Source: Candidatus Moraniibacteriota bacterium
GTDB lineage: Bacteria > Patescibacteriota > Minisyncoccia > CAIUEV01 > JAHKAQ01
NCBI GenBank assembly: GCA_014729795.1
Contig: WJJI01000021.1
Coordinates: forward strand, 1 to 57,471
Direction: 5' to 3'
DNA length: 57,471 bases
Both the position numbers and the translations under genes were made by a program. Below the pieces are notes generated by a model, which ran no database searches, was not told where the DNA came from, and worked only from the letters and a program-made list of their open reading frames with translations. Shown here piece after piece: positions 1 through 57,471 of this stretch (position 1 is the first letter of the stretch; each line of letters begins with the position of its first letter).

Positions 1-734
1 ATTTGAGTTAAAGCGTCGGCCACGTCGGCATCTTGAATGATTACTCCTTGGATATGGCGGTGGGAGAAGATTTCAACGTAGTTGGCGTAAATACGAATGG
101 AGATTGAGCTTGAATATTTGTTTGGATCAAGAGCTTTGATCTCGGTGCCATATTTTTTTAGCTGTTTAAAGGAACGTAGATATTTTTTGATAATGGTTGA
201 ATGATGAACCGTGATATTTTTGCTTTTTATTTTTAATTTTTCTTTGGTTTCATTAACTTCGTCAAATAAATCAAGAACCTGTTCAGGAGTACCAACGGTG
301 TGAGCCTGAAATGATAAAAAGTAACGATCTTTAATGGGTTTTTTTTTCATAGTATTAAAAAATTGACTATACATTTCTTTGATGCTATCAAGGCCTTCGT
401 AGTAAGCAACGCTTACCTTTTCGTCACGTTTTTTCTTGATAGCCATAAGTTCGGGCAGAATTTTTTGCGCGTTGTTAAGTCGTTCTTTAGCGACGGTAAG
501 GCAAATTTCCGGAGACTCGGCTTTGTAAGTTTTTTGGGAGTACCTGGGAATTTTATAAGCAAAACCTTTGGCTACAAGCTGATCCAGTATTACATAAGTG
601 GTTGATTTTTTAAGACCGCTGATTTTAGAAACAGCGTAAGAAGTGTTTTTGCCCGATTGTAATAAAGCCAGATAAACCCTGGCCTCTTTTTCATTAAGTC
701 CTAAATTAGCAAGAGCTTTGCACAGAATTTGCAT
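1..734 (-). CDS. TrmB-family transcriptional regulator (partial; C-terminus runs off the left edge)
   Basis: Reverse complement from the ATG at 734 reads MQILCKALANLGLNEKEARVYLALLQSGKNTSYAVSKISGLKKSTTYVILDQLVAKGFAYKIP..., a TrmB-type N-terminal winged-helix. The frame stays open to position 1, which explains its absence from the stop-delimited ORF track. Confidence 0.7.
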   Translation of the reverse strand, partial: MQILCKALANLGLNEKEARVYLALLQSGKNTSYAVSKISGLKKSTTYVILDQLVAKGFAYKIPRYSQKTYKAESPEICLTVAKERLNNAQKILPELMAIKKKRDEKVSVAYYEGLDSIKEMYSQFFNTMKKKPIKDRYFLSFQAHTVGTPEQVLDLFDEVNETKEKLKIKSKNITVHHSTIIKKYLRSFKQLKKYGTEIKALDPNKYSSSISIRIYANYVEIFSHRHIQGVIIQDADVADALTQ

Positions 735-1422
735 AATTTGATTATAATTGTTACAAAATAATTCTTAGTTTAACCCTTTGCGACTCTATAAGTCAAGAAT
801 AATGATGATTTTTTTTAAAACGAGAGGTTTGATAAAATTTTTTAAAGCCTTAGATTAGTCAAAAACATTGACTTATTTGATAATTAATCTATAAAACACA
901 AAGATAATTCACGATATGTATGCAGGAGTTTTTGAAAAACAAATCAACAACTATCGCGCTAATTTTTAATTTTCGGCAAATTTTTTGAAATTAATTTTAA
1001 TCATAGTTAAACGATTAGGCCTTGAAATGAGTTTTAAAAATTTCCTCAAAGAATGAAAATTTCGCCGCGTTGCTTGATTTTTAGAAGTTTCTGAACGGAA
1101 TTGGATTTAGCCGTGTATTTTTAGAATTTTGAATTTTTGTTATAATAAAAGTAGATAAGTAAAAAACGAACACCCTAGAACCAAATTAAATAAGTAATAA
1201 TATTACTAACACGTTAATGAAAATTAAAAAATTAAAAAACAGTTTACAGTCGAATAAGGCCAAATGGGAGTTGGCTAATGCCGGAACAAGCGGCGATACC
1301 ATGGACAGCAGAAAAAAGAATCATAAATAATGCTTGAGAAAAGATCGAGGAGTTGTATAGATGAGTTTGCAGAGAATATTTTTCCGGGCATAATAATATT
1401 TTAAAAACTATAAATTGCTTGT

Positions 1423-2523
1423 ATGACAAAGAAAGCCAGGAAGTTAATTGATTTTTGGAAATTGGGAGTGAACGGGCGACTTAACCAAGCGGCATTACTA
1501 AAACAATTGAGGCGGCATTATCCGCCTTTTTTAAGTGTGAGGATGACTCGCCATTGTATTCTAAACTGTCAACATTGTTTATACCCCAAAGCTAATGTTA
1601 AAGATTTTGATCGCGTGAATTTAAGAAGAATCGGGCTGGTTATCCAAAGCGCGGCCAAGGTCGGTATAAAGCATTTGATTTATACGGGACGGGTATTAAA
1701 GAAGCGACACTTGGATTTATTAAAAAAAGCGCAAGATTTGGGCATGAAGTTGTATTTGATTGATAACGGCAGCGCCGCAAAATTGCTTGAGGATATTAGG
1801 CAAAAAGGATTATTTTTTGACGGCGGAATTGATATTTCCATTGATGGAGACAAGCAGACTCATGAAAAGCAACGAGGACCAAACAGTTTTAATTTGGCTA
1901 TTCAGGGAGCTAAAAAATTAAGAGAGGCGGGCAGCGGGATTTCGGTTACCGCGACCGCTTCCAGTATAAATTATCAGAGCATAACGCGGGGTTTGGTAAA
2001 ATTGCGCGGACAATTGCCTTTTGTAAAAGTTTGGCAATTGGCAACTACGGTTAGTTTCGCGCATCATAAGAAAAGAATGAACTTGAATAAACAGGAAATG
2101 AAGACTCTGTTTGCAAATTTTAAAAAATTTGTTCAAAAATATGATTTAACGTTGGCTATTTATCAAAACAATGATATGGAGCCGATTCTAAAGGATTTAA
2201 ATAAGATCGGTAAGCCGGAATTTAAGTATATATCAATGTTTTGGTCTTTGGGAAAAGGCAAGGTGAAATACTTTCCGGAATCGATTGTGGTTAGTGAAGA
2301 AATACCGATTGACGCTGATGGAACACATTATTTACCATTTAAAGCCGATTATCATTTAGGAGAGCGACCAGCCGAATATGCCAGCGATTCCGATTTGATT
2401 ATCCGGGATCCGGATAAAAGTTATGAAGCGCTTGTGCAGAAACACTGGGAGACGCAAGGTAAATATAAATTTGAGCAGGAAAAACGGATGTTTGGGAAAT
2501 TGAAAAATATTGTTAATTCTTAG
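1423..2523 (+). CDS. Radical SAM domain protein
   Basis: CX3CX2C cluster motif near the N-terminus (RHCILNCQHCLYP). No other Cys-rich (SPASM-like) region is present. 366 aa. Confidence 0.65.
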   Translation: MTKKARKLIDFWKLGVNGRLNQAALLKQLRRHYPPFLSVRMTRHCILNCQHCLYPKANVKDFDRVNLRRIGLVIQSAAKVGIKHLIYTGRVLKKRHLDLLKKAQDLGMKLYLIDNGSAAKLLEDIRQKGLFFDGGIDISIDGDKQTHEKQRGPNSFNLAIQGAKKLREAGSGISVTATASSINYQSITRGLVKLRGQLPFVKVWQLATTVSFAHHKKRMNLNKQEMKTLFANFKKFVQKYDLTLAIYQNNDMEPILKDLNKIGKPEFKYISMFWSLGKGKVKYFPESIVVSEEIPIDADGTHYLPFKADYHLGERPAEYASDSDLIIRDPDKSYEALVQKHWETQGKYKFEQEKRMFGKLKNIVNS

Positions 2524-2702
2524 CGTTTACGAACCTGGCTGGTTTTAGATAAAATGTTGATTTTTTTTGACGATACCATGCTCAATACGTTTTCAAAAAT
2601 CTTCGCGATATACTAAAAATCTCCCAAAACAAATTAGGAAGAATTGTAAGTGTGTGATGATTGTGGTAAGTTTATAGAAACTATAATAATTAAAATAAAA
2701 TC

Positions 2703-5700
2703 ATGTTTATCACCGGTTTAGCGCGGTTAAAAAAGCGGTGGATTTTATTAATATTGGGAATCCTTGTTTTTGGTTTTTTAAGTTTTGTAATAAACACGTC
2801 CAAGACCAAAGCCTTAGAAGACCAGGAGTCGACCATAAAAATATATTACAAAAACGAATATCAAGAATTTGGCTTAATTCCGCAAACAATACACGATGCG
2901 CCTCGGTTGACCTTTGATTCGGATACAATGAAGGATCAGATCAAGATTAGGGTTTTTAAGGCGGGGGCGCGGGATCTTTTAAAACATTTAACTCATGATA
3001 AAAAACACAAGCAAACTTTGCCCAAGCCCAATAAAGCCGGAATGAGCCAATTAACAGAATTTAGTATTACAGCGGGCAAGAAAGAAACGGTTGATTTACC
3101 GATTGAAAAGATTGGAATATATTATGTGGAGGCAACCGATGGCGAGATGGAGCAAGGAGTTTTTTTATTAAGGAGCGGCTTAGGGGTTGTTTTGAAGCAA
3201 GCAGAAGATCAGCTTGTGTTTTGGTGTCAGGACTTGCAAACCAAACGCTCGTTACAGGGAGCAGAGATTGTGGCCTATAATTTACTTTACGGTCGGTCAG
3301 TCGTTGAGCGCAGCATGAGCGGAAATGATGGCATTGGGAAAATTTTGGCCAGTAAAGATGTTGATATTGTTATTGTTAAGAATGGTAACGATTATGCCTT
3401 AGTGCCAGTGAATTTGCGTTATATTAACATGGAGCACGATTATAACGTAAGTAATTTTAAGGCCGAGGAACCAGAACAGGCAATCTATATTTTTACCGAT
3501 CGACCAATCTATAAACCGGGAGACAAGGTTTATTATAAAGGCTTCATGCGCCAAGACTTAGATGGAGAATTATGGATTAAATCGGGCAAGGTCTTGGTTG
3601 AGGCTTATCTGAGGCATGGTCAAGACAAGGAAGTAGTTTATAAGCAAACCTTGGAGGTTTCGGAGTGGGGCGCTTTTAATCATGAATTTAAACTGCCGAA
3701 AAGCGCTAAGACAGGAAATTATTCTTTGAGAGTGACCATTCCCGACAATGACGACCAACAAAGAAATCCCCTTTATTATTATTTTAGGAATTCGGGTTTG
3801 ATTAATTTTGAGGTTCAATATTATCAAAAACCAGAATACACTTTAGAGGTTGAAGCCTTAAAGGATAAATATCAAGCGGATGAAGAGGTGGAAGTTGACA
3901 TTGAGGGAAAGTATTTTTTCGGTCAACCGGCGGCGAATCAGCAAGTAAATTATGAGATTTTTGCTAGAGAAATTAATACTATATATTATTCTAAAGATAG
4001 ATTAAAAAATTTGAGTCCGGAAGATTATTATAAATATAGGTCATATAAAAATCAATCAATAAAAAGCGGTCAAGTTAACTTAGATCAACTTGGCAAAGCT
4101 CAAATAAAATATAAAGCAGCTGAACTGGTAGATGATAATAGCCTTTTTTTTGTGACCATCCAAGTCTCGACTCAGGATCAAAGCAACAATCCGGTTGTAG
4201 CTCGGACTACCACATTGGTACAAAAAGGGGATTTTGTTATTCTTAACCAAAACGATCAGTATGGTTGGCAAGTTGATCAGGAAAAGGAACTGAATTTTGA
4301 ATTATTTTCAGACAATCAAGAAAAAGTTAAAAATGTTGAAGCGCAAGCTCGGATTGTGCGGAATTGGTGGTCTTATCAGGGTGAAAAGGCGGAAAATCAA
4401 ACTGAAATTATGCAAACACTAACTACAACCTCGGATAGTCAAGGCAAATTTAGCTTTAAGTTTAATCACAAGATACCCGGTAGTTATTATATTTTGATTA
4501 CGGCTAAGGATAGCCAAGATCGGGAAATCAAAACAACGTATTTTTTTTGGGTAAACGGTAATAGCAATAATCAAGATTTTCAAAAAAACAGGGATCTGAA
4601 ATTACAAACCGTCAAGGGGGAGATCGGTTCGAAACAAGACACGCAAATAAAATATGCGCCCGGGCAAACGGCTATTATTAATGTTAGTTCAGGTATGAAG
4701 AATCAGGACTTGCTTTTCACCACTGAAAGAGGTTTTTTAAAGGATTTTCAAATAATCAGTTTAGATGAAAATGGGAGCGCGACTGTGGAAATTCCCGTTC
4801 GAGAAAGTTATATTTCGAATATGTATTTTTGCGGCGCCGGTTTTGATGAACAGGGGTTGGAAAACGATTGTGCTGAGATTGACGTTGAGAACAACACCAA
4901 GGCCGTGTCTTTCCATGTAAAGACCGATAAAAAGGAGTATAGTGTTGGAGAGCAGGTAAACATGGAAATTTTGGCTTTGAATAGTGATGGCGACCCGGTT
5001 CAAGCTGAAGCCGCGGTTTGGAGTGTGGATAAAGCCATTTATGAATTAGCTGAGGATAAACAGAGAAATATTTTGGACTTTTTTTATCGTCACAGGACAA
5101 ATGACACCAATGAAGCGCATTCATTACAGGGGATTTCTATTTACGCGGCGGAAATGGGAGGTTGTTTTCCGGGTTATACCAAGGTTTTAACCGCTAATGG
5201 CGAGGAAAAACAGATCAAAGATATTGAAATCGGAGATCAAGTGTTAACCAGGAAAAATCTGCATGATTCGAATCTGGTTAAAGCCAGGATTAAAAACAAA
5301 ACTCAAGTTAAGGTTGATGGTTATATAAATATTAATGATCGACTCAAGATTACCCCGGAACATTATCTATATTTAAATGCTCGATGGCAGCGGGCGGACA
5401 AAGTTAAGGTTGGGGATAATTTGCTTGATAAAGACGGGAAAGAAGTAAAAGTAAAAAAAATTGAATGGCGAAAAGACAAACAAGTTTTTTATAATCTCGA
5501 AATTGAACATAAACATACATTCTTTGCTCAAAACATATGGGTGCATAATAATAAAGGCGGGATTGGAATGCGATCGGTTTTTGAGGATATGGCTTACTGG
5601 AATCCAACGGTTCGAACAGACAAGAACGGTAAGGCAAAAATATCTTTTAAATTACCCGATAATCTAACCACTTGGGTGTTGCAGGCAACCGGTATGACTA

Positions 5701-7895
5701 AAAACAATGAAGCGGGTCAAAGCTTTAAAGAAATAGTTGTGACCCAAGATGTGATTGTGAGGCCAATTATGCCTAAGGTTTTAAGAAATGAAGACAAAAT
5801 TGTAATTTCCGCTTTGGTGCATAATTTTACTCAAAAAACCCATGAATTCAGAGTAGATTTTGAATTTGATGCCGGAGAAGTCAAGCAAAAGCAAACGCGA
5901 ATAATCTTAGAGCCTAACCAATTAAAACAGGTGTATTTTGAGGTTGAACCTAAGATTGTCAAACAAAACGCAAAGATTAGCATTAAAGCCCAATCGATAA
6001 ATAATGAGAATATTGGAGACGCTATCGAAAAGGAAATCCCGGTAAAGCGTTTTGGTTTCATTGAGAAGATATCGGAATCTAAAAAAGGCAACGCTGAGTA
6101 TAGTTTTTCTTTTCCTGAAGATGCGGTAAACCGGGATAGTAAAGCCACGGTTTCGGTTTTTGCTTCCTATTTGGGAGCCTTGCCGGAGGCTATGGATTAT
6201 TTAGTGAAATATCCTTATGGTTGCGCGGAACAGACTACCAGTCGATTTGTGCCAATTGTGATAGCCAAGGAAAATCCGGAATTGTTCGCTCAAATTCATG
6301 AACAGAAAGAGTTGGACAAAATGATGGACCGAGGTTTGGAAAGATTGGCTAAATTACAGAATAATCGAGGCGCATGGAGTTGGTGGGGAGGAGATTATGA
6401 TGATTTTTTCTTAAGCGCTTATATCGTTGAATATTTGGTGAGAGCAGAAAAAGTCGGGGCGGAAGTTGATCCAATGATAATTGAGCGGGCTAAAAAATAC
6501 TTTGAAAGCTATCATGATAGAAATTTTGCTCAGAAAATTGACGAGTTTGAGTTTGGATTGGATCGGGGGGATAGAATCGCGATTATTTACGCTTTGACCA
6601 AATTAGATTCTGAAAGTGAATTTAGATACACCAGAATTGATAATTTTAATGATTTGCCAATGAATTATTTATTTATGGCAATTTCAGCTAACTTAGCCAA
6701 TGGTTATACAGATAAATCCAGCAATGGAATAGAGTATTTGTTAAATCGGTTAGAGGTTGAGGGAGATAGAGCGTATTTTAAAGAAACGTCGAATTGGAAT
6801 TATGGTTCAAGAGCGGGTTCAAATGCTTTGGGGTTGCGGGCAATGATTGCGGGCGGAGTGGATCAAGGTTTAACGACTAAATTAGTCAGGCAAATTATGC
6901 TTAATAAAGAAAAAGGCTATTGGTATAATAGTTTTGTTACGGCGCAAACCATTCAAGCTTTGGTAGATTATTATCATTCTCAAGGTTTGGATCAGGTTGA
7001 AACGCAATATCGGATCTTGTTAAACGGACAGGTATTTAAAACCGGGTTAATTAAAAAGTACAACCAGACTGATATTTTTGAATTGCCGGTTGATAAAAAT
7101 GATTTGGATGAAAATAAAATAGTAATAGAGAAGATTGACCAGTTTAACAACCAAACCAATAACCAAAAATTATTTTCAAATTTTAGAGCCGAATTATACC
7201 GAACCTTAAGAGAACCAGGACCTAAGGAACAGAATATGAAGATTCAAAGACGGTATATTAATTTTAGTCGACCGGATCAGCCAATAGCGGTTGGGGATAC
7301 AGTAAAAGTGGAATTAAAGGTTGAATCCCAAACGCCGATCAATTTTACGATTATCAAAGACGAATTACCCAGTGGTATGGTTTTTGTCAACCGAGAATTG
7401 GATAACGAGCCGGATAACATGGATCCTCCATCACGTAATTATTCGCAAGCGCGGGAAACTATTAGCGGAGCGGAATTGCCTATTCGTTGGTGGCGTTCAG
7501 ATTCGAATTATTATTATTTTGCTAGAGCGGTAAATGCCGGAGATTTTTTTGCTCCGCCGGCTTTAGTAGAGGCTATGTATGATCCGGATTATTTTGCTCA
7601 ATCCAAGGTCCAGCAAATCAAAATCGATCAGGCTCTCGCTGATCCAGAAAAGCAAGATGAAACCGGTTTTACAACGATTTACGGTCAAGACAGAATAGGC
7701 AATAAAGCCTCAGGCGTCTTAGTGTTAGTAATTTTAGTTATTATTTCGGTTTTACTAAGCACAGGCATGGTTTTAGTTTTAATATTACAAAAACGTTATA
7801 ATATTTTAGGTAAATTAAAAAATAAAATGAAAACTTGGCCAGCAAGGACTAATCGATCAAGACAAAAAGACCAACAGGATGAAAAACAAGATTAG
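2703..7895 (+). CDS. Alpha-2-macroglobulin family thioester protein, membrane-anchored, with an inserted Hint domain
   Basis: 1730 aa. N-terminal hydrophobic anchor (WILLILGILVFGFLSFV). Bait-region-domain-like WSVDKAIYELAEDKQRNILDFFYRHR. MG7-type FEDMAYWNPTVRTDKNGKAKISFKLPDNLTTW. Thioester motif YPYGCAEQTTSRF (GCAEQ at 6219-6233). C-terminal TM helix GVLVLVILVIISVLLSTGMVLVLIL. Confidence 0.9.
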   Translation: MFITGLARLKKRWILLILGILVFGFLSFVINTSKTKALEDQESTIKIYYKNEYQEFGLIPQTIHDAPRLTFDSDTMKDQIKIRVFKAGARDLLKHLTHDKKHKQTLPKPNKAGMSQLTEFSITAGKKETVDLPIEKIGIYYVEATDGEMEQGVFLLRSGLGVVLKQAEDQLVFWCQDLQTKRSLQGAEIVAYNLLYGRSVVERSMSGNDGIGKILASKDVDIVIVKNGNDYALVPVNLRYINMEHDYNVSNFKAEEPEQAIYIFTDRPIYKPGDKVYYKGFMRQDLDGELWIKSGKVLVEAYLRHGQDKEVVYKQTLEVSEWGAFNHEFKLPKSAKTGNYSLRVTIPDNDDQQRNPLYYYFRNSGLINFEVQYYQKPEYTLEVEALKDKYQADEEVEVDIEGKYFFGQPAANQQVNYEIFAREINTIYYSKDRLKNLSPEDYYKYRSYKNQSIKSGQVNLDQLGKAQIKYKAAELVDDNSLFFVTIQVSTQDQSNNPVVARTTTLVQKGDFVILNQNDQYGWQVDQEKELNFELFSDNQEKVKNVEAQARIVRNWWSYQGEKAENQTEIMQTLTTTSDSQGKFSFKFNHKIPGSYYILITAKDSQDREIKTTYFFWVNGNSNNQDFQKNRDLKLQTVKGEIGSKQDTQIKYAPGQTAIINVSSGMKNQDLLFTTERGFLKDFQIISLDENGSATVEIPVRESYISNMYFCGAGFDEQGLENDCAEIDVENNTKAVSFHVKTDKKEYSVGEQVNMEILALNSDGDPVQAEAAVWSVDKAIYELAEDKQRNILDFFYRHRTNDTNEAHSLQGISIYAAEMGGCFPGYTKVLTANGEEKQIKDIEIGDQVLTRKNLHDSNLVKARIKNKTQVKVDGYININDRLKITPEHYLYLNARWQRADKVKVGDNLLDKDGKEVKVKKIEWRKDKQVFYNLEIEHKHTFFAQNIWVHNNKGGIGMRSVFEDMAYWNPTVRTDKNGKAKISFKLPDNLTTWVLQATGMTKNNEAGQSFKEIVVTQDVIVRPIMPKVLRNEDKIVISALVHNFTQKTHEFRVDFEFDAGEVKQKQTRIILEPNQLKQVYFEVEPKIVKQNAKISIKAQSINNENIGDAIEKEIPVKRFGFIEKISESKKGNAEYSFSFPEDAVNRDSKATVSVFASYLGALPEAMDYLVKYPYGCAEQTTSRFVPIVIAKENPELFAQIHEQKELDKMMDRGLERLAKLQNNRGAWSWWGGDYDDFFLSAYIVEYLVRAEKVGAEVDPMIIERAKKYFESYHDRNFAQKIDEFEFGLDRGDRIAIIYALTKLDSESEFRYTRIDNFNDLPMNYLFMAISANLANGYTDKSSNGIEYLLNRLEVEGDRAYFKETSNWNYGSRAGSNALGLRAMIAGGVDQGLTTKLVRQIMLNKEKGYWYNSFVTAQTIQALVDYYHSQGLDQVETQYRILLNGQVFKTGLIKKYNQTDIFELPVDKNDLDENKIVIEKIDQFNNQTNNQKLFSNFRAELYRTLREPGPKEQNMKIQRRYINFSRPDQPIAVGDTVKVELKVESQTPINFTIIKDELPSGMVFVNRELDNEPDNMDPPSRNYSQARETISGAELPIRWWRSDSNYYYFARAVNAGDFFAPPALVEAMYDPDYFAQSKVQQIKIDQALADPEKQDETGFTTIYGQDRIGNKASGVLVLVILVIISVLLSTGMVLVLILQKRYNILGKLKNKMKTWPARTNRSRQKDQQDEKQD
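5163..5549 (+). other. Hint / mini-intein-like (BIL-like) domain inserted in the A2M bait region
   Basis: Starts with Cys (CFPGYTKVLTANGE, block A) and has a TxxH block B (KITPEHYLYL). Ends with block F/G NLEIEHKHTFFAQNIWVHN. 129 aa with no endonuclease domain. The residue after HN is Asn, not Cys/Ser/Thr. Confidence 0.8.
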
Positions 7896-8853
7896 CCATT
7901 TAAGCGTTGCCTTGCTGATAATTTTGGTTTTAGTCGGGGGTTATTGGTTAAATAAGGCAAAAGAACAAACAGTTAAAATTGAAGTCAAGGCAGAACCAAA
8001 AAAGCAATTAAAAACCAAAAACTCGTTTTTTGTAGATGAGGCAACAATCAAGAATAACAAAGCAACAGATTATCAAATTTACCCGACAAGAAGTTTTGAT
8101 CCGCGGTTGGCTCCTCAGGCTTTGAAAAAACAATATCACAAATTAGACTTGAACGGCTCAATAAGAGGCGCGATTGTGCCGCATCATTTGTTAGCCAGTT
8201 CATTAATCGCGGAGGTTTTTAGCCAGCTGGAATCAGAAAACATTAATAAAGTTATCGTGATTGGGCCAAACCATTTTGAAAAGGGAGAAGCTCGGGTTAT
8301 TTTAAGCGATTGGGGCTGGCGATTGCAGGGAGGTAGCTTGGTAAAGCCGGCTGTTTTTGAAACAAGAGCAATAGCGCAAAGATGTAGTTTTTGTTCCATT
8401 GAGCCTTTGGTGGTGGAGAATGAACACGCCATCGCTGATTTGACTATTTTTATTAATCATTTTTTGCCTAAAGCTAAGCTCATGCCCATTATTGTCAAAC
8501 AAGGCAGTTCTTTAGATCAAGCGCGAGAGCTGGGGCGGTTGCTAGGCAAAATTGCCGATCAAAACACAGTAATTATTGCTTCGGTTGATTTTTCTCATTA
8601 TTTGGATAAACAGCAAACCAAGGGTAAAGACAAGCAATCATGGAAGGCGATAAGGAATGGGGATTTGGTCAAAATTAAAACCTTTAATAATGATAATCTT
8701 GACTCTCCCGGTTCAATAATTGCATTATTGGAAGCTATGAATTATTTAAATGCGAATCAGGTGGAAAAAATTAGAAATACTTGCTCGCAGGAAATAATGC
8801 ATGATGCCATGGCAGAAAACACCAGTTATATAACGGCAGTTTTTGTTGATTAA
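7879..8853 (+). CDS. Memo-like protein (AmmeMemoRadiSam system protein B family-like) with N-terminal TM anchor
   Basis: Motif order matches the MEMO1 family: GAIVPHHLLA, VIGPNHF, ENEHAIADL, MPIIV, ASVDFSHYL. N-terminal helix LSVALLIILVLVGGYWL. The ATG overlaps the A2M 3' end by 17 nt. Confidence 0.65.
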   Translation: MKNKISHLSVALLIILVLVGGYWLNKAKEQTVKIEVKAEPKKQLKTKNSFFVDEATIKNNKATDYQIYPTRSFDPRLAPQALKKQYHKLDLNGSIRGAIVPHHLLASSLIAEVFSQLESENINKVIVIGPNHFEKGEARVILSDWGWRLQGGSLVKPAVFETRAIAQRCSFCSIEPLVVENEHAIADLTIFINHFLPKAKLMPIIVKQGSSLDQARELGRLLGKIADQNTVIIASVDFSHYLDKQQTKGKDKQSWKAIRNGDLVKIKTFNNDNLDSPGSIIALLEAMNYLNANQVEKIRNTCSQEIMHDAMAENTSYITAVFVD

Positions 8854-8920
8854 GTATGAAAATTGACGAGTTGAACTGGTTTGATAAACTAGAAATAAAG
8901 ATAATAATTAATTAAAAAAC

Positions 8921-9235
8921 ATGACTAAACACAAATCAGATAAAGAATTGGAAAAAGCAAAAAAGGAAATGCAAGATTCCCTGGCTAGGGTTAGAGATTT
9001 AATCGAAGCTAAGAGCAAGGATTTTTCCGAAGGAGCAAAAGAAAAATACGAGGAGTTTAGCGAAAAAGCTCAAGAAGAAATAAAGCGAATGAAAAAAGAA
9101 ATGAATGAGGCAATGGAAAAAGCGGAAGAATATGTAAAAGATAATCCTAAAAAAGCAACCGCGATTTCAGCCTCGGTTGGTTTGATGGTTGGAGCTTTGG
9201 GAGCCTTGATTTGGAAAGCCAGAAAGAAAAAATAA
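8921..9235 (+). CDS. DUF883/ElaB-YqjD-like tail-anchored protein
   Basis: Charged helical N-terminus followed by NPKKATAISASVGLMVGALGALIWKARKKK, the typical ElaB/YqjD C-terminal anchor. Confidence 0.5.
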   Translation: MTKHKSDKELEKAKKEMQDSLARVRDLIEAKSKDFSEGAKEKYEEFSEKAQEEIKRMKKEMNEAMEKAEEYVKDNPKKATAISASVGLMVGALGALIWKARKKK

Positions 9236-9280
9236 CATATATTGAGCTTGGTTAACAATCATAGTAAAATATTTTCTTTG

Positions 9281-9300
9281 TCAGCGGGTAAAACCGCTGA
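9281..9300. terminator. Hairpin between convergent genes (putative bidirectional terminator)
   Basis: TCAGCGG-gtaaaa-CCGCTGA followed by TTTTATTTT. Lies between the 8921-9235 (+) and 9303-11096 (-) genes. Confidence 0.5.
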
Positions 9301-9302
9301 TT

Positions 9303-11096
9303 TTATTTTGATATAACTTTCCACCAGCTGGTTTGGTAAGGTTCAAGTTTAAATAGGATATAACTTGATTTTAAACCGATTGATTTACCGCTGATAAGTT
9401 CTTTTAGCGATTGGGCATTTTCTAGGTAAAAGTCTTTGTCAATTTTAATGGTTTGCGCTTTGTTGGTTATGTTGATTAAGCATAGGATTTTTTGTTTTTT
9501 ATCGGGCGAGGTTCTGATAAGCGAGAAAACAGCTTTGTTTTGAAGAATGATTTTTTGACCGCCGGCCGGATGAAAGGCGATTTCTTTGCTACGGATGGTC
9601 AGAATTTTTAAAAAAGTGTTAAAGATTCGACTTCTTCTTGATTTTTTATTTTCTAAAACATCTTGCAAGTCCTCTTGTTTTAGGTTTTCTCGATTAATAT
9701 CGCGATTGATGCCGGTTTCCAGAGCATGAGGCTTATCGTTAGTGGAGCCGATTAAACCGTGGAAATATACGCCAGGCACGCCTCTTAAACTTAAAGCCAA
9801 GGCGCGAGCGGCCAAATGTTTTTTGATTTTAATTTCCTCAGTGTCTTTAGAGTTTTGGGGATTCAGAAAACTGTAAAGGGTAATGTTTAATTCATAAGGA
9901 ACTTGGCTGCCATCTGATTCGGTGCGATAATTAACCAATCCACCTCTTATTAGGGTCTCCTTAACCAGATTTTTAATTTCTTGATCGGTCAAGATACCTT
10001 TGGCTGGCAAAACCCCAAAACCGTCATGAGAGTCCAGGAAATTAAAATAAGCGGTTACGGGAGAGGGTTTGCTTAAAGTTTTGGCCCAGTTAGCCAATTT
10101 TGTGCAATCGCCTTTAATAAAAGTGTGCATAGTGAGAGGCGGTAGAGGAAAGTTATAAACCATTTGAGCTTCATCATAACCATTGCCAAAATAAGAAATA
10201 TTGTCGTGGTGCGGAACATTGGTTTCGTTTACTATAGTGGCGTTGGGCTTGATAATATCAAACAAAACCCGAAAATATTTAACAATGGCATGAGCTTCGG
10301 GTCGGTGGGCGCAATTGGTGCCTAGCTGTTTATAGACATAAGTGGTTGCATCCAAGCGTACAAAATCAAGACCTTTTTCCAAGTAAAGCAGCATTACTTT
10401 GGTCATTTGTAGTAAAACATTGGGTTCGCGATAATCAAAGTCCACTTGATCAGCGCTAAAAGTGGTCCAAACATAAATATCGCGTTTTTTTGCTTTAAAT
10501 TTTGTTAAAAGCGGAGAAACTCGAGGCCTAAGAATTTTACTTAAATCTTTTTTGGAAATCGCATTTTTGGTTTTAAAGTGAATAAAAAAATTTTCAAAAC
10601 CGGGTTTTTGATCTAAAAACATTTTAAACCACTTGCCTTGAGCAGACATATGATTGAGAACAAAATCAAACATTAATTTAAAATTTTTACCTAGTTTCTT
10701 GACGTGTGTCCAGTCGCCAGCTGAGGGATTGACTTTTTCATAATCCAAAACCGAGAAGCCTCGATCTGAGGAGTATGGATAAAAGGGTAAAATATGAATT
10801 GTATCGAATTTATTTTTTAGATATTGGTTAGCAAATCGATCTAAGGCTTGAAAATGTTTTTGATTTTGTTTAAGAATTAAATCGGCATAGGTGATAAAAA
10901 TAGCGGTTTTTTGGCTAAGCCTTTTATGGGCTTGGTATTTTTTGGATTGACCGGGATCAATTTTGTGTTTTTTTAAATAAGCTTGAATAACTTTTTGAAA
11001 ACGATTAAATAAAGATTTATTAGCTTTTTGATGAAATATTTTTTTTAGCACTTTTTTAAGTTTTTGGCTCTGTTCAGGGGTTAAATTGGTTTTCAT
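9303..11096 (-). CDS. GH13 sucrose-phosphorylase-like sugar phosphorylase
   Basis: IHILPFYPYSSDRGFSVLDYEKVNPSAGDW, FDFVLNHMS and GLDFVRLDATTYV are typical GH13 subfamily-18 phosphorylase regions. Confidence 0.75.
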   Translation of the reverse strand: MKTNLTPEQSQKLKKVLKKIFHQKANKSLFNRFQKVIQAYLKKHKIDPGQSKKYQAHKRLSQKTAIFITYADLILKQNQKHFQALDRFANQYLKNKFDTIHILPFYPYSSDRGFSVLDYEKVNPSAGDWTHVKKLGKNFKLMFDFVLNHMSAQGKWFKMFLDQKPGFENFFIHFKTKNAISKKDLSKILRPRVSPLLTKFKAKKRDIYVWTTFSADQVDFDYREPNVLLQMTKVMLLYLEKGLDFVRLDATTYVYKQLGTNCAHRPEAHAIVKYFRVLFDIIKPNATIVNETNVPHHDNISYFGNGYDEAQMVYNFPLPPLTMHTFIKGDCTKLANWAKTLSKPSPVTAYFNFLDSHDGFGVLPAKGILTDQEIKNLVKETLIRGGLVNYRTESDGSQVPYELNITLYSFLNPQNSKDTEEIKIKKHLAARALALSLRGVPGVYFHGLIGSTNDKPHALETGINRDINRENLKQEDLQDVLENKKSRRSRIFNTFLKILTIRSKEIAFHPAGGQKIILQNKAVFSLIRTSPDKKQKILCLINITNKAQTIKIDKDFYLENAQSLKELISGKSIGLKSSYILFKLEPYQTSWWKVISK

Positions 11097-11107
11097 AATT
11101 TATAAAA

Positions 11108-12400
11108 TTAATGCTTGATACAAAGATAGCAAAGATAGATTAAATAGTTAAGTTTGTTACTAAGCGCTTGGTAGGAAAAATGTTTCATGCCCAGTTTGTA
11201 ATTGTAAGCCACTGCTTTTTTAAGCTTTTTTTGATCTTCCAGGTAAGCTAAAGCTTTACGCACATGATTAATTCTAGGTTCATCATCAAATTCGATAACT
11301 TCAAAATCCAAGGGTTTGATATCTTTTTCATATACCGGATAGTTATTAATCGCGATTAGTTTTTGGTAATATAGACCTTCAAGAAAAGCGTTACCAAAGC
11401 CTTCGCCGGCAATCGATGGATAGGTCATCATATCAGCCGCTAGATAATAATCTTCCAGGGTGTAAGTGTTTTGACCTTTTTTGTTTTTGCCTCTTTTGGT
11501 GGCAAGCTGTTCGTAAGCTAAAATCATGGGAGTTTTGTCCCTTTTGGCTAAATTTTGGAGTTTTTTTAGGTAAGCGTCGCCTTCATCGCCCCAAGAATGA
11601 GTAATAAGAAGTTTGGCGGGCCGGAAACGGTTCATGATTCCTACCAAACCAATGGCTTTCTCGATTCTTTTGCGGGGCACGATTCGAGTGGGTTGTAAAA
11701 TTAAAAGCTCGTTATCTTCAATGCCAAAATCTTTTCTTAATTTTTTGGTAATGGCAATATCTTCTTGTGGCGGATTTTGTTTAAAAGGCATGACATTAGG
11801 GATGATATTTGAGCTAATTCCTTTTCTGTAAGCCAGTTCCTCTTGAGCGATCGTATTTATGCAAACGTGTTGAATGTTGGGAAAACGAGGAGGAAAGGCG
11901 CTATCTAAATAATCATGAACGCAATTAACTGAAAAACGTTGTCTTTCCCAATAGTAATCATGATTATGAGAAATTGCCGGGATGCCGGATTCAATTAAAA
12001 ATTCGGTGATGGCCAAGCCTAGGGGAATATGCATGGGGATTGAAAGAGCATTTTGAGGAATAATAATATCAATTCGGTGTTTTTTAATGAAGCGGTGTAG
12101 ATTTTTTTTAAGATCGATTTTTATTTTTTCGGTTTGTTGAGTGATTTTGGGTTTGCGTTGGTTTATGGAAAAATATTGTTTTTGCAAGCCTAGAATGACC
12201 GGATGTTGGAAGCTGGCCAAAGGCACGGTTTGAACTATACGACCATGATTAACTTCGCTTTCACCGGTCCAGTAAAAGCATTTATGCCCCATTTGAGTAA
12301 GCACCTCATCCCATTTTTCGGTTTCAAGCGAGACTCCGTCTATACCGGAAAATCTAGTGCCGACAAAAGCTATTCGGTATTTTTGTTTGATTTTAATCAT
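11108..12400 (-). CDS. Glycosyltransferase (GT-B fold, GT4-like)
   Basis: N-terminal RIAFVGTRFSGIDGVSLE and C-terminal PSIAGEGFGNAFLEG (E-x7-E-like region). Only 11 nt from the downstream phosphorylase gene. Confidence 0.6.
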   Translation of the reverse strand: MIKIKQKYRIAFVGTRFSGIDGVSLETEKWDEVLTQMGHKCFYWTGESEVNHGRIVQTVPLASFQHPVILGLQKQYFSINQRKPKITQQTEKIKIDLKKNLHRFIKKHRIDIIIPQNALSIPMHIPLGLAITEFLIESGIPAISHNHDYYWERQRFSVNCVHDYLDSAFPPRFPNIQHVCINTIAQEELAYRKGISSNIIPNVMPFKQNPPQEDIAITKKLRKDFGIEDNELLILQPTRIVPRKRIEKAIGLVGIMNRFRPAKLLITHSWGDEGDAYLKKLQNLAKRDKTPMILAYEQLATKRGKNKKGQNTYTLEDYYLAADMMTYPSIAGEGFGNAFLEGLYYQKLIAINNYPVYEKDIKPLDFEVIEFDDEPRINHVRKALAYLEDQKKLKKAVAYNYKLGMKHFSYQALSNKLNYLIYLCYLCIKH

Positions 12401-12426
12401 TTTTTGTTTGATTAATGTTAATTAAA

Positions 12427-12535
12427 AATTACGCGCTTAGTAAATTTTAAGGTAAAAATGGAATCTTGGACATATATTTATCAACACAACTTAAAAAAGT
12501 TTGGAATTTTCTTTAAATTTTGTTAAATGCGTAAT
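12427..12535. repeat. Intergenic inverted-repeat element, copy A
   Basis: Left arm AATTACGCGCTTAGTAAATTTT. Right arm AAATTTTGTTAAATGCGTAATT. About 65 nt lies between the arms. Confidence 0.6.
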
Positions 12536-12769
12536 TCTTATTACCGATAAAACAAAAAAATCGAATAAATTTAAAATAAACGCTAACAGCGCAAACTAAA
12601 ATGAAATTTCATATCTAATCATACAGTTTAAAGAAAAGTAAAAAACTGTCAATTGAGGGTATTTGAGGTTATTGTAAAGATTGATTTTTTAGGTGGTGTA
12701 ATTTATACAAGGACATTAGAGCTTATCTTTTTACTTAATGCTCCCATCAGATAAAATTAAATTTTTTTG

Positions 12770-12843
12770 TACCAGGGGTGGGGATTGAACCCACGGCCTT
12801 GGGCTTATGAGTCCCACGCTCTGACCAGCTGAGCTACCCTGGC
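12770..12843 (-). tRNA. tRNA-Met (anticodon CAU; elongator Met versus lysidine-modified Ile2 cannot be told apart here)
   Basis: Reverse complement GCCAGGGTAGCTCAGCTGGTCAGAGCGTGGGACTCATAAGCCCAAGGCCGTGGGTTCAATCCCCACCCCTGGTA folds as a cloverleaf. T-loop is GGTTCAATCC and the anticodon loop is CTCATAA. No CCA is encoded. Confidence 0.85.
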
Positions 12844-12951
12844 AGGTTTAAATTAAACATAAAATAAACTAAAATTATAATTTTTTTAGCTGATTTTTAG
12901 GTATGTTTATCAAAGTTATAATATTTTTTTACAGAAAAGGCAACCTGATAA

Positions 12952-14799
12952 CTAATCATCAATTTCGATTTCTTCGTTGTTGCTGTAAGTTTCGCATTTT
13001 TTGTCAGTATTATTCCAGACGCAAACTCGGAAATAATAAGTTTCGTCTTCTTCAAGATCTTCCCAGGTATAGCCGGTGTCATCTTCATCGGTAATGGAGA
13101 TCGGATTGTCATCAGGATAAGTGGGATTTTTACTTTTGCTTCTGACAATCTTATAACCATCCGGAGCTTGACCGCCCGATATAGACCAAGATAGTTTTGC
13201 CTCGCCCTTGTCCGGACTGGATCCGCTTAAGCTCACTGAATTGGCGTAATCTACTTCTTCCTCTTCCTCTTTTTCCTCCTCTTCTTCTTCTTCCTCCTCT
13301 TCCTCCTCCTCTTCTTCATTTAAATCAACGCATTTATTGTTTTGTAGTTTTTGGTCGTCTTCGCATTCGCAAATTTCTTCATCTTTTTTCCAGTCGCCTC
13401 CAGAATCTTCGCAGTCTTCCCGACGCGTGGAGGTGTCTTTTTCCACTGTTTCAATTTCCACATTATTTGAGTAAACCCGACATTCGGTTGAGGCTTCGGC
13501 CACGCAAAGACGAAAATAATAGGTTTTACCGTCAGTGATTTTCCAGGTAAATTGTCGTTTTTCCGGGGAGGAAATTGATTGGTATCGACTTCCGGGGTAA
13601 ATCGGATTAGGATTGCCGCCTCTTACCAACTTAAAACCGTTAGGCGCTTTTATATCGTTTAACTCCCATTCAAATTTAATACCGTCTTCACCGGCGGTGC
13701 CCTTAAGCACAACATCGCCACTGCCCGAATTTTGACTTGAGTTTTGGTTGGTTTCATTGTTTTCAGAAGAACGTTGATCATTTTGAATCTCGGATAGCTT
13801 TACTGAGACATAGGAACTCAATGCCATGTTTTTCTTTTCATCTTGTTCAATGTTCCATAATAAGAAATCGTCTTCCAGATCAGCTGTTTGAATGTCGGAC
13901 TTACTTTTGGTTTGGTTTTCAATAGTGATTTTTTGACCCTCCTCAATAATGATTGGATCTTCTTTGCCTTTGGTTACTTTTATGCCATTTTCCAGAACTC
14001 CGGCAGTAACCTCCATGCCGATTTTTTCACTCCAAAAAGCAGTGCCTATGGATTGAATTTTGATTTTATCAATGCCCCGGGTGCCGGTTAGCAGAACCTT
14101 ATATTGACGTTTATTTTTTTTGCTGGTTTTAGCCACTCGGTGATAGATTTTGCCATAATTTTGAATGATAAGAATGTCATTGCTTTCGCTGGTCAAGACA
14201 ATGCGGGAACGTTGTTTGAGTCGAATCAAACCGCCGTTATCTAAACTAATAATGGCTCGGGAGTCGGCATTGGTTTTGATTTCGTAATTGTTTTTGAGTT
14301 TGGTTTCGGCATCGGCCTCTTCCCATTCTTGATTTTTATCTTTTTTAATCATGACTTCACCTTGGGTGTAAATTATTTTGGCGGAAACATTTCTACCAAT
14401 TAAAAACCTACTGATCATAAAAATTATACCGATAGAAGTAACACCAAAAAGTAACCAGTATAAATAATAGGTTAAATTTTCTCTACCCAACCTTGATTTA
14501 CTTTTTCTTTTAATAAACATATTGTTTTTTTGGTTTTTTCTGGCCTTTAAATAATTAATAGTTTTGGAATCCAAGGTGGGAAGGGTCTTTTTTCTTTTAA
14601 TTTTTTCCGGCATGTGATCTTTATTAATTGTCTTGATGTTAGGGGATAAATCAGAATAAAGTATTAATGAGTTTAACATATTTTTCAAGAAAAAGAAAGG
14701 GTCGATGAGCGGTTCTCGAGAAATTTTGGGGTTTTGGTGATTATATGTTATATTTGTAAGAGCATTTAAAAGGAAAAAAGAAAAAGAACCACAAAACAA
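12952..14799 (-). CDS. Membrane-anchored protein with a FecR-like domain, two C-terminal beta-sandwich repeats and a poly-Glu linker
   Basis: TM helix YLYWLLFGVTSIGIIFMI. FecR-like segment NADSRAIISLDNGGLIRLKQRSRIVL. Two roughly 90-aa repeats share APxGaKhVR...NPxYP...TYYFRxCV...C.xYSNNxEIE. A 21-codon run (E15 K E5) lies at 13255-13317. The true start is probably downstream of 14799. Confidence 0.55.
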   Translation of the reverse strand: MFCGSFSFFLLNALTNITYNHQNPKISREPLIDPFFFLKNMLNSLILYSDLSPNIKTINKDHMPEKIKRKKTLPTLDSKTINYLKARKNQKNNMFIKRKSKSRLGRENLTYYLYWLLFGVTSIGIIFMISRFLIGRNVSAKIIYTQGEVMIKKDKNQEWEEADAETKLKNNYEIKTNADSRAIISLDNGGLIRLKQRSRIVLTSESNDILIIQNYGKIYHRVAKTSKKNKRQYKVLLTGTRGIDKIKIQSIGTAFWSEKIGMEVTAGVLENGIKVTKGKEDPIIIEEGQKITIENQTKSKSDIQTADLEDDFLLWNIEQDEKKNMALSSYVSVKLSEIQNDQRSSENNETNQNSSQNSGSGDVVLKGTAGEDGIKFEWELNDIKAPNGFKLVRGGNPNPIYPGSRYQSISSPEKRQFTWKITDGKTYYFRLCVAEASTECRVYSNNVEIETVEKDTSTRREDCEDSGGDWKKDEEICECEDDQKLQNNKCVDLNEEEEEEEEEEEEEEEKEEEEEVDYANSVSLSGSSPDKGEAKLSWSISGGQAPDGYKIVRSKSKNPTYPDDNPISITDEDDTGYTWEDLEEDETYYFRVCVWNNTDKKCETYSNNEEIEIDD

Positions 14800-14815
14800 T
14801 TGATTAAAAAAGTAA

Positions 14816-15913
14816 ATGGCTAGACCTCCATTTTCCAGAGACGATTTAAAAAAACGAAGTCGAAATCCGGTTGACCCGGCCTTTAGGGGTTCTCAGCAGG
14901 GGCCTTTGGATGATTTTAACGCCCCTTCTAACCACAGGCCTGATAATATTGGTCAACAGAATCAATTTCCCGGATCGTCAACTCAACAACCCCGGCCTCA
15001 ACAGGCTTGGGATCAGGATTGGAACCAGGACCAAAAAGGCAAAAACAATCAGGATTCAGCAAGAGCCGGTAACCAAAAACCGGATAATTTTGAATTTCCC
15101 GAATTGGATGATGGCAGCGGCGAAGATAATGAAATCAAAAAATTAATCATTACCGGAGTTGTTATAGCATTGGTTTTGATTTCCATCTCGGTTGGATTAT
15201 ATGCTTATTTAAAATACTCTAAACAAAGCCAGGAGGAGCCTACAGAATCGCCAAGCGTTAGTCCAACATCTTCCGAGACCCAAAAACCGCAACCGACCAG
15301 ATCCGATCAATTACCGGCGGATACTTCCACTCATAAACATATTGAAATTGATACCGCTACCCAATCAATTACCGACCTTGAATTGGCATTGAAAGAATAT
15401 TTCAGAATCGCTCAACAAGAAAACAGGATAATCGAGGTAAGTTTTTATCGAAAAGGATCTTCTCAAGAGATGTCGTTTACCGATCTTGCTAAAGTAATGG
15501 AACTAACTCTCCCGGAAGAAGTTTCCAGAATTATTGCCAATAACTTTAATTTTTTGATTGTACCGAATCAAGGGCAAAATAACACAGCGGGCATCGCGTT
15601 AATATTGACCTCGATCTACGCCGATCAGGAAAGAACCAAACAAATTATTAAAAATTGGGAATCGAATATTGTTTTTGCCTTGAAAAACTATCTGTTGTTT
15701 TTAAACGAATCAGAATTAAGGTATAATCCGATTGATGCTATTTTTAACGACAGTAGTGTTTTTGAGGGCGGTCGATATATAAATTTATCCCAAGACAATA
15801 CGGTTTCCTTGAATTATATCATCAAGGGTGACAAGATTATTATCGCTAATAATTTTATCGCTTTTCAAAAAGGGGTTGATTATTATGATGCAAGAAAAAA
15901 TCAATCACTTTGA
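14816..15913 (+). CDS. Hypothetical single-pass membrane protein with a Q/P/N-rich N-terminus
   Basis: Disordered N-terminal region, then TM helix IITGVVIALVLISISVGLYAYL, then a roughly 200-aa C-terminal domain with no recognisable motif. Confidence 0.45.
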   Translation: MARPPFSRDDLKKRSRNPVDPAFRGSQQGPLDDFNAPSNHRPDNIGQQNQFPGSSTQQPRPQQAWDQDWNQDQKGKNNQDSARAGNQKPDNFEFPELDDGSGEDNEIKKLIITGVVIALVLISISVGLYAYLKYSKQSQEEPTESPSVSPTSSETQKPQPTRSDQLPADTSTHKHIEIDTATQSITDLELALKEYFRIAQQENRIIEVSFYRKGSSQEMSFTDLAKVMELTLPEEVSRIIANNFNFLIVPNQGQNNTAGIALILTSIYADQERTKQIIKNWESNIVFALKNYLLFLNESELRYNPIDAIFNDSSVFEGGRYINLSQDNTVSLNYIIKGDKIIIANNFIAFQKGVDYYDARKNQSL

Positions 15914-15914
15914 T

Positions 15915-16517
15915 TTAGGTTCGCCTCGGCTTTTTATCCAAGCTCCAAATAATGAATAAAGCTATAAGCGAGCCGATTAAATTGCAAACCAAATCGATTA
16001 AATTATTGTGGTAACCGCCTACGCCGGTATCTTTGAACATTAGCACGGTTGAGAATTCAATAATTTCATTTAAAGCACCGGCTCCCAAACCAGCCATTAT
16101 TATAATAATTGAAATTGAAATCCAGCGAATGGGTTTTTTTATATTTGGTTTAAGTAAATAATACAGCATCAAAGTGGCTACTCCAAAACCAAAAATATGA
16201 ACAAATTGATCAAATTTAAAAATAGAATATGGTTGGCCAATTAAGTCTATAAGCATTAACTCATATACTTTTTTGCCGTTGTAAACTATGCCGCCGCCGG
16301 TCATGTGCATAATTGACCAAATAGTCATACCCCAAAGCACAATATTTGGGTAATAGATGGTTTGGCTGCTTTTAAGAATTAAGAAAAGAAAAAAAATAAT
16401 AACCGCGATATAGATTAAAAACTCGTTATTTTGACTGGTAATGAAAATAATGCTGAAAAGAATCAAAGAGGCGGCATTGACCAAAAGGATTGGAAAGTAT
16501 TTTTTGGGTATTTTCAT
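15915..16517 (-). CDS. Multi-pass membrane protein (possibly DUF2238/YjdF-like)
   Basis: Six or more hydrophobic segments. Contains GALNEIIEFSTVLMF...GGYHNNLIDLVCNLIGS. The family assignment is tentative. Confidence 0.45.
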   Translation of the reverse strand: MKIPKKYFPILLVNAASLILFSIIFITSQNNEFLIYIAVIIFFLFLILKSSQTIYYPNIVLWGMTIWSIMHMTGGGIVYNGKKVYELMLIDLIGQPYSIFKFDQFVHIFGFGVATLMLYYLLKPNIKKPIRWISISIIIIMAGLGAGALNEIIEFSTVLMFKDTGVGGYHNNLIDLVCNLIGSLIALFIIWSLDKKPRRT

Positions 16518-16606
16518 GATTTTTTATGTTAGGGGATCAATTCATGTTAATTTAATATAAAAAAATATTTATTGCAATAAAAAACAGTAAACATAAATCC
16601 AGGTCA

Positions 16607-17557
16607 TTATTTTGCGACTCGCAGACGCTCAATTGGCCGGAGTTTTCTTTCCACCGTAATAAGGCCATATTTTTTTAGGATTTTATAAAAAAATGTTATT
16701 GCCAAGGACAAAGGCATTCTAATAGCCCAAGTAATGGTTTTTAAAGTAATAAAAAGCGCGATTGCCAGTCCCCAGCCGGGAACTGATTGGTTGTTTCTTA
16801 AAGAATTAAAATAATGTTCTATTTCTTGATTGATCAATCGATTGAAGACTTGAGACATGGTTTGTTCCGGTTTCAGCTCCATATCCAAGCTTTTTTCTAA
16901 GTTTTGATGTTGTTGGTTAAGAATCTCTTGAGAATGATGAGTGTTGGGGTCAAATTCTTGATTTTGGGCTTCAGCTTCTTGCCTGATTTTTTGTTTTATT
17001 AATTCTTGAGTAGTCAGTTCCGGATTGCTGAAATAAAAATCGTTTTGAATTAGATTATTAAACATATTCATCATGGAATCGGTAATGATTTGAGGGATTT
17101 TAACCTTGAAATTTGGTAAACCGGCAATTTCTTGATTGTGGTTTAGCTCAACATAGTATGCGGTCGAGGGGAGTAAACAAACCGGCGTGGATATTAACGC
17201 ATAACCGAAAATGATAGCGTGAATCATTTTGATTTTGATTGAGTTCTTTTGAATTTTTTTTACTCGATTAATACCAATAAAGTAGATAGTACTTGATAAG
17301 ATCAAGCTAAAAAAAACAAGCCAACTGAGAGTCACGATTAATGCCGGTAATAGGCCAAAGACGGCCAAGATCTCCGCGTGTTTATCTGAAACTATAACTA
17401 AAGTAAACAAGCAAAAAAGATGTAAGGTGAAGGCAATTGTGATGCCGGTCCAGTTCAAATTCGCGGTTTGAAAAAAAGAATTGATAAAAATCCAGCCAAC
17501 GGCCGCACTGAGAAAACCGATTAACAATAGAGACCAGAAAAAAATTTTTCTTTTCAT
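16607..17557 (-). CDS. Hypothetical multi-pass membrane protein
   Basis: Several N-terminal TM helices, a Q/E-rich soluble loop and a C-terminal TM helix. No recognisable motif. Confidence 0.45.
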   Translation of the reverse strand: MKRKIFFWSLLLIGFLSAAVGWIFINSFFQTANLNWTGITIAFTLHLFCLFTLVIVSDKHAEILAVFGLLPALIVTLSWLVFFSLILSSTIYFIGINRVKKIQKNSIKIKMIHAIIFGYALISTPVCLLPSTAYYVELNHNQEIAGLPNFKVKIPQIITDSMMNMFNNLIQNDFYFSNPELTTQELIKQKIRQEAEAQNQEFDPNTHHSQEILNQQHQNLEKSLDMELKPEQTMSQVFNRLINQEIEHYFNSLRNNQSVPGWGLAIALFITLKTITWAIRMPLSLAITFFYKILKKYGLITVERKLRPIERLRVAK

Positions 17558-17653
17558 GAAATATAAAAACTAACTTACGGCAAAGGTAAAATAAATAATA
17601 AAACTACACGGTTGTTTATCATTTTGTCGGGGAATATCTTGGTATTGGTCTTG

Positions 17654-18208
17654 CTACTGGGCAGGGGATTGTTTTTTCCATATATTAAGCAGTAACATCG
17701 CCAGGAGTCCGCCGGCTAAAGCGGTTATCAATTGAGGCAAACTTAGCATGTAGGCAAATTTTTGGGGTAGTTTATCGGCAATAAGCAAGGAGCTTATGGA
17801 GAACAAGAACAAGAACTTGGCAAACGAAGCGGAAATAACCGCGAAAACTCGATTTCTTTGGAATAACCGGGAAAAAATCATAATCATTAAAATATTGCTT
17901 ATGATTATATAAGGGAGGGCGGCGGCCATAGGCAGAGGCAAGAGACCTCGCAGGAGAGCGATGACAGAAGGAACCGCAGCAATGAAGGCGGCGTTTATTA
18001 AACCCGTGCGGACACAAGCGATTATTAAAATCGTGTTGACAAGCGTGCCAGTGATCCATTGATTTTGGGGAGTATGGGCAAAGATAAACGGAACAGCGAT
18101 TGCTAAACCCAAGTAAGCCATGGTTTCGGCCAGGGCGCTCAAATTATAGCGAATTAACTTTAGATTCGCGACTTTGGTTTTTAGATTTTTTGGTGGAATC
18201 GATTGCAT
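17654..18208 (-). CDS. Small multi-pass membrane protein (function unknown; possibly a transporter substrate-binding component)
   Basis: 184 aa with 5-6 hydrophobic helices. Visibly more GC-rich than its neighbours. Confidence 0.4.
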   Translation of the reverse strand: MQSIPPKNLKTKVANLKLIRYNLSALAETMAYLGLAIAVPFIFAHTPQNQWITGTLVNTILIIACVRTGLINAAFIAAVPSVIALLRGLLPLPMAAALPYIIISNILMIMIFSRLFQRNRVFAVISASFAKFLFLFSISSLLIADKLPQKFAYMLSLPQLITALAGGLLAMLLLNIWKKQSPAQ

Positions 18209-18629
18209 TTTTGTATTTAATAATTAAAGATGCCGGAATAACGCGCTTAGCAATTCTGGATTATATTTGATGGAACAACATCTAAATATATTTTGTAAAA
18301 ATTTAGAATTCTTCCAAAGATTTTTCAAATAAACAATTTTCGGATTTGGTTGCTTAAATTTTAGGTTATTTTAGAAAAAAAATCAATGATTGCGGTTAGA
18401 TAACGATAAAATTGGTTTTATAAAGGCGATTGAGGAAGTATAGACAAAGATTTAAAAATTTTATAAGATGGAATTAATCAAAAAAAATGATAAAAAATAA
18501 TACTAGATTAATCTTAAAAGATTTTTATGGTAGACAATTTTGATGACCATATTTAAATTCAAATTTCTAAACTTCAGCGGTCTTTTAAAAGGATAATTAA
18601 AAAATAGAAATTTTTTTAAAAATATAAAA

Positions 18630-21476
18630 ATGAAAACCAGGAGGAAAAGGCAATATATTAGCTGGGGGGTGATAAAGGTTTTTTTAGCGTTGGGTTTAGG
18701 TACTTTCGGTATTGGTTGCCAGCAGGCGCGAGCCGATATCGCGGCCGGTTATCAGGAATTTTTGATTCCGGGGCAAGAAGAAATATTATGGCAGGTTTTT
18801 ACAGGAATGGATAATGATCCGGTTTTGGTTGAAAGCCAGGGATTGCGTTCGGTGATTTCCGTAACCACCTCGTTGGATAATACGAAAATTTATTACGATC
18901 ATTGGGAAAATGGTTATACTTTTGACCCAACCGATCCGGAAAACACTAACGATGAAATCGCCTTTTTAAATCAAGGCGATTTTGTTGAATTTGAAAGCAA
19001 AAACGTACCGGTTAACCCAAGAGGAAACGATTTGTATTATGATGGCGGGGATAAAATATATATTGCAGGCGGTCCAATTTCTGTAAGTCGAGCCACTTGG
19101 CCGGAATCATTAGGAACGGTTTATGCTTTTTCTTGGGAGCTATATCCAACCCGGGCTTTGTTAACGGATTATAGCATCCCTTTTGGGGCAGATTTAGCGC
19201 AAGCGCCTTACAATTATGATGATTTTAATCGAACTTTTTTGTTGGTGCAGGCAATTGAAGATAATACGGCGGTTGAAATTGATGATCCAAACACAGCCGG
19301 AGTGGATATACAACAACAATTAAATCAAGGAGAGACAGTGTTGCTAACGGATAATAACGCCAACACCTCGGTTAGCGCCGACAAGTCGGTGCAAACTCAA
19401 ATATTGGTGGGGCAAACCCAGAGCAATATTAGTTCAGAAATCAGGGGGTTTACTGTTGTGCCAGACGGTCTGTGGAGCCGAGAATATTACGCGCCTTTAG
19501 GCGGATTTAGCAGCGCGGATTCTGATTTTTATATTTACAATCCAAATGATTATGACATCGATATTCAATATCAGGATTTAGATAAGCAAGGGACTTTTAC
19601 CATGGCGGCTAAAGAAACAGTCGCTTATTCGGATGCTACCGGCGTGGCGGTACCTACTAATACCTCGGTTTATTTTAGCAGCGATCATGTTTTTTGGGGG
19701 GTGGGTTCCGTGGACACTGAGGACTTTAATTATGATTGGGGTTTTAGTCTAATTCCCGATCACTTGTTGGCCAATGAGTATTTTTTAGGTTGGGCGCCAG
19801 GTTCTTCTGAAGATATTCCGAGCGTTAATGGCTCGCCTGTGTTTGTTACCGCCACAGAAGACGATACCGTTGTTTACGTTGACTACAGTCCAACCGATGG
19901 AGTTTATGATGAAAGTCATGTGATTAATAAATTAGAAACAAGGCGTTTTTTTGATCCGGATAATGAAAATTCCGGTATGCGTATTTGGTCTAACAATCCA
20001 GTTGTAGTGCTTTGGGGACAAGATCCAGACGCCAGCGATACGGGGACTCCGTATTTAGACTTGGGTTATCCGATGTTGCCTTTGCTGGATGATTGGTTGG
20101 ATTTGGTACTTAAACTGGATAAAAGCGTAAAACCAGAATCTTTATCACAAAAAGATGGGGCTCGAGCCGAGTTTTCGCTTAAAATCATGAGCTATAACTA
20201 TCCGGTTTTTAACATTAGAGCCAATGATGATTTACCAGAGGGTTGGCATTATATTGCCAACACCACTAAAGTTGAGTTCAGCGATGGTACGGTAATTGAT
20301 GATGCCAGTATTCGGCCAACAGTGACCGGATCGCATCTGGAATGGGATTTGGACATGGATTTGGGCATTGATGAGTACTTAACAATTACCTTTGAAGTCG
20401 AGCAAGACGAGACTACGCCAGACGGGTTTTCTCAAAACAATGCTCAAGCAGTGGGAAACCGATTAGCCGGAGCTCAGATATTTTCTCCAATCGCTACCGA
20501 GCATATTTTCTTGGCGCCGCTTGAAATTGACAAAAATATTCCGGATCCAGAAGTAGATCCGGGCGAATCGGTTTGGGTTGAGCTAGAAATAATAAACTAT
20601 GGAGATGATGACTATACCGGAGTGGAGATTTTCGATGAATTACCAGAAAATTTAACATTAGGCGAGATAATTATTATTGAAAACGGCGCGATAAAAACAT
20701 CGGATCAGGGCCCCAACAGTGGAGACACGGGCGATATAACTTGGGGGACATGGGACTTACCCAGCGGAACCGGCATTATTATTAAATATGAAGTTATGGT
20801 TCCCGAAGACGCGCAAGATGGAGAATATGAAACGGGCAGCGTTCAGGTTTATACAGACCAAACCGGTTTTATCGCGGATTTAATAGAAGCCGGAGATTCC
20901 CTGAAATTAATTATAAGAAAATTAATTCCTGGCGAGCCGACATCAGAACCTGATTCTGGGCGGCAAAATAATAATCCTGACGATGAGGGTGATGAAGATG
21001 ATCAGGATGACGAGGATGGAGAAGACGATGGAGACGAGGATGAGAATGATAAGGAGCAACCGGTTTATTACAACCAACAGGATAATCGTTATGTTGTGGT
21101 TGAGGATGAAAATGATCCGATTTATCAAATAATAAATCAAGGTCAAGATAATGATGAATCGCAAGAAGGGCAAACCATAAACCCGGATTTGGCTATACAA
21201 GAACAAGTTAGTCTTGAAGAAATAACCGAAAGGCAAAAGCATTTAGATGAACTTAATTCTGATAAAGATTGGTGGTTGAATTTGTTAAAAGCATTATTAG
21301 CGATTTTGGGCGGCAGCGGAGGCATGATGGTTTTTTTGGGTGTTAATTCCAATCCAATGGGCTTGGCTTTAGGCGAGCATAACATAAGTTTTAGTAAAAA
21401 AATTAATTTGGTTAAAAAACTAAGAGGTAGTTTTTATAAACCAAAGAATATTTCCATTAAAAATTGGCAGAAATAA
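18630..21476 (+). CDS. Large cell-surface protein with DUF11/CARDB-like repeat, acidic low-complexity region and C-terminal TM anchor
   Basis: Signal-like N-terminus VIKVFLALGLGTFGIGCQQARA. DUF11-like LEIDKNIPDPEVDPGESVWVELEIINYGDDDYTGVEIFDELPENL. D/E-rich DDEGDEDDQDDEDGEDDGDEDEND. Helix LLKALLAILGGSGGMMVFLGV. Confidence 0.6.
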   Translation: MKTRRKRQYISWGVIKVFLALGLGTFGIGCQQARADIAAGYQEFLIPGQEEILWQVFTGMDNDPVLVESQGLRSVISVTTSLDNTKIYYDHWENGYTFDPTDPENTNDEIAFLNQGDFVEFESKNVPVNPRGNDLYYDGGDKIYIAGGPISVSRATWPESLGTVYAFSWELYPTRALLTDYSIPFGADLAQAPYNYDDFNRTFLLVQAIEDNTAVEIDDPNTAGVDIQQQLNQGETVLLTDNNANTSVSADKSVQTQILVGQTQSNISSEIRGFTVVPDGLWSREYYAPLGGFSSADSDFYIYNPNDYDIDIQYQDLDKQGTFTMAAKETVAYSDATGVAVPTNTSVYFSSDHVFWGVGSVDTEDFNYDWGFSLIPDHLLANEYFLGWAPGSSEDIPSVNGSPVFVTATEDDTVVYVDYSPTDGVYDESHVINKLETRRFFDPDNENSGMRIWSNNPVVVLWGQDPDASDTGTPYLDLGYPMLPLLDDWLDLVLKLDKSVKPESLSQKDGARAEFSLKIMSYNYPVFNIRANDDLPEGWHYIANTTKVEFSDGTVIDDASIRPTVTGSHLEWDLDMDLGIDEYLTITFEVEQDETTPDGFSQNNAQAVGNRLAGAQIFSPIATEHIFLAPLEIDKNIPDPEVDPGESVWVELEIINYGDDDYTGVEIFDELPENLTLGEIIIIENGAIKTSDQGPNSGDTGDITWGTWDLPSGTGIIIKYEVMVPEDAQDGEYETGSVQVYTDQTGFIADLIEAGDSLKLIIRKLIPGEPTSEPDSGRQNNNPDDEGDEDDQDDEDGEDDGDEDENDKEQPVYYNQQDNRYVVVEDENDPIYQIINQGQDNDESQEGQTINPDLAIQEQVSLEEITERQKHLDELNSDKDWWLNLLKALLAILGGSGGMMVFLGVNSNPMGLALGEHNISFSKKINLVKKLRGSFYKPKNISIKNWQK

Positions 21477-21478
21477 AA

Positions 21479-22312
21479 ATGCAAATTAATACAAAGGCGC
21501 AAATAATTCAAGAATGTAAAAAAGCTCAAGATGAAAATTTAGAAGTGGCTTTGACCATTAGAAACGATCAGGGAAAAGAAGATGAACCCGCGGTTTTTCC
21601 TGAAGATATTGAAAAATACCAAGAAACTTTAAGGCAAATTATCAGAAAGTGCCGGCCAGCCATCGCGGCAATTGAATATAAAGAAACTTCCGATTTGTAT
21701 TATAAAAGCAAGGCGGAGTTATATAAAAAACAATTGGATTTAGCCTCGAAAATTGTACGCGAAGAAGGGGCTAAGGTGACTAATGGGGGTATGGAATGCG
21801 ATCTTTTGGTTTTATTGATTTATTATGATTTGCTTGAACAAGGCAAAAATTCTCAGGCCGAAGCTTTTAAAAACAGAGCTTTTGATCAAGTGAAAAAGCA
21901 TATGTTTAAGAGCGAAGCTTATCAAAAAACCATCAAACGTTTGTTGAAAAAAGCCCAGAATTACATGAGGGTTTATAAGTACGCGAATATCGATTACGTG
22001 AATTTGCATTGGAGCATAGACGATGCTCAGGTTTTTGAACAAGCGGTTGAATTTATTCGCAATAAAACCGATCGGGATGTGGTAACAACCGAGATTCGAC
22101 AACCCACTGACCCCAAAAAAGCCAAGCTCTTAATGAAAAAGGCCGCTCAATTGAAGTTGCCTTGCGTGGTGTGGTTTTTTGGTATCGAGGGGCCGGATAT
22201 CAGCTTTATTCAGAAAAAAGATGGAGATTTAAGCGATTTGAGTAAGAAATTTAAAAGATTTATACGCTTTCGTTTTATGGATAGACCGAGGCTGCGTAAT
22301 GAGAAAGTTTGA
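21479..22312 (+). CDS. Hypothetical protein
   Basis: The track ORF opens at a TTG (21464) inside the upstream gene. The first ATG is at 21479 (MQINTKAQIIQECKK). No recognisable motif. Confidence 0.45.
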   Translation: MQINTKAQIIQECKKAQDENLEVALTIRNDQGKEDEPAVFPEDIEKYQETLRQIIRKCRPAIAAIEYKETSDLYYKSKAELYKKQLDLASKIVREEGAKVTNGGMECDLLVLLIYYDLLEQGKNSQAEAFKNRAFDQVKKHMFKSEAYQKTIKRLLKKAQNYMRVYKYANIDYVNLHWSIDDAQVFEQAVEFIRNKTDRDVVTTEIRQPTDPKKAKLLMKKAAQLKLPCVVWFFGIEGPDISFIQKKDGDLSDLSKKFKRFIRFRFMDRPRLRNEKV

Positions 22313-22413
22313 TAATAAGAGGAAATCTTTTGGTTTTTTTATAAATGAGTTATAATTAATCAGGATAGTAAATTGTTTGGTTTTATGAAGTCCAAAAAAT
22401 CAATGATTATAAA

Positions 22414-22860
22414 ATGCCAAATAACAAAAAAAAACAAAAAAACAAGCAAGGCAAGGTTTTAATAATAGACGATGAAATGATGATCCGAGAGATGTATAAA
22501 GATATTTTAGAGGCGGAGAATTTAAAGGTTGATGTGGCCGCTAACGGTAAGGAGGGCTTGAACAAGCTTGATAAAAAAAATTATGACATGGTTCTTTTAG
22601 ATATTATGATGCCGGTCATGGACGGGATGACCATGTTGGCTAACTTGAAGGAAAAACCTCCCAAGAAGAAGCAAGGCGCTATCATGGTTTTGACTAACGC
22701 TAGTCCCGTTATGTTTGATGATATCCGTCACGCCTATGAAGGCAAAATGCCTGAAGAACGAAAGCCAGAAATTAAGCTTTTAGATTGTATTGTTAAATCC
22801 AGTATCAGTCCGCAACAGGTGGTGGAGAAAGTAAAACAAGCAATTAAGCAAAAGAGCTAA
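22414..22860 (+). CDS. Stand-alone response-regulator receiver (CheY-like) protein
   Basis: KVLIIDDEMMIREMY...YDMVLLDIMMPVMDGMTML...K, i.e. the DD / D / K receiver signature. No output domain. Confidence 0.8.
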   Translation: MPNNKKKQKNKQGKVLIIDDEMMIREMYKDILEAENLKVDVAANGKEGLNKLDKKNYDMVLLDIMMPVMDGMTMLANLKEKPPKKKQGAIMVLTNASPVMFDDIRHAYEGKMPEERKPEIKLLDCIVKSSISPQQVVEKVKQAIKQKS

Positions 22861-22881
22861 AAATTGGTTTTGGTTATATAA

Positions 22882-22998
22882 TTTAGATGTTTGGTAAACT
22901 TTAGAGAAAAGTTCGCGGGTTTTGTCAGGTATAATCAAGGCGCCTTATAAAAATCTCGTTTTTTTTTAGAAAAATTATCTAAGCGCGTAAGACATAAG
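22882..22998. repeat. Intergenic inverted-repeat element, copy C
   Basis: GTTTGGTAAACTTTAGAGAAAAGTTCGCGGGTTTTGTC...AAAAATTATCTAAGCGCGTAAGACATAAG. Collinear with copy D. The left arm is degenerate. Confidence 0.6.
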
Positions 22999-23214
22999 TT
23001 GTTTGAATCAGAAGGCGAGATTTGGATGGTGTTGCCACACCTTGAGCAGATTTTGATAATATTTGGGGTTTCGAGGAATAATACTCAAGATCGCAAGCGA
23101 TTAGATACTAAGCATTGAGTTGACTGGAGTAAAAAATAATGCTAAAAAAGCTTTGTTAGGATTAAATAAAGGCAACCGGATTTCTTGAGTAAGTTGCTTT
23201 AATATTATTTTTTT

Positions 23215-23532
23215 ATGTTGGCAGTTATTGAAAGCGGAGCAAAACAATATTTAGTTAAAGAAGGCGATAGAATCAAAGTGGAGAAATTATCTCATAAACA
23301 AGGAGAGGTTATTAATATTGAGAAAGTTTTGCTAGCCATGCAGGAACAAGGCGAGGAGGTTAAAATTGGTAAACCATTATTACAAGGGGCAAAAGTACAA
23401 GCTAAAATTATCAAACAAGGTAAAGGAAAAAAAATTCTTATTATGAAGCATCGACCCAAGAAAAGAGAGCAAACTAAAAAAGGCCATCGTCAACCTTATA
23501 CCGAGATTCAAATTGAAAAAATATCAGCTTAA
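23215..23532 (+). CDS. rplU: 50S ribosomal protein L21
   Basis: MLAVIESGAKQYLVKEGDRIKVEKL... and KKGHRQPYTEIQIEKI are typical of bL21. Confidence 0.9.
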   Translation: MLAVIESGAKQYLVKEGDRIKVEKLSHKQGEVINIEKVLLAMQEQGEEVKIGKPLLQGAKVQAKIIKQGKGKKILIMKHRPKKREQTKKGHRQPYTEIQIEKISA

Positions 23533-23542
23533 ACCTTTTTGA

Positions 23543-24142
23543 TTAGATTTTTTGTCTGGTTTGGAAAGAAGCCTTAAGAGAATGTGGATCGGCGTATTCA
23601 AGTTCGGTGCCGGTCGCCACGCCTCGGTTAATCCGAGTCGTTTTTAGTTTGGGGAAATTTTTTAGAATATCAACCAGTAAAGAAGCGGTTAAGTCTCCGG
23701 CTGTAGTTGGATTGGTGGCGATAATTACCTCGGTGGGTTTTTCTTTTTTGACTCTTTGAGCCAGCTCTTTGATTTTGAGATTATGAGTGTTATCTTTTTG
23801 ACCGATTTTAATTACGCCGCCGAGTACGTGATAGAAACCCTGATATATTTTTTTGTTTTCAATAGCCATGAGATCTAAAATGTTTTCAACAACACAAATG
23901 GTTTTTGAATCTCGCTCGGAATCAGAACAAATATGACAAAGATCCTGGTCGCTAAGATTGTGACAGCGAAGGCAGAGTTGGTTGGCGCTTAAATTAGCTA
24001 TTGAGCGAGCCAAAGCTTGTAAATCGCTTTTAGAGTACCGGATTAAATGAAGCACAAGACGCTCGGCCATGCGAGGACCAATTGCCGGGAGTTGGGAAAT
24101 ATGCTCAACAGCGGTTTGGAAATTTTTAGGCAAATAATACAT
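23543..24142 (-). CDS. recR: Recombination protein RecR
   Basis: LPAIGPRMAERLVLHL helix-hairpin-helix, a C4 zinc finger (CLRCHNLSDQDLCHIC) and a Toprim region. Confidence 0.9.
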   Translation of the reverse strand: MYYLPKNFQTAVEHISQLPAIGPRMAERLVLHLIRYSKSDLQALARSIANLSANQLCLRCHNLSDQDLCHICSDSERDSKTICVVENILDLMAIENKKIYQGFYHVLGGVIKIGQKDNTHNLKIKELAQRVKKEKPTEVIIATNPTTAGDLTASLLVDILKNFPKLKTTRINRGVATGTELEYADPHSLKASFQTRQKI

Positions 24143-24277
24143 GAGATAGTTGACTATTTAGAGTGTTTGCTATAGTATCTACACACATAAGCGATCATGG
24201 TCTTTAGTTTTGAAAAAGCATTAATTAATAGCCAGAAAGATAATCTTTTTATCTAAATTTATTAAAGATAACATTTT

Positions 24278-24859
24278 ATGGTAATTATCAGATTAAAGCG
24301 AACCGGTAAAAAAAACAAGCCCCATTATCGAATGGTGGCCCAGGATAAAGACCGGGCGGTAAGCGGTAAGTTTTTGGATATTTTAGGCTGGATTGATCCG
24401 CATCAGAAAAAGCGCGGATTCAACAAGGAAAAAATTGAGTATTGGCTGGGAGTTGGAGCCCAGATGAGCGATACCGCTTATAATTACTTGGTAGAAGACG
24501 GTATTATTAAGGGAAAGAAGAGAAAAATAAGAATCAGAACCACGAGAAATAAAAAAACGGAAGGAGAAGAAAAAACAGCTCAAGAGCGACAACAAGAAAC
24601 CAAGGAAAAAACCGAGACCGCAGCGGCCGAACAAGACAAGTCAGCCGAACCCAAAAATGACCAGGCAAAAACAACGGAAGAAAATCATGAAGAAAAGAAA
24701 AATGACGTAAAATCTCAAGGACAGGAATCTCAAGAGAAAGAATCAGAGGACCAAGAAAAGCAACAAGAACAGCCCGAACAAGCCAAACAGGATAAAGCCA
24801 GCCAACAAGAACAAAAACCAAAAAAACAAGAAGAAGAAAAAACCGAGACCAAGAAATAA
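24278..24859 (+). CDS. rpsP: 30S ribosomal protein S16 with a roughly 110-aa K/E/Q-rich C-terminal extension
   Basis: MVIIRLKRTGKKNKPHYRMVAQDKDRAVSGKFLDILGWIDPH is the bS16 core. The remainder is a low-complexity charged tail. Confidence 0.9.
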   Translation: MVIIRLKRTGKKNKPHYRMVAQDKDRAVSGKFLDILGWIDPHQKKRGFNKEKIEYWLGVGAQMSDTAYNYLVEDGIIKGKKRKIRIRTTRNKKTEGEEKTAQERQQETKEKTETAAAEQDKSAEPKNDQAKTTEENHEEKKNDVKSQGQESQEKESEDQEKQQEQPEQAKQDKASQQEQKPKKQEEEKTETKK

Positions 24860-24881
24860 AAAACAAAATTAAACCGGTTTA

Positions 24882-26369
24882 TTATTTTACGAGTTTTTGA
24901 ATAATATTAATAGCGGTTTTTGGATCGGCTTTACCTTGGGTTTTAGCCATGACTTGGCCGATTAAGAATTGTAAACTTTTTTGTTTGCCTGCTTTTAGAT
25001 CATTAGCGGCTTGAGGATTTTCTTGGATTACCTTGGAAACGACAGACCCCAGCTCCTTAGAGTCTTTTTGAATCGCAAGGTTTTTTTGTTTAATTATTTG
25101 AGAAGGGTCGCCACCGGTTTGGAACATATTTTTAAGCACAGTTTGAGCGGCTGAGGAATTGATTTGTTTTTTATAAACAATGATCATGAGCTCGGCAAAG
25201 TTTTCCGGGGTTATTTTGATTTGATCAAAACCAACCAAAGTTTTTTGAGTTAAGCGGATTAGTTCAGTGGTAAGGTAATTAGCGGTTAATTTGATAACCT
25301 TGGGTGTTTGTTGGGAATCAATCCGGTCATCGGTTTTGACCCAACTTTTAATTTCAGAAATTGTGTTTTCAAAAAAATTGGCGCAGGTTAAGTCTTGAGT
25401 GATGATTTTGGCGGTTTCTTGATTTAGACCAAAATTTTTGGTAAAACGTTTGATTTTATCCGTTGGTAATTCCACGATTGAATTTTTAATTTTTGCTAAT
25501 AAACCGTCAGTAATATTGATTGGCGGTAAGTCCGGTTCGGGAAAGTAACGATAATCTTGAGCCTGCTCCTTGCTTCTTTGAGAAATCGTGATTTGTTTTT
25601 CCGCATCCCAACCACGAGTTTCCTGTTTAATTTTTTTACCTTGTTCCAATAAACCGGTTTGGCGTTTGATTTCATATTCAATGCTTTTTTTTACGCCGCG
25701 AAAGGAGTTGATATTTTTTACCTCCACTTTAACTCCTGATTTTTGATTATTGCTCAGACTGATATTGACTTCACAGCGCATCTGGCCTTTTTCCATGTCC
25801 GCGTCAGAGATTTTTAAGTAACGGAATATTTGTTGTAAATTTTGACAAAAAGCGGCTGCTTGTTCTTGATCTTGCAAAACAGGTTCGGTTACTAACTCTA
25901 TTAATGGGGCGCCGGCGCGATTAAAATCAATAAGCGAATAGTCGGAGTTTTCCGGGTGTAAATCTTTGCCCGCGTCTTCTTCCAGGTGGAGGCGATTAAT
26001 TAAAACTTTTTTGGTTTGAGGTTTTTGATTATAATCAAGATACTCAATCATAAGAAATCCTTGATAACAAAGAGGGGTATTGTTTTGAGTGAGTTGATAA
26101 CCCTTAGGCAAGTCCGGGTAAAAATAATGCTTGCGATCCCAGTGAACTCGGCGATTAATTTGGCAATTAAGCGCTAGCCCGGCTTTGATGATAGCTTTGA
26201 CGGCTTGTTGATTGATGGCGGGCAAGGTACCGGGGTGGCCAACGCAGATTTCGCAGATGTTTTGGTTGGGTTTGGTTTGGTCAAAGCGGTTGGGGCAGCG
26301 GCAAAACATTTTACTCTTGGTTTTGGGTTGGATGTGGATTTCCATACCAATTTTAGGTTGATAGGGCAT
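24882..26369 (-). CDS. gatB: Asp/Glu-tRNA amidotransferase subunit B
   Basis: IGMEIHIQ...SKMFC, CEICVGHPGTLP, and a YqeY-like C-terminal tail. 495 aa. Confidence 0.92.
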   Translation of the reverse strand: MPYQPKIGMEIHIQPKTKSKMFCRCPNRFDQTKPNQNICEICVGHPGTLPAINQQAVKAIIKAGLALNCQINRRVHWDRKHYFYPDLPKGYQLTQNNTPLCYQGFLMIEYLDYNQKPQTKKVLINRLHLEEDAGKDLHPENSDYSLIDFNRAGAPLIELVTEPVLQDQEQAAAFCQNLQQIFRYLKISDADMEKGQMRCEVNISLSNNQKSGVKVEVKNINSFRGVKKSIEYEIKRQTGLLEQGKKIKQETRGWDAEKQITISQRSKEQAQDYRYFPEPDLPPINITDGLLAKIKNSIVELPTDKIKRFTKNFGLNQETAKIITQDLTCANFFENTISEIKSWVKTDDRIDSQQTPKVIKLTANYLTTELIRLTQKTLVGFDQIKITPENFAELMIIVYKKQINSSAAQTVLKNMFQTGGDPSQIIKQKNLAIQKDSKELGSVVSKVIQENPQAANDLKAGKQKSLQFLIGQVMAKTQGKADPKTAINIIQKLVK

Positions 26370-26594
26370 GAAAAAAACCTTAAAAAATTAAATTTTATAA
26401 TTTCCAGGATCATTGAATTAACAAAACATAATAAGCTTAGCAGTTGGTTAAGGAAAAATCAATTTTTGCCAAGAGATTGATTTTTAAGTAGAATTTGACA
26501 AATGACAAGCAGAGATTAGTTTCCTGATCAAAACTTTTTGTTTAGAGCCTAGTGGAACGATGCGGAAATAATTATAATTAAGAATAAATTTTTT

Positions 26595-28313
26595 ATGATT
26601 AAAAATGTAGGAGAACACAACAATGGTAGAGAATCGCCAATCAAGAGATCAAGAGAACAAAAATTAATGGAAAAATATGAAAAAGTGGCACAGAAAATTG
26701 AAATTATCAAAAGTCTTCAGAAATTAATAAAAAAACATGCTGATGAAGATAGTGAAGCTTTTTCAGAGATTATTGAAAAGGAAATAACAAAGATAATGAC
26801 AAGCCAACCACCAGGGCTTTATTCTCGGAGAAGGAGATTAAAAAAAATTAACTCAAGAATTAATTTAATTAATGAAGTCTTATTAAGGCTCGGTGTAGAT
26901 AATATTGAAGAAGAAGAAAACTTGCATTTAGAGTTAAATCAATTAAAACAAGAGATGAGACTATATAACGATTGTAAGGATGATATATTATTTTTTAACC
27001 GAATTCAAGATTTCAGCACCAATATTAAGTCCAAACACGAAAAATATCATTCGCTTAAGGGAATTAGAAAAAGCAATATAGCGGCGGTAATTCGTGAATA
27101 TTTTAATGCAGACCCCGAGTATTTTAATGTTCTTATGATAGAGGATATTGTTTGCTCTAATTTAAGCATAAATGTAATTATACAACCGGAAGCATTTGAT
27201 AGATTAATCAACAAAGAAGGTGGGAAAATTTCCGGCGTTCATATATCAGGGAGCGTTATAAATGTTATTAAGAATAATAATACTCACGAAGATTTAATAG
27301 CTTTAATAACTCATGAGAGCAACCATAATATTGCGGAAGCTTTTTTAAGCGAGGCAGATCGACATGGTTATTCAGGTGAGGATTTATATCAAGAGCTGGG
27401 AGATTTAGTTAATTTACATAATCAATATATAAAAAATGATAAAACCAAGATGGTTTTTAGAGAAGATATTAAACTAATATTTAATGGTTTATTTAGCGCA
27501 AATCTCAATGAATTACTTGCCGACCTTGATAATATAAAGAAAGGAAAGATCTATACGTATTTTGTTTCTATTGCTGAATTTTTAGACAAATATTATCAAT
27601 TAGTTGATACGATTTCAGATGAAGGATTAAAAGATTTTTTATTGAACATTGTCGGGAATTTTGAAGATAAGTTTGCAAATTTGCTTAATAAAATTGGATT
27701 TGTGGTTGATTATTCATTGAGCAATCAACTTAATGACCAAGATGACCAAGATAATTTTGAGAAAGTTAGAGCATTGTTTGTTTTGTTTGGAAGTAAACAT
27801 TTTCGAAGGATAGAAAGACATATTAGACACGGTGATTCAGAAGGTTATGATTTAATAAAACACTTTGCTTTTATAAAAAATAATCATGGTTATTTTGAAA
27901 CAATTTTTGAATTATATCAGAAAAGAGAGCGAAATGGTTTTGGCCGTATTGGTTCTGATTATTTACTTAAGAAAATCGCGGAACCACAAAATTTATTAGT
28001 TGATTTTTTTGACTTAGAGAAACTGAAGCGAATTGGAGATATTTTAAACAAAAAGGAAAATGTTGATAGGCTTGAAAAATATTTTGGCGGGAGAGATCAA
28101 CTTATGAAATCCATTAAGGAAATATTAGGTAGGTTTGATGGTTTTAAGCAAGTGTTGGGAAAATATCCTTATTTACAAAAAATAAAGAATATTACCGAGT
28201 TAAATCAAGTTATGAATTCAATATTGAACAGCTTGGGTTGTATGGAAACACAAGATTTTATTAATCAAAAAGCGCTTCCGGCTTTTAAGCGGTTAGAGGC
28301 AAACAAACAATAA
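26595..28313 (+). CDS. Hypothetical protein with an HExxH motif
   Basis: 572 aa with an N-terminal coiled-coil-like region and LITHESNHNIAEAF (H-E-x-x-H). No signal peptide or TM helix. Lower GC than the flanking genes. Confidence 0.45.
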   Translation: MIKNVGEHNNGRESPIKRSREQKLMEKYEKVAQKIEIIKSLQKLIKKHADEDSEAFSEIIEKEITKIMTSQPPGLYSRRRRLKKINSRINLINEVLLRLGVDNIEEEENLHLELNQLKQEMRLYNDCKDDILFFNRIQDFSTNIKSKHEKYHSLKGIRKSNIAAVIREYFNADPEYFNVLMIEDIVCSNLSINVIIQPEAFDRLINKEGGKISGVHISGSVINVIKNNNTHEDLIALITHESNHNIAEAFLSEADRHGYSGEDLYQELGDLVNLHNQYIKNDKTKMVFREDIKLIFNGLFSANLNELLADLDNIKKGKIYTYFVSIAEFLDKYYQLVDTISDEGLKDFLLNIVGNFEDKFANLLNKIGFVVDYSLSNQLNDQDDQDNFEKVRALFVLFGSKHFRRIERHIRHGDSEGYDLIKHFAFIKNNHGYFETIFELYQKRERNGFGRIGSDYLLKKIAEPQNLLVDFFDLEKLKRIGDILNKKENVDRLEKYFGGRDQLMKSIKEILGRFDGFKQVLGKYPYLQKIKNITELNQVMNSILNSLGCMETQDFINQKALPAFKRLEANKQ

Positions 28314-28348
28314 GTTTTATAATAATTATTAAAGTAAGAGAAAGCGTT

Positions 28349-29836
28349 ATGACTTTAAAAAATCAATCAACCTGTCGTTTAAGATTTGCGCCGTCGCCTA
28401 CCGGCTATTTGCATATTGGCAATTTGCGCACTATTTTAACCAATTATTTATTCGCGAGACATTATGGTGGAGATTTTATCGTGCGACTTGAGGATACCGA
28501 TCAAGCTAGAATAGTTCAGGGAGCAGCTAAGGAAATTATAAAATCGCTAAAATGGGCCGGGCTTGAGTGGGAGGAAGGGATTGACCTTGACAGTCGTGGT
28601 CAAATTGTGGAAAAGGGATCTTCGGGTCCATATATTCAATCGAAAAGATTGGCAATTTATCAAAAAATGGCAGAGCAGTTAATTCGGACCGATCAAGCTT
28701 ATTATTGTTTTTGCTCTCGCAAACGGTTAGAGAATATGCGGCAAACGCAAATTCAAAGAAAACAAGCGCCGATGTACGACCGTTATTGTCGCCAATTAAC
28801 CGAGGCGGAAATTAAAAAAAAGCTTAAAAACAAAGAACCATACGTGATTAGACTCAAGGTTGCCAGAGAGGAAGAAACGGTTTTTAAGGATTTGGTTCGA
28901 GGTAGGATTCGGATTGAGAATCGCGTGATTGACGATCAAGTTTTGGTTAAGTCGGATGGGTTTCCGACTTATCATTTGGCTGTGGTGGTAGATGATCATT
29001 TAATGAAAATTACGCATGTGTTTCGTTCTGAAGAATGGTTACCCTCGGTACCGAAACATATTTTGATTTATAAGGCTTTTGGTTTTAAGTTGCCTTATTT
29101 TGGTCATTTGCCTCAGCTGTTAAACATGAACGGAAAAAAATTAAGCAAAAGAGATGGAGAGGTGGCGGTAAAAGATTTTCGTTATAAAGGTTATTTAAGC
29201 GAAGCGGTGATTAACTATATTGCCTTGCTGGGTTGGAATCCGAAAACAACTCAGGAAATATTTAGCTTAGAGGAATTAGTAAAGCAATTTGACGAGCGAA
29301 AACTGAATAAAGCCGGCGCGAAATTTGATTATGCTCGTTTGAATTGGTATCAAGCTTATTACTTAAAAAGACTAACTGATGAAAAATTATTTTCATGGGG
29401 AAAGGCAATGTGGCAGCGTTTTGGAATCCAGGGAGTGGAGCCGGAGCAAAGTAAAATCGAGAAAATTCTTTTAGTGCAAAAGCAGAGAGTGGGCGAGCCG
29501 GCTCAAATATTTAAGGAGGTTGATTATTTATTGAAACCCGTTAAATATGCCACGGACTTACTAAAATGGAAAAATATGAGCCAACAGCAGGTACGGGAAC
29601 AACTAAACAAAGCCTGGCAGACGCTTGATCAGGTTAAAGAAAAAGATTTTGAGTTAGAGCGGATCCAACAGGTTTTGACGGAAGCGGCTGCGGAAAAAAG
29701 AGGAGAATTTTTATGGCCGCTCAGAGTGGCTTTAAGCGGGAAAAAACAAAGCGTGAGTCCTTTTGAGTGCGCTTGGGTGTTGGGCAAGAAGCAAAGCAAA
29801 AAAAGAATCGAACAAGCCTTGAATAAAATAAAATAA
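28349..29836 (+). CDS. gltX: Glutamyl-tRNA synthetase
   Basis: RLRFAPSPTGYLHIGNLRT (HIGH-type) and KLSKRDG (KMSKS-type) motifs. 495 aa. Confidence 0.92.
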   Translation: MTLKNQSTCRLRFAPSPTGYLHIGNLRTILTNYLFARHYGGDFIVRLEDTDQARIVQGAAKEIIKSLKWAGLEWEEGIDLDSRGQIVEKGSSGPYIQSKRLAIYQKMAEQLIRTDQAYYCFCSRKRLENMRQTQIQRKQAPMYDRYCRQLTEAEIKKKLKNKEPYVIRLKVAREEETVFKDLVRGRIRIENRVIDDQVLVKSDGFPTYHLAVVVDDHLMKITHVFRSEEWLPSVPKHILIYKAFGFKLPYFGHLPQLLNMNGKKLSKRDGEVAVKDFRYKGYLSEAVINYIALLGWNPKTTQEIFSLEELVKQFDERKLNKAGAKFDYARLNWYQAYYLKRLTDEKLFSWGKAMWQRFGIQGVEPEQSKIEKILLVQKQRVGEPAQIFKEVDYLLKPVKYATDLLKWKNMSQQQVREQLNKAWQTLDQVKEKDFELERIQQVLTEAAAEKRGEFLWPLRVALSGKKQSVSPFECAWVLGKKQSKKRIEQALNKIK

Positions 29837-30025
29837 TTTGAAAAGCGATTTTTTTATAAAAGTAAAAAATTTTTTATTTTTAATAAACAATAAGAAGTTG
29901 GTTTCTTTTTGGAAAATAGGAGTTTTTAAAAAAACAAAAGGTAAAAAATAATTTTAGTCTTAAAAATTTAAAAAATTTTAGCAAACAATAACCTTTTTGT
30001 TTGAAACCATTTATTAATGGGCTAT

Positions 30026-30055
30026 TTGACAATTAGAGAATTAAAGAGTTACAAT
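30026..30055 (+). promoter_or_regulatory. Candidate sigma70-type promoter
   Basis: TTGACA (30026-30031), an 18-nt spacer, then TACAAT (30050-30055). About 65 nt upstream of the 30121 ATG. Confidence 0.3.
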
Positions 30056-30120
30056 GAATTGGCAAGATTGGTTAACACGGTTTTTACAATAGGTAAAAAA
30101 ATAATATTAAGTAAAAAAAA

Positions 30121-31092
30121 ATGAAGAACTCAAGAAAAGGATTAAAAAGTAGCTCAATCGGTTTGCTTATATTTATAATTGGAGGCTTTTTTTGCATGGC
30201 GAATGAGGTTACTTTAGCAAGAACTTATGATTTATATGTGGAGGCCCAAGCCGCGGCGGGAGGTGATGGTAGCCAAGCAAGACCGTATAATTCTATTGGA
30301 AAAGCATTAAGCCAAACCAAGGAAGACCAAATTGTTTTTGTTAAAAACGGGCTTTATCAAGAACAAATCGTGATTCCGAGGCAGGTAGAGGTATTAGGCG
30401 AGGATGAAAAAAGGGTAATTATTGACGGGGGAGACGGAGCCGATAAGGGAGACACAGTTTACATGAACCATAAAACCAAGTTGAAAAATGTGACGGTTAA
30501 AGGGGGTTATGTGGGAATCAGGGTACCGAAGCGAGCCGGAGTAAAAGTTGACAATGTTACGATTAAAAAAGCCAAAAAAGACGGAGTTTATCTAGAAGGA
30601 GACAAGAAGACCAGAAGGAAAGATCGCTATGAAAGGGACTTTGAAGATTGTAAAATTATCGACAATGGAGCCAAGGGCATGTATGTTAAGAAGAGTCAAT
30701 TTTCCATTGAAGAATCCGAGATTGAGGACAATGAAGAAGAAGGCATTGATTTGAGGAAATATGTAAAAGGTCGAATTGAAGATAATGAATTTGATGATAA
30801 TGGAGAAAGCCACATTGAAACCAAAATTGATAAGATAAAATTGAAAATTAAGGATAATAATTTTGAGGATGGCGATAGAAGCGCGATTGCTTTACAGTCT
30901 TATCAAGGATCCGGCGGATACATATATTTAAAAGACAATAAAATTAAAGATAATAAGCATTACGGAATAAAATGTAAGCGCATGAGTAATGGGCCGGCTG
31001 GAGGCTGGGCAAGTAAATTAATGATGATAGGCAACAAATTCGCCTCTAATGATAAAGGAGATTTTTCTAAACGTTGTAAAATTGACAGATAG
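30121..31092 (+). CDS. Secreted right-handed beta-helix (pectin-lyase-fold, DUF1565-like) protein
   Basis: Signal/TM segment IGLLIFIIGGFFCMA. GDGSQARPYNSIGKAL...VFVKNGLYQEQIVI. Repeated G-x-hydrophobic coils (KGGYVGIRV, DGVYLEG, KGMYV, EGIDL). Confidence 0.6.
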   Translation: MKNSRKGLKSSSIGLLIFIIGGFFCMANEVTLARTYDLYVEAQAAAGGDGSQARPYNSIGKALSQTKEDQIVFVKNGLYQEQIVIPRQVEVLGEDEKRVIIDGGDGADKGDTVYMNHKTKLKNVTVKGGYVGIRVPKRAGVKVDNVTIKKAKKDGVYLEGDKKTRRKDRYERDFEDCKIIDNGAKGMYVKKSQFSIEESEIEDNEEEGIDLRKYVKGRIEDNEFDDNGESHIETKIDKIKLKIKDNNFEDGDRSAIALQSYQGSGGYIYLKDNKIKDNKHYGIKCKRMSNGPAGGWASKLMMIGNKFASNDKGDFSKRCKIDR

Positions 31093-31289
31093 TGAAAATT
31101 ATTGGCATGAATGAGGATGAGAATTTGACTTTTATGGATTTTGTTGGTAATTTATAGTTTCCTCAATATAAAATATTTATTTTAATAAAATTGCTTTCAG
31201 TAGAGTGGTTGTTTGTAGCTGAATAGTTTTTTGACTTTTTGGATTTAAAAACAAGCAATAAGATATTGTTTGTTTTTAGGCTCAAAAAA

Positions 31290-31414
31290 TTATGACTTAC
31301 GCGCTTGGTAAATTTTCAGAGAAGATTCGACGGTTTTTGACCACATACACCGTATACTTCTTACAGAAATCCCGATATTTTTTGCAAAATTTCTCTAAGC
31401 GTGTAAGTCATAAG
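31290..31414. repeat. Intergenic inverted-repeat element, copy D (best-preserved copy)
   Basis: TTATGACTTACGCGCTTGG (31290-31308) compared with the reverse complement of CTAAGCGTGTAAGTCATAAG (31395-31414) gives 17/19 matching bases. The arms flank about 86 nt. Confidence 0.75.
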
Positions 31415-31510
31415 AATAAGGAACTTTAACAATTTAATTTACCAAATTTTAGATGCATTAAAGAGCCATAATAATGTCTAAAATTAGGGTAAATGGCATC
31501 AATATTAATG

Positions 31511-31541
31511 AATTAATCATTATTTGCTAGTTAAAAACAAG
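31511..31541 (+). promoter_or_regulatory. 5' strand of the 23S rRNA processing stem
   Basis: AATTAATCATTATTTGCTAGTTAAAAACAAG is complementary to 34706-34737 (CTTGTTTTTAACTAGTTAATGGTGATTAATTT). This is the typical RNase III-type stem enclosing a 23S gene. Confidence 0.7.
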
Positions 31542-31575
31542 AATCTTGGGAATTCTTCCCAAATAAAAATAATGC

Positions 31576-34692
<3,117 letters not shown>

Positions 34693-34705
34693 CGCATTTA
34701 TAACA

Positions 34706-34737
34706 CTTGTTTTTAACTAGTTAATGGTGATTAATTT
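34706..34737 (+). promoter_or_regulatory. 3' strand of the 23S rRNA processing stem
   Basis: Complementary to 31511-31541 with a few mismatches or bulges. Confidence 0.7.
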
Positions 34738-34819
34738 AGAACTTACACGTTTGGAAAATTTAAACTTTTAAAATAAGAAATAACGATAATTTTTAAAATT
34801 TTAAACGTGTAAGTTCTAA
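34736..34819. repeat. Intergenic inverted-repeat element, copy E (short form)
   Basis: Left arm TTAGAACTTACACGTTTGGAAAATTT. Right arm AAATTTTAAACGTGTAAGTTCTAA. These are near-perfect inverted arms around an AT-rich loop. Confidence 0.7.
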
Positions 34820-34840
34820 TTAGCTCTCGATTTCAGCATA

Positions 34841-34876
34841 AAACCTGTTTTTTAACAGGTTTTTTTGTTTTTTTTG
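34841..34876 (+). terminator. Rho-independent terminator after the 23S gene
   Basis: AAACCTGTT-tttt-AACAGGTTT followed by TTTTTGTTTTTTT. Confidence 0.7.
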
Positions 34877-35028
34877 AAAAATTATATAGGATAAGAAGTA
34901 AAACGGAGCAATGGGTGTCTTCCGCTAATTAAATTGATAATGGCTGTGATTTAATGATAAAATGAACTTAAAGAGCTCTTAGTTACAACACAATTAAGGA
35001 AGAATTTTTTTATTTTATAATAGAATTC

Positions 35029-35844
35029 ATGAACAAAAATGAAGTTATATTTTTCCGGGAAGCACAAGAAAAACGAATTATAAGGAATGTGGATAGTTTT
35101 ATAGAATTAATTACAAAAAAATTTAACCTTATGGTAGAACAAGAAGATAAAGAATTAGAGTTGGTGACATTGTTGACGGCATTAAGAAATAAAAGTAATA
35201 CCGAAGCGGATGAAGACAATAAAAAAAACCAAAACGGGCAAATTATTCAGTTGAAAGAATATAGAAATGAGCAAGAAATTCAGAGATTAAAACAAACGAT
35301 TGAAGACTTAAGAATAAAAATCACTAATTTAGAAAATAAAATTAAAGAGAAAAAATATAAACATAGAAGGCAATTACAAGATATTAATAGCAAAGAAACC
35401 GAAAGGACACCATTCGAAAGGACACCATTACCGGATTCCGAGAAAAAAAGCGATGGTAGACCGAAAACCCATGAGGTGATTTTAATTGAAATCTTGAAAG
35501 AAAAAATACAAGCAATAGAAAATAAAATTAAGCAAAAAATTAATAAAATTAAAACGTTATTAAATTCAATGCCCGGATTATTAAAAGAACAACAACATAT
35601 TAAAAATTTGTTGTTATTATCTTTGAATTTATTGGATGAAGATACGAATAAACCAAGCCAGTATAGAGATAAATATAGAGTTTTAGTTGATTCTTTGGAA
35701 AGCCTAAAATCAGCTAATGAAACAAATTATAAAAATGTTGCAGATCAAACATTAAAAAGAATAAAGGATGCAAAGCCAGAATTTCTAAGACTTGATGAAT
35801 TGTTTTTGCTAAAAAAAGAATTGTCTGATTTAATAAAGCTCTAA
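35029..35844 (+). CDS. Hypothetical coiled-coil protein
   Basis: K/E/N-rich heptad-like sequence (IQRLKQTIEDLRIKITNLENKIKEKK). No enzymatic motif. Confidence 0.45.
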   Translation: MNKNEVIFFREAQEKRIIRNVDSFIELITKKFNLMVEQEDKELELVTLLTALRNKSNTEADEDNKKNQNGQIIQLKEYRNEQEIQRLKQTIEDLRIKITNLENKIKEKKYKHRRQLQDINSKETERTPFERTPLPDSEKKSDGRPKTHEVILIEILKEKIQAIENKIKQKINKIKTLLNSMPGLLKEQQHIKNLLLLSLNLLDEDTNKPSQYRDKYRVLVDSLESLKSANETNYKNVADQTLKRIKDAKPEFLRLDELFLLKKELSDLIKL

Positions 35845-35865
35845 AGGCATTAATGGTTTTAAATT

Positions 35866-36582
35866 ATGTCTAGCAAACATGAACAACCAGAGGAACTTAA
35901 AGATCCCGAGATTGAGAAGTTGGAGCAAAGATTGAGGAAGCTGGATGAACAGATAAAGAATTATACTAATTTAATCAAAAACAACGAACAAGAAATTCAA
36001 GAAATAAACGATAAATTAAAAAACAAAGTAATTGATATTAACAAGGGAGAGTTATTTATCAGAAAAAAAGCTGTTTTAATAGAATTGAATGAATATTATG
36101 CAAATGAAATAATTAACCTTGAAAAACAACGAAAGGAGCTCGGAAGTCAACTAGAGGGTTTGCTTAACGCAACCGTAAAAAATTCAGAAGTTATTGATTT
36201 TTGTTCAGATGGATCCAAAAAAGAATTGATTGAAAAAAGATTGAAACAGATTCAGGCACAAATTGATCAATTAAATAATGATATTGCTTTTTTAAAGAGT
36301 TCGCTTGAGCTTCGGAATATTAAATTGTTAGATCTTGAATTATCAAGATTGAGAACCCGGGGACAAGGAACCGAATCAGCACCAAGCCACCAAACCGATA
36401 AGGGGCCTAAAGATAGCAGTAAAGTCATTGTCTTGGAAGATAAAAAATTAGAAAAAGCCAAAGAAACGGTTGAAGAACTCAAAAGAGCCATAAAGATTAA
36501 AGAACGATCGATAAATATTTTATTAAGAAGAATCGAAGTATTAGTTAAGAAGAGAGATAGGCTTTTAGCTGAACAGTTTTAA
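35866..36582 (+). CDS. Hypothetical coiled-coil protein
   Basis: EIEKLEQRLRKLDEQIKNYTNLIKNNEQEIQEINDKLKN and similar. 21 nt downstream of the previous gene. Confidence 0.45.
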   Translation: MSSKHEQPEELKDPEIEKLEQRLRKLDEQIKNYTNLIKNNEQEIQEINDKLKNKVIDINKGELFIRKKAVLIELNEYYANEIINLEKQRKELGSQLEGLLNATVKNSEVIDFCSDGSKKELIEKRLKQIQAQIDQLNNDIAFLKSSLELRNIKLLDLELSRLRTRGQGTESAPSHQTDKGPKDSSKVIVLEDKKLEKAKETVEELKRAIKIKERSINILLRRIEVLVKKRDRLLAEQF

Positions 36583-36643
36583 CGAATTAACCCTATTTAG
36601 AATTCAGCGATGACTGACATTGAGTCAATAATCAAGATTAAAA

Positions 36644-37276
36644 ATGATATTTAAAAATAGAAAACAAGCAGGTCAAAAGTTAGCAGGAATTTTAGAAGGG
36701 TATGAGCAGGATAAAACAGCGATTGTTTTAGGATTGGCTCGAGGCGGGGTGGTGACGGCTGAGGTCGTGGCGAAAAGGTTGGGCTTGGCTTTAGATTTGT
36801 TGGTGGTTAAGAAAATCGGAGCTCCGGGGAATGAGGAATTTGCTTTGGGAGCGGTTACTCAAACCGGCACCGGTTTTTTTGATGATAGGATAATTGATTA
36901 CTATGGAATTGATAAGGAGTACATAGAGCAAGAACAAGCAAAAGCCATTGCTTTGGCTCAAGAAAAAAATAGTTTATATCGAGGTGATCGGTCCGAACTT
37001 GACCTGACCGGGAAGAAAACAATCTTGGTTGATGACGGGTTGGCAACAGGAGCTAGCATGATTGCGGCAGCCAAATGCGTTAAAGAACTGGGGGCGCAAA
37101 AGATAATTATAGCGACGCCGGTAGCGGCGCCTGATTCGTTAGAAAAAATCAGACAGTATATTGATGAAATAAAAGTTTTAGAGTCGACAAATTTGTTTTT
37201 AAGCGTGGGGCAGTTTTATCGGAAGTTTGACCAAGTAACCGATAAGCAAGTTCAAGAGATTATGAAAACCAACTAA
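36644..37276 (+). CDS. Phosphoribosyltransferase-domain protein
   Basis: FKNRKQAGQKLA...VLGLARGGV and the PRPP-binding loop ILVDDGLATGASM. Confidence 0.8.
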   Translation: MIFKNRKQAGQKLAGILEGYEQDKTAIVLGLARGGVVTAEVVAKRLGLALDLLVVKKIGAPGNEEFALGAVTQTGTGFFDDRIIDYYGIDKEYIEQEQAKAIALAQEKNSLYRGDRSELDLTGKKTILVDDGLATGASMIAAAKCVKELGAQKIIIATPVAAPDSLEKIRQYIDEIKVLESTNLFLSVGQFYRKFDQVTDKQVQEIMKTN

Positions 37277-37407
37277 AGGATTATGCAAATTGTATAAAAG
37301 GATATAAGAATGCAATCGCGATAATGATTGTAATTACAAAAAATACTTAGCAAGATTTTATTTCTCTCAGTTAAGAATTTTATTAAAACTTATATAGGGT
37401 TAAAATA

Positions 37408-38076
37408 ATGAAAAAAGGAAAATTTACGGGCGATAAAAAGGTAGGAGGTTCTTTTTTATATGACTTGGAGATTAAGACTGTGAATAAGACGCTTCCTTAT
37501 ATTCCCAGATGGATAGAGACGTATCATTTGACTTATTCAACGATAATTTGGTCCCTTTTAATAATTCTATCCGGATACTTAAGTAATAAATACGGTATGA
37601 ATTGGTTGTGGCTTTCTTCGATAATGATCGTTTTGCAATATTTAACCGATTTGTATGATGGAAAACTGGGAAGGTATCGAAATACAGGTTTGGTTAAGTG
37701 GGGATATTATATGGATCATTTTTTGGATTATTTTTTTCTTTGCGCGATTTTGATTAGCTATTCTTTTGTGATTCCAGAGGACAAGGAAATAATACTGTTT
37801 TTTATTTTAGCAATTCTGGGAGGATTTATGGTTAATACCTATTTGGCCTTTGCGGTTTCAAATGAGTTTAGGATTTCATATTGGAAAATCGGACCAACCG
37901 AAATAAGAATTTTGTTTATTTTAATTAATACGTGGTTTATTGTTTTTAAAAAAAGCTATTTGTATTTTACTTTACCGACGTTTTTAATTTTAATAACCCT
38001 CGGACTCATAATTGTGGTTTACCGTACACAAAAGAGGATTTGGAGCATTGGTGCAAGAAGAGGAAAGCAAAAATAA
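37408..38076 (+). CDS. CDP-alcohol phosphatidyltransferase family protein
   Basis: DLYDGKLGRYRNTGLVKWGYYMDHFLD matches D-x2-D-G-x2-(A/G)-R...G-x3-D-x3-D. Multi-pass membrane protein. Confidence 0.75.
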   Translation: MKKGKFTGDKKVGGSFLYDLEIKTVNKTLPYIPRWIETYHLTYSTIIWSLLIILSGYLSNKYGMNWLWLSSIMIVLQYLTDLYDGKLGRYRNTGLVKWGYYMDHFLDYFFLCAILISYSFVIPEDKEIILFFILAILGGFMVNTYLAFAVSNEFRISYWKIGPTEIRILFILINTWFIVFKKSYLYFTLPTFLILITLGLIIVVYRTQKRIWSIGARRGKQK

Positions 38077-38223
38077 CTTTTTAATATTTTAAAAAATTAA
38101 ACAAAAATATCCTATTGGGAGAAAATGGTATGATATTTTACTTGCATAAATTCTTTTATTTGAATATAATATGTTTAATAGGAAAGATAATAATGATTAA
38201 TAAATAAAAATTAAAAGATAAAA

Positions 38224-38868
38224 ATGATTAAAAGAACATTAATTAGCGTGGCTCTGGGTATTCTATTAGCGGTGCCATTATTTGTTGTGGCTAAAGATGA
38301 AGCTAGCGGGGAAAGAATGAAATTAAAAGAGGCTGAAGTGATCAAGGCCATGCCTGAAATGGGTACAATGGTGGTTGAACGTAACGGGCATATCTATAAT
38401 ATTGTGTTTGCCAAAGCCGATCCGGACAAATTTGAATTGTTGAGTAAATACGGAATCATGGTGGACCCGATGAAATTAAGAGAAGGAGACAATATCACTT
38501 GTAGAGGCAGGAGATTTCTTCATCACTTTGTGCCTTCCAAATGTCGGGTAGAAAAGGGCTCGCAAAGAAAATTGAGAAGCGCCAAAAAAGGCATTATTGT
38601 AGCCGATGTTTTTGCTGTTGATCCGATTAATGATTTGATTTACGCAGCTCATAGTTTGAATAAACATGATATATCCATTTTTGAAGGAGAAAAATCTAAA
38701 AGATATAAAAATGGCAAAAGATACAATACTCATGGCGACCATGTTTATAAAGCTTATTGGAGATTAAAAATCGAGGCTGAATATGATAAGAGCGATGGTA
38801 TTTACAAAGACGTGGAAGAAATCGAAATTTTAAGTAAACATGATAATCCGCCGGAGTATGGTTATTAA
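38224..38868 (+). CDS. Hypothetical secreted protein
   Basis: Signal-like LISVALGILLAVPLFVVA. No recognisable domain. Confidence 0.45.
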   Translation: MIKRTLISVALGILLAVPLFVVAKDEASGERMKLKEAEVIKAMPEMGTMVVERNGHIYNIVFAKADPDKFELLSKYGIMVDPMKLREGDNITCRGRRFLHHFVPSKCRVEKGSQRKLRSAKKGIIVADVFAVDPINDLIYAAHSLNKHDISIFEGEKSKRYKNGKRYNTHGDHVYKAYWRLKIEAEYDKSDGIYKDVEEIEILSKHDNPPEYGY

Positions 38869-38904
38869 AACCAAAGCAAAGTAAATTATAATCTATTATG
38901 ATTA

Positions 38905-38928
38905 AGAGCGGCTTCCGGGTCGCTCTTT
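38905..38928 (+). terminator. Weak hairpin after the 38224-38868 gene
   Basis: AGAGCG-gcttccgggt-CGCTCT followed by a short T run. Confidence 0.3.
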
Positions 38929-38968
38929 GACATTTTCCTTAACCATGGTTATCCTAAAACCATAATAC

Positions 38969-39086
38969 GATTTATGCCTTTGGTAAATTCTTTTAAAGAA
39001 AACTCCGCGGTTTCGGCGATGGATATCCAAACACCTTTTACAAAAACCCCGTTATCTTTTCTGAAATTTCGCTAAGCCAGTAATTC
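38969..39086. repeat. Intergenic inverted-repeat element, copy F
   Basis: GATTTATGCCTTTGGTAAATTC...CCGCGGTTTCGGCG...GAAATTTCGCTAAGCCAGTAATTC. Collinear with copies C and D. Confidence 0.6.
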
Positions 39087-39194
39087 AGATAAAAAAGACT
39101 TGAGCAGAATTATAAAATGAATAGCCGGTATAATATTGATGAATTTATCTACTAGGCGTATTTGCTAAAAAATGTTAAAAATTAATAATCAAAA

Positions 39195-39425
39195 ATGAAC
39201 CAAGATAAAAAAACCGAACCTGAAAATGGACAACAAGAAATGGAGGCAACGGTGGAGTATGACCTGGATACTTGCACACGTTGCATGGCATGTGTTACCA
39301 GCTGTCCGACCAAGTGCTTGGAAGACGTTAATGGCGATCCCAAACAAGTTAGACCGCAAGATTGTATTAAATGCGGCAACTGCGAGTCGATTTGTCCTGT
39401 CGGGGCGGTGAAGTTAAAAAAATAA
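39195..39425 (+). CDS. 2x[4Fe-4S] ferredoxin
   Basis: CTRCMACVTSCP and CIKCGNCESICP cluster motifs. 76 aa. Confidence 0.85.
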   Translation: MNQDKKTEPENGQQEMEATVEYDLDTCTRCMACVTSCPTKCLEDVNGDPKQVRPQDCIKCGNCESICPVGAVKLKK

Positions 39426-39440
39426 TTATAGTTTAGTTTT

Positions 39441-39467
39441 AAAAAAGAGCCACCACAGGCTCTTTTT
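39441..39467 (+). terminator. Rho-independent terminator after the ferredoxin gene
   Basis: AAAAAAGAGCC-accaca-GGCTCTTTTT. Confidence 0.6.
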
Positions 39468-39475
39468 AAGTAATT

Positions 39476-39502
39476 TTAGCACTCCCCCTTGACGAGTGCT
39501 AA
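39476..39502. promoter_or_regulatory. CIRCE element (HrcA operator)
   Basis: TTAGCACTC-ccccttgac-GAGTGCTAA is a perfect match to the consensus TTAGCACTC-N9-GAGTGCTAA. About 90 nt upstream of groEL. A TTGACG hexamer sits in the spacer. Confidence 0.9.
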
Positions 39503-39577
39503 TTTAATTTGCTATGTTGTTTATAGATGATAATTATAAAAGACCTAGCGCGTAAGCGTTAGTTAAATAAATAATAA

Positions 39578-41251
<1,674 letters not shown>

Positions 41252-41277
41252 TTTGATCGAGTTTTATAATATTTTTT

Positions 41278-41306
41278 AGGGCTTGCTTTATTGGCAAGCC
41301 CTTTTA
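41278..41306 (+). terminator. Rho-independent terminator after groEL
   Basis: AGGGCTTGC-tttattg-GCAAGCCCT followed by TTTT. Confidence 0.6.
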
Positions 41307-41497
41307 AAATTTATTTGAATGCCCAAATTTTACTAGCTTGTAATATTGCTTTTAGACGATGGCGATAAAGTCGAGCAAGAAAGCTAGATTTTTTTTAAAG
41401 GATTTGTTATTTTAAAGAATGATCGTTGGTTTTTAATTGGATTAAAGCTTTCAAGACAGGAGTGATTCTATAATGATTTTGGTAAATTAATTAAATA

Positions 41498-43111
41498 ATG
41501 AGTTTTTTATATAACAAATATCGACCGCAAAAGTTTCAGGACGTAACAGGTCAAGATTTTCCGGTTCAGTCGTTGAAAAATTCCATAAAACTTGACAATA
41601 TCGGGCATGCTTTTTTATTTTGCGGCCCCAGAGGAACCGGAAAAACCAGCTTGGCTAGAATTTTTGCCAGAGCGGTAAATTGTTTGCAGCCCAATAAAGG
41701 AGAACCCTGTAATGAGTGTAAAAATTGTAAATTGATTATTAGCGGAGAAACTTTGGATATGGTAGAAATTGACGCCGCTTCTCATACCGGGGTTGATAAT
41801 ATTAGGGAATTAAAAGAAAGCTTATACGTGGTAGCCGGTGCGCTTAAATATAAAGTGTATATTATCGATGAGGTTCATATGTTGTCTAAGGGAGCTTTTA
41901 ACGCGTTGCTTAAATCTTTAGAAGAGCCGCCTAAGCAGGTAATCTTTATTTTAGCCACAACCGAATTAGGCAAGGTTCCGGCCACGGTAATCTCCAGATG
42001 TCAAAAGTTTGACTTTAAAAGATTATCCAATCAAGCAATTGTTGAAAAGTTAAAAAGAATCTTGAAGCAAGAAAACAAGAAAGCAAGTGAAGAAACCTTA
42101 AATCAAATCGCGGTGCTGGCTCAGGGGGGCATGAGAGACGCGGAAAGTTTGTTAAGTCAATTAATAAATATGAGCGATAAAGAAATTGAGTTTAAAACAG
42201 TGAAAGAATTGTTAGGCATTCCATCAAGTTTAAGTTATGCCGAGCTTTTAAACGCGATTATTCAGGACAATCAGAAACAAGCCTTTAAAATTATTACGGA
42301 TTTAGTTTATAGCGGTCAGGATATGAAGTATTATTTGGAAAATCTGCTTGATTATGTTAGAGAGATTATTGTTTATAAAATTGATTCGGACTATGAAACC
42401 GTGCTTGAGGAAAAATTTGGCACGCAAGGGACGCAGGCTATTCAAGACTTGGAGCAAAAAACAGATCAGGCTATGTTGGCAAAAATGACCGCTGAGTTTT
42501 TAAAGGCAAAGACCTTGTTGCAAGATTCTCCATTACCACAGTTGCCATTAGAGCTAGCGGTTTTAAATCTAACTCGGGCAAAAGAAAAGGAGCAACCTCA
42601 AAAAAAACAAGAAACCAATTTAAAAGCCGAAAAGATTAAAAAACAGGCTCAAACACAAGAGGAAAAATTAGTTAAGCCTGCTGTTAATCAATTCAAGGAG
42701 CAAAAAAGTTCTAAGTCTGATAAAAAGATTTTAACAAAAGCGCCGAGTAAGCAAGAGGTGTGGGCGAAGTGGAATGAGGCAGCAGAGGCAATCGGAGAGC
42801 ATAATCGGGCATTGCAGGGAGTTTTTAAAGGGGCTGAATTGATTGATGTTAGCAAGGATGGTAGATTAAAGATTGCGCTTAAGTATGATTTTTACAAAAA
42901 AAGATTGGAACAGAAGGAAGTGAAAAGATTGCTTAACCAAGTTTTTTTAAACATATTTAACTATGATTTTGATTTTGAATATATAATCAAGAAGCCTTCA
43001 GAAGGTCAAGATAACCAAAAGAAAAAAATTGGGGCTGACCAAAACAAGGTTAAGAAGGATGATCCAGTGCAGGAAATTCTTGAAGAGTTTGGAGGCGAAA
43101 TCATAGAGTAG
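41498..43111 (+). CDS. dnaX: DNA polymerase III subunit gamma/tau
   Basis: HAFLFCGPRGTGKTS Walker A, zinc-module CNECKNC, IIDEVHMLS, and SRCQKFDF sensor. Confidence 0.9.
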   Translation: MSFLYNKYRPQKFQDVTGQDFPVQSLKNSIKLDNIGHAFLFCGPRGTGKTSLARIFARAVNCLQPNKGEPCNECKNCKLIISGETLDMVEIDAASHTGVDNIRELKESLYVVAGALKYKVYIIDEVHMLSKGAFNALLKSLEEPPKQVIFILATTELGKVPATVISRCQKFDFKRLSNQAIVEKLKRILKQENKKASEETLNQIAVLAQGGMRDAESLLSQLINMSDKEIEFKTVKELLGIPSSLSYAELLNAIIQDNQKQAFKIITDLVYSGQDMKYYLENLLDYVREIIVYKIDSDYETVLEEKFGTQGTQAIQDLEQKTDQAMLAKMTAEFLKAKTLLQDSPLPQLPLELAVLNLTRAKEKEQPQKKQETNLKAEKIKKQAQTQEEKLVKPAVNQFKEQKSSKSDKKILTKAPSKQEVWAKWNEAAEAIGEHNRALQGVFKGAELIDVSKDGRLKIALKYDFYKKRLEQKEVKRLLNQVFLNIFNYDFDFEYIIKKPSEGQDNQKKKIGADQNKVKKDDPVQEILEEFGGEIIE

Positions 43112-43119
43112 CATTAAGC

Positions 43120-43194
43120 TGCCCGGTAGCCAAGCGGTAAGGCAGGGGCCTTTGAAGCCTCGATTCGCAGGTTCGAATCCTGCCCGGGCAACCA
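43120..43194 (+). tRNA. tRNA-Gln (anticodon UUG), CCA encoded
   Basis: TGCCCGGTAGCCAAGCGGTAAGGCAGGGGCCTTTGAAGCCTCGATTCGCAGGTTCGAATCCTGCCCGGGCAACCA. It has a U1-A72 pair and the D-arm GCCAAGCGGTAAGGCA as in E. coli tRNA-Gln. The anticodon loop is CTTTGAA. Confidence 0.9.
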
Positions 43195-43248
43195 TTTGAG
43201 ACTGAAATTACATGGATTAGGTTTTAAATTAATTAGTAATTTTTCCAT

Positions 43249-44520
43249 ATGAATAAGTTAAGCCAGATTTTTAAGGTAAAAGATTTGCGAAACAAAATAC
43301 TATCAATTTTGGGGATTTTAGTGGTTTTTAGATTAATGGCCTCGATTCCGGTGCCGGGGATAAATGTGGAAAAAGTGAAAGACTTCTTTTCCGGAGATCA
43401 ATTTTTTAGCATGCTCAATGTGTTTTCCGGAAGCGGTATGAGCAATTTTTCCATAGTAATGTTGGGAGTGGGGCCTTACATTACAGCCTCAATTATTATG
43501 CAGTTAATGACCATGGTTTTTCCTCAGGTAGAAAAGTGGTATCGAGAGGAAGGAGAAGCCGGCCGGCAAAAGTTTAACCAGATTACCAGGGTTTTAACCG
43601 TACCGATTTCAATTTTGCAGGGTTTTGCCATGATTAGTTATTTAAAAACCGCGCAAGTGATTGATAACCTAAACTGGTTTGAAACCGGCTTGATTGTAAT
43701 TACAGTGTGCGCGGGCACGATTTTTTTAATGTGGCTGGGAGAAATTATCACGGAAAAAGGCGTTGGCAATGGAGTTTCTTTATTGATTTTTGCCGGAATC
43801 GTGGCCGGGTTACCTAATTTTATTAAACAGCAGATAATAAGCTGGGATGAGTCGAAATTGATAACCTATTTGGCTTTTATCGCCGCGGTGATCGGGATTA
43901 TTTATTTGATTATATATGTGACAGAGGGTCAGCGGAATATTCCGGTTTCATACGCTAAAAGAATGCGAGGTTCTAAAATGATGGGCGGTAGCAATACATA
44001 CTTGCCGTTGAGAGTTAATATGGCCGGAGTTATCCCGATTATCTTTGCCATGTCAGTGATGTTTTTTCCTCAAGCGGTTTCGCTTTTGTTAAGCAAAATG
44101 GGTAACGAAACCTTGCAAAAAATCGGAATTGAGCTGGAGGCTTTTTTTAACAATACCTTGTACTACGGAATATTTTATTTTATGTTGGTGATCGGTTTCA
44201 CCTTTTTTTACACAAGAATTACCTTTCAACCAAAGAATATTGCGGAAAATTTGCAAAAAAACGGCGGTTATATTCCCGGAGTAAGGCCAGGCAAGACCAC
44301 AGAGCATTATCTGACAAGAATTGTGAATCGAATTACTTTATTTGGAGCGATTTTTTTAGGTTTAATCGCGGTTTTGCCTTATGTTATGCAGTTTGCAACC
44401 GATAATCGCTCGATGGCAATTGGCGGTACCAGTTTATTAATCGTAATCTCGGTAGTAATTGAAACTATTAAGCAAATTGAGGGGCAGCTGGTGATGAGAA
44501 GCTATGAGCGGATCGAGTAA
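43249..44520 (+). CDS. secY: Preprotein translocase subunit SecY
   Basis: LRNKILSILGILVVFRLMASIPVPGI, GVGPYITASIIMQL, and ten TM segments. Confidence 0.93.
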   Translation: MNKLSQIFKVKDLRNKILSILGILVVFRLMASIPVPGINVEKVKDFFSGDQFFSMLNVFSGSGMSNFSIVMLGVGPYITASIIMQLMTMVFPQVEKWYREEGEAGRQKFNQITRVLTVPISILQGFAMISYLKTAQVIDNLNWFETGLIVITVCAGTIFLMWLGEIITEKGVGNGVSLLIFAGIVAGLPNFIKQQIISWDESKLITYLAFIAAVIGIIYLIIYVTEGQRNIPVSYAKRMRGSKMMGGSNTYLPLRVNMAGVIPIIFAMSVMFFPQAVSLLLSKMGNETLQKIGIELEAFFNNTLYYGIFYFMLVIGFTFFYTRITFQPKNIAENLQKNGGYIPGVRPGKTTEHYLTRIVNRITLFGAIFLGLIAVLPYVMQFATDNRSMAIGGTSLLIVISVVIETIKQIEGQLVMRSYERIE

Positions 44521-44573
44521 ATTTAACTTACTTAAGCTTGCAAGTCGTGTTCAATTGTTATTAATTATTCTTC

Positions 44574-45857
44574 ATGAATCAAAATCCGGAAAAAAATCAT
44601 TTTTTAGTTTATTTTTTTATGGCCACCACGGTTTTAAGTTTTATCGCTGGTTTTTATTATGGGGGTAAAGAAATCGATGAAAGCTTAATAAGTAAAAGTC
44701 CGGAAAAGCAAGCGAATCAAGGAAAACAACAGAATTTACAACAAGATGATTTTCAGGATTTGAATCAGGCGCTTACGGTTTTAGACAAGAAATACATCAA
44801 GGAATTGCCGGACAAAGAACAGTTAAAGCAAGGAGCAATTGGCGGTTTGGTGGATTCATTAGACGATCCTTATACTTTGTACTTAAATCAGGAAGAATCA
44901 CAAGATTTTTTGACAGATATGGAAGGTAGCTTTGAAGGGATTGGAGCGGAGATTGGCATTCGCGATGAAATAATCACGGTAATCGCGCCTTTAGATGGAA
45001 TGCCGGCGCAGAAAGCCGGTTTAAAAGCCGGGGATAAAATATTAAAAATTGATGATCAGTCAACCGCGGATATGAACTTAGACGAAGCGGTTAAAAATAT
45101 ACGCGGTCCAAAAGGTACAAAAGTAAAACTGACTTTGTACCGAGAAGATAACGGCGCCGAACCTTTAGAAATAGAAATTGAAAGAGCCACTATTGATATT
45201 AAAAGCGTAGAATGGGAACTAAAGGAGAACGTTGCCTATATTAAAATTTCCGGTTTTTTGGAAGACACGGAAGAGGAGTTTGCTCAAGCGGCTCAGGAAA
45301 TAAGAGAATCCGAAGCGGAAAAAATTATCCTGGATTTGCGCAATAACCCCGGAGGTTATTTAAACACCGCTGTTGATCTCGCGGGTTATTTTCTAGAAAA
45401 GGGCTCATTGGTGGTAGAAGAGGATTATGGAGAGGATAATCAAGCCAGAAATCGCAAAGATTTCGCGACAGGAGATGAAGAACTGCTTGATTATCCGATA
45501 GTGGTATTGATAAACAAAGGCACCGCTTCAGCGGCTGAAATTTTGGCCGGGTCTATTCGAGATAACCGAGGGGTGAAATTGATCGGAGAAAAAAGCTTTG
45601 GCAAAGGTTCGGTTCAGGAATTAGAACCATTGGAAAGCGGAGGCTCAATAAAAGTAACGGTAGCAAATTGGCTAACTCCGGATGGAGTAAATCTTAATGA
45701 AGATGGTTTAACTGTTGATATTGAAGTAAAGGCTGATTCCAAAGAACCGGAACAAGAGCAAGAGGCACAGGAAGAAGACATTGAAGAAAATGATAATCGG
45801 CAACAAAGTCAAGATGAGGTTGATCCGGTTTTGCAGCGAGCCTTGCAAGAATTATAA
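44574..45857 (+). CDS. ctpA: S41 family C-terminal processing peptidase with PDZ domain
   Basis: PDZ region PAQKAGLKAGDKILKIDD. Catalytic region NKGTASAAEILAGSIRD...GEKSFGKGSVQ. N-terminal TM anchor. Confidence 0.85.
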   Translation: MNQNPEKNHFLVYFFMATTVLSFIAGFYYGGKEIDESLISKSPEKQANQGKQQNLQQDDFQDLNQALTVLDKKYIKELPDKEQLKQGAIGGLVDSLDDPYTLYLNQEESQDFLTDMEGSFEGIGAEIGIRDEIITVIAPLDGMPAQKAGLKAGDKILKIDDQSTADMNLDEAVKNIRGPKGTKVKLTLYREDNGAEPLEIEIERATIDIKSVEWELKENVAYIKISGFLEDTEEEFAQAAQEIRESEAEKIILDLRNNPGGYLNTAVDLAGYFLEKGSLVVEEDYGEDNQARNRKDFATGDEELLDYPIVVLINKGTASAAEILAGSIRDNRGVKLIGEKSFGKGSVQELEPLESGGSIKVTVANWLTPDGVNLNEDGLTVDIEVKADSKEPEQEQEAQEEDIEENDNRQQSQDEVDPVLQRALQEL

Positions 45858-45866
45858 TTATAAATT

Positions 45867-46349
45867 TTAAGCCAAAGCCTTAATTTTTTTAGCAAGTTTG
45901 GCCAGTTTTTGATCATCTGCTCTTTGGTAATCATGAGAGGAGATATAGCCCGGGTACTGTTGGAAATATTTATTAAGAGGTTGGGCTAGTTTTTTCCAAG
46001 CGTCTGTTTTGGTACCATGCATAGGGAAAAGCTTGGCATGAATATGATCAACCCCAAAACCTTCAAAGATTAAACCAGTGCGTCCGACATCATCAAAGGC
46101 CTTATCTAAAAGCAAACCTACTTTTTTAGTCGCTTTGACTAGACCGCATAAAACACGATCTTCTAAAGCAAAAGCATAGCTTGGGTAGTGTTTTTTAGGG
46201 ATTACTACGGAAAAGCCTTGAGTGTTGGGAAAAATAGAAAGAAAAGCCAAGTAGTGTTGATCTTGGTAAATCTCATGACAAGGCATTTTACCTTGAACAA
46301 TTTGGCAAAATATACAATTTCGGTTACCGGTTTGGTTTTTGTTTGACAT
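45867..46349 (-). CDS. HIT-family protein (variant triad)
   Basis: CIFCQIVQGKMPCHEIYQD N-terminus. The triad region reads GVDHIHAKLFP, i.e. H-x-H-x-K instead of H-x-H-x-H. Confidence 0.7.
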   Translation of the reverse strand: MSNKNQTGNRNCIFCQIVQGKMPCHEIYQDQHYLAFLSIFPNTQGFSVVIPKKHYPSYAFALEDRVLCGLVKATKKVGLLLDKAFDDVGRTGLIFEGFGVDHIHAKLFPMHGTKTDAWKKLAQPLNKYFQQYPGYISSHDYQRADDQKLAKLAKKIKALA

Positions 46350-46443
46350 AGGAATTGAAGTTAATAATTAATGTGAATATCTATTTGATCGAGCGCTTGG
46401 CTTTATGATTATGAAAAGCCATTAAAGAATAAGCTTGTTTTTT

Positions 46444-47007
46444 TTAATCAAATTGTTCGACCCATTGTTTAAAAGTTGCAATTTTTTCTTGAGAAAAATC
46501 AAATGACCGGATTTGTTTTAGAATATCAGTTTGGGTTTCTTTTTCAAATAAGCGACCCGGTTTTTTGGAATAAAATAAATCGGCATAACTGATGATCTTT
46601 TGTTCTAAAGTGGAAGGTAAAAAATTTTGTTTTGGTAGCGGCCAGCTATGTTTTTGGATCTCCTGTTTTTTTAATCCGACTCCGATGTGATTAGCAGCTA
46701 CTTGAGCATGTTTTGGAAGATTTTCTTGAATTAAAATTTTACTACCCCAATATCCATGACCTAGATAAAAGTTTTGTTTTTTAATCAAAGGTAAAAAACG
46801 ATCTTGATTGTTGGGAATATCCGGTAAATTAAAACCGATGTCATGCAGTAAAGCTGCTTGGTGAATAAACTCTTGGTCCGCTTCAGGGTATTTTTCTTTG
46901 GCTATGCTTAAAGCCAGATTAGCTACAAGTATGCTGTGAATTATAAGAATTTGATAATTTTTTGAATTCGGGTTATGATATTGATTAATAATTTGAAAGG
47001 GTTGCAT
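46444..47007 (-). CDS. HD-domain phosphohydrolase
   Basis: H...LHDIG motif (AALLHDIGF) and downstream GHGYWG / ANHIG histidines. Confidence 0.6.
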   Translation of the reverse strand: MQPFQIINQYHNPNSKNYQILIIHSILVANLALSIAKEKYPEADQEFIHQAALLHDIGFNLPDIPNNQDRFLPLIKKQNFYLGHGYWGSKILIQENLPKHAQVAANHIGVGLKKQEIQKHSWPLPKQNFLPSTLEQKIISYADLFYSKKPGRLFEKETQTDILKQIRSFDFSQEKIATFKQWVEQFD

Positions 47008-47209
47008 ACAGGAAATTGCATTAAAAGGTTAAATACGATTATATAATAAATTATACACAAAAAAAGACAAAACAAAAGAAAAATTATTAATCGCGTGAGC
47101 CCCAGGAGTTTAGCTCGGGGTATTTAAATGATTCACGGGTTTGGAAATTCTTTGAGAAAACCCCTTTTTACTTAGGGATCGTTACCCATTAAATTAATTA
47201 CCAATAAAT

Positions 47210-47473
47210 ATGTTAGATTGCTACCAAACTTTAGGAATTGAGCCAAGCGCGGATTTGGCTCAGATTAAAAAAGCTTATCGAGGTTTGTTGTTTAAGCATC
47301 ATCCGGATAAAGGCGGTGACCATTATGATTGTCTTAGGATAAATCAAGCCTATAAGCAGGCTTGCCAAAGATTAGAGCAGAACCAAGAACAAAGAAGTTT
47401 CTTTGTAGCCACGGGCTTGCTGATACTTGGCGGATTGGTTTTTTTGTGGTTAAGCGACTCGCAAAGCGAATAA
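47210..47473 (+). CDS. J-domain (DnaJ-like) protein with C-terminal TM helix
   Basis: DCYQTLGIEPSADLAQIKKAYRGLLFKHHPDKGGD contains the HPD motif. C-terminal FFVATGLLILGGLVFLWL. Confidence 0.75.
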   Translation: MLDCYQTLGIEPSADLAQIKKAYRGLLFKHHPDKGGDHYDCLRINQAYKQACQRLEQNQEQRSFFVATGLLILGGLVFLWLSDSQSE

Positions 47474-47561
47474 AATCATGGCGGTTCCGAATTGATCAAA
47501 GTTGACAATTATTATTATTTCGGCTATAGACAGTAGAAAGGCTAAACAATTAATTTATTTC

Positions 47562-47915
47562 ATGCAATCAGACTTGCTAACCCAACAACAAAAAAGAAAC
47601 CCTAAAAAAACAGTGGCTCGGAAAACTAAATTTGTTAATACCGATTCTAAAAACAAAACCGGAAAAAAAGAATCAGAACAAATAGATCATTTGTACTTGG
47701 TTAGCGAAAATCAGGATCGAGAGGAAGGGGAAAGACTAAAAAGATTAATAATTGAGCTTTTAAACCCGGAAGAACAAAATCAATTTCAAAAACAAATTGA
47801 CGCGGAATTTGTTAATATTTTAGCAAGAGGGGTGCAATCTTATAGCTTGGCGGTTGAATTAGCCGCTCGGAATTGGGTGAATCGTTGGGATTATAATAAT
47901 TTTATTGACCGTTAA
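47562..47915 (+). CDS. Hypothetical protein
   Basis: The track ORF opens at TTG 47502. The first ATG is at 47562 (MQSDLLTQQQKRNPKK). Basic N-terminus and no recognisable motif. Confidence 0.35.
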   Translation: MQSDLLTQQQKRNPKKTVARKTKFVNTDSKNKTGKKESEQIDHLYLVSENQDREEGERLKRLIIELLNPEEQNQFQKQIDAEFVNILARGVQSYSLAVELAARNWVNRWDYNNFIDR

Positions 47916-48065
47916 AGCCAAAAGGACAGATTATCCCAGGATTGTTAGTCGAGAAGCTTGATAATATCGGGTTATTTTTTCTGTTTACCAATAATATGGT
48001 TTAAGGCTAAAGGAGTTGATAATAATTTGTAATGAATAATAGTTTTTTTGTGTTGATCAAAAAAA

Positions 48066-49019
48066 CTAGGTTTTAGGGTCGGATTCATCCTGGATTTCAA
48101 AACGAAATACCTCTTCGATAATATCTTCCATGGTGATAACTCCGAGAAATTTTTTTTGAGAGTCAATCACCGGCGCAATATGAATTCTTTTTTTGGCGAA
48201 AGTGTTCAAAAGGGTACCGATTCTGGTGTTAGGCGTGGTTTTGATAAGCTTGTCTTTTCTGGCAATGGAGTCGATTCTTTTGCCTGATTTTTGCAGCAAG
48301 TCTTTCACAAAGAGAATACTAGTGATTTGATTGGCGGAAGCTCGGTAAACCGGGATACGAGAATAGCCGCTTTGATTGATTTTTATTAGTAATCGGGGAG
48401 TGATTCTAGTTTTTTCCGATAAGAGCAATACTTGATTTTTTGGAGTCATGATGTGCTTGACCTTTTTTTTGGAAAAAGAAAGCGCGCCTAAAATAATTTG
48501 CTCTTCTTTAGTGTTAAGATCGGATATTTTAGAATCTTCATGAAATTTGATAATTTCTTTAAGCTCGGCTCTGGACCAAATTGTGGGGGTCTCGGTTCCT
48601 AAAATTTTATCCAGTAGCCAAGCCAGGGGCGCGGCTAAAGGATAAAGCAGTATGATAAAGAATTTAATTAAATCGGCGGATTTGGAGCCAATACTCATGG
48701 CAAATCGTGAAACCACGGCTTGAGGAAAAATTTCACCAAAAATAACAATCAAGCTGGTGGCGATAATTCCGGCTACAAGACCATTGAGCAGGCTACCCAA
48801 AATAATCGAGAGAGCGGAGTTGACCGCGACATTACCAATCAGGAGAGTGCAAAGCAAAAGATTAGGATTTTTGCGAACCGAGAGTATTTTTTTAGCTTGT
48901 TTGTTGTTAAGCCGAGCTTTACGTTCAAGTTCGGTTTTATTTAGACTAAAAAAACCCAGAGTTAACCCGGAAAATAAACCTGATAGGATGATTAATAAAA
49001 ATGAAATAAGAAAACTCAC
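48066..49019 (-). CDS. CNNM/DUF21 + CBS-pair transporter-family protein (HlyC/CorC-like)
   Basis: GTG start. DUF21 region LSGLFSGLTLGFFSL...LLIGNVAVN...EIFPQA followed by CBS-like IMTPKN...RIPVY...GVITMEDIIEE. Confidence 0.8.
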   Translation of the reverse strand: MSFLISFLLIILSGLFSGLTLGFFSLNKTELERKARLNNKQAKKILSVRKNPNLLLCTLLIGNVAVNSALSIILGSLLNGLVAGIIATSLIVIFGEIFPQAVVSRFAMSIGSKSADLIKFFIILLYPLAAPLAWLLDKILGTETPTIWSRAELKEIIKFHEDSKISDLNTKEEQIILGALSFSKKKVKHIMTPKNQVLLLSEKTRITPRLLIKINQSGYSRIPVYRASANQITSILFVKDLLQKSGKRIDSIARKDKLIKTTPNTRIGTLLNTFAKKRIHIAPVIDSQKKFLGVITMEDIIEEVFRFEIQDESDPKT

Positions 49020-49345
49020 AGATTTAGGAATTTATTAGGGCGAAGCAGTCTTATAAATTTGATAAGACCGTTTAGCCGCGTGTTTATTAGTTTAAATTAA
49101 ACAATTTGATGAAAGTCATTTATATTGTTGGTTATTGATCTTTAAACTCGAAACTCGACTTTTTTTGATTGCTTGGATTTGTCTCAGACTGAGAGTTTAT
49201 CGGCAATAAAATATATTGATAGTCATCCAAAGTTTATTTTTTGGAAATTAATCTAAGAATTTTCAGCAAGAAGCCGTAAATCTTGATTTGACTCTATGTA
49301 TATTATAATAGAAAATAGGTAGATAAATCAATATTATTATTTAAT

Positions 49346-50674
49346 ATGAAGGAAATTAAAAATTCGGCTTTAGAATACCATGGTAAAAACCCGCCCGGGA
49401 AAATAGCCACCAAGATAACAAAATCTTGTAGAAATCAAAGAGATTTAAGTTTGGCTTATTCTCCCGGGGTGGCAGAGGTAAGCATGGCTATCGCTAAGAA
49501 TCCAAAGAGGCTAAACCAATATACTAACCGGGGCAATTATATCGCGGTGATAACCGATGGAAGTGCGATTTTAGGTTTAGGCGATTTAGGTCCGGAGGCG
49601 GCTTATCCGGTAATGGAGGGCAAAGCCTTGCTTTTTAAGAAATTTGCCGATGTTGATGCTTCACCGATTTGTTTGAATATAGCGGGAGCGGATGACTCGG
49701 CTAAAAAAAAGCGTTTGGTTAAGACTGTAAAGGCGCTGGAACCAACGTTTGGCGGAATTAATCTAGAGGATATTAAAGCGCCAGCATGTTTTGAAATCGA
49801 GCAACAACTTAAAAAGAATTTAAAAATTCCAGTGTTTCATGATGATCAACATGGAACCGCTATTATAACTTTAGCCGCTTTATTCAATGCCTTGGAGCTG
49901 ACAGGCAAGAGAATTCAGGAGGTAAAATGCGTGTTTTTAGGAGCCGGGGCGGCCGGAATCGCAACCGCTTCTTTATTTGCGCGAGCAGGAGTTTTAAAGC
50001 GTAACATTATTATGAGCGATTCCACCGGGATTTTGCATCAAGATCGGAAAAAGAATATGAATAAATATAAAAGACAATGGGCAACAAAAATTCAATGTCG
50101 ATCTTTAAAGCAAGCCATGCGGGGCGCTGATGTTTTTGTGGGGGTATCCGGGAGGGATTTGGTAACTCAGGCAATGGTAAAGTCCATGAACGTGAAACCG
50201 ATTATCTTTGCCATGGCCAATCCTTGGCCGGAAATTAAGCCGGAAAAAGCTAAACAAGCCGGCGCTTTCGTGGTGGGGACCGGACGGTCAGATTATGAGA
50301 ATCAAATAAATAATGTTTTGGGTTTCCCGGGGGTTTTTCGAGGAGTTTTAGATACACATGCCAGAGAAATTAACGATCAAATGAAAATTGCCGCGGCTCA
50401 GGCTTTGGCGCAATTGGCTAAAGAACCGATACCGGCAAAGGTTAAAAATGAATTGAAAAGGGCTTACGCTAAGGAGGCAAAACATGGGATTTTTGATCAA
50501 AAAAATCCCTTGGCGCCGAATTACGTAATTCCTAAACCATTAGACTCGAGAGTGGCTCCTCGGGTAGCCAGAGAGGTAGCTAAGGCCGCTATGGAAACAC
50601 GAGTGGCTCAAAAAAGCATTGAAAACCGGACTAAATACGAGAAACAAATAGCGATGAGACTGGCCGCGGTTTAA
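49346..50674 (+). CDS. NAD(P)-dependent malic enzyme
   Basis: ALEYHGKNPPGKI...DLSLAYSPGVA, GGINLEDI, FHDDQHGTAI, Rossmann loop FLGAGAAG, and FAMANPWPE. Confidence 0.88.
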   Translation: MKEIKNSALEYHGKNPPGKIATKITKSCRNQRDLSLAYSPGVAEVSMAIAKNPKRLNQYTNRGNYIAVITDGSAILGLGDLGPEAAYPVMEGKALLFKKFADVDASPICLNIAGADDSAKKKRLVKTVKALEPTFGGINLEDIKAPACFEIEQQLKKNLKIPVFHDDQHGTAIITLAALFNALELTGKRIQEVKCVFLGAGAAGIATASLFARAGVLKRNIIMSDSTGILHQDRKKNMNKYKRQWATKIQCRSLKQAMRGADVFVGVSGRDLVTQAMVKSMNVKPIIFAMANPWPEIKPEKAKQAGAFVVGTGRSDYENQINNVLGFPGVFRGVLDTHAREINDQMKIAAAQALAQLAKEPIPAKVKNELKRAYAKEAKHGIFDQKNPLAPNYVIPKPLDSRVAPRVAREVAKAAMETRVAQKSIENRTKYEKQIAMRLAAV

Positions 50675-50756
50675 ATAATAAGAAACAGCCAAAACAAGAC
50701 AGCCAGGTCATTTTTTCAGTAAGAACAGTCAATTAGGCTTGTGATTAAAAAAAAGA

Positions 50757-51823
50757 TTAAAATGGAATTGATAATAACTCGAGAAGGTTTAAGTTGAGGT
50801 TAGTTTGAGTTTTTTTAATTATAGCCAACCAAATAAGCACTATTCTTACAAAACTAAACAGCCCGCCTTCCAACCAAGACTGAACCAACAGATTGTGAGC
50901 ATGAGGGATAGCTTTTTCCGGATAAGAGCCGAGAAATTTTTAATAATCCAGAAAGAATGATTAAAGTTGTTGGCGCCAATACCAAATAGCCAATGATTTT
51001 GAATAATTTTTCCGGAAATTTGATAAACTACCAAACGAGCATCGGCGGAGTTTTTTTGGTTAAGTAAGTTTGTTTGGTAAAATATAGCCAAGATTGTCGC
51101 TATAAGAGCGCCTAAAGATTGAGTAAGCAGCAAGAGGATAAAAAAAATCAAGCTAAGCAAACAATAAAAAAACCGGATTTTCTTTGTCCGCGGGCTAAGA
51201 ACAATGAACAGATCACAGCGAGTCCCAGATGAAAGGCAAGATAATTAGGGTGTCCGAATAAAACCGGTCTTTGGTGGTAACTAAAAAAAGTGGTAAGGTG
51301 ATAGTAATAGGAGTGAAAAGGTTCTATCAGGTTTTGAATCGGGGTGAGGTTAGAAAAAAATAAATACTTAAACATAAGCCAAGCACTAAAAAGACAATGG
51401 TTGATAGAAAATAAGCGCGAAGAATAGTCGTTAGTTTTAAACACCGGGTTTGAAGCAAGTATTTAATAGCGAGTTTGAAAATAATCGGGATTACGTAGAA
51501 ATTAAAAATCAGACTAATAGAAAGGATTGCTTCCAGTTGGCTTAAGTTGACTAAAAAAGAGATGACGAGGTCGGTTAAAAAAAGAATTAATCCGGCAAAG
51601 AGTAAAGATCTTGAACGCAAAGAATTTAGCAAATATTGTAGAAATCTTATGGATTTGATTTGGATAAAATGAAAGCCAAAAAGATGCCGATTACAAAATT
51701 AAGAGCATTAATTGAATTATGCTCCTGAATTAATGAGAGGCGCAGGATATAGAGCGGTAAAATGAGAAAAATCGCTAAACCAAGTAAAGGTAATACTTTG
51801 CTTTTATTGCGAAAATAAAGCAT
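50757..51823 (-). pseudogene. O-antigen ligase / Wzy_C-family membrane protein, frameshifted
   Basis: The reading frame is split over at least 4 pieces in different frames: an MLYFRNKSK... start at 51823 that ends at a TAA, then the track ORFs 51327-51632, 51148-51444 and 50846-51160. The conserved C-terminal PEKAIPHAHNLLVQSWLEGGLF lies in yet another frame and ends at 50757. Confidence 0.6.
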
Positions 51824-52002
51824 GGAAATAATTAACTGAGTGATTTTAGTCGAGACAGGCTTTGAGTAGCAATTTACTGTATGGTTGTTTTATCAGACAC
51901 AATCACATTATTGATAAAAAACGAACAATTGGCAATAATGGAACCAGAACCAAAAAGGTTTTTTAAAGCTAAGCTTAATAATCTAAATAATTAAAAAATA
52001 TT

Positions 52003-52281
52003 ATGCACGAACAAGAACATTTTACCAAGGAACAAGCTAAAGAAATTGGAAAAAAATTGGGCATTGATTGGAGTAATTTTGACGTGGAGCAGTTTCGGCA
52101 CGGTATGGATGTTGAACTAGAGCATGGCAGCCACGATCCAAACACGGATGTTTCCGGAGATGATCCAATGATCACAGGAAAGATTACCCTGGCGCATTTA
52201 AATGAATTTCCGGATTATTATGACCGTTTGGATAAAATGGAGCATGAGGCTCATGAATATTGGGATAATCAGGAAGGATAA
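52003..52281 (+). CDS. Small conserved hypothetical protein (DUF5661-like, tentative)
   Basis: 92 aa, acidic, with FRHGMDVELEHG...ITLAHLNEFPDYYDRLDKME. The family name comes from memory of similar motifs and is low confidence. Confidence 0.45.
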   Translation: MHEQEHFTKEQAKEIGKKLGIDWSNFDVEQFRHGMDVELEHGSHDPNTDVSGDDPMITGKITLAHLNEFPDYYDRLDKMEHEAHEYWDNQEG

Positions 52282-52322
52282 AGATTGAGTCGCGCTGTTT
52301 AATTTAACATTGAATTTGTTTA

Positions 52323-52784
52323 ATGATTAAGTGTACATTTAGCAATGGCAATCGGACCGATAGTTTAAGGCACGTGGTTATGGATGCAGTTGTGGAAAAA
52401 AATAAGCGGATATTGTTAATAGAAAGAGCGGATTTTTTGGAGACCGAACCAGGGAAATTAGCTTTGCCTGGCGGGTATTTGGAAAAAAATGAAACCACAA
52501 AACAGGGAATTTTGCGGGAATTGCAAGAAGAAACCGGTTTAACCGGTAAGGTGATCCGACTTTATAAAATTTTGGATAAACCAGATCGAACCGGAGACTT
52601 AGGAAGACAAAATGTTAGTTTTGTGTATTTAATTAAACCGTTTAAAAAAGTGGCGGAACCTGATCAAGAGAGCAAGAAAGCGTATTGGTTAACGTATGCT
52701 GAAATAAATCGGAAAAAGCATTTGATTGGCTTTGATCATTATAAAAGAATTTTAAAGCCATATATTCAAGAGCGGGTCAATTAA
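52323..52784 (+). CDS. NUDIX hydrolase
   Basis: Nudix box LPGGYLEKNETTKQGILRELQEETGL (G-x5-E-x7-REUxEExGU). Confidence 0.8.
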   Translation: MIKCTFSNGNRTDSLRHVVMDAVVEKNKRILLIERADFLETEPGKLALPGGYLEKNETTKQGILRELQEETGLTGKVIRLYKILDKPDRTGDLGRQNVSFVYLIKPFKKVAEPDQESKKAYWLTYAEINRKKHLIGFDHYKRILKPYIQERVN

Positions 52785-52815
52785 TCTAGATTTATAAATA
52801 TTGGATTAATGAATA

Positions 52816-53991
52816 ATGCCGATTAAAAAAGTCATAAGCACAGAAAAAATCCCAATTAAGTTATGGATGGATAACATTGAGCCGGGAGCCTTAGAGCAAG
52901 CTAAAAATTTAGCAAATTTACCGTTTGCTTTTCATCATGTTGCGATTATGCCGGATTGTCATCAGGGTTATGGGATGCCAATTGGCGGGGTGTTGGCGGG
53001 AAAAAATGCGGTAGCTCCCAACGCGGTCGGGGTTGATATTGGTTGTGGCATGGGAGCCTTACCAACCGGAATTAAACAATTGGATACAGATAAATTAAAA
53101 AAAATTCTAGGCTTGATTAGACGGGAGATACCGCTTGGGTTTAAGCATCATAAAGTTCAGCAGCCCAAAAAAAGTATTCCGGAAATTAAACCCGGCATGA
53201 CCATAGTTAAAAATGAAGCAAAGAATATTTTAAAACAGATTGGCACATTGGGCGGCGGCAATCATTTTATTAATATTATGAAAGCCGGCGATGGGGAGAT
53301 TTGGATAATGCTGCATTCCGGTAGTCGCAATCTAGGTAAAAGAGTAGCGGATTTTTACAATCAGTTAGCTAAAAAAGAGAATCGCAAACAGAAAAGCCGA
53401 GTGCCCGAGAAGTGGGATTTGGCGTATTTAACCGCAGAATCGAAAATCGGACAACGATACCTTAAAGAAATGCGCTATTGCGTTGATTTTGCCCGGGCTA
53501 ATCGTCAACAAATGCTGAAAAAAATCAAAGATATTTTTAAAATTGTTACGAGCCATGATTTGGATTTAAAGGGTTTAATCAATATCGCGCATAATTACGC
53601 GGCGCTAGAAGAGCATTTTAATGAGAAGGTCTGGGTTCATCGCAAGGGAGTCACTCAGGCTTATAAGGGACAAATTGGCATAATTCCAGGCTGCCAGGGA
53701 AGTAAAAGTTATATTGTGAAAGGCAAAGGTAATGAGCAGAGTTTTAAATCTTGTTCGCATGGAGCGGGTAGAAAAATGGGTAGACGGCAAGCCATAAGAG
53801 AGTTAGACTTGGAGCAAGAGCAGACCAAGCTGGAGAATAAAGGAATTTTGCATAGTATTCGAGGTAAAAGAGACCTGGACGAAGCGCCAGGCGCTTATAA
53901 GGATATTGAACATGTAATGCAGGCGCAAACGGATTTAGTGGCAATACAAGTTGAATTGGAGCCCTTGGCCATAGTAGCGGCCGGGGGGTGA
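52816..53991 (+). CDS. rtcB: RNA 3'-phosphate ligase RtcB
   Basis: PDCHQGYGMPIGGV, GCGM, GGGNHF, HSGSRNLG, AHNYA, HRKG and CSHGAGR are all conserved RtcB metal and GMP-His motifs. Confidence 0.9.
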   Translation: MPIKKVISTEKIPIKLWMDNIEPGALEQAKNLANLPFAFHHVAIMPDCHQGYGMPIGGVLAGKNAVAPNAVGVDIGCGMGALPTGIKQLDTDKLKKILGLIRREIPLGFKHHKVQQPKKSIPEIKPGMTIVKNEAKNILKQIGTLGGGNHFINIMKAGDGEIWIMLHSGSRNLGKRVADFYNQLAKKENRKQKSRVPEKWDLAYLTAESKIGQRYLKEMRYCVDFARANRQQMLKKIKDIFKIVTSHDLDLKGLINIAHNYAALEEHFNEKVWVHRKGVTQAYKGQIGIIPGCQGSKSYIVKGKGNEQSFKSCSHGAGRKMGRRQAIRELDLEQEQTKLENKGILHSIRGKRDLDEAPGAYKDIEHVMQAQTDLVAIQVELEPLAIVAAGG

Positions 53992-54138
53992 TAAGTTTGT
54001 AAGAGCATTTAATGAAGAAGAGGAGAGGCGGAATTAGAGATCAAGATTGGTTTAATGCTTTTAGCAAGCTAGAATTATCATGCCTAAAAAAGCTTAGATA
54101 TTTGTTTTTTCTAAATTTTTAACGCGAAACCTTTGAGG

Positions 54139-54849
54139 TTAGTTGGGGAGGGTTTTATTTTGGAGTTCTAAAAATTCTTTAAATTTTTTAGTAATGATTT
54201 TAATTTTCGTTGATATGGTGCTTGGTTGTAAATGCATTTTTTCTGCTATTTCGTTTTGTTGAAGACCTTGAATGAGATATTCGATAATTTCGCGCTCTTG
54301 ATTATTAGTTAGTGATTGATAAAATTTACCCAATAGATCTTTTGCCTCAAATGCCTCAAAAGTTTTTGCTGGATCAGGGGTGACCATATCGTCAAGTATA
54401 CGATGTTCGCTTTGTCTTTTTTTCCTTTCTTGTGCTCTTATATAATTAGAAAAATGATTACTAGCGATTGTATGAAGCCAAGTAGTAAGTTTGGATTTTT
54501 GTTTAAAATTTGAAATATTAAGCATAGCTTTTTTCATGATTTCTTGAGCAAGATCTTCTGCATCCCATCGTTTTTTGCTATTTTCTGGGGGGAAATTTAG
54601 TTTTCGTAATATTATATTATATACATAGGGAAAATACTGTTTATAAAATTGTTCTTGAGCTTCTTGTTTTATTATATAGTACTCGCTTTGAAGGTGCTTG
54701 ATTAACTCACATTCAAAATTTGTAGTTCTTTGTTTGTCTTGTCTTTTTTTCCTTTTCTCTCCTCCTTTCCCTTCCCCTTTCGTTTGGTGGGGAGAAGTTT
54801 CACTATCGGGTGGGTTTGGTTCAGGAGTTTGAAAATCTTCTTTAAACAT
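54139..54849 (-). CDS. Sigma-70 family (ECF-like) RNA polymerase sigma factor with a basic/acidic N-terminal extension
   Basis: Region 2: DAEDLAQEIMKKAMLNISNFKQKSKLTTWLHTIASNHFSNYIR. Region 4 helix-turn-helix: QQNEIAEKMHLQPSTISTKI. Confidence 0.75.
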   Translation of the reverse strand: MFKEDFQTPEPNPPDSETSPHQTKGEGKGGEKRKKRQDKQRTTNFECELIKHLQSEYYIIKQEAQEQFYKQYFPYVYNIILRKLNFPPENSKKRWDAEDLAQEIMKKAMLNISNFKQKSKLTTWLHTIASNHFSNYIRAQERKKRQSEHRILDDMVTPDPAKTFEAFEAKDLLGKFYQSLTNNQEREIIEYLIQGLQQNEIAEKMHLQPSTISTKIKIITKKFKEFLELQNKTLPN

Positions 54850-54980
54850 AGTGTAATATATTTATGATTTATGAGTTCGGTGAATTTGTGAGATCATTTG
54901 AATTTTTTAACTGCTAGTGTTCATCGCACTGTAAAAAATTTTCACAAATTTTTTTAGGCGCGCAAGTTCAATAAAAATGA

Positions 54981-55904
54981 TTAATGCATATTGTTTAAAT
55001 ACCAATGAACGGTTTTTTTTACGCCTTGTTCAATGGTATGTTTTGGCGAATATCCCAGTTTTCTTTTTGCTTTGTCAATATTGGCAATGTATCTAACAAC
55101 TTCACCGGTTCTATTTTTTTTAATTCTAATTTTGCTTTTAGAATTTAATTCTTTACGAATAATATTTGCAACCTTTAAAATCGAATTACCTTTGCCAAAG
55201 GCTAAATTATATATATCATTCTTTGCTTTATTAAAATTATTAATACACTTGATTATTCCAGAGACACAGTCATGAATATAAGTAAAATCAAGCACTTTGC
55301 CCTTACCAAAAATATTAAGATCTTTATTTTTTATGCATTGATTAATGAATAAAGGCATTACCCTGTCGCTATCATCATAGCATCCAAAAACATTTGATAA
55401 CCGAACAATAATATAGTTAAGATTAAAACATTGAGCATAGGAATGGACAAGAGCCTCGCCTCCAATTTTTGAGGCGGTGTATGGACTCTCACAAAGATCT
55501 AAATGAACCTCTTTTTCTTTATGGGTAATTATTCTTGAGTTACCATAAACTTCTCTGGATGAAGAAAAAATAAATCTTTTAATGTTATTAAGCCTTACAT
55601 ATTCTAAAATATTAAATATTATTTCCAAGTTATCTCTTGCCAAGCTTGGATCTTTAACTAAATTGTAAACCCTAGCATTTGCAGCAAGGTGGATTACTAA
55701 ATCAATTTTTTTTGGTAACTTTTTTAAAACATGTTTTTTATTTTTTAAATCAAGTCTAATTGTTTTTTTATTTAGATCTATATTCCATTTGTTTTTTTCT
55801 TTATCAACCCCAATAACATTATATTTTTTTCTTAGCAGTTCTTCCATTAAATAAGTGCCAATCATGCCGCTACTTCCGGTAATGATAATATGTTTTATTC
55901 TCAT
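54981..55904 (-). CDS. NAD-dependent epimerase/dehydratase (extended SDR)
   Basis: IIITGSSGMIGTYL Rossmann motif and catalytic YTASKIGGE (Y-x3-K). Confidence 0.8.
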   Translation of the reverse strand: MRIKHIIITGSSGMIGTYLMEELLRKKYNVIGVDKEKNKWNIDLNKKTIRLDLKNKKHVLKKLPKKIDLVIHLAANARVYNLVKDPSLARDNLEIIFNILEYVRLNNIKRFIFSSSREVYGNSRIITHKEKEVHLDLCESPYTASKIGGEALVHSYAQCFNLNYIIVRLSNVFGCYDDSDRVMPLFINQCIKNKDLNIFGKGKVLDFTYIHDCVSGIIKCINNFNKAKNDIYNLAFGKGNSILKVANIIRKELNSKSKIRIKKNRTGEVVRYIANIDKAKRKLGYSPKHTIEQGVKKTVHWYLNNMH

Positions 55905-55935
55905 TTGTTAGGCATTATTAATCTATATTATTTAA

Positions 55936-57363
55936 TTAACCATCAATATTACCTTTTTCATAATATTCTTTTTCATTGCCAATTTCATCAAAATCTATTT
56001 TTTTATTTTCAATTATACCCTTAGCAGCCAATAACCCCATTTTAATGCTATGATCTTGATTTGTGTATCTAAATCTTCCAGGCCTTCCGATGTAAGATAA
56101 ATTGTCAAATCTATCCAAGTATTTTTTAATATACTTTAAATTTTTTTTATAGCTGATATCATAAATCGGGTAAACTTTATCAAAGCTTAATTTATAATAA
56201 TCTAAAACATCTTTTTTGTTAACTAACTTTAGATCCTCAAGGTGTTTTATTGTTTTTTTAAATAATATGTCTTTATCCATATTCCATATTTTATCGCCTT
56301 TATCTACAAAAAATTCAATAAATAAGGAAGTTTTTCCTTTTGGAGACATAGACTTACTAAAATTCTTCATTTCCGAAATTCTTGCAAAAGGAATTTTTTT
56401 ATCAGGAATATAGATCCAGTTATCTTTGGTTATTTGGTCCTTGTTAATCATTAAAAATAGATAAACCTGAGCTCTCCATTTTAATTTTTTTACTTTTTGT
56501 AAGACTTTTTTAGGCGGCAAAGGATCAAGAATTTTTAAAAAATCATTTATTGGCATTGAGCTTATAAGATTCAAGACCTTTACCCTTTTTTTCCTTCCCT
56601 TAACATTTAAAATAATTTTATTAATTTTGTTATCTTCATGAATAATTTTAATAGGAAAACTATTGGTGCTTATCCGGCTTCCAGCACTTGAAACAATTTG
56701 AAGCATCTTGCTATATATTTGCCCGGTTCCATGTTTTGGATAGAAAAAGTGATCGATTAATGTTTTGGGGTTATTGTTTGTTAGTTTAAAGGATTGTTTA
56801 AGAAGAGTTAATAAATTCAAACCTTTTATTCTCTGATTTGCCCAATCAAAATGTAATTTTTTGCAGGGAATCCCCCAAATTTTTTCTGTGTAATTTAACA
56901 TGTTAAAATCACCAAGCTTTTTTCCAAAATTAGCGATAATGTAATCTTCAAAATTTTTAATTTTTTTTCCGAGGATTTTATATTCTAATTGAGCGTTTAG
57001 GTAAGATAAAATAAAAATTATTGATTTATAAAAACCAATGTTTAAAAAAGCATTTATTGGTTTTATGGGGTATTTATAAAATTTCCCTTGTATTAATTGC
57101 CTAGTGTACCTATTTACCAGTATTTTATCATTTTTTATAATATTTTTTATAAGATTTGTAATACGATTATCTCTTGAAAAGAACCTATGTGGTCCTATGT
57201 CAGTTCTGTATAAATCATTATTCCGTATAAATTTTAAAGTTTTAGAAAATCCACCCACTTCTTTTTGTTTTTCAATAATCATTAGTTTTTTTTGACTCTT
57301 GGTTAACATAAAAGCAGTTGCGATTCCGGCGGGGCCTGCTCCGATGATTATAATCTTTTTCAT
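55936..57363 (-). CDS. FAD/NAD(P)-binding oxidoreductase (amine-oxidase / UDP-galactopyranose-mutase-like)
   Basis: KKIIIIGAGPAGIATAF dinucleotide-binding motif followed by ...EKQKEVGG. 475 aa. Confidence 0.65.
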   Translation of the reverse strand: MKKIIIIGAGPAGIATAFMLTKSQKKLMIIEKQKEVGGFSKTLKFIRNNDLYRTDIGPHRFFSRDNRITNLIKNIIKNDKILVNRYTRQLIQGKFYKYPIKPINAFLNIGFYKSIIFILSYLNAQLEYKILGKKIKNFEDYIIANFGKKLGDFNMLNYTEKIWGIPCKKLHFDWANQRIKGLNLLTLLKQSFKLTNNNPKTLIDHFFYPKHGTGQIYSKMLQIVSSAGSRISTNSFPIKIIHEDNKINKIILNVKGRKKRVKVLNLISSMPINDFLKILDPLPPKKVLQKVKKLKWRAQVYLFLMINKDQITKDNWIYIPDKKIPFARISEMKNFSKSMSPKGKTSLFIEFFVDKGDKIWNMDKDILFKKTIKHLEDLKLVNKKDVLDYYKLSFDKVYPIYDISYKKNLKYIKKYLDRFDNLSYIGRPGRFRYTNQDHSIKMGLLAAKGIIENKKIDFDEIGNEKEYYEKGNIDG

Positions 57364-57471
57364 TTATTGGTAGAATTTGTTTAATTATCTTTAATAAGGT
57401 CGTGTTTGCAAAAATGATTAAATCTAAAAAGATAATCGAATTAATTATTGTTTTATCTTTATTGTTTTTAA

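Follow-up and report, generated by a model that had tools for sequence, protein, structure and literature searches.

As far as is known, activation of alpha-2-macroglobulins (A2Ms) and of complement proteins always requires a cut by another protease in the bait or activation segment. Triggering of A2Ms needs a break in the continuity of the bait, and the segment behind the bait serves as a plug in a channel (PMC9352918). In ECAM, a disordered region loses its tether once the bait is cleaved, and the thioester is set free (PMC4498604). Type A bacterial intein-like domains (BILs) end in His-Asn and have no nucleophile at +1; they are capable of splicing, with cleavage products dominating (PMC4031507; PMC7664689). 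We analysed a window of 57,471 nucleotides (contig WJJI01000021.1 of assembly GCA_014729795.1, Candidatus Moraniibacteriota bacterium), the whole stretch of DNA considered here, in which these two kinds of domain meet in one open reading frame (Table 1). An earlier note on this window had taken the architecture to be undescribed in A2M proteins, and in the literature we found no paper describing a Hint domain at an A2M bait.

The host protein is a thioester A2M, with MG domains, a bait-region domain, a TED carrying CxEQ and a C-terminal MG domain. The Pfam domains MG2, bMG5, A2M_BRD, A2M, TED_complement and bMG10 all exceeded their cutoffs in the 1730-aa protein, and its PDB sequence matches were ECAM/YfhM and the Salmonella A2M (E 1e-20), with C3 and C4 also among the matches. 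The thioester, said to be intact in the earlier note, was found as a complete YPYGCAEQ (CAEQ at aa 1174–1177). CxEQ was retained in 60 of the 64 clade I homologues; it had been lost, with the Hint kept, in the other four and in the whole of clade III. Arg957, Phe960 and Asp962 of the R-S-x-F-x-D-x-A-Y-W-N-P motif were invariant in 23 A2Ms, Hint present or absent. An N-terminal hydrophobic segment comparable to the one seen here occurred in 58 of the 63 clade I homologues, and the C-terminal anchor occurred in 60 of the 63 and was absent from the Hint-less sister P0014.

Table 1. Features of the Hint-bearing A2M gene and its downstream neighbour, in window coordinates.
Feature	Coordinates	Strand	Remark
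A2M gene hosting the Hint	2703..7895	+	ORF, 1730 aa
N-terminal hydrophobic segment, aa ~14-32, signal peptide or signal anchor	2742..2798	+	Kyte-Doolittle 19-residue window 2.5
A2M bait-region domain, PF07703 (A2M_BRD), aa 650-782	4650..5048	+	Pfam E 7e-12, 46.3 bits vs cutoff 22.7
Linker N-terminal to Hint, aa 783-820, ending A-E-x-G-G	5049..5162	+	Gly819-Gly820 are -2/-1
Hint domain, 129 aa, aa 821-949, BIL-A / PT-HINT type, without endonuclease	5163..5549	+	
Cys821 (block A Cys1), predicted N-S acyl shift nucleophile at Gly820-Cys821	5163..5165	+	tgt codon after AAEMGG
Block B T-P-E-H, Thr884 and His887 (ITPEH)	5352..5363	+	His invariant, 18-sequence alignment
Block F Tyr930-Asn931-Leu932, Asn where class 1 inteins have Asp	5490..5498	+	Asn and Leu invariant, 18-sequence alignment
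Block G His948-Asn949, Asn949 predicted to cyclise for C-terminal cleavage	5544..5549	+	H-N invariant, 18-sequence alignment
Short linker C-terminal to Hint, aa 950-956, NKGGIGM	5550..5570	+	+1 Asn950 (5550-5552), +2 Lys951 (5553-5555)
R-S-x-F-x-D-x-A-Y-W-N-P motif and next MG domain (PF00207 A2M, aa 964-1052)	5571..5858	+	
Thioester motif YPYGCAEQ, aa 1170-1177, TED domain	6210..6233	+	Cys1174 at 6222-6224
C-terminal transmembrane anchor, aa ~1676-1694, then basic tail	7728..7784	+	Kyte-Doolittle window 3.0
Memo-like protein, 324 aa, membrane-anchored	7879..8853	+	start overlaps A2M stop codon; PF01875 E 5e-22

Residues 821–949 have a Hint-superfamily fold with block A, B, F and G motifs, far beyond chance. 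On the domain alone PT-HINT (PF07591) matched with E 3.4e-14 and 53.7 bits against a cutoff of 27.7, and with Intein_splicing, Hom_end_hint, Vint and Hint, five Hint-type Pfam models exceeded their cutoffs. The Clostridium thermocellum BIL (2lwy) was matched by sequence (E 1.2e-5). In the AlphaFold model the Hint core had a pLDDT > 90, and Foldseek matched it to BIL, mini-intein and Hedgehog structures with E 1e-11 to 1e-6; the best match was BIL2 (6y75; E 9e-12, TM ~0.77, at a sequence identity of 22–23%), and the C. thermocellum BIL and Hedgehog 1at0 were matched with E 2e-9 and E 1.6e-6, respectively. The PT-HINT, 2lwy and Foldseek BIL matches bore out the proposal of the earlier note that the fold was of the A-type BIL kind and not a canonical intein, and the profile and structure comparisons it had put forward as checks thus came out in its favour. 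Its range, 5163–5552, covered the 129-aa domain and also took in the +1 residue, the domain itself ending at 5549. The N-terminal Cys, ITPEH and His-Asn end that it had quoted all lie where it had put them in the 1730-aa ORF, and an endonuclease, which it had called absent, has no room in 129 aa.

By its sequence features, the domain appears to belong with the A-type BIL / PT-HINT group: an N-terminal Cys, a His-Asn end (HTFFAQNIWVHN), no +1 nucleophile and no homing endonuclease. It also lies, as A-type BILs do, in an exported protein, here in the bait loop of the A2M; host family and site are conserved, unlike those of typical BIL hosts. An Asp conserved at block F position F:4 defines canonical class 1 inteins. 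Assignment to that class was rejected, because +1 is Asn950 rather than Cys, Ser or Thr, block F has Asn for Asp, and the distribution is not sporadic.

The motifs were examined across 81 relatives. C-F at the Hint start was invariant in the 18-sequence alignment, and Cys1 was the sole Cys of the Hint in 81 of 81. TxxH was found in 77 and the block F Asn in 80. On the N-terminal side, Gly stood at -1 in all 81 and at -2 in 80. Position +1 was Gln in 37, Asp in 28, Glu in 7, Gly in 5, Asn in 2 and Ser in 2, and thus a non-nucleophile in about 79 of the 81, which agrees with the earlier note's reading of this residue. Position +2 was Lys without exception, +3 was Gly in 71, and the spacer from the Hint to the conserved Arg was 5–8 aa. 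Catalytic residues and junctions were invariant or nearly so across hosts of 17–35% identity, with surface positions varying.

Several observations place the Hint in the bait loop. Pfam boundaries put it between A2M_BRD (aa 650–782) and the A2M/MG7 domain (aa 964–1052), and Hint-less relatives had just a short Gly-rich loop at the equivalent site. In a model of 427 aa (pTM 0.48), the confident Hint was flanked by two linkers of pLDDT < 50 (aa 800–818 and 952–961). Furthermore, aa 954–1054 aligned to residues 13–117 of the C3c/C3b alpha' chain with E 2.6e-4. Judged from these boundaries and alignments, the Hint occupies the A2M bait loop, the topological position of the anaphylatoxin domain in complement C3; the site claimed in the earlier note was upheld on all of these grounds. 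The slot is not the hypervariable, disordered, protease-sensitive bait: it holds a folded Hint that, together with its flanks, ranks with the best-conserved regions of the A2M. A natural two-gene split of an A2M at the bait, which would speak for a working two-chain form, was also looked for; the stand-alone N-terminal halves P0098 and P0099 had no C-terminal half adjacent to them.

A word-indexed homologue search with the Hint alone gave no matches, and an exhaustive profile search was used instead. This search returned 858 cluster representatives at E<=1e-30 against the Hint-region profile, tandem-Hint proteins included, and the best 150 of the 858 were inspected. About 80 distinct A2Ms carried the Hint at the same site, and relatives shared at most about 55% amino-acid identity. 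A genome scan with a 9-sequence Hint+MG7 alignment found 69 loci carrying the Hint-in-A2M motif; where credibly labelled, all were Patescibacteria, of many lineages by their labels. Labels of Gammaproteobacteria and Bdellovibrionales also occurred among the MAGs. Mean column identity was 46% in the Hint and 51–53% in its flanks (53% at aa 806–820), as compared with 33% for the whole protein, and the most conserved 30-aa windows of the entire A2M lay at aa 921–990. In a distance tree the Hint-bearing A2Ms fell into three separate A2M lineages; the A2M Hints formed one clade, apart from other Hints. The Hint was fixed throughout a monophyletic A2M clade, whereas the same loop is variable in other A2Ms. 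That the architecture is fixed across a large, deeply diverged Patescibacteria family, with the Hint better conserved than the protein around it, speaks for a functional module that has been domesticated and against a passenger. The A2M Hint would then be a clear case of a Hint domain kept by selection, not by selfish spread.

The Memo-like gene is a conserved downstream partner of the Hint-bearing A2M. Its product scored 95.8 bits with TIGR04336 against a cutoff of 26 and had an N-terminal TM helix. The gene occurred downstream, at the same position and on the same strand, in 38 of the 69 genome loci and also beside the divergent P0084. It does not strictly track the Hint, as the Hint-bearing A2Ms of clade II are paired with a PBP instead. 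An AmmeMemoRadiSam system around the A2M was considered and rejected: the upstream radical SAM protein gave weak, generic SPASM/heme-type matches and is not a conserved neighbour.

On balance, we think it probable that this predicted catalytically complete mini-Hint, fixed in the bait loop, is a self-cutting trigger of the membrane-anchored A2M. The A2M would be exported by Sec, and the Hint would fold outside the cell. An N-S acyl shift, with Cys821 attacking the Gly820-Cys821 bond, would then produce a thioester, and Asn949, aided by His948, would cyclise and cut the Asn949-Asn950 bond. Because a Cys, Ser or Thr is lacking at +1 and block F has Asn instead of Asp, a branched intermediate would be impossible and cleavage products would be expected to dominate. 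A 15-kDa Hint would be released, and the A2M would remain as two chains of ~90 kDa with one membrane anchor apiece; since anchors are found at both protein ends in 58–60 of the 63 relatives, both chains would remain on the cell. The new N-terminus would lie 7 residues before the R-S-x-F-x-D-x-A-Y-W plug motif. Since in A2Ms it is a break of the chain within the bait that sets off the conformational change and exposes the thioester, the Hint would act as a built-in, protease-free trigger, replacing or priming the usual protease-cut bait. Redox state, metal ions, pH and the Memo-like partner are candidates for what might time the firing. The conservation of the A2M-Hint across many bacteria of the candidate phyla radiation suggests a trap able to cut its own trigger.

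The earlier note had named both splicing out and self-cleavage as outcomes, and published BIL biochemistry, taken as an analogy, favours self-cleavage over splicing to mature the bait. Three considerations speak against a cut that serves as the trigger. By analogy with the C. thermocellum BIL and the Tetrahymena BIL2, which can re-join their flanks by aminolysis, the +2 Lys could serve the same end. Without regulation, a constitutively self-triggering A2M would use up its thioester to no purpose. The conserved Lys and Arg of the C-flank could form an ordinary trypsin-type bait. In addition, since the Hint is kept where CxEQ is lost, in clades I and III, its role cannot be solely that of firing the thioester.

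Maturation by splicing, in which the Hint is excised and its flanks are re-joined to a continuous short Gly-rich bait (...AEMGG-NKGGIGMR...) of a normal protease-triggered trap, is the main rival, and we hold it to be unlikely. The +1 alpha-amine could attack the thioester, as in BIL-A, or the epsilon-amine of Lys +2 could form an isopeptide, as in BIL2. The closest solved relatives do re-join their flanks, the C. thermocellum BIL (2lwy) and BIL2 (6y75), the latter through a Lys isopeptide, and here Lys +2 is invariant and Gly-Gly at -2/-1 nearly so. The loop with the Hint removed (22 aa, SL to R) is also much like the loop of the Hint-less sister P0014 (24 aa, PIYARSSTGGGGGGGDSNGNR). Reviews, however, give cleavage as dominant for BILs, and +1 is in most cases Gln, Asp or Glu, whereas attack by the alpha-amine would be favoured by small residues. 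Moreover, a neutral passenger without an endonuclease in an indel-tolerant loop should vanish fast, whereas the Hint is fixed and better conserved than the host protein.

A more speculative and rather doubtful reading departs from the protease trap altogether. The Hint might be the "auto-convertase" of a self-firing covalent surface device, its excision perhaps governed by metal or redox conditions by way of the co-encoded extracellular Memo-like protein; excision would sever the bait and lay bare the thioester, and the cell would be tethered covalently to some neighbouring surface, for instance that of a host cell; or the Gly820 thioester might be captured by Lys +2, giving an isopeptide-closed bait. 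Either one, if true, would put Hint chemistry to a new use and give A2M- or complement-type proteins a new mode of activation.

Transfer of the Hedgehog kind, in which an outside nucleophile (a lipid, a cell-wall amine or a host-surface protein) would resolve the Gly820 thioester and so become attached to the 820-aa N-terminal part, seems improbable. The N-junction GG|CFPG has the same form as the Hedgehog G|CF site, the Hedgehog profile (Pfam Hint) and structure (1at0) are among the matches reported above, and BIL2 conjugates its own N-flank to lysines of other proteins. Nevertheless, neither a sterol-recognition region nor any other adduct-recruiting region follows the Hint, no candidate acceptor was found, and the invariant His-Asn end points to cutting of the C-junction as well, unlike in Hedgehog. 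That the Hint is inert, a non-processing folded spacer, binding module or bulky plug in the bait loop, is slightly harder still to credit: non-catalytic roles do exist for some Hint-like domains, but the residues needed for the chemistry (Cys1, the His of block B and the His-Asn end) show little or no variation in very divergent hosts. A recent selfish intein or an artefactual join of unrelated sequences can practically be set aside, for although three separate Hint-bearing lineages could mean transfer between A2M genes, the identical in-frame architecture recurs in 69 independent loci and about 80 protein clusters (which effectively refutes the assembly chimera that the earlier note had named among the findings that would overturn its reading), the A2M Hints form one clade whose divergence correlates positively with that of the hosts in clade I (Spearman 0.20), and neither an endonuclease, a +1 nucleophile, a GC shift across the segment nor direct repeats flanking it were found. 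The comparison of orthologues with and without the insert, which the earlier note had suggested, likewise went its way, with Cys1, TxxH and HN kept in the Hint-bearing relatives and a short loop in the others.

If the self-cutting trigger does fire, the A2M could reach its conformational switch without any protease, and intein-like chemistry would here have been domesticated in nature to trigger an extracellular protein. With such a self-contained protein, the mechanism by which A2Ms are triggered, a discontinuity of the chain within the bait, becomes testable. The Hint, at 129 aa a compact Cys1/His-Asn domain whose flanks are defined (GG|C ... HN|xKG), is also a possible tool for protein engineering. 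Patescibacteria are known for episymbiosis, and the A2M-Hint with its Memo-like protein is an unexplored surface system in them.

Among known systems, the A2M Hint is most like A-type BIL / PT-HINT domains (2lwy), which share its length of about 130 aa, the lack of an endonuclease, Cys1, TxxH, Y-N-(L/F), His-Asn and the lack of a +1 nucleophile; the C. thermocellum BIL has an equivalent block F motif, Y-N-F, in the sequence alignment. Both are housed by exported proteins, within a region that varies, and this group gave the best Pfam, PDB-sequence and fold matches. The A2M Hint differs in its host and bait-loop site, in forming a phylum-wide fixed family where BILs are scattered in non-conserved proteins, and in its conserved flanks, with GG at -2/-1 and Lys at +2. 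BIL2 from the BUBL1 polyubiquitin-like locus of Tetrahymena thermophila (6y75, 6tmm), the top fold match, resolves its thioester through a lysine epsilon-amine to an isopeptide, and the A2M-Hint family has an invariant Lys near the C-junction; BIL2, however, is eukaryotic and cytosolic and has ubiquitin-like flanks. The Hedgehog Hog domain has the same fold, the G|C-F N-junction and a start by N-S acyl shift, but it carries a sterol-recognition region and has no C-terminal Asn cleavage, whereas the A2M Hint ends in His-Asn and the MG domain resumes seven residues on. Class 1 mini-inteins (gp41-1, DnaB, RecA) likewise share the fold and the A, B, F and G blocks; unlike them, the A2M Hint lies outside the conserved sites of housekeeping enzymes and is a fixed feature, not a sporadic one.

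On the host side, the Hint sits in the anaphylatoxin slot of C3, C4 and C5, just before the alpha'-chain plug motif R-S-x-F-P-E-S-W, and its removal would make a new N-terminus there, as the convertase does. Complement is cut by an external protease, whereas the A2M Hint is predicted to cut itself out, and the folds of the two inserts are unrelated. ECAM/YfhM and the Salmonella A2M share the MG, BRD, TED and MG10 architecture, the CxEQ thioester, membrane anchoring and bait cleavage as the trigger. These proteins have a disordered, variable bait and are paired with PBP1C, whereas the A2M-Hint family has a conserved Hint in the bait, anchors at both ends and a Memo-like partner in place of the PBP.

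The alpha-2-macroglobulin (A2M) of the window is encoded by a single long ORF, in which the Pfam models MG2, bMG5, A2M_BRD, A2M, TED_complement and bMG10 all scored above cutoff. An earlier note had recognized an intein-like Hint domain in its bait region, and profile searches confirmed this observation: the 130-aa segment by itself matched PT-HINT (PF07591) with an E value of 3.4e-14 and 53.7 bits against a cutoff of 27.7, and Intein_splicing, Hom_end_hint, Vint and the Hedgehog Hint module also exceeded their cutoffs. Every motif which that note had quoted was found where it had been placed, and the downstream thioester motif was indeed intact. In the window DNA, no shift of GC content occurred over the Hint segment and no repeats flanking it were found.

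Features of the A2M, its Hint segment and other parts of the window
Feature	Position	Strand	Basis
Radical SAM protein	1423-2523	+	Weak, generic SPASM / heme-type maturase matches
A2M ORF, 1730 aa	2703-7895	+	Single long ORF
A2M_BRD (bait-region domain)	aa 650-782		Pfam, above cutoff
N-junction AAEMGG/CFPGY	Cys821, nt 5163-5165	+	Sequence
PT-HINT	aa 828-949		Pfam, full-length A2M
ITPEH	Thr884 and His887		Sequence
FYNL, then HTFFAQNIWVHN up to Asn949	Asn949, nt 5547-5549	+	Sequence
+1 Asn950, then Lys951	Directly after Asn949		Sequence
A2M domain	aa 964-1052		Pfam, above cutoff
YPYGCAEQ thioester motif, intact	aa 1170-1177		Sequence
Memo-like protein, 324 aa, N-terminal TM helix	7879-8853	+	PF01875; TIGR04336 at 95.8 bits
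Large predicted surface protein, FecR and fn3/Ig-like domains	12952-14799	-	
Large predicted surface protein, IgGFc_binding and DUF11 domains	18630-21476	+	
23S rRNA gene, 3130 nt	31571-34700	+	2925-nt model matched end to end

Among solved structures, the top sequence match was 2lwy, a Clostridium thermocellum domain of the bacterial intein-like (BIL) type (E 1.2e-5), followed by the Tetrahymena BIL2 domain and then by mini-inteins. An AlphaFold model of the Hint, built with 18 homologues as input, had a core pLDDT above 90, and its first Foldseek match was BIL2 (6y75/6tmm; E 9e-12, TM ~0.77), with 2lwy (2e-9), the gp41-1 and DnaB mini-inteins and Hedgehog 1at0 (1.6e-6) ranking later. At 129 aa, the Hint is too short for an endonuclease domain. 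Block F reads Tyr-Asn-Leu, with the Asn that the C. thermocellum BIL also has where class 1 inteins carry Asp, and the +1 position lacks a nucleophile. By sequence and predicted fold, these BIL matches, the length, the block F Asn and the missing +1 nucleophile thus place the Hint with A-type BIL/PT-HINT domains and not with canonical inteins, as the earlier note had suggested from the +1 residue.

Five Hint-less relatives (P0014, P0016, P0017, P0022 and P0051) aligned both N- and C-terminal of the Hint, in whose place they had only a short loop of variable length and sequence, Gly-rich in some; P0014, the nearest of them, has PIYARSSTGGGGGGGD-SNGNR there. A model of aa 636-1062 (427 aa) matched BIL structures as well as C3, A2M, C5 and ECAM. 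In it, the Hint was confident, with a pLDDT of 80-93, and the linkers on either side (aa 800-818 and 952-961) fell below 50; because the pTM was 0.48, the model does not fix how the Hint is oriented against the MG domains.

The homologue search found 12 full-length A2Ms of 30-35% identity and 5 more distant ones, all with PF07591. An exhaustive profile search over 1.84 billion cluster representatives at E<=1e-30 matched 858 proteins with the Hint region; about half of the best 150 were 1.6-1.8 thousand aa long, with a single full-length match at about aa 780-1000. A motif search collected 81 A2M-Hint proteins, and an A2M ORF with a GCF...HN-x-K Hint occurred at 69 loci of species-representative genomes. 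An assembly chimera was ruled out because the architecture recurs across these genomes, and the Hint is therefore a family trait rather than a one-off. By record titles (Moraniibacteriota, Parcubacteria/Paceibacterota, Magasanikbacteria, WWE3, Woesebacteria, Daviesbacteria, Amesbacteria, Shapirobacteria, Saccharibacteria and Peregrinibacteria), its distribution is Patescibacteria-wide. The gene was also carried by 30 MAGs (30 of loci L001-L073, among them L001, L002, L006, L008 and L009) titled Gammaproteobacteria, Pseudomonadales, Bdellovibrionales, Micavibrio, Methanoperedens, etc.; their GC range equals that of the Patescibacteria-labeled loci, and their labels look doubtful.

Outside the A2Ms, the closest relatives of the window Hint among the best 150 of the 858 matches were proteins with 2-14 tandem Hint domains (P0121-P0130, P0137, P0138 and others). 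These are joined by tiny linkers only (VHN/KG(GG)/CF), with Lys likewise following His-Asn, and some additionally contain a Tim44-like domain. Two stand-alone proteins of ~1000 aa (P0098 and P0099, loci L084 and L086) correspond to just the N-terminal half of an A2M, with its MG domains and bait region, and no C-terminal half was encoded near them at these loci.

An 18-sequence Hint alignment unbiased by motif showed Gly-2, Gly-1, Cys1, Phe2, the block B His, the block F Asn-Leu, His-Asn and Lys +2 to be invariant. The 81-protein motif itself demanded CF, HN and Lys +2, so that the invariance of these rests on other alignments, including the 18-sequence one; in that set, Gly was found at -1 in 81, at -2 in 80 and at +3 in 71 proteins, and +1 was Gln in 37, Asp in 28, Glu in 7, Gly in 5, Asn in 2 and Ser in 2. 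Hint length was 127-131 aa (129 in 65 of the 81), the spacer to the conserved Arg was 5-8 aa, and a second Cys within the Hint occurred in none. Identity to the window protein was 38-48% for the Hint versus 17-33% for the remainder; mean pairwise identities were 46.9% versus 35.4% for Hint and host within the main clade and 38-42% versus 18-24% between clades. Across 64 clade I proteins, the whole protein had a mean column identity of 33%, the Hint reached 46%, the N-flank 53% and the C-flank 51%, and the most conserved 30-aa windows lay at aa 921-990. Judged by these identities, the Hint is better conserved than its host, and the bait slot, hypervariable in ordinary A2Ms, ranks among the best-conserved parts of these A2Ms.

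In a neighbor-joining tree of A2Ms from which the Hint had been cut out, Hint-bearing proteins formed three lineages: the large, monophyletic clade I, containing the window protein and having Hint-less P0014 as sister; clade II (P0015 and P0025), nested within Hint-less A2Ms of ~2000 aa; and clade III (P0084, P0089, P0101 and P0265), on a long branch and devoid of the thioester motif CxEQ. The A2M Hints themselves formed one clade separate from the other Hints sampled. On this distance tree, the Hint could be either ancient with several losses or transferred between A2M bait loops. In clade I, the divergence of the Hint correlated positively but weakly with that of its host (Spearman 0.20), which is compatible with vertical descent. 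Four clade I proteins (P0200, P0206, P0247 and P0250) have lost CxEQ as well, and because they and the clade III four retain a fully conserved Hint, its role would not depend on the thioester and could not be thioester firing alone.

Cys1 and TxxH make up the full residue set that an N-S acyl shift requires, and His-Asn supplies the residues needed for Asn cyclization. An N-terminal hydrophobic segment was found in 58 and a C-terminal TM anchor in 60 of 63 clade I homologues (7728-7784 in the window), and the protein is predicted to be exported. In type A BILs, an N-terminal thioester is formed and the C terminus is cut through Asn cyclization; the flanks can be re-joined via aminolysis, yet cleavage products dominate (PMC4031507; PMC7664689). 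BIL2 resolves the thioester by a lysine side chain (PMC8616854). In A2Ms, triggering requires an interruption of the bait chain, and the post-bait segment plugs the central channel and retracts once the bait is cut (PMC9352918); in ECAM, a disordered segment loses its tether when the bait is cut, and the thioester becomes free (PMC4498604). We propose that the Hint would excise itself following export, mainly by breaking the chain into two chains of ~90 kDa each and a 15.3-kDa Hint. The new N terminus, 7 residues ahead of the plug motif (R-S-x-F-x-D-x-A-Y-W), would trigger the A2M switch without a protease, and both chains would stay cell-bound through the two membrane anchors. The C-terminal anchor is missing from P0014, which, as a single comparison, may fit a need to hold both chains after the cut.

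The chief alternative is that the flanks become linked again, via the +1 alpha-amine or the Lys +2 epsilon-amine, into a continuous short bait; this bait would much resemble the P0014 loop, and the invariance of that Lys and the behavior of the two closest characterized relatives keep this alternative plausible. A merely neutral splicing passenger would poorly explain why a Hint without an endonuclease has stayed fixed over the long term in a loop that tolerates indels, why its flanks are conserved and why +1 is preferentially Gln/Asp/Glu. Two further readings are less probable: Hedgehog-like transfer onto an outside nucleophile, and a structural role of an inert Hint.

The Memo-like gene, of the AmmeMemoRadiSam system protein B family, starts 17 nt upstream of the A2M ORF end and overlaps its stop codon. 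In 38 of the 69 loci, a homologue followed the A2M gene directly on the same strand, many other loci being cut by contig ends, and one also adjoins the very divergent clade III protein P0084. A class A PBP (transglycosylase and transpeptidase), the classical bacterial A2M partner, adjoins clade II Hint-bearing and Hint-less Patescibacteria A2Ms (L083, L087, L088 and L089); these loci echo the proteobacterial A2M-PBP1C pairing, which is lost in the window's clade. This makes the Memo-like protein a candidate partner in clades I and III, where it might control the A2M-Hint protein or act upon it; its link to the Hint is not strict, since Hint-bearing clade II pairs with the PBP instead. With a radical SAM gene just upstream of the A2M, the Memo-like gene brings an AmmeMemoRadiSam system to mind, but such a link was not supported, since the radical SAM protein gave only weak, generic matches and its gene was not conserved as a neighbor in related loci. 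Elsewhere in the window, the 23S rRNA gene exceeds its fully matched model and therefore carries ~200 nt of insertions.

The earlier note knew of no Hint at this A2M position, and full-text literature searches for macroglobulins with Hint/intein-type domains and for Patescibacteria likewise found no paper describing it. Databases already tag these proteins with PF07591, and the architecture is visible there yet apparently undiscussed; A2M and Hint modules are each known, and what is new is their combination, position, conservation and mechanistic implication. Directly C-terminal of the Hint, aa 954-1054 aligned with the C3c/C3b alpha' chain (residues 13-117) and with the intact C3 alpha chain from residue 90 onward, the motifs R-S-x-F-x-(E/D)-x-(W/A)-x-W-N and (P/K)D(N/S)(L/I)TTW being shared. 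By this alignment, the slot filled by the anaphylatoxin domain in complement C3 is taken by the Hint, whose predicted C-terminal scissile bond lies ~8 residues downstream of the position that corresponds to the C3 convertase site.
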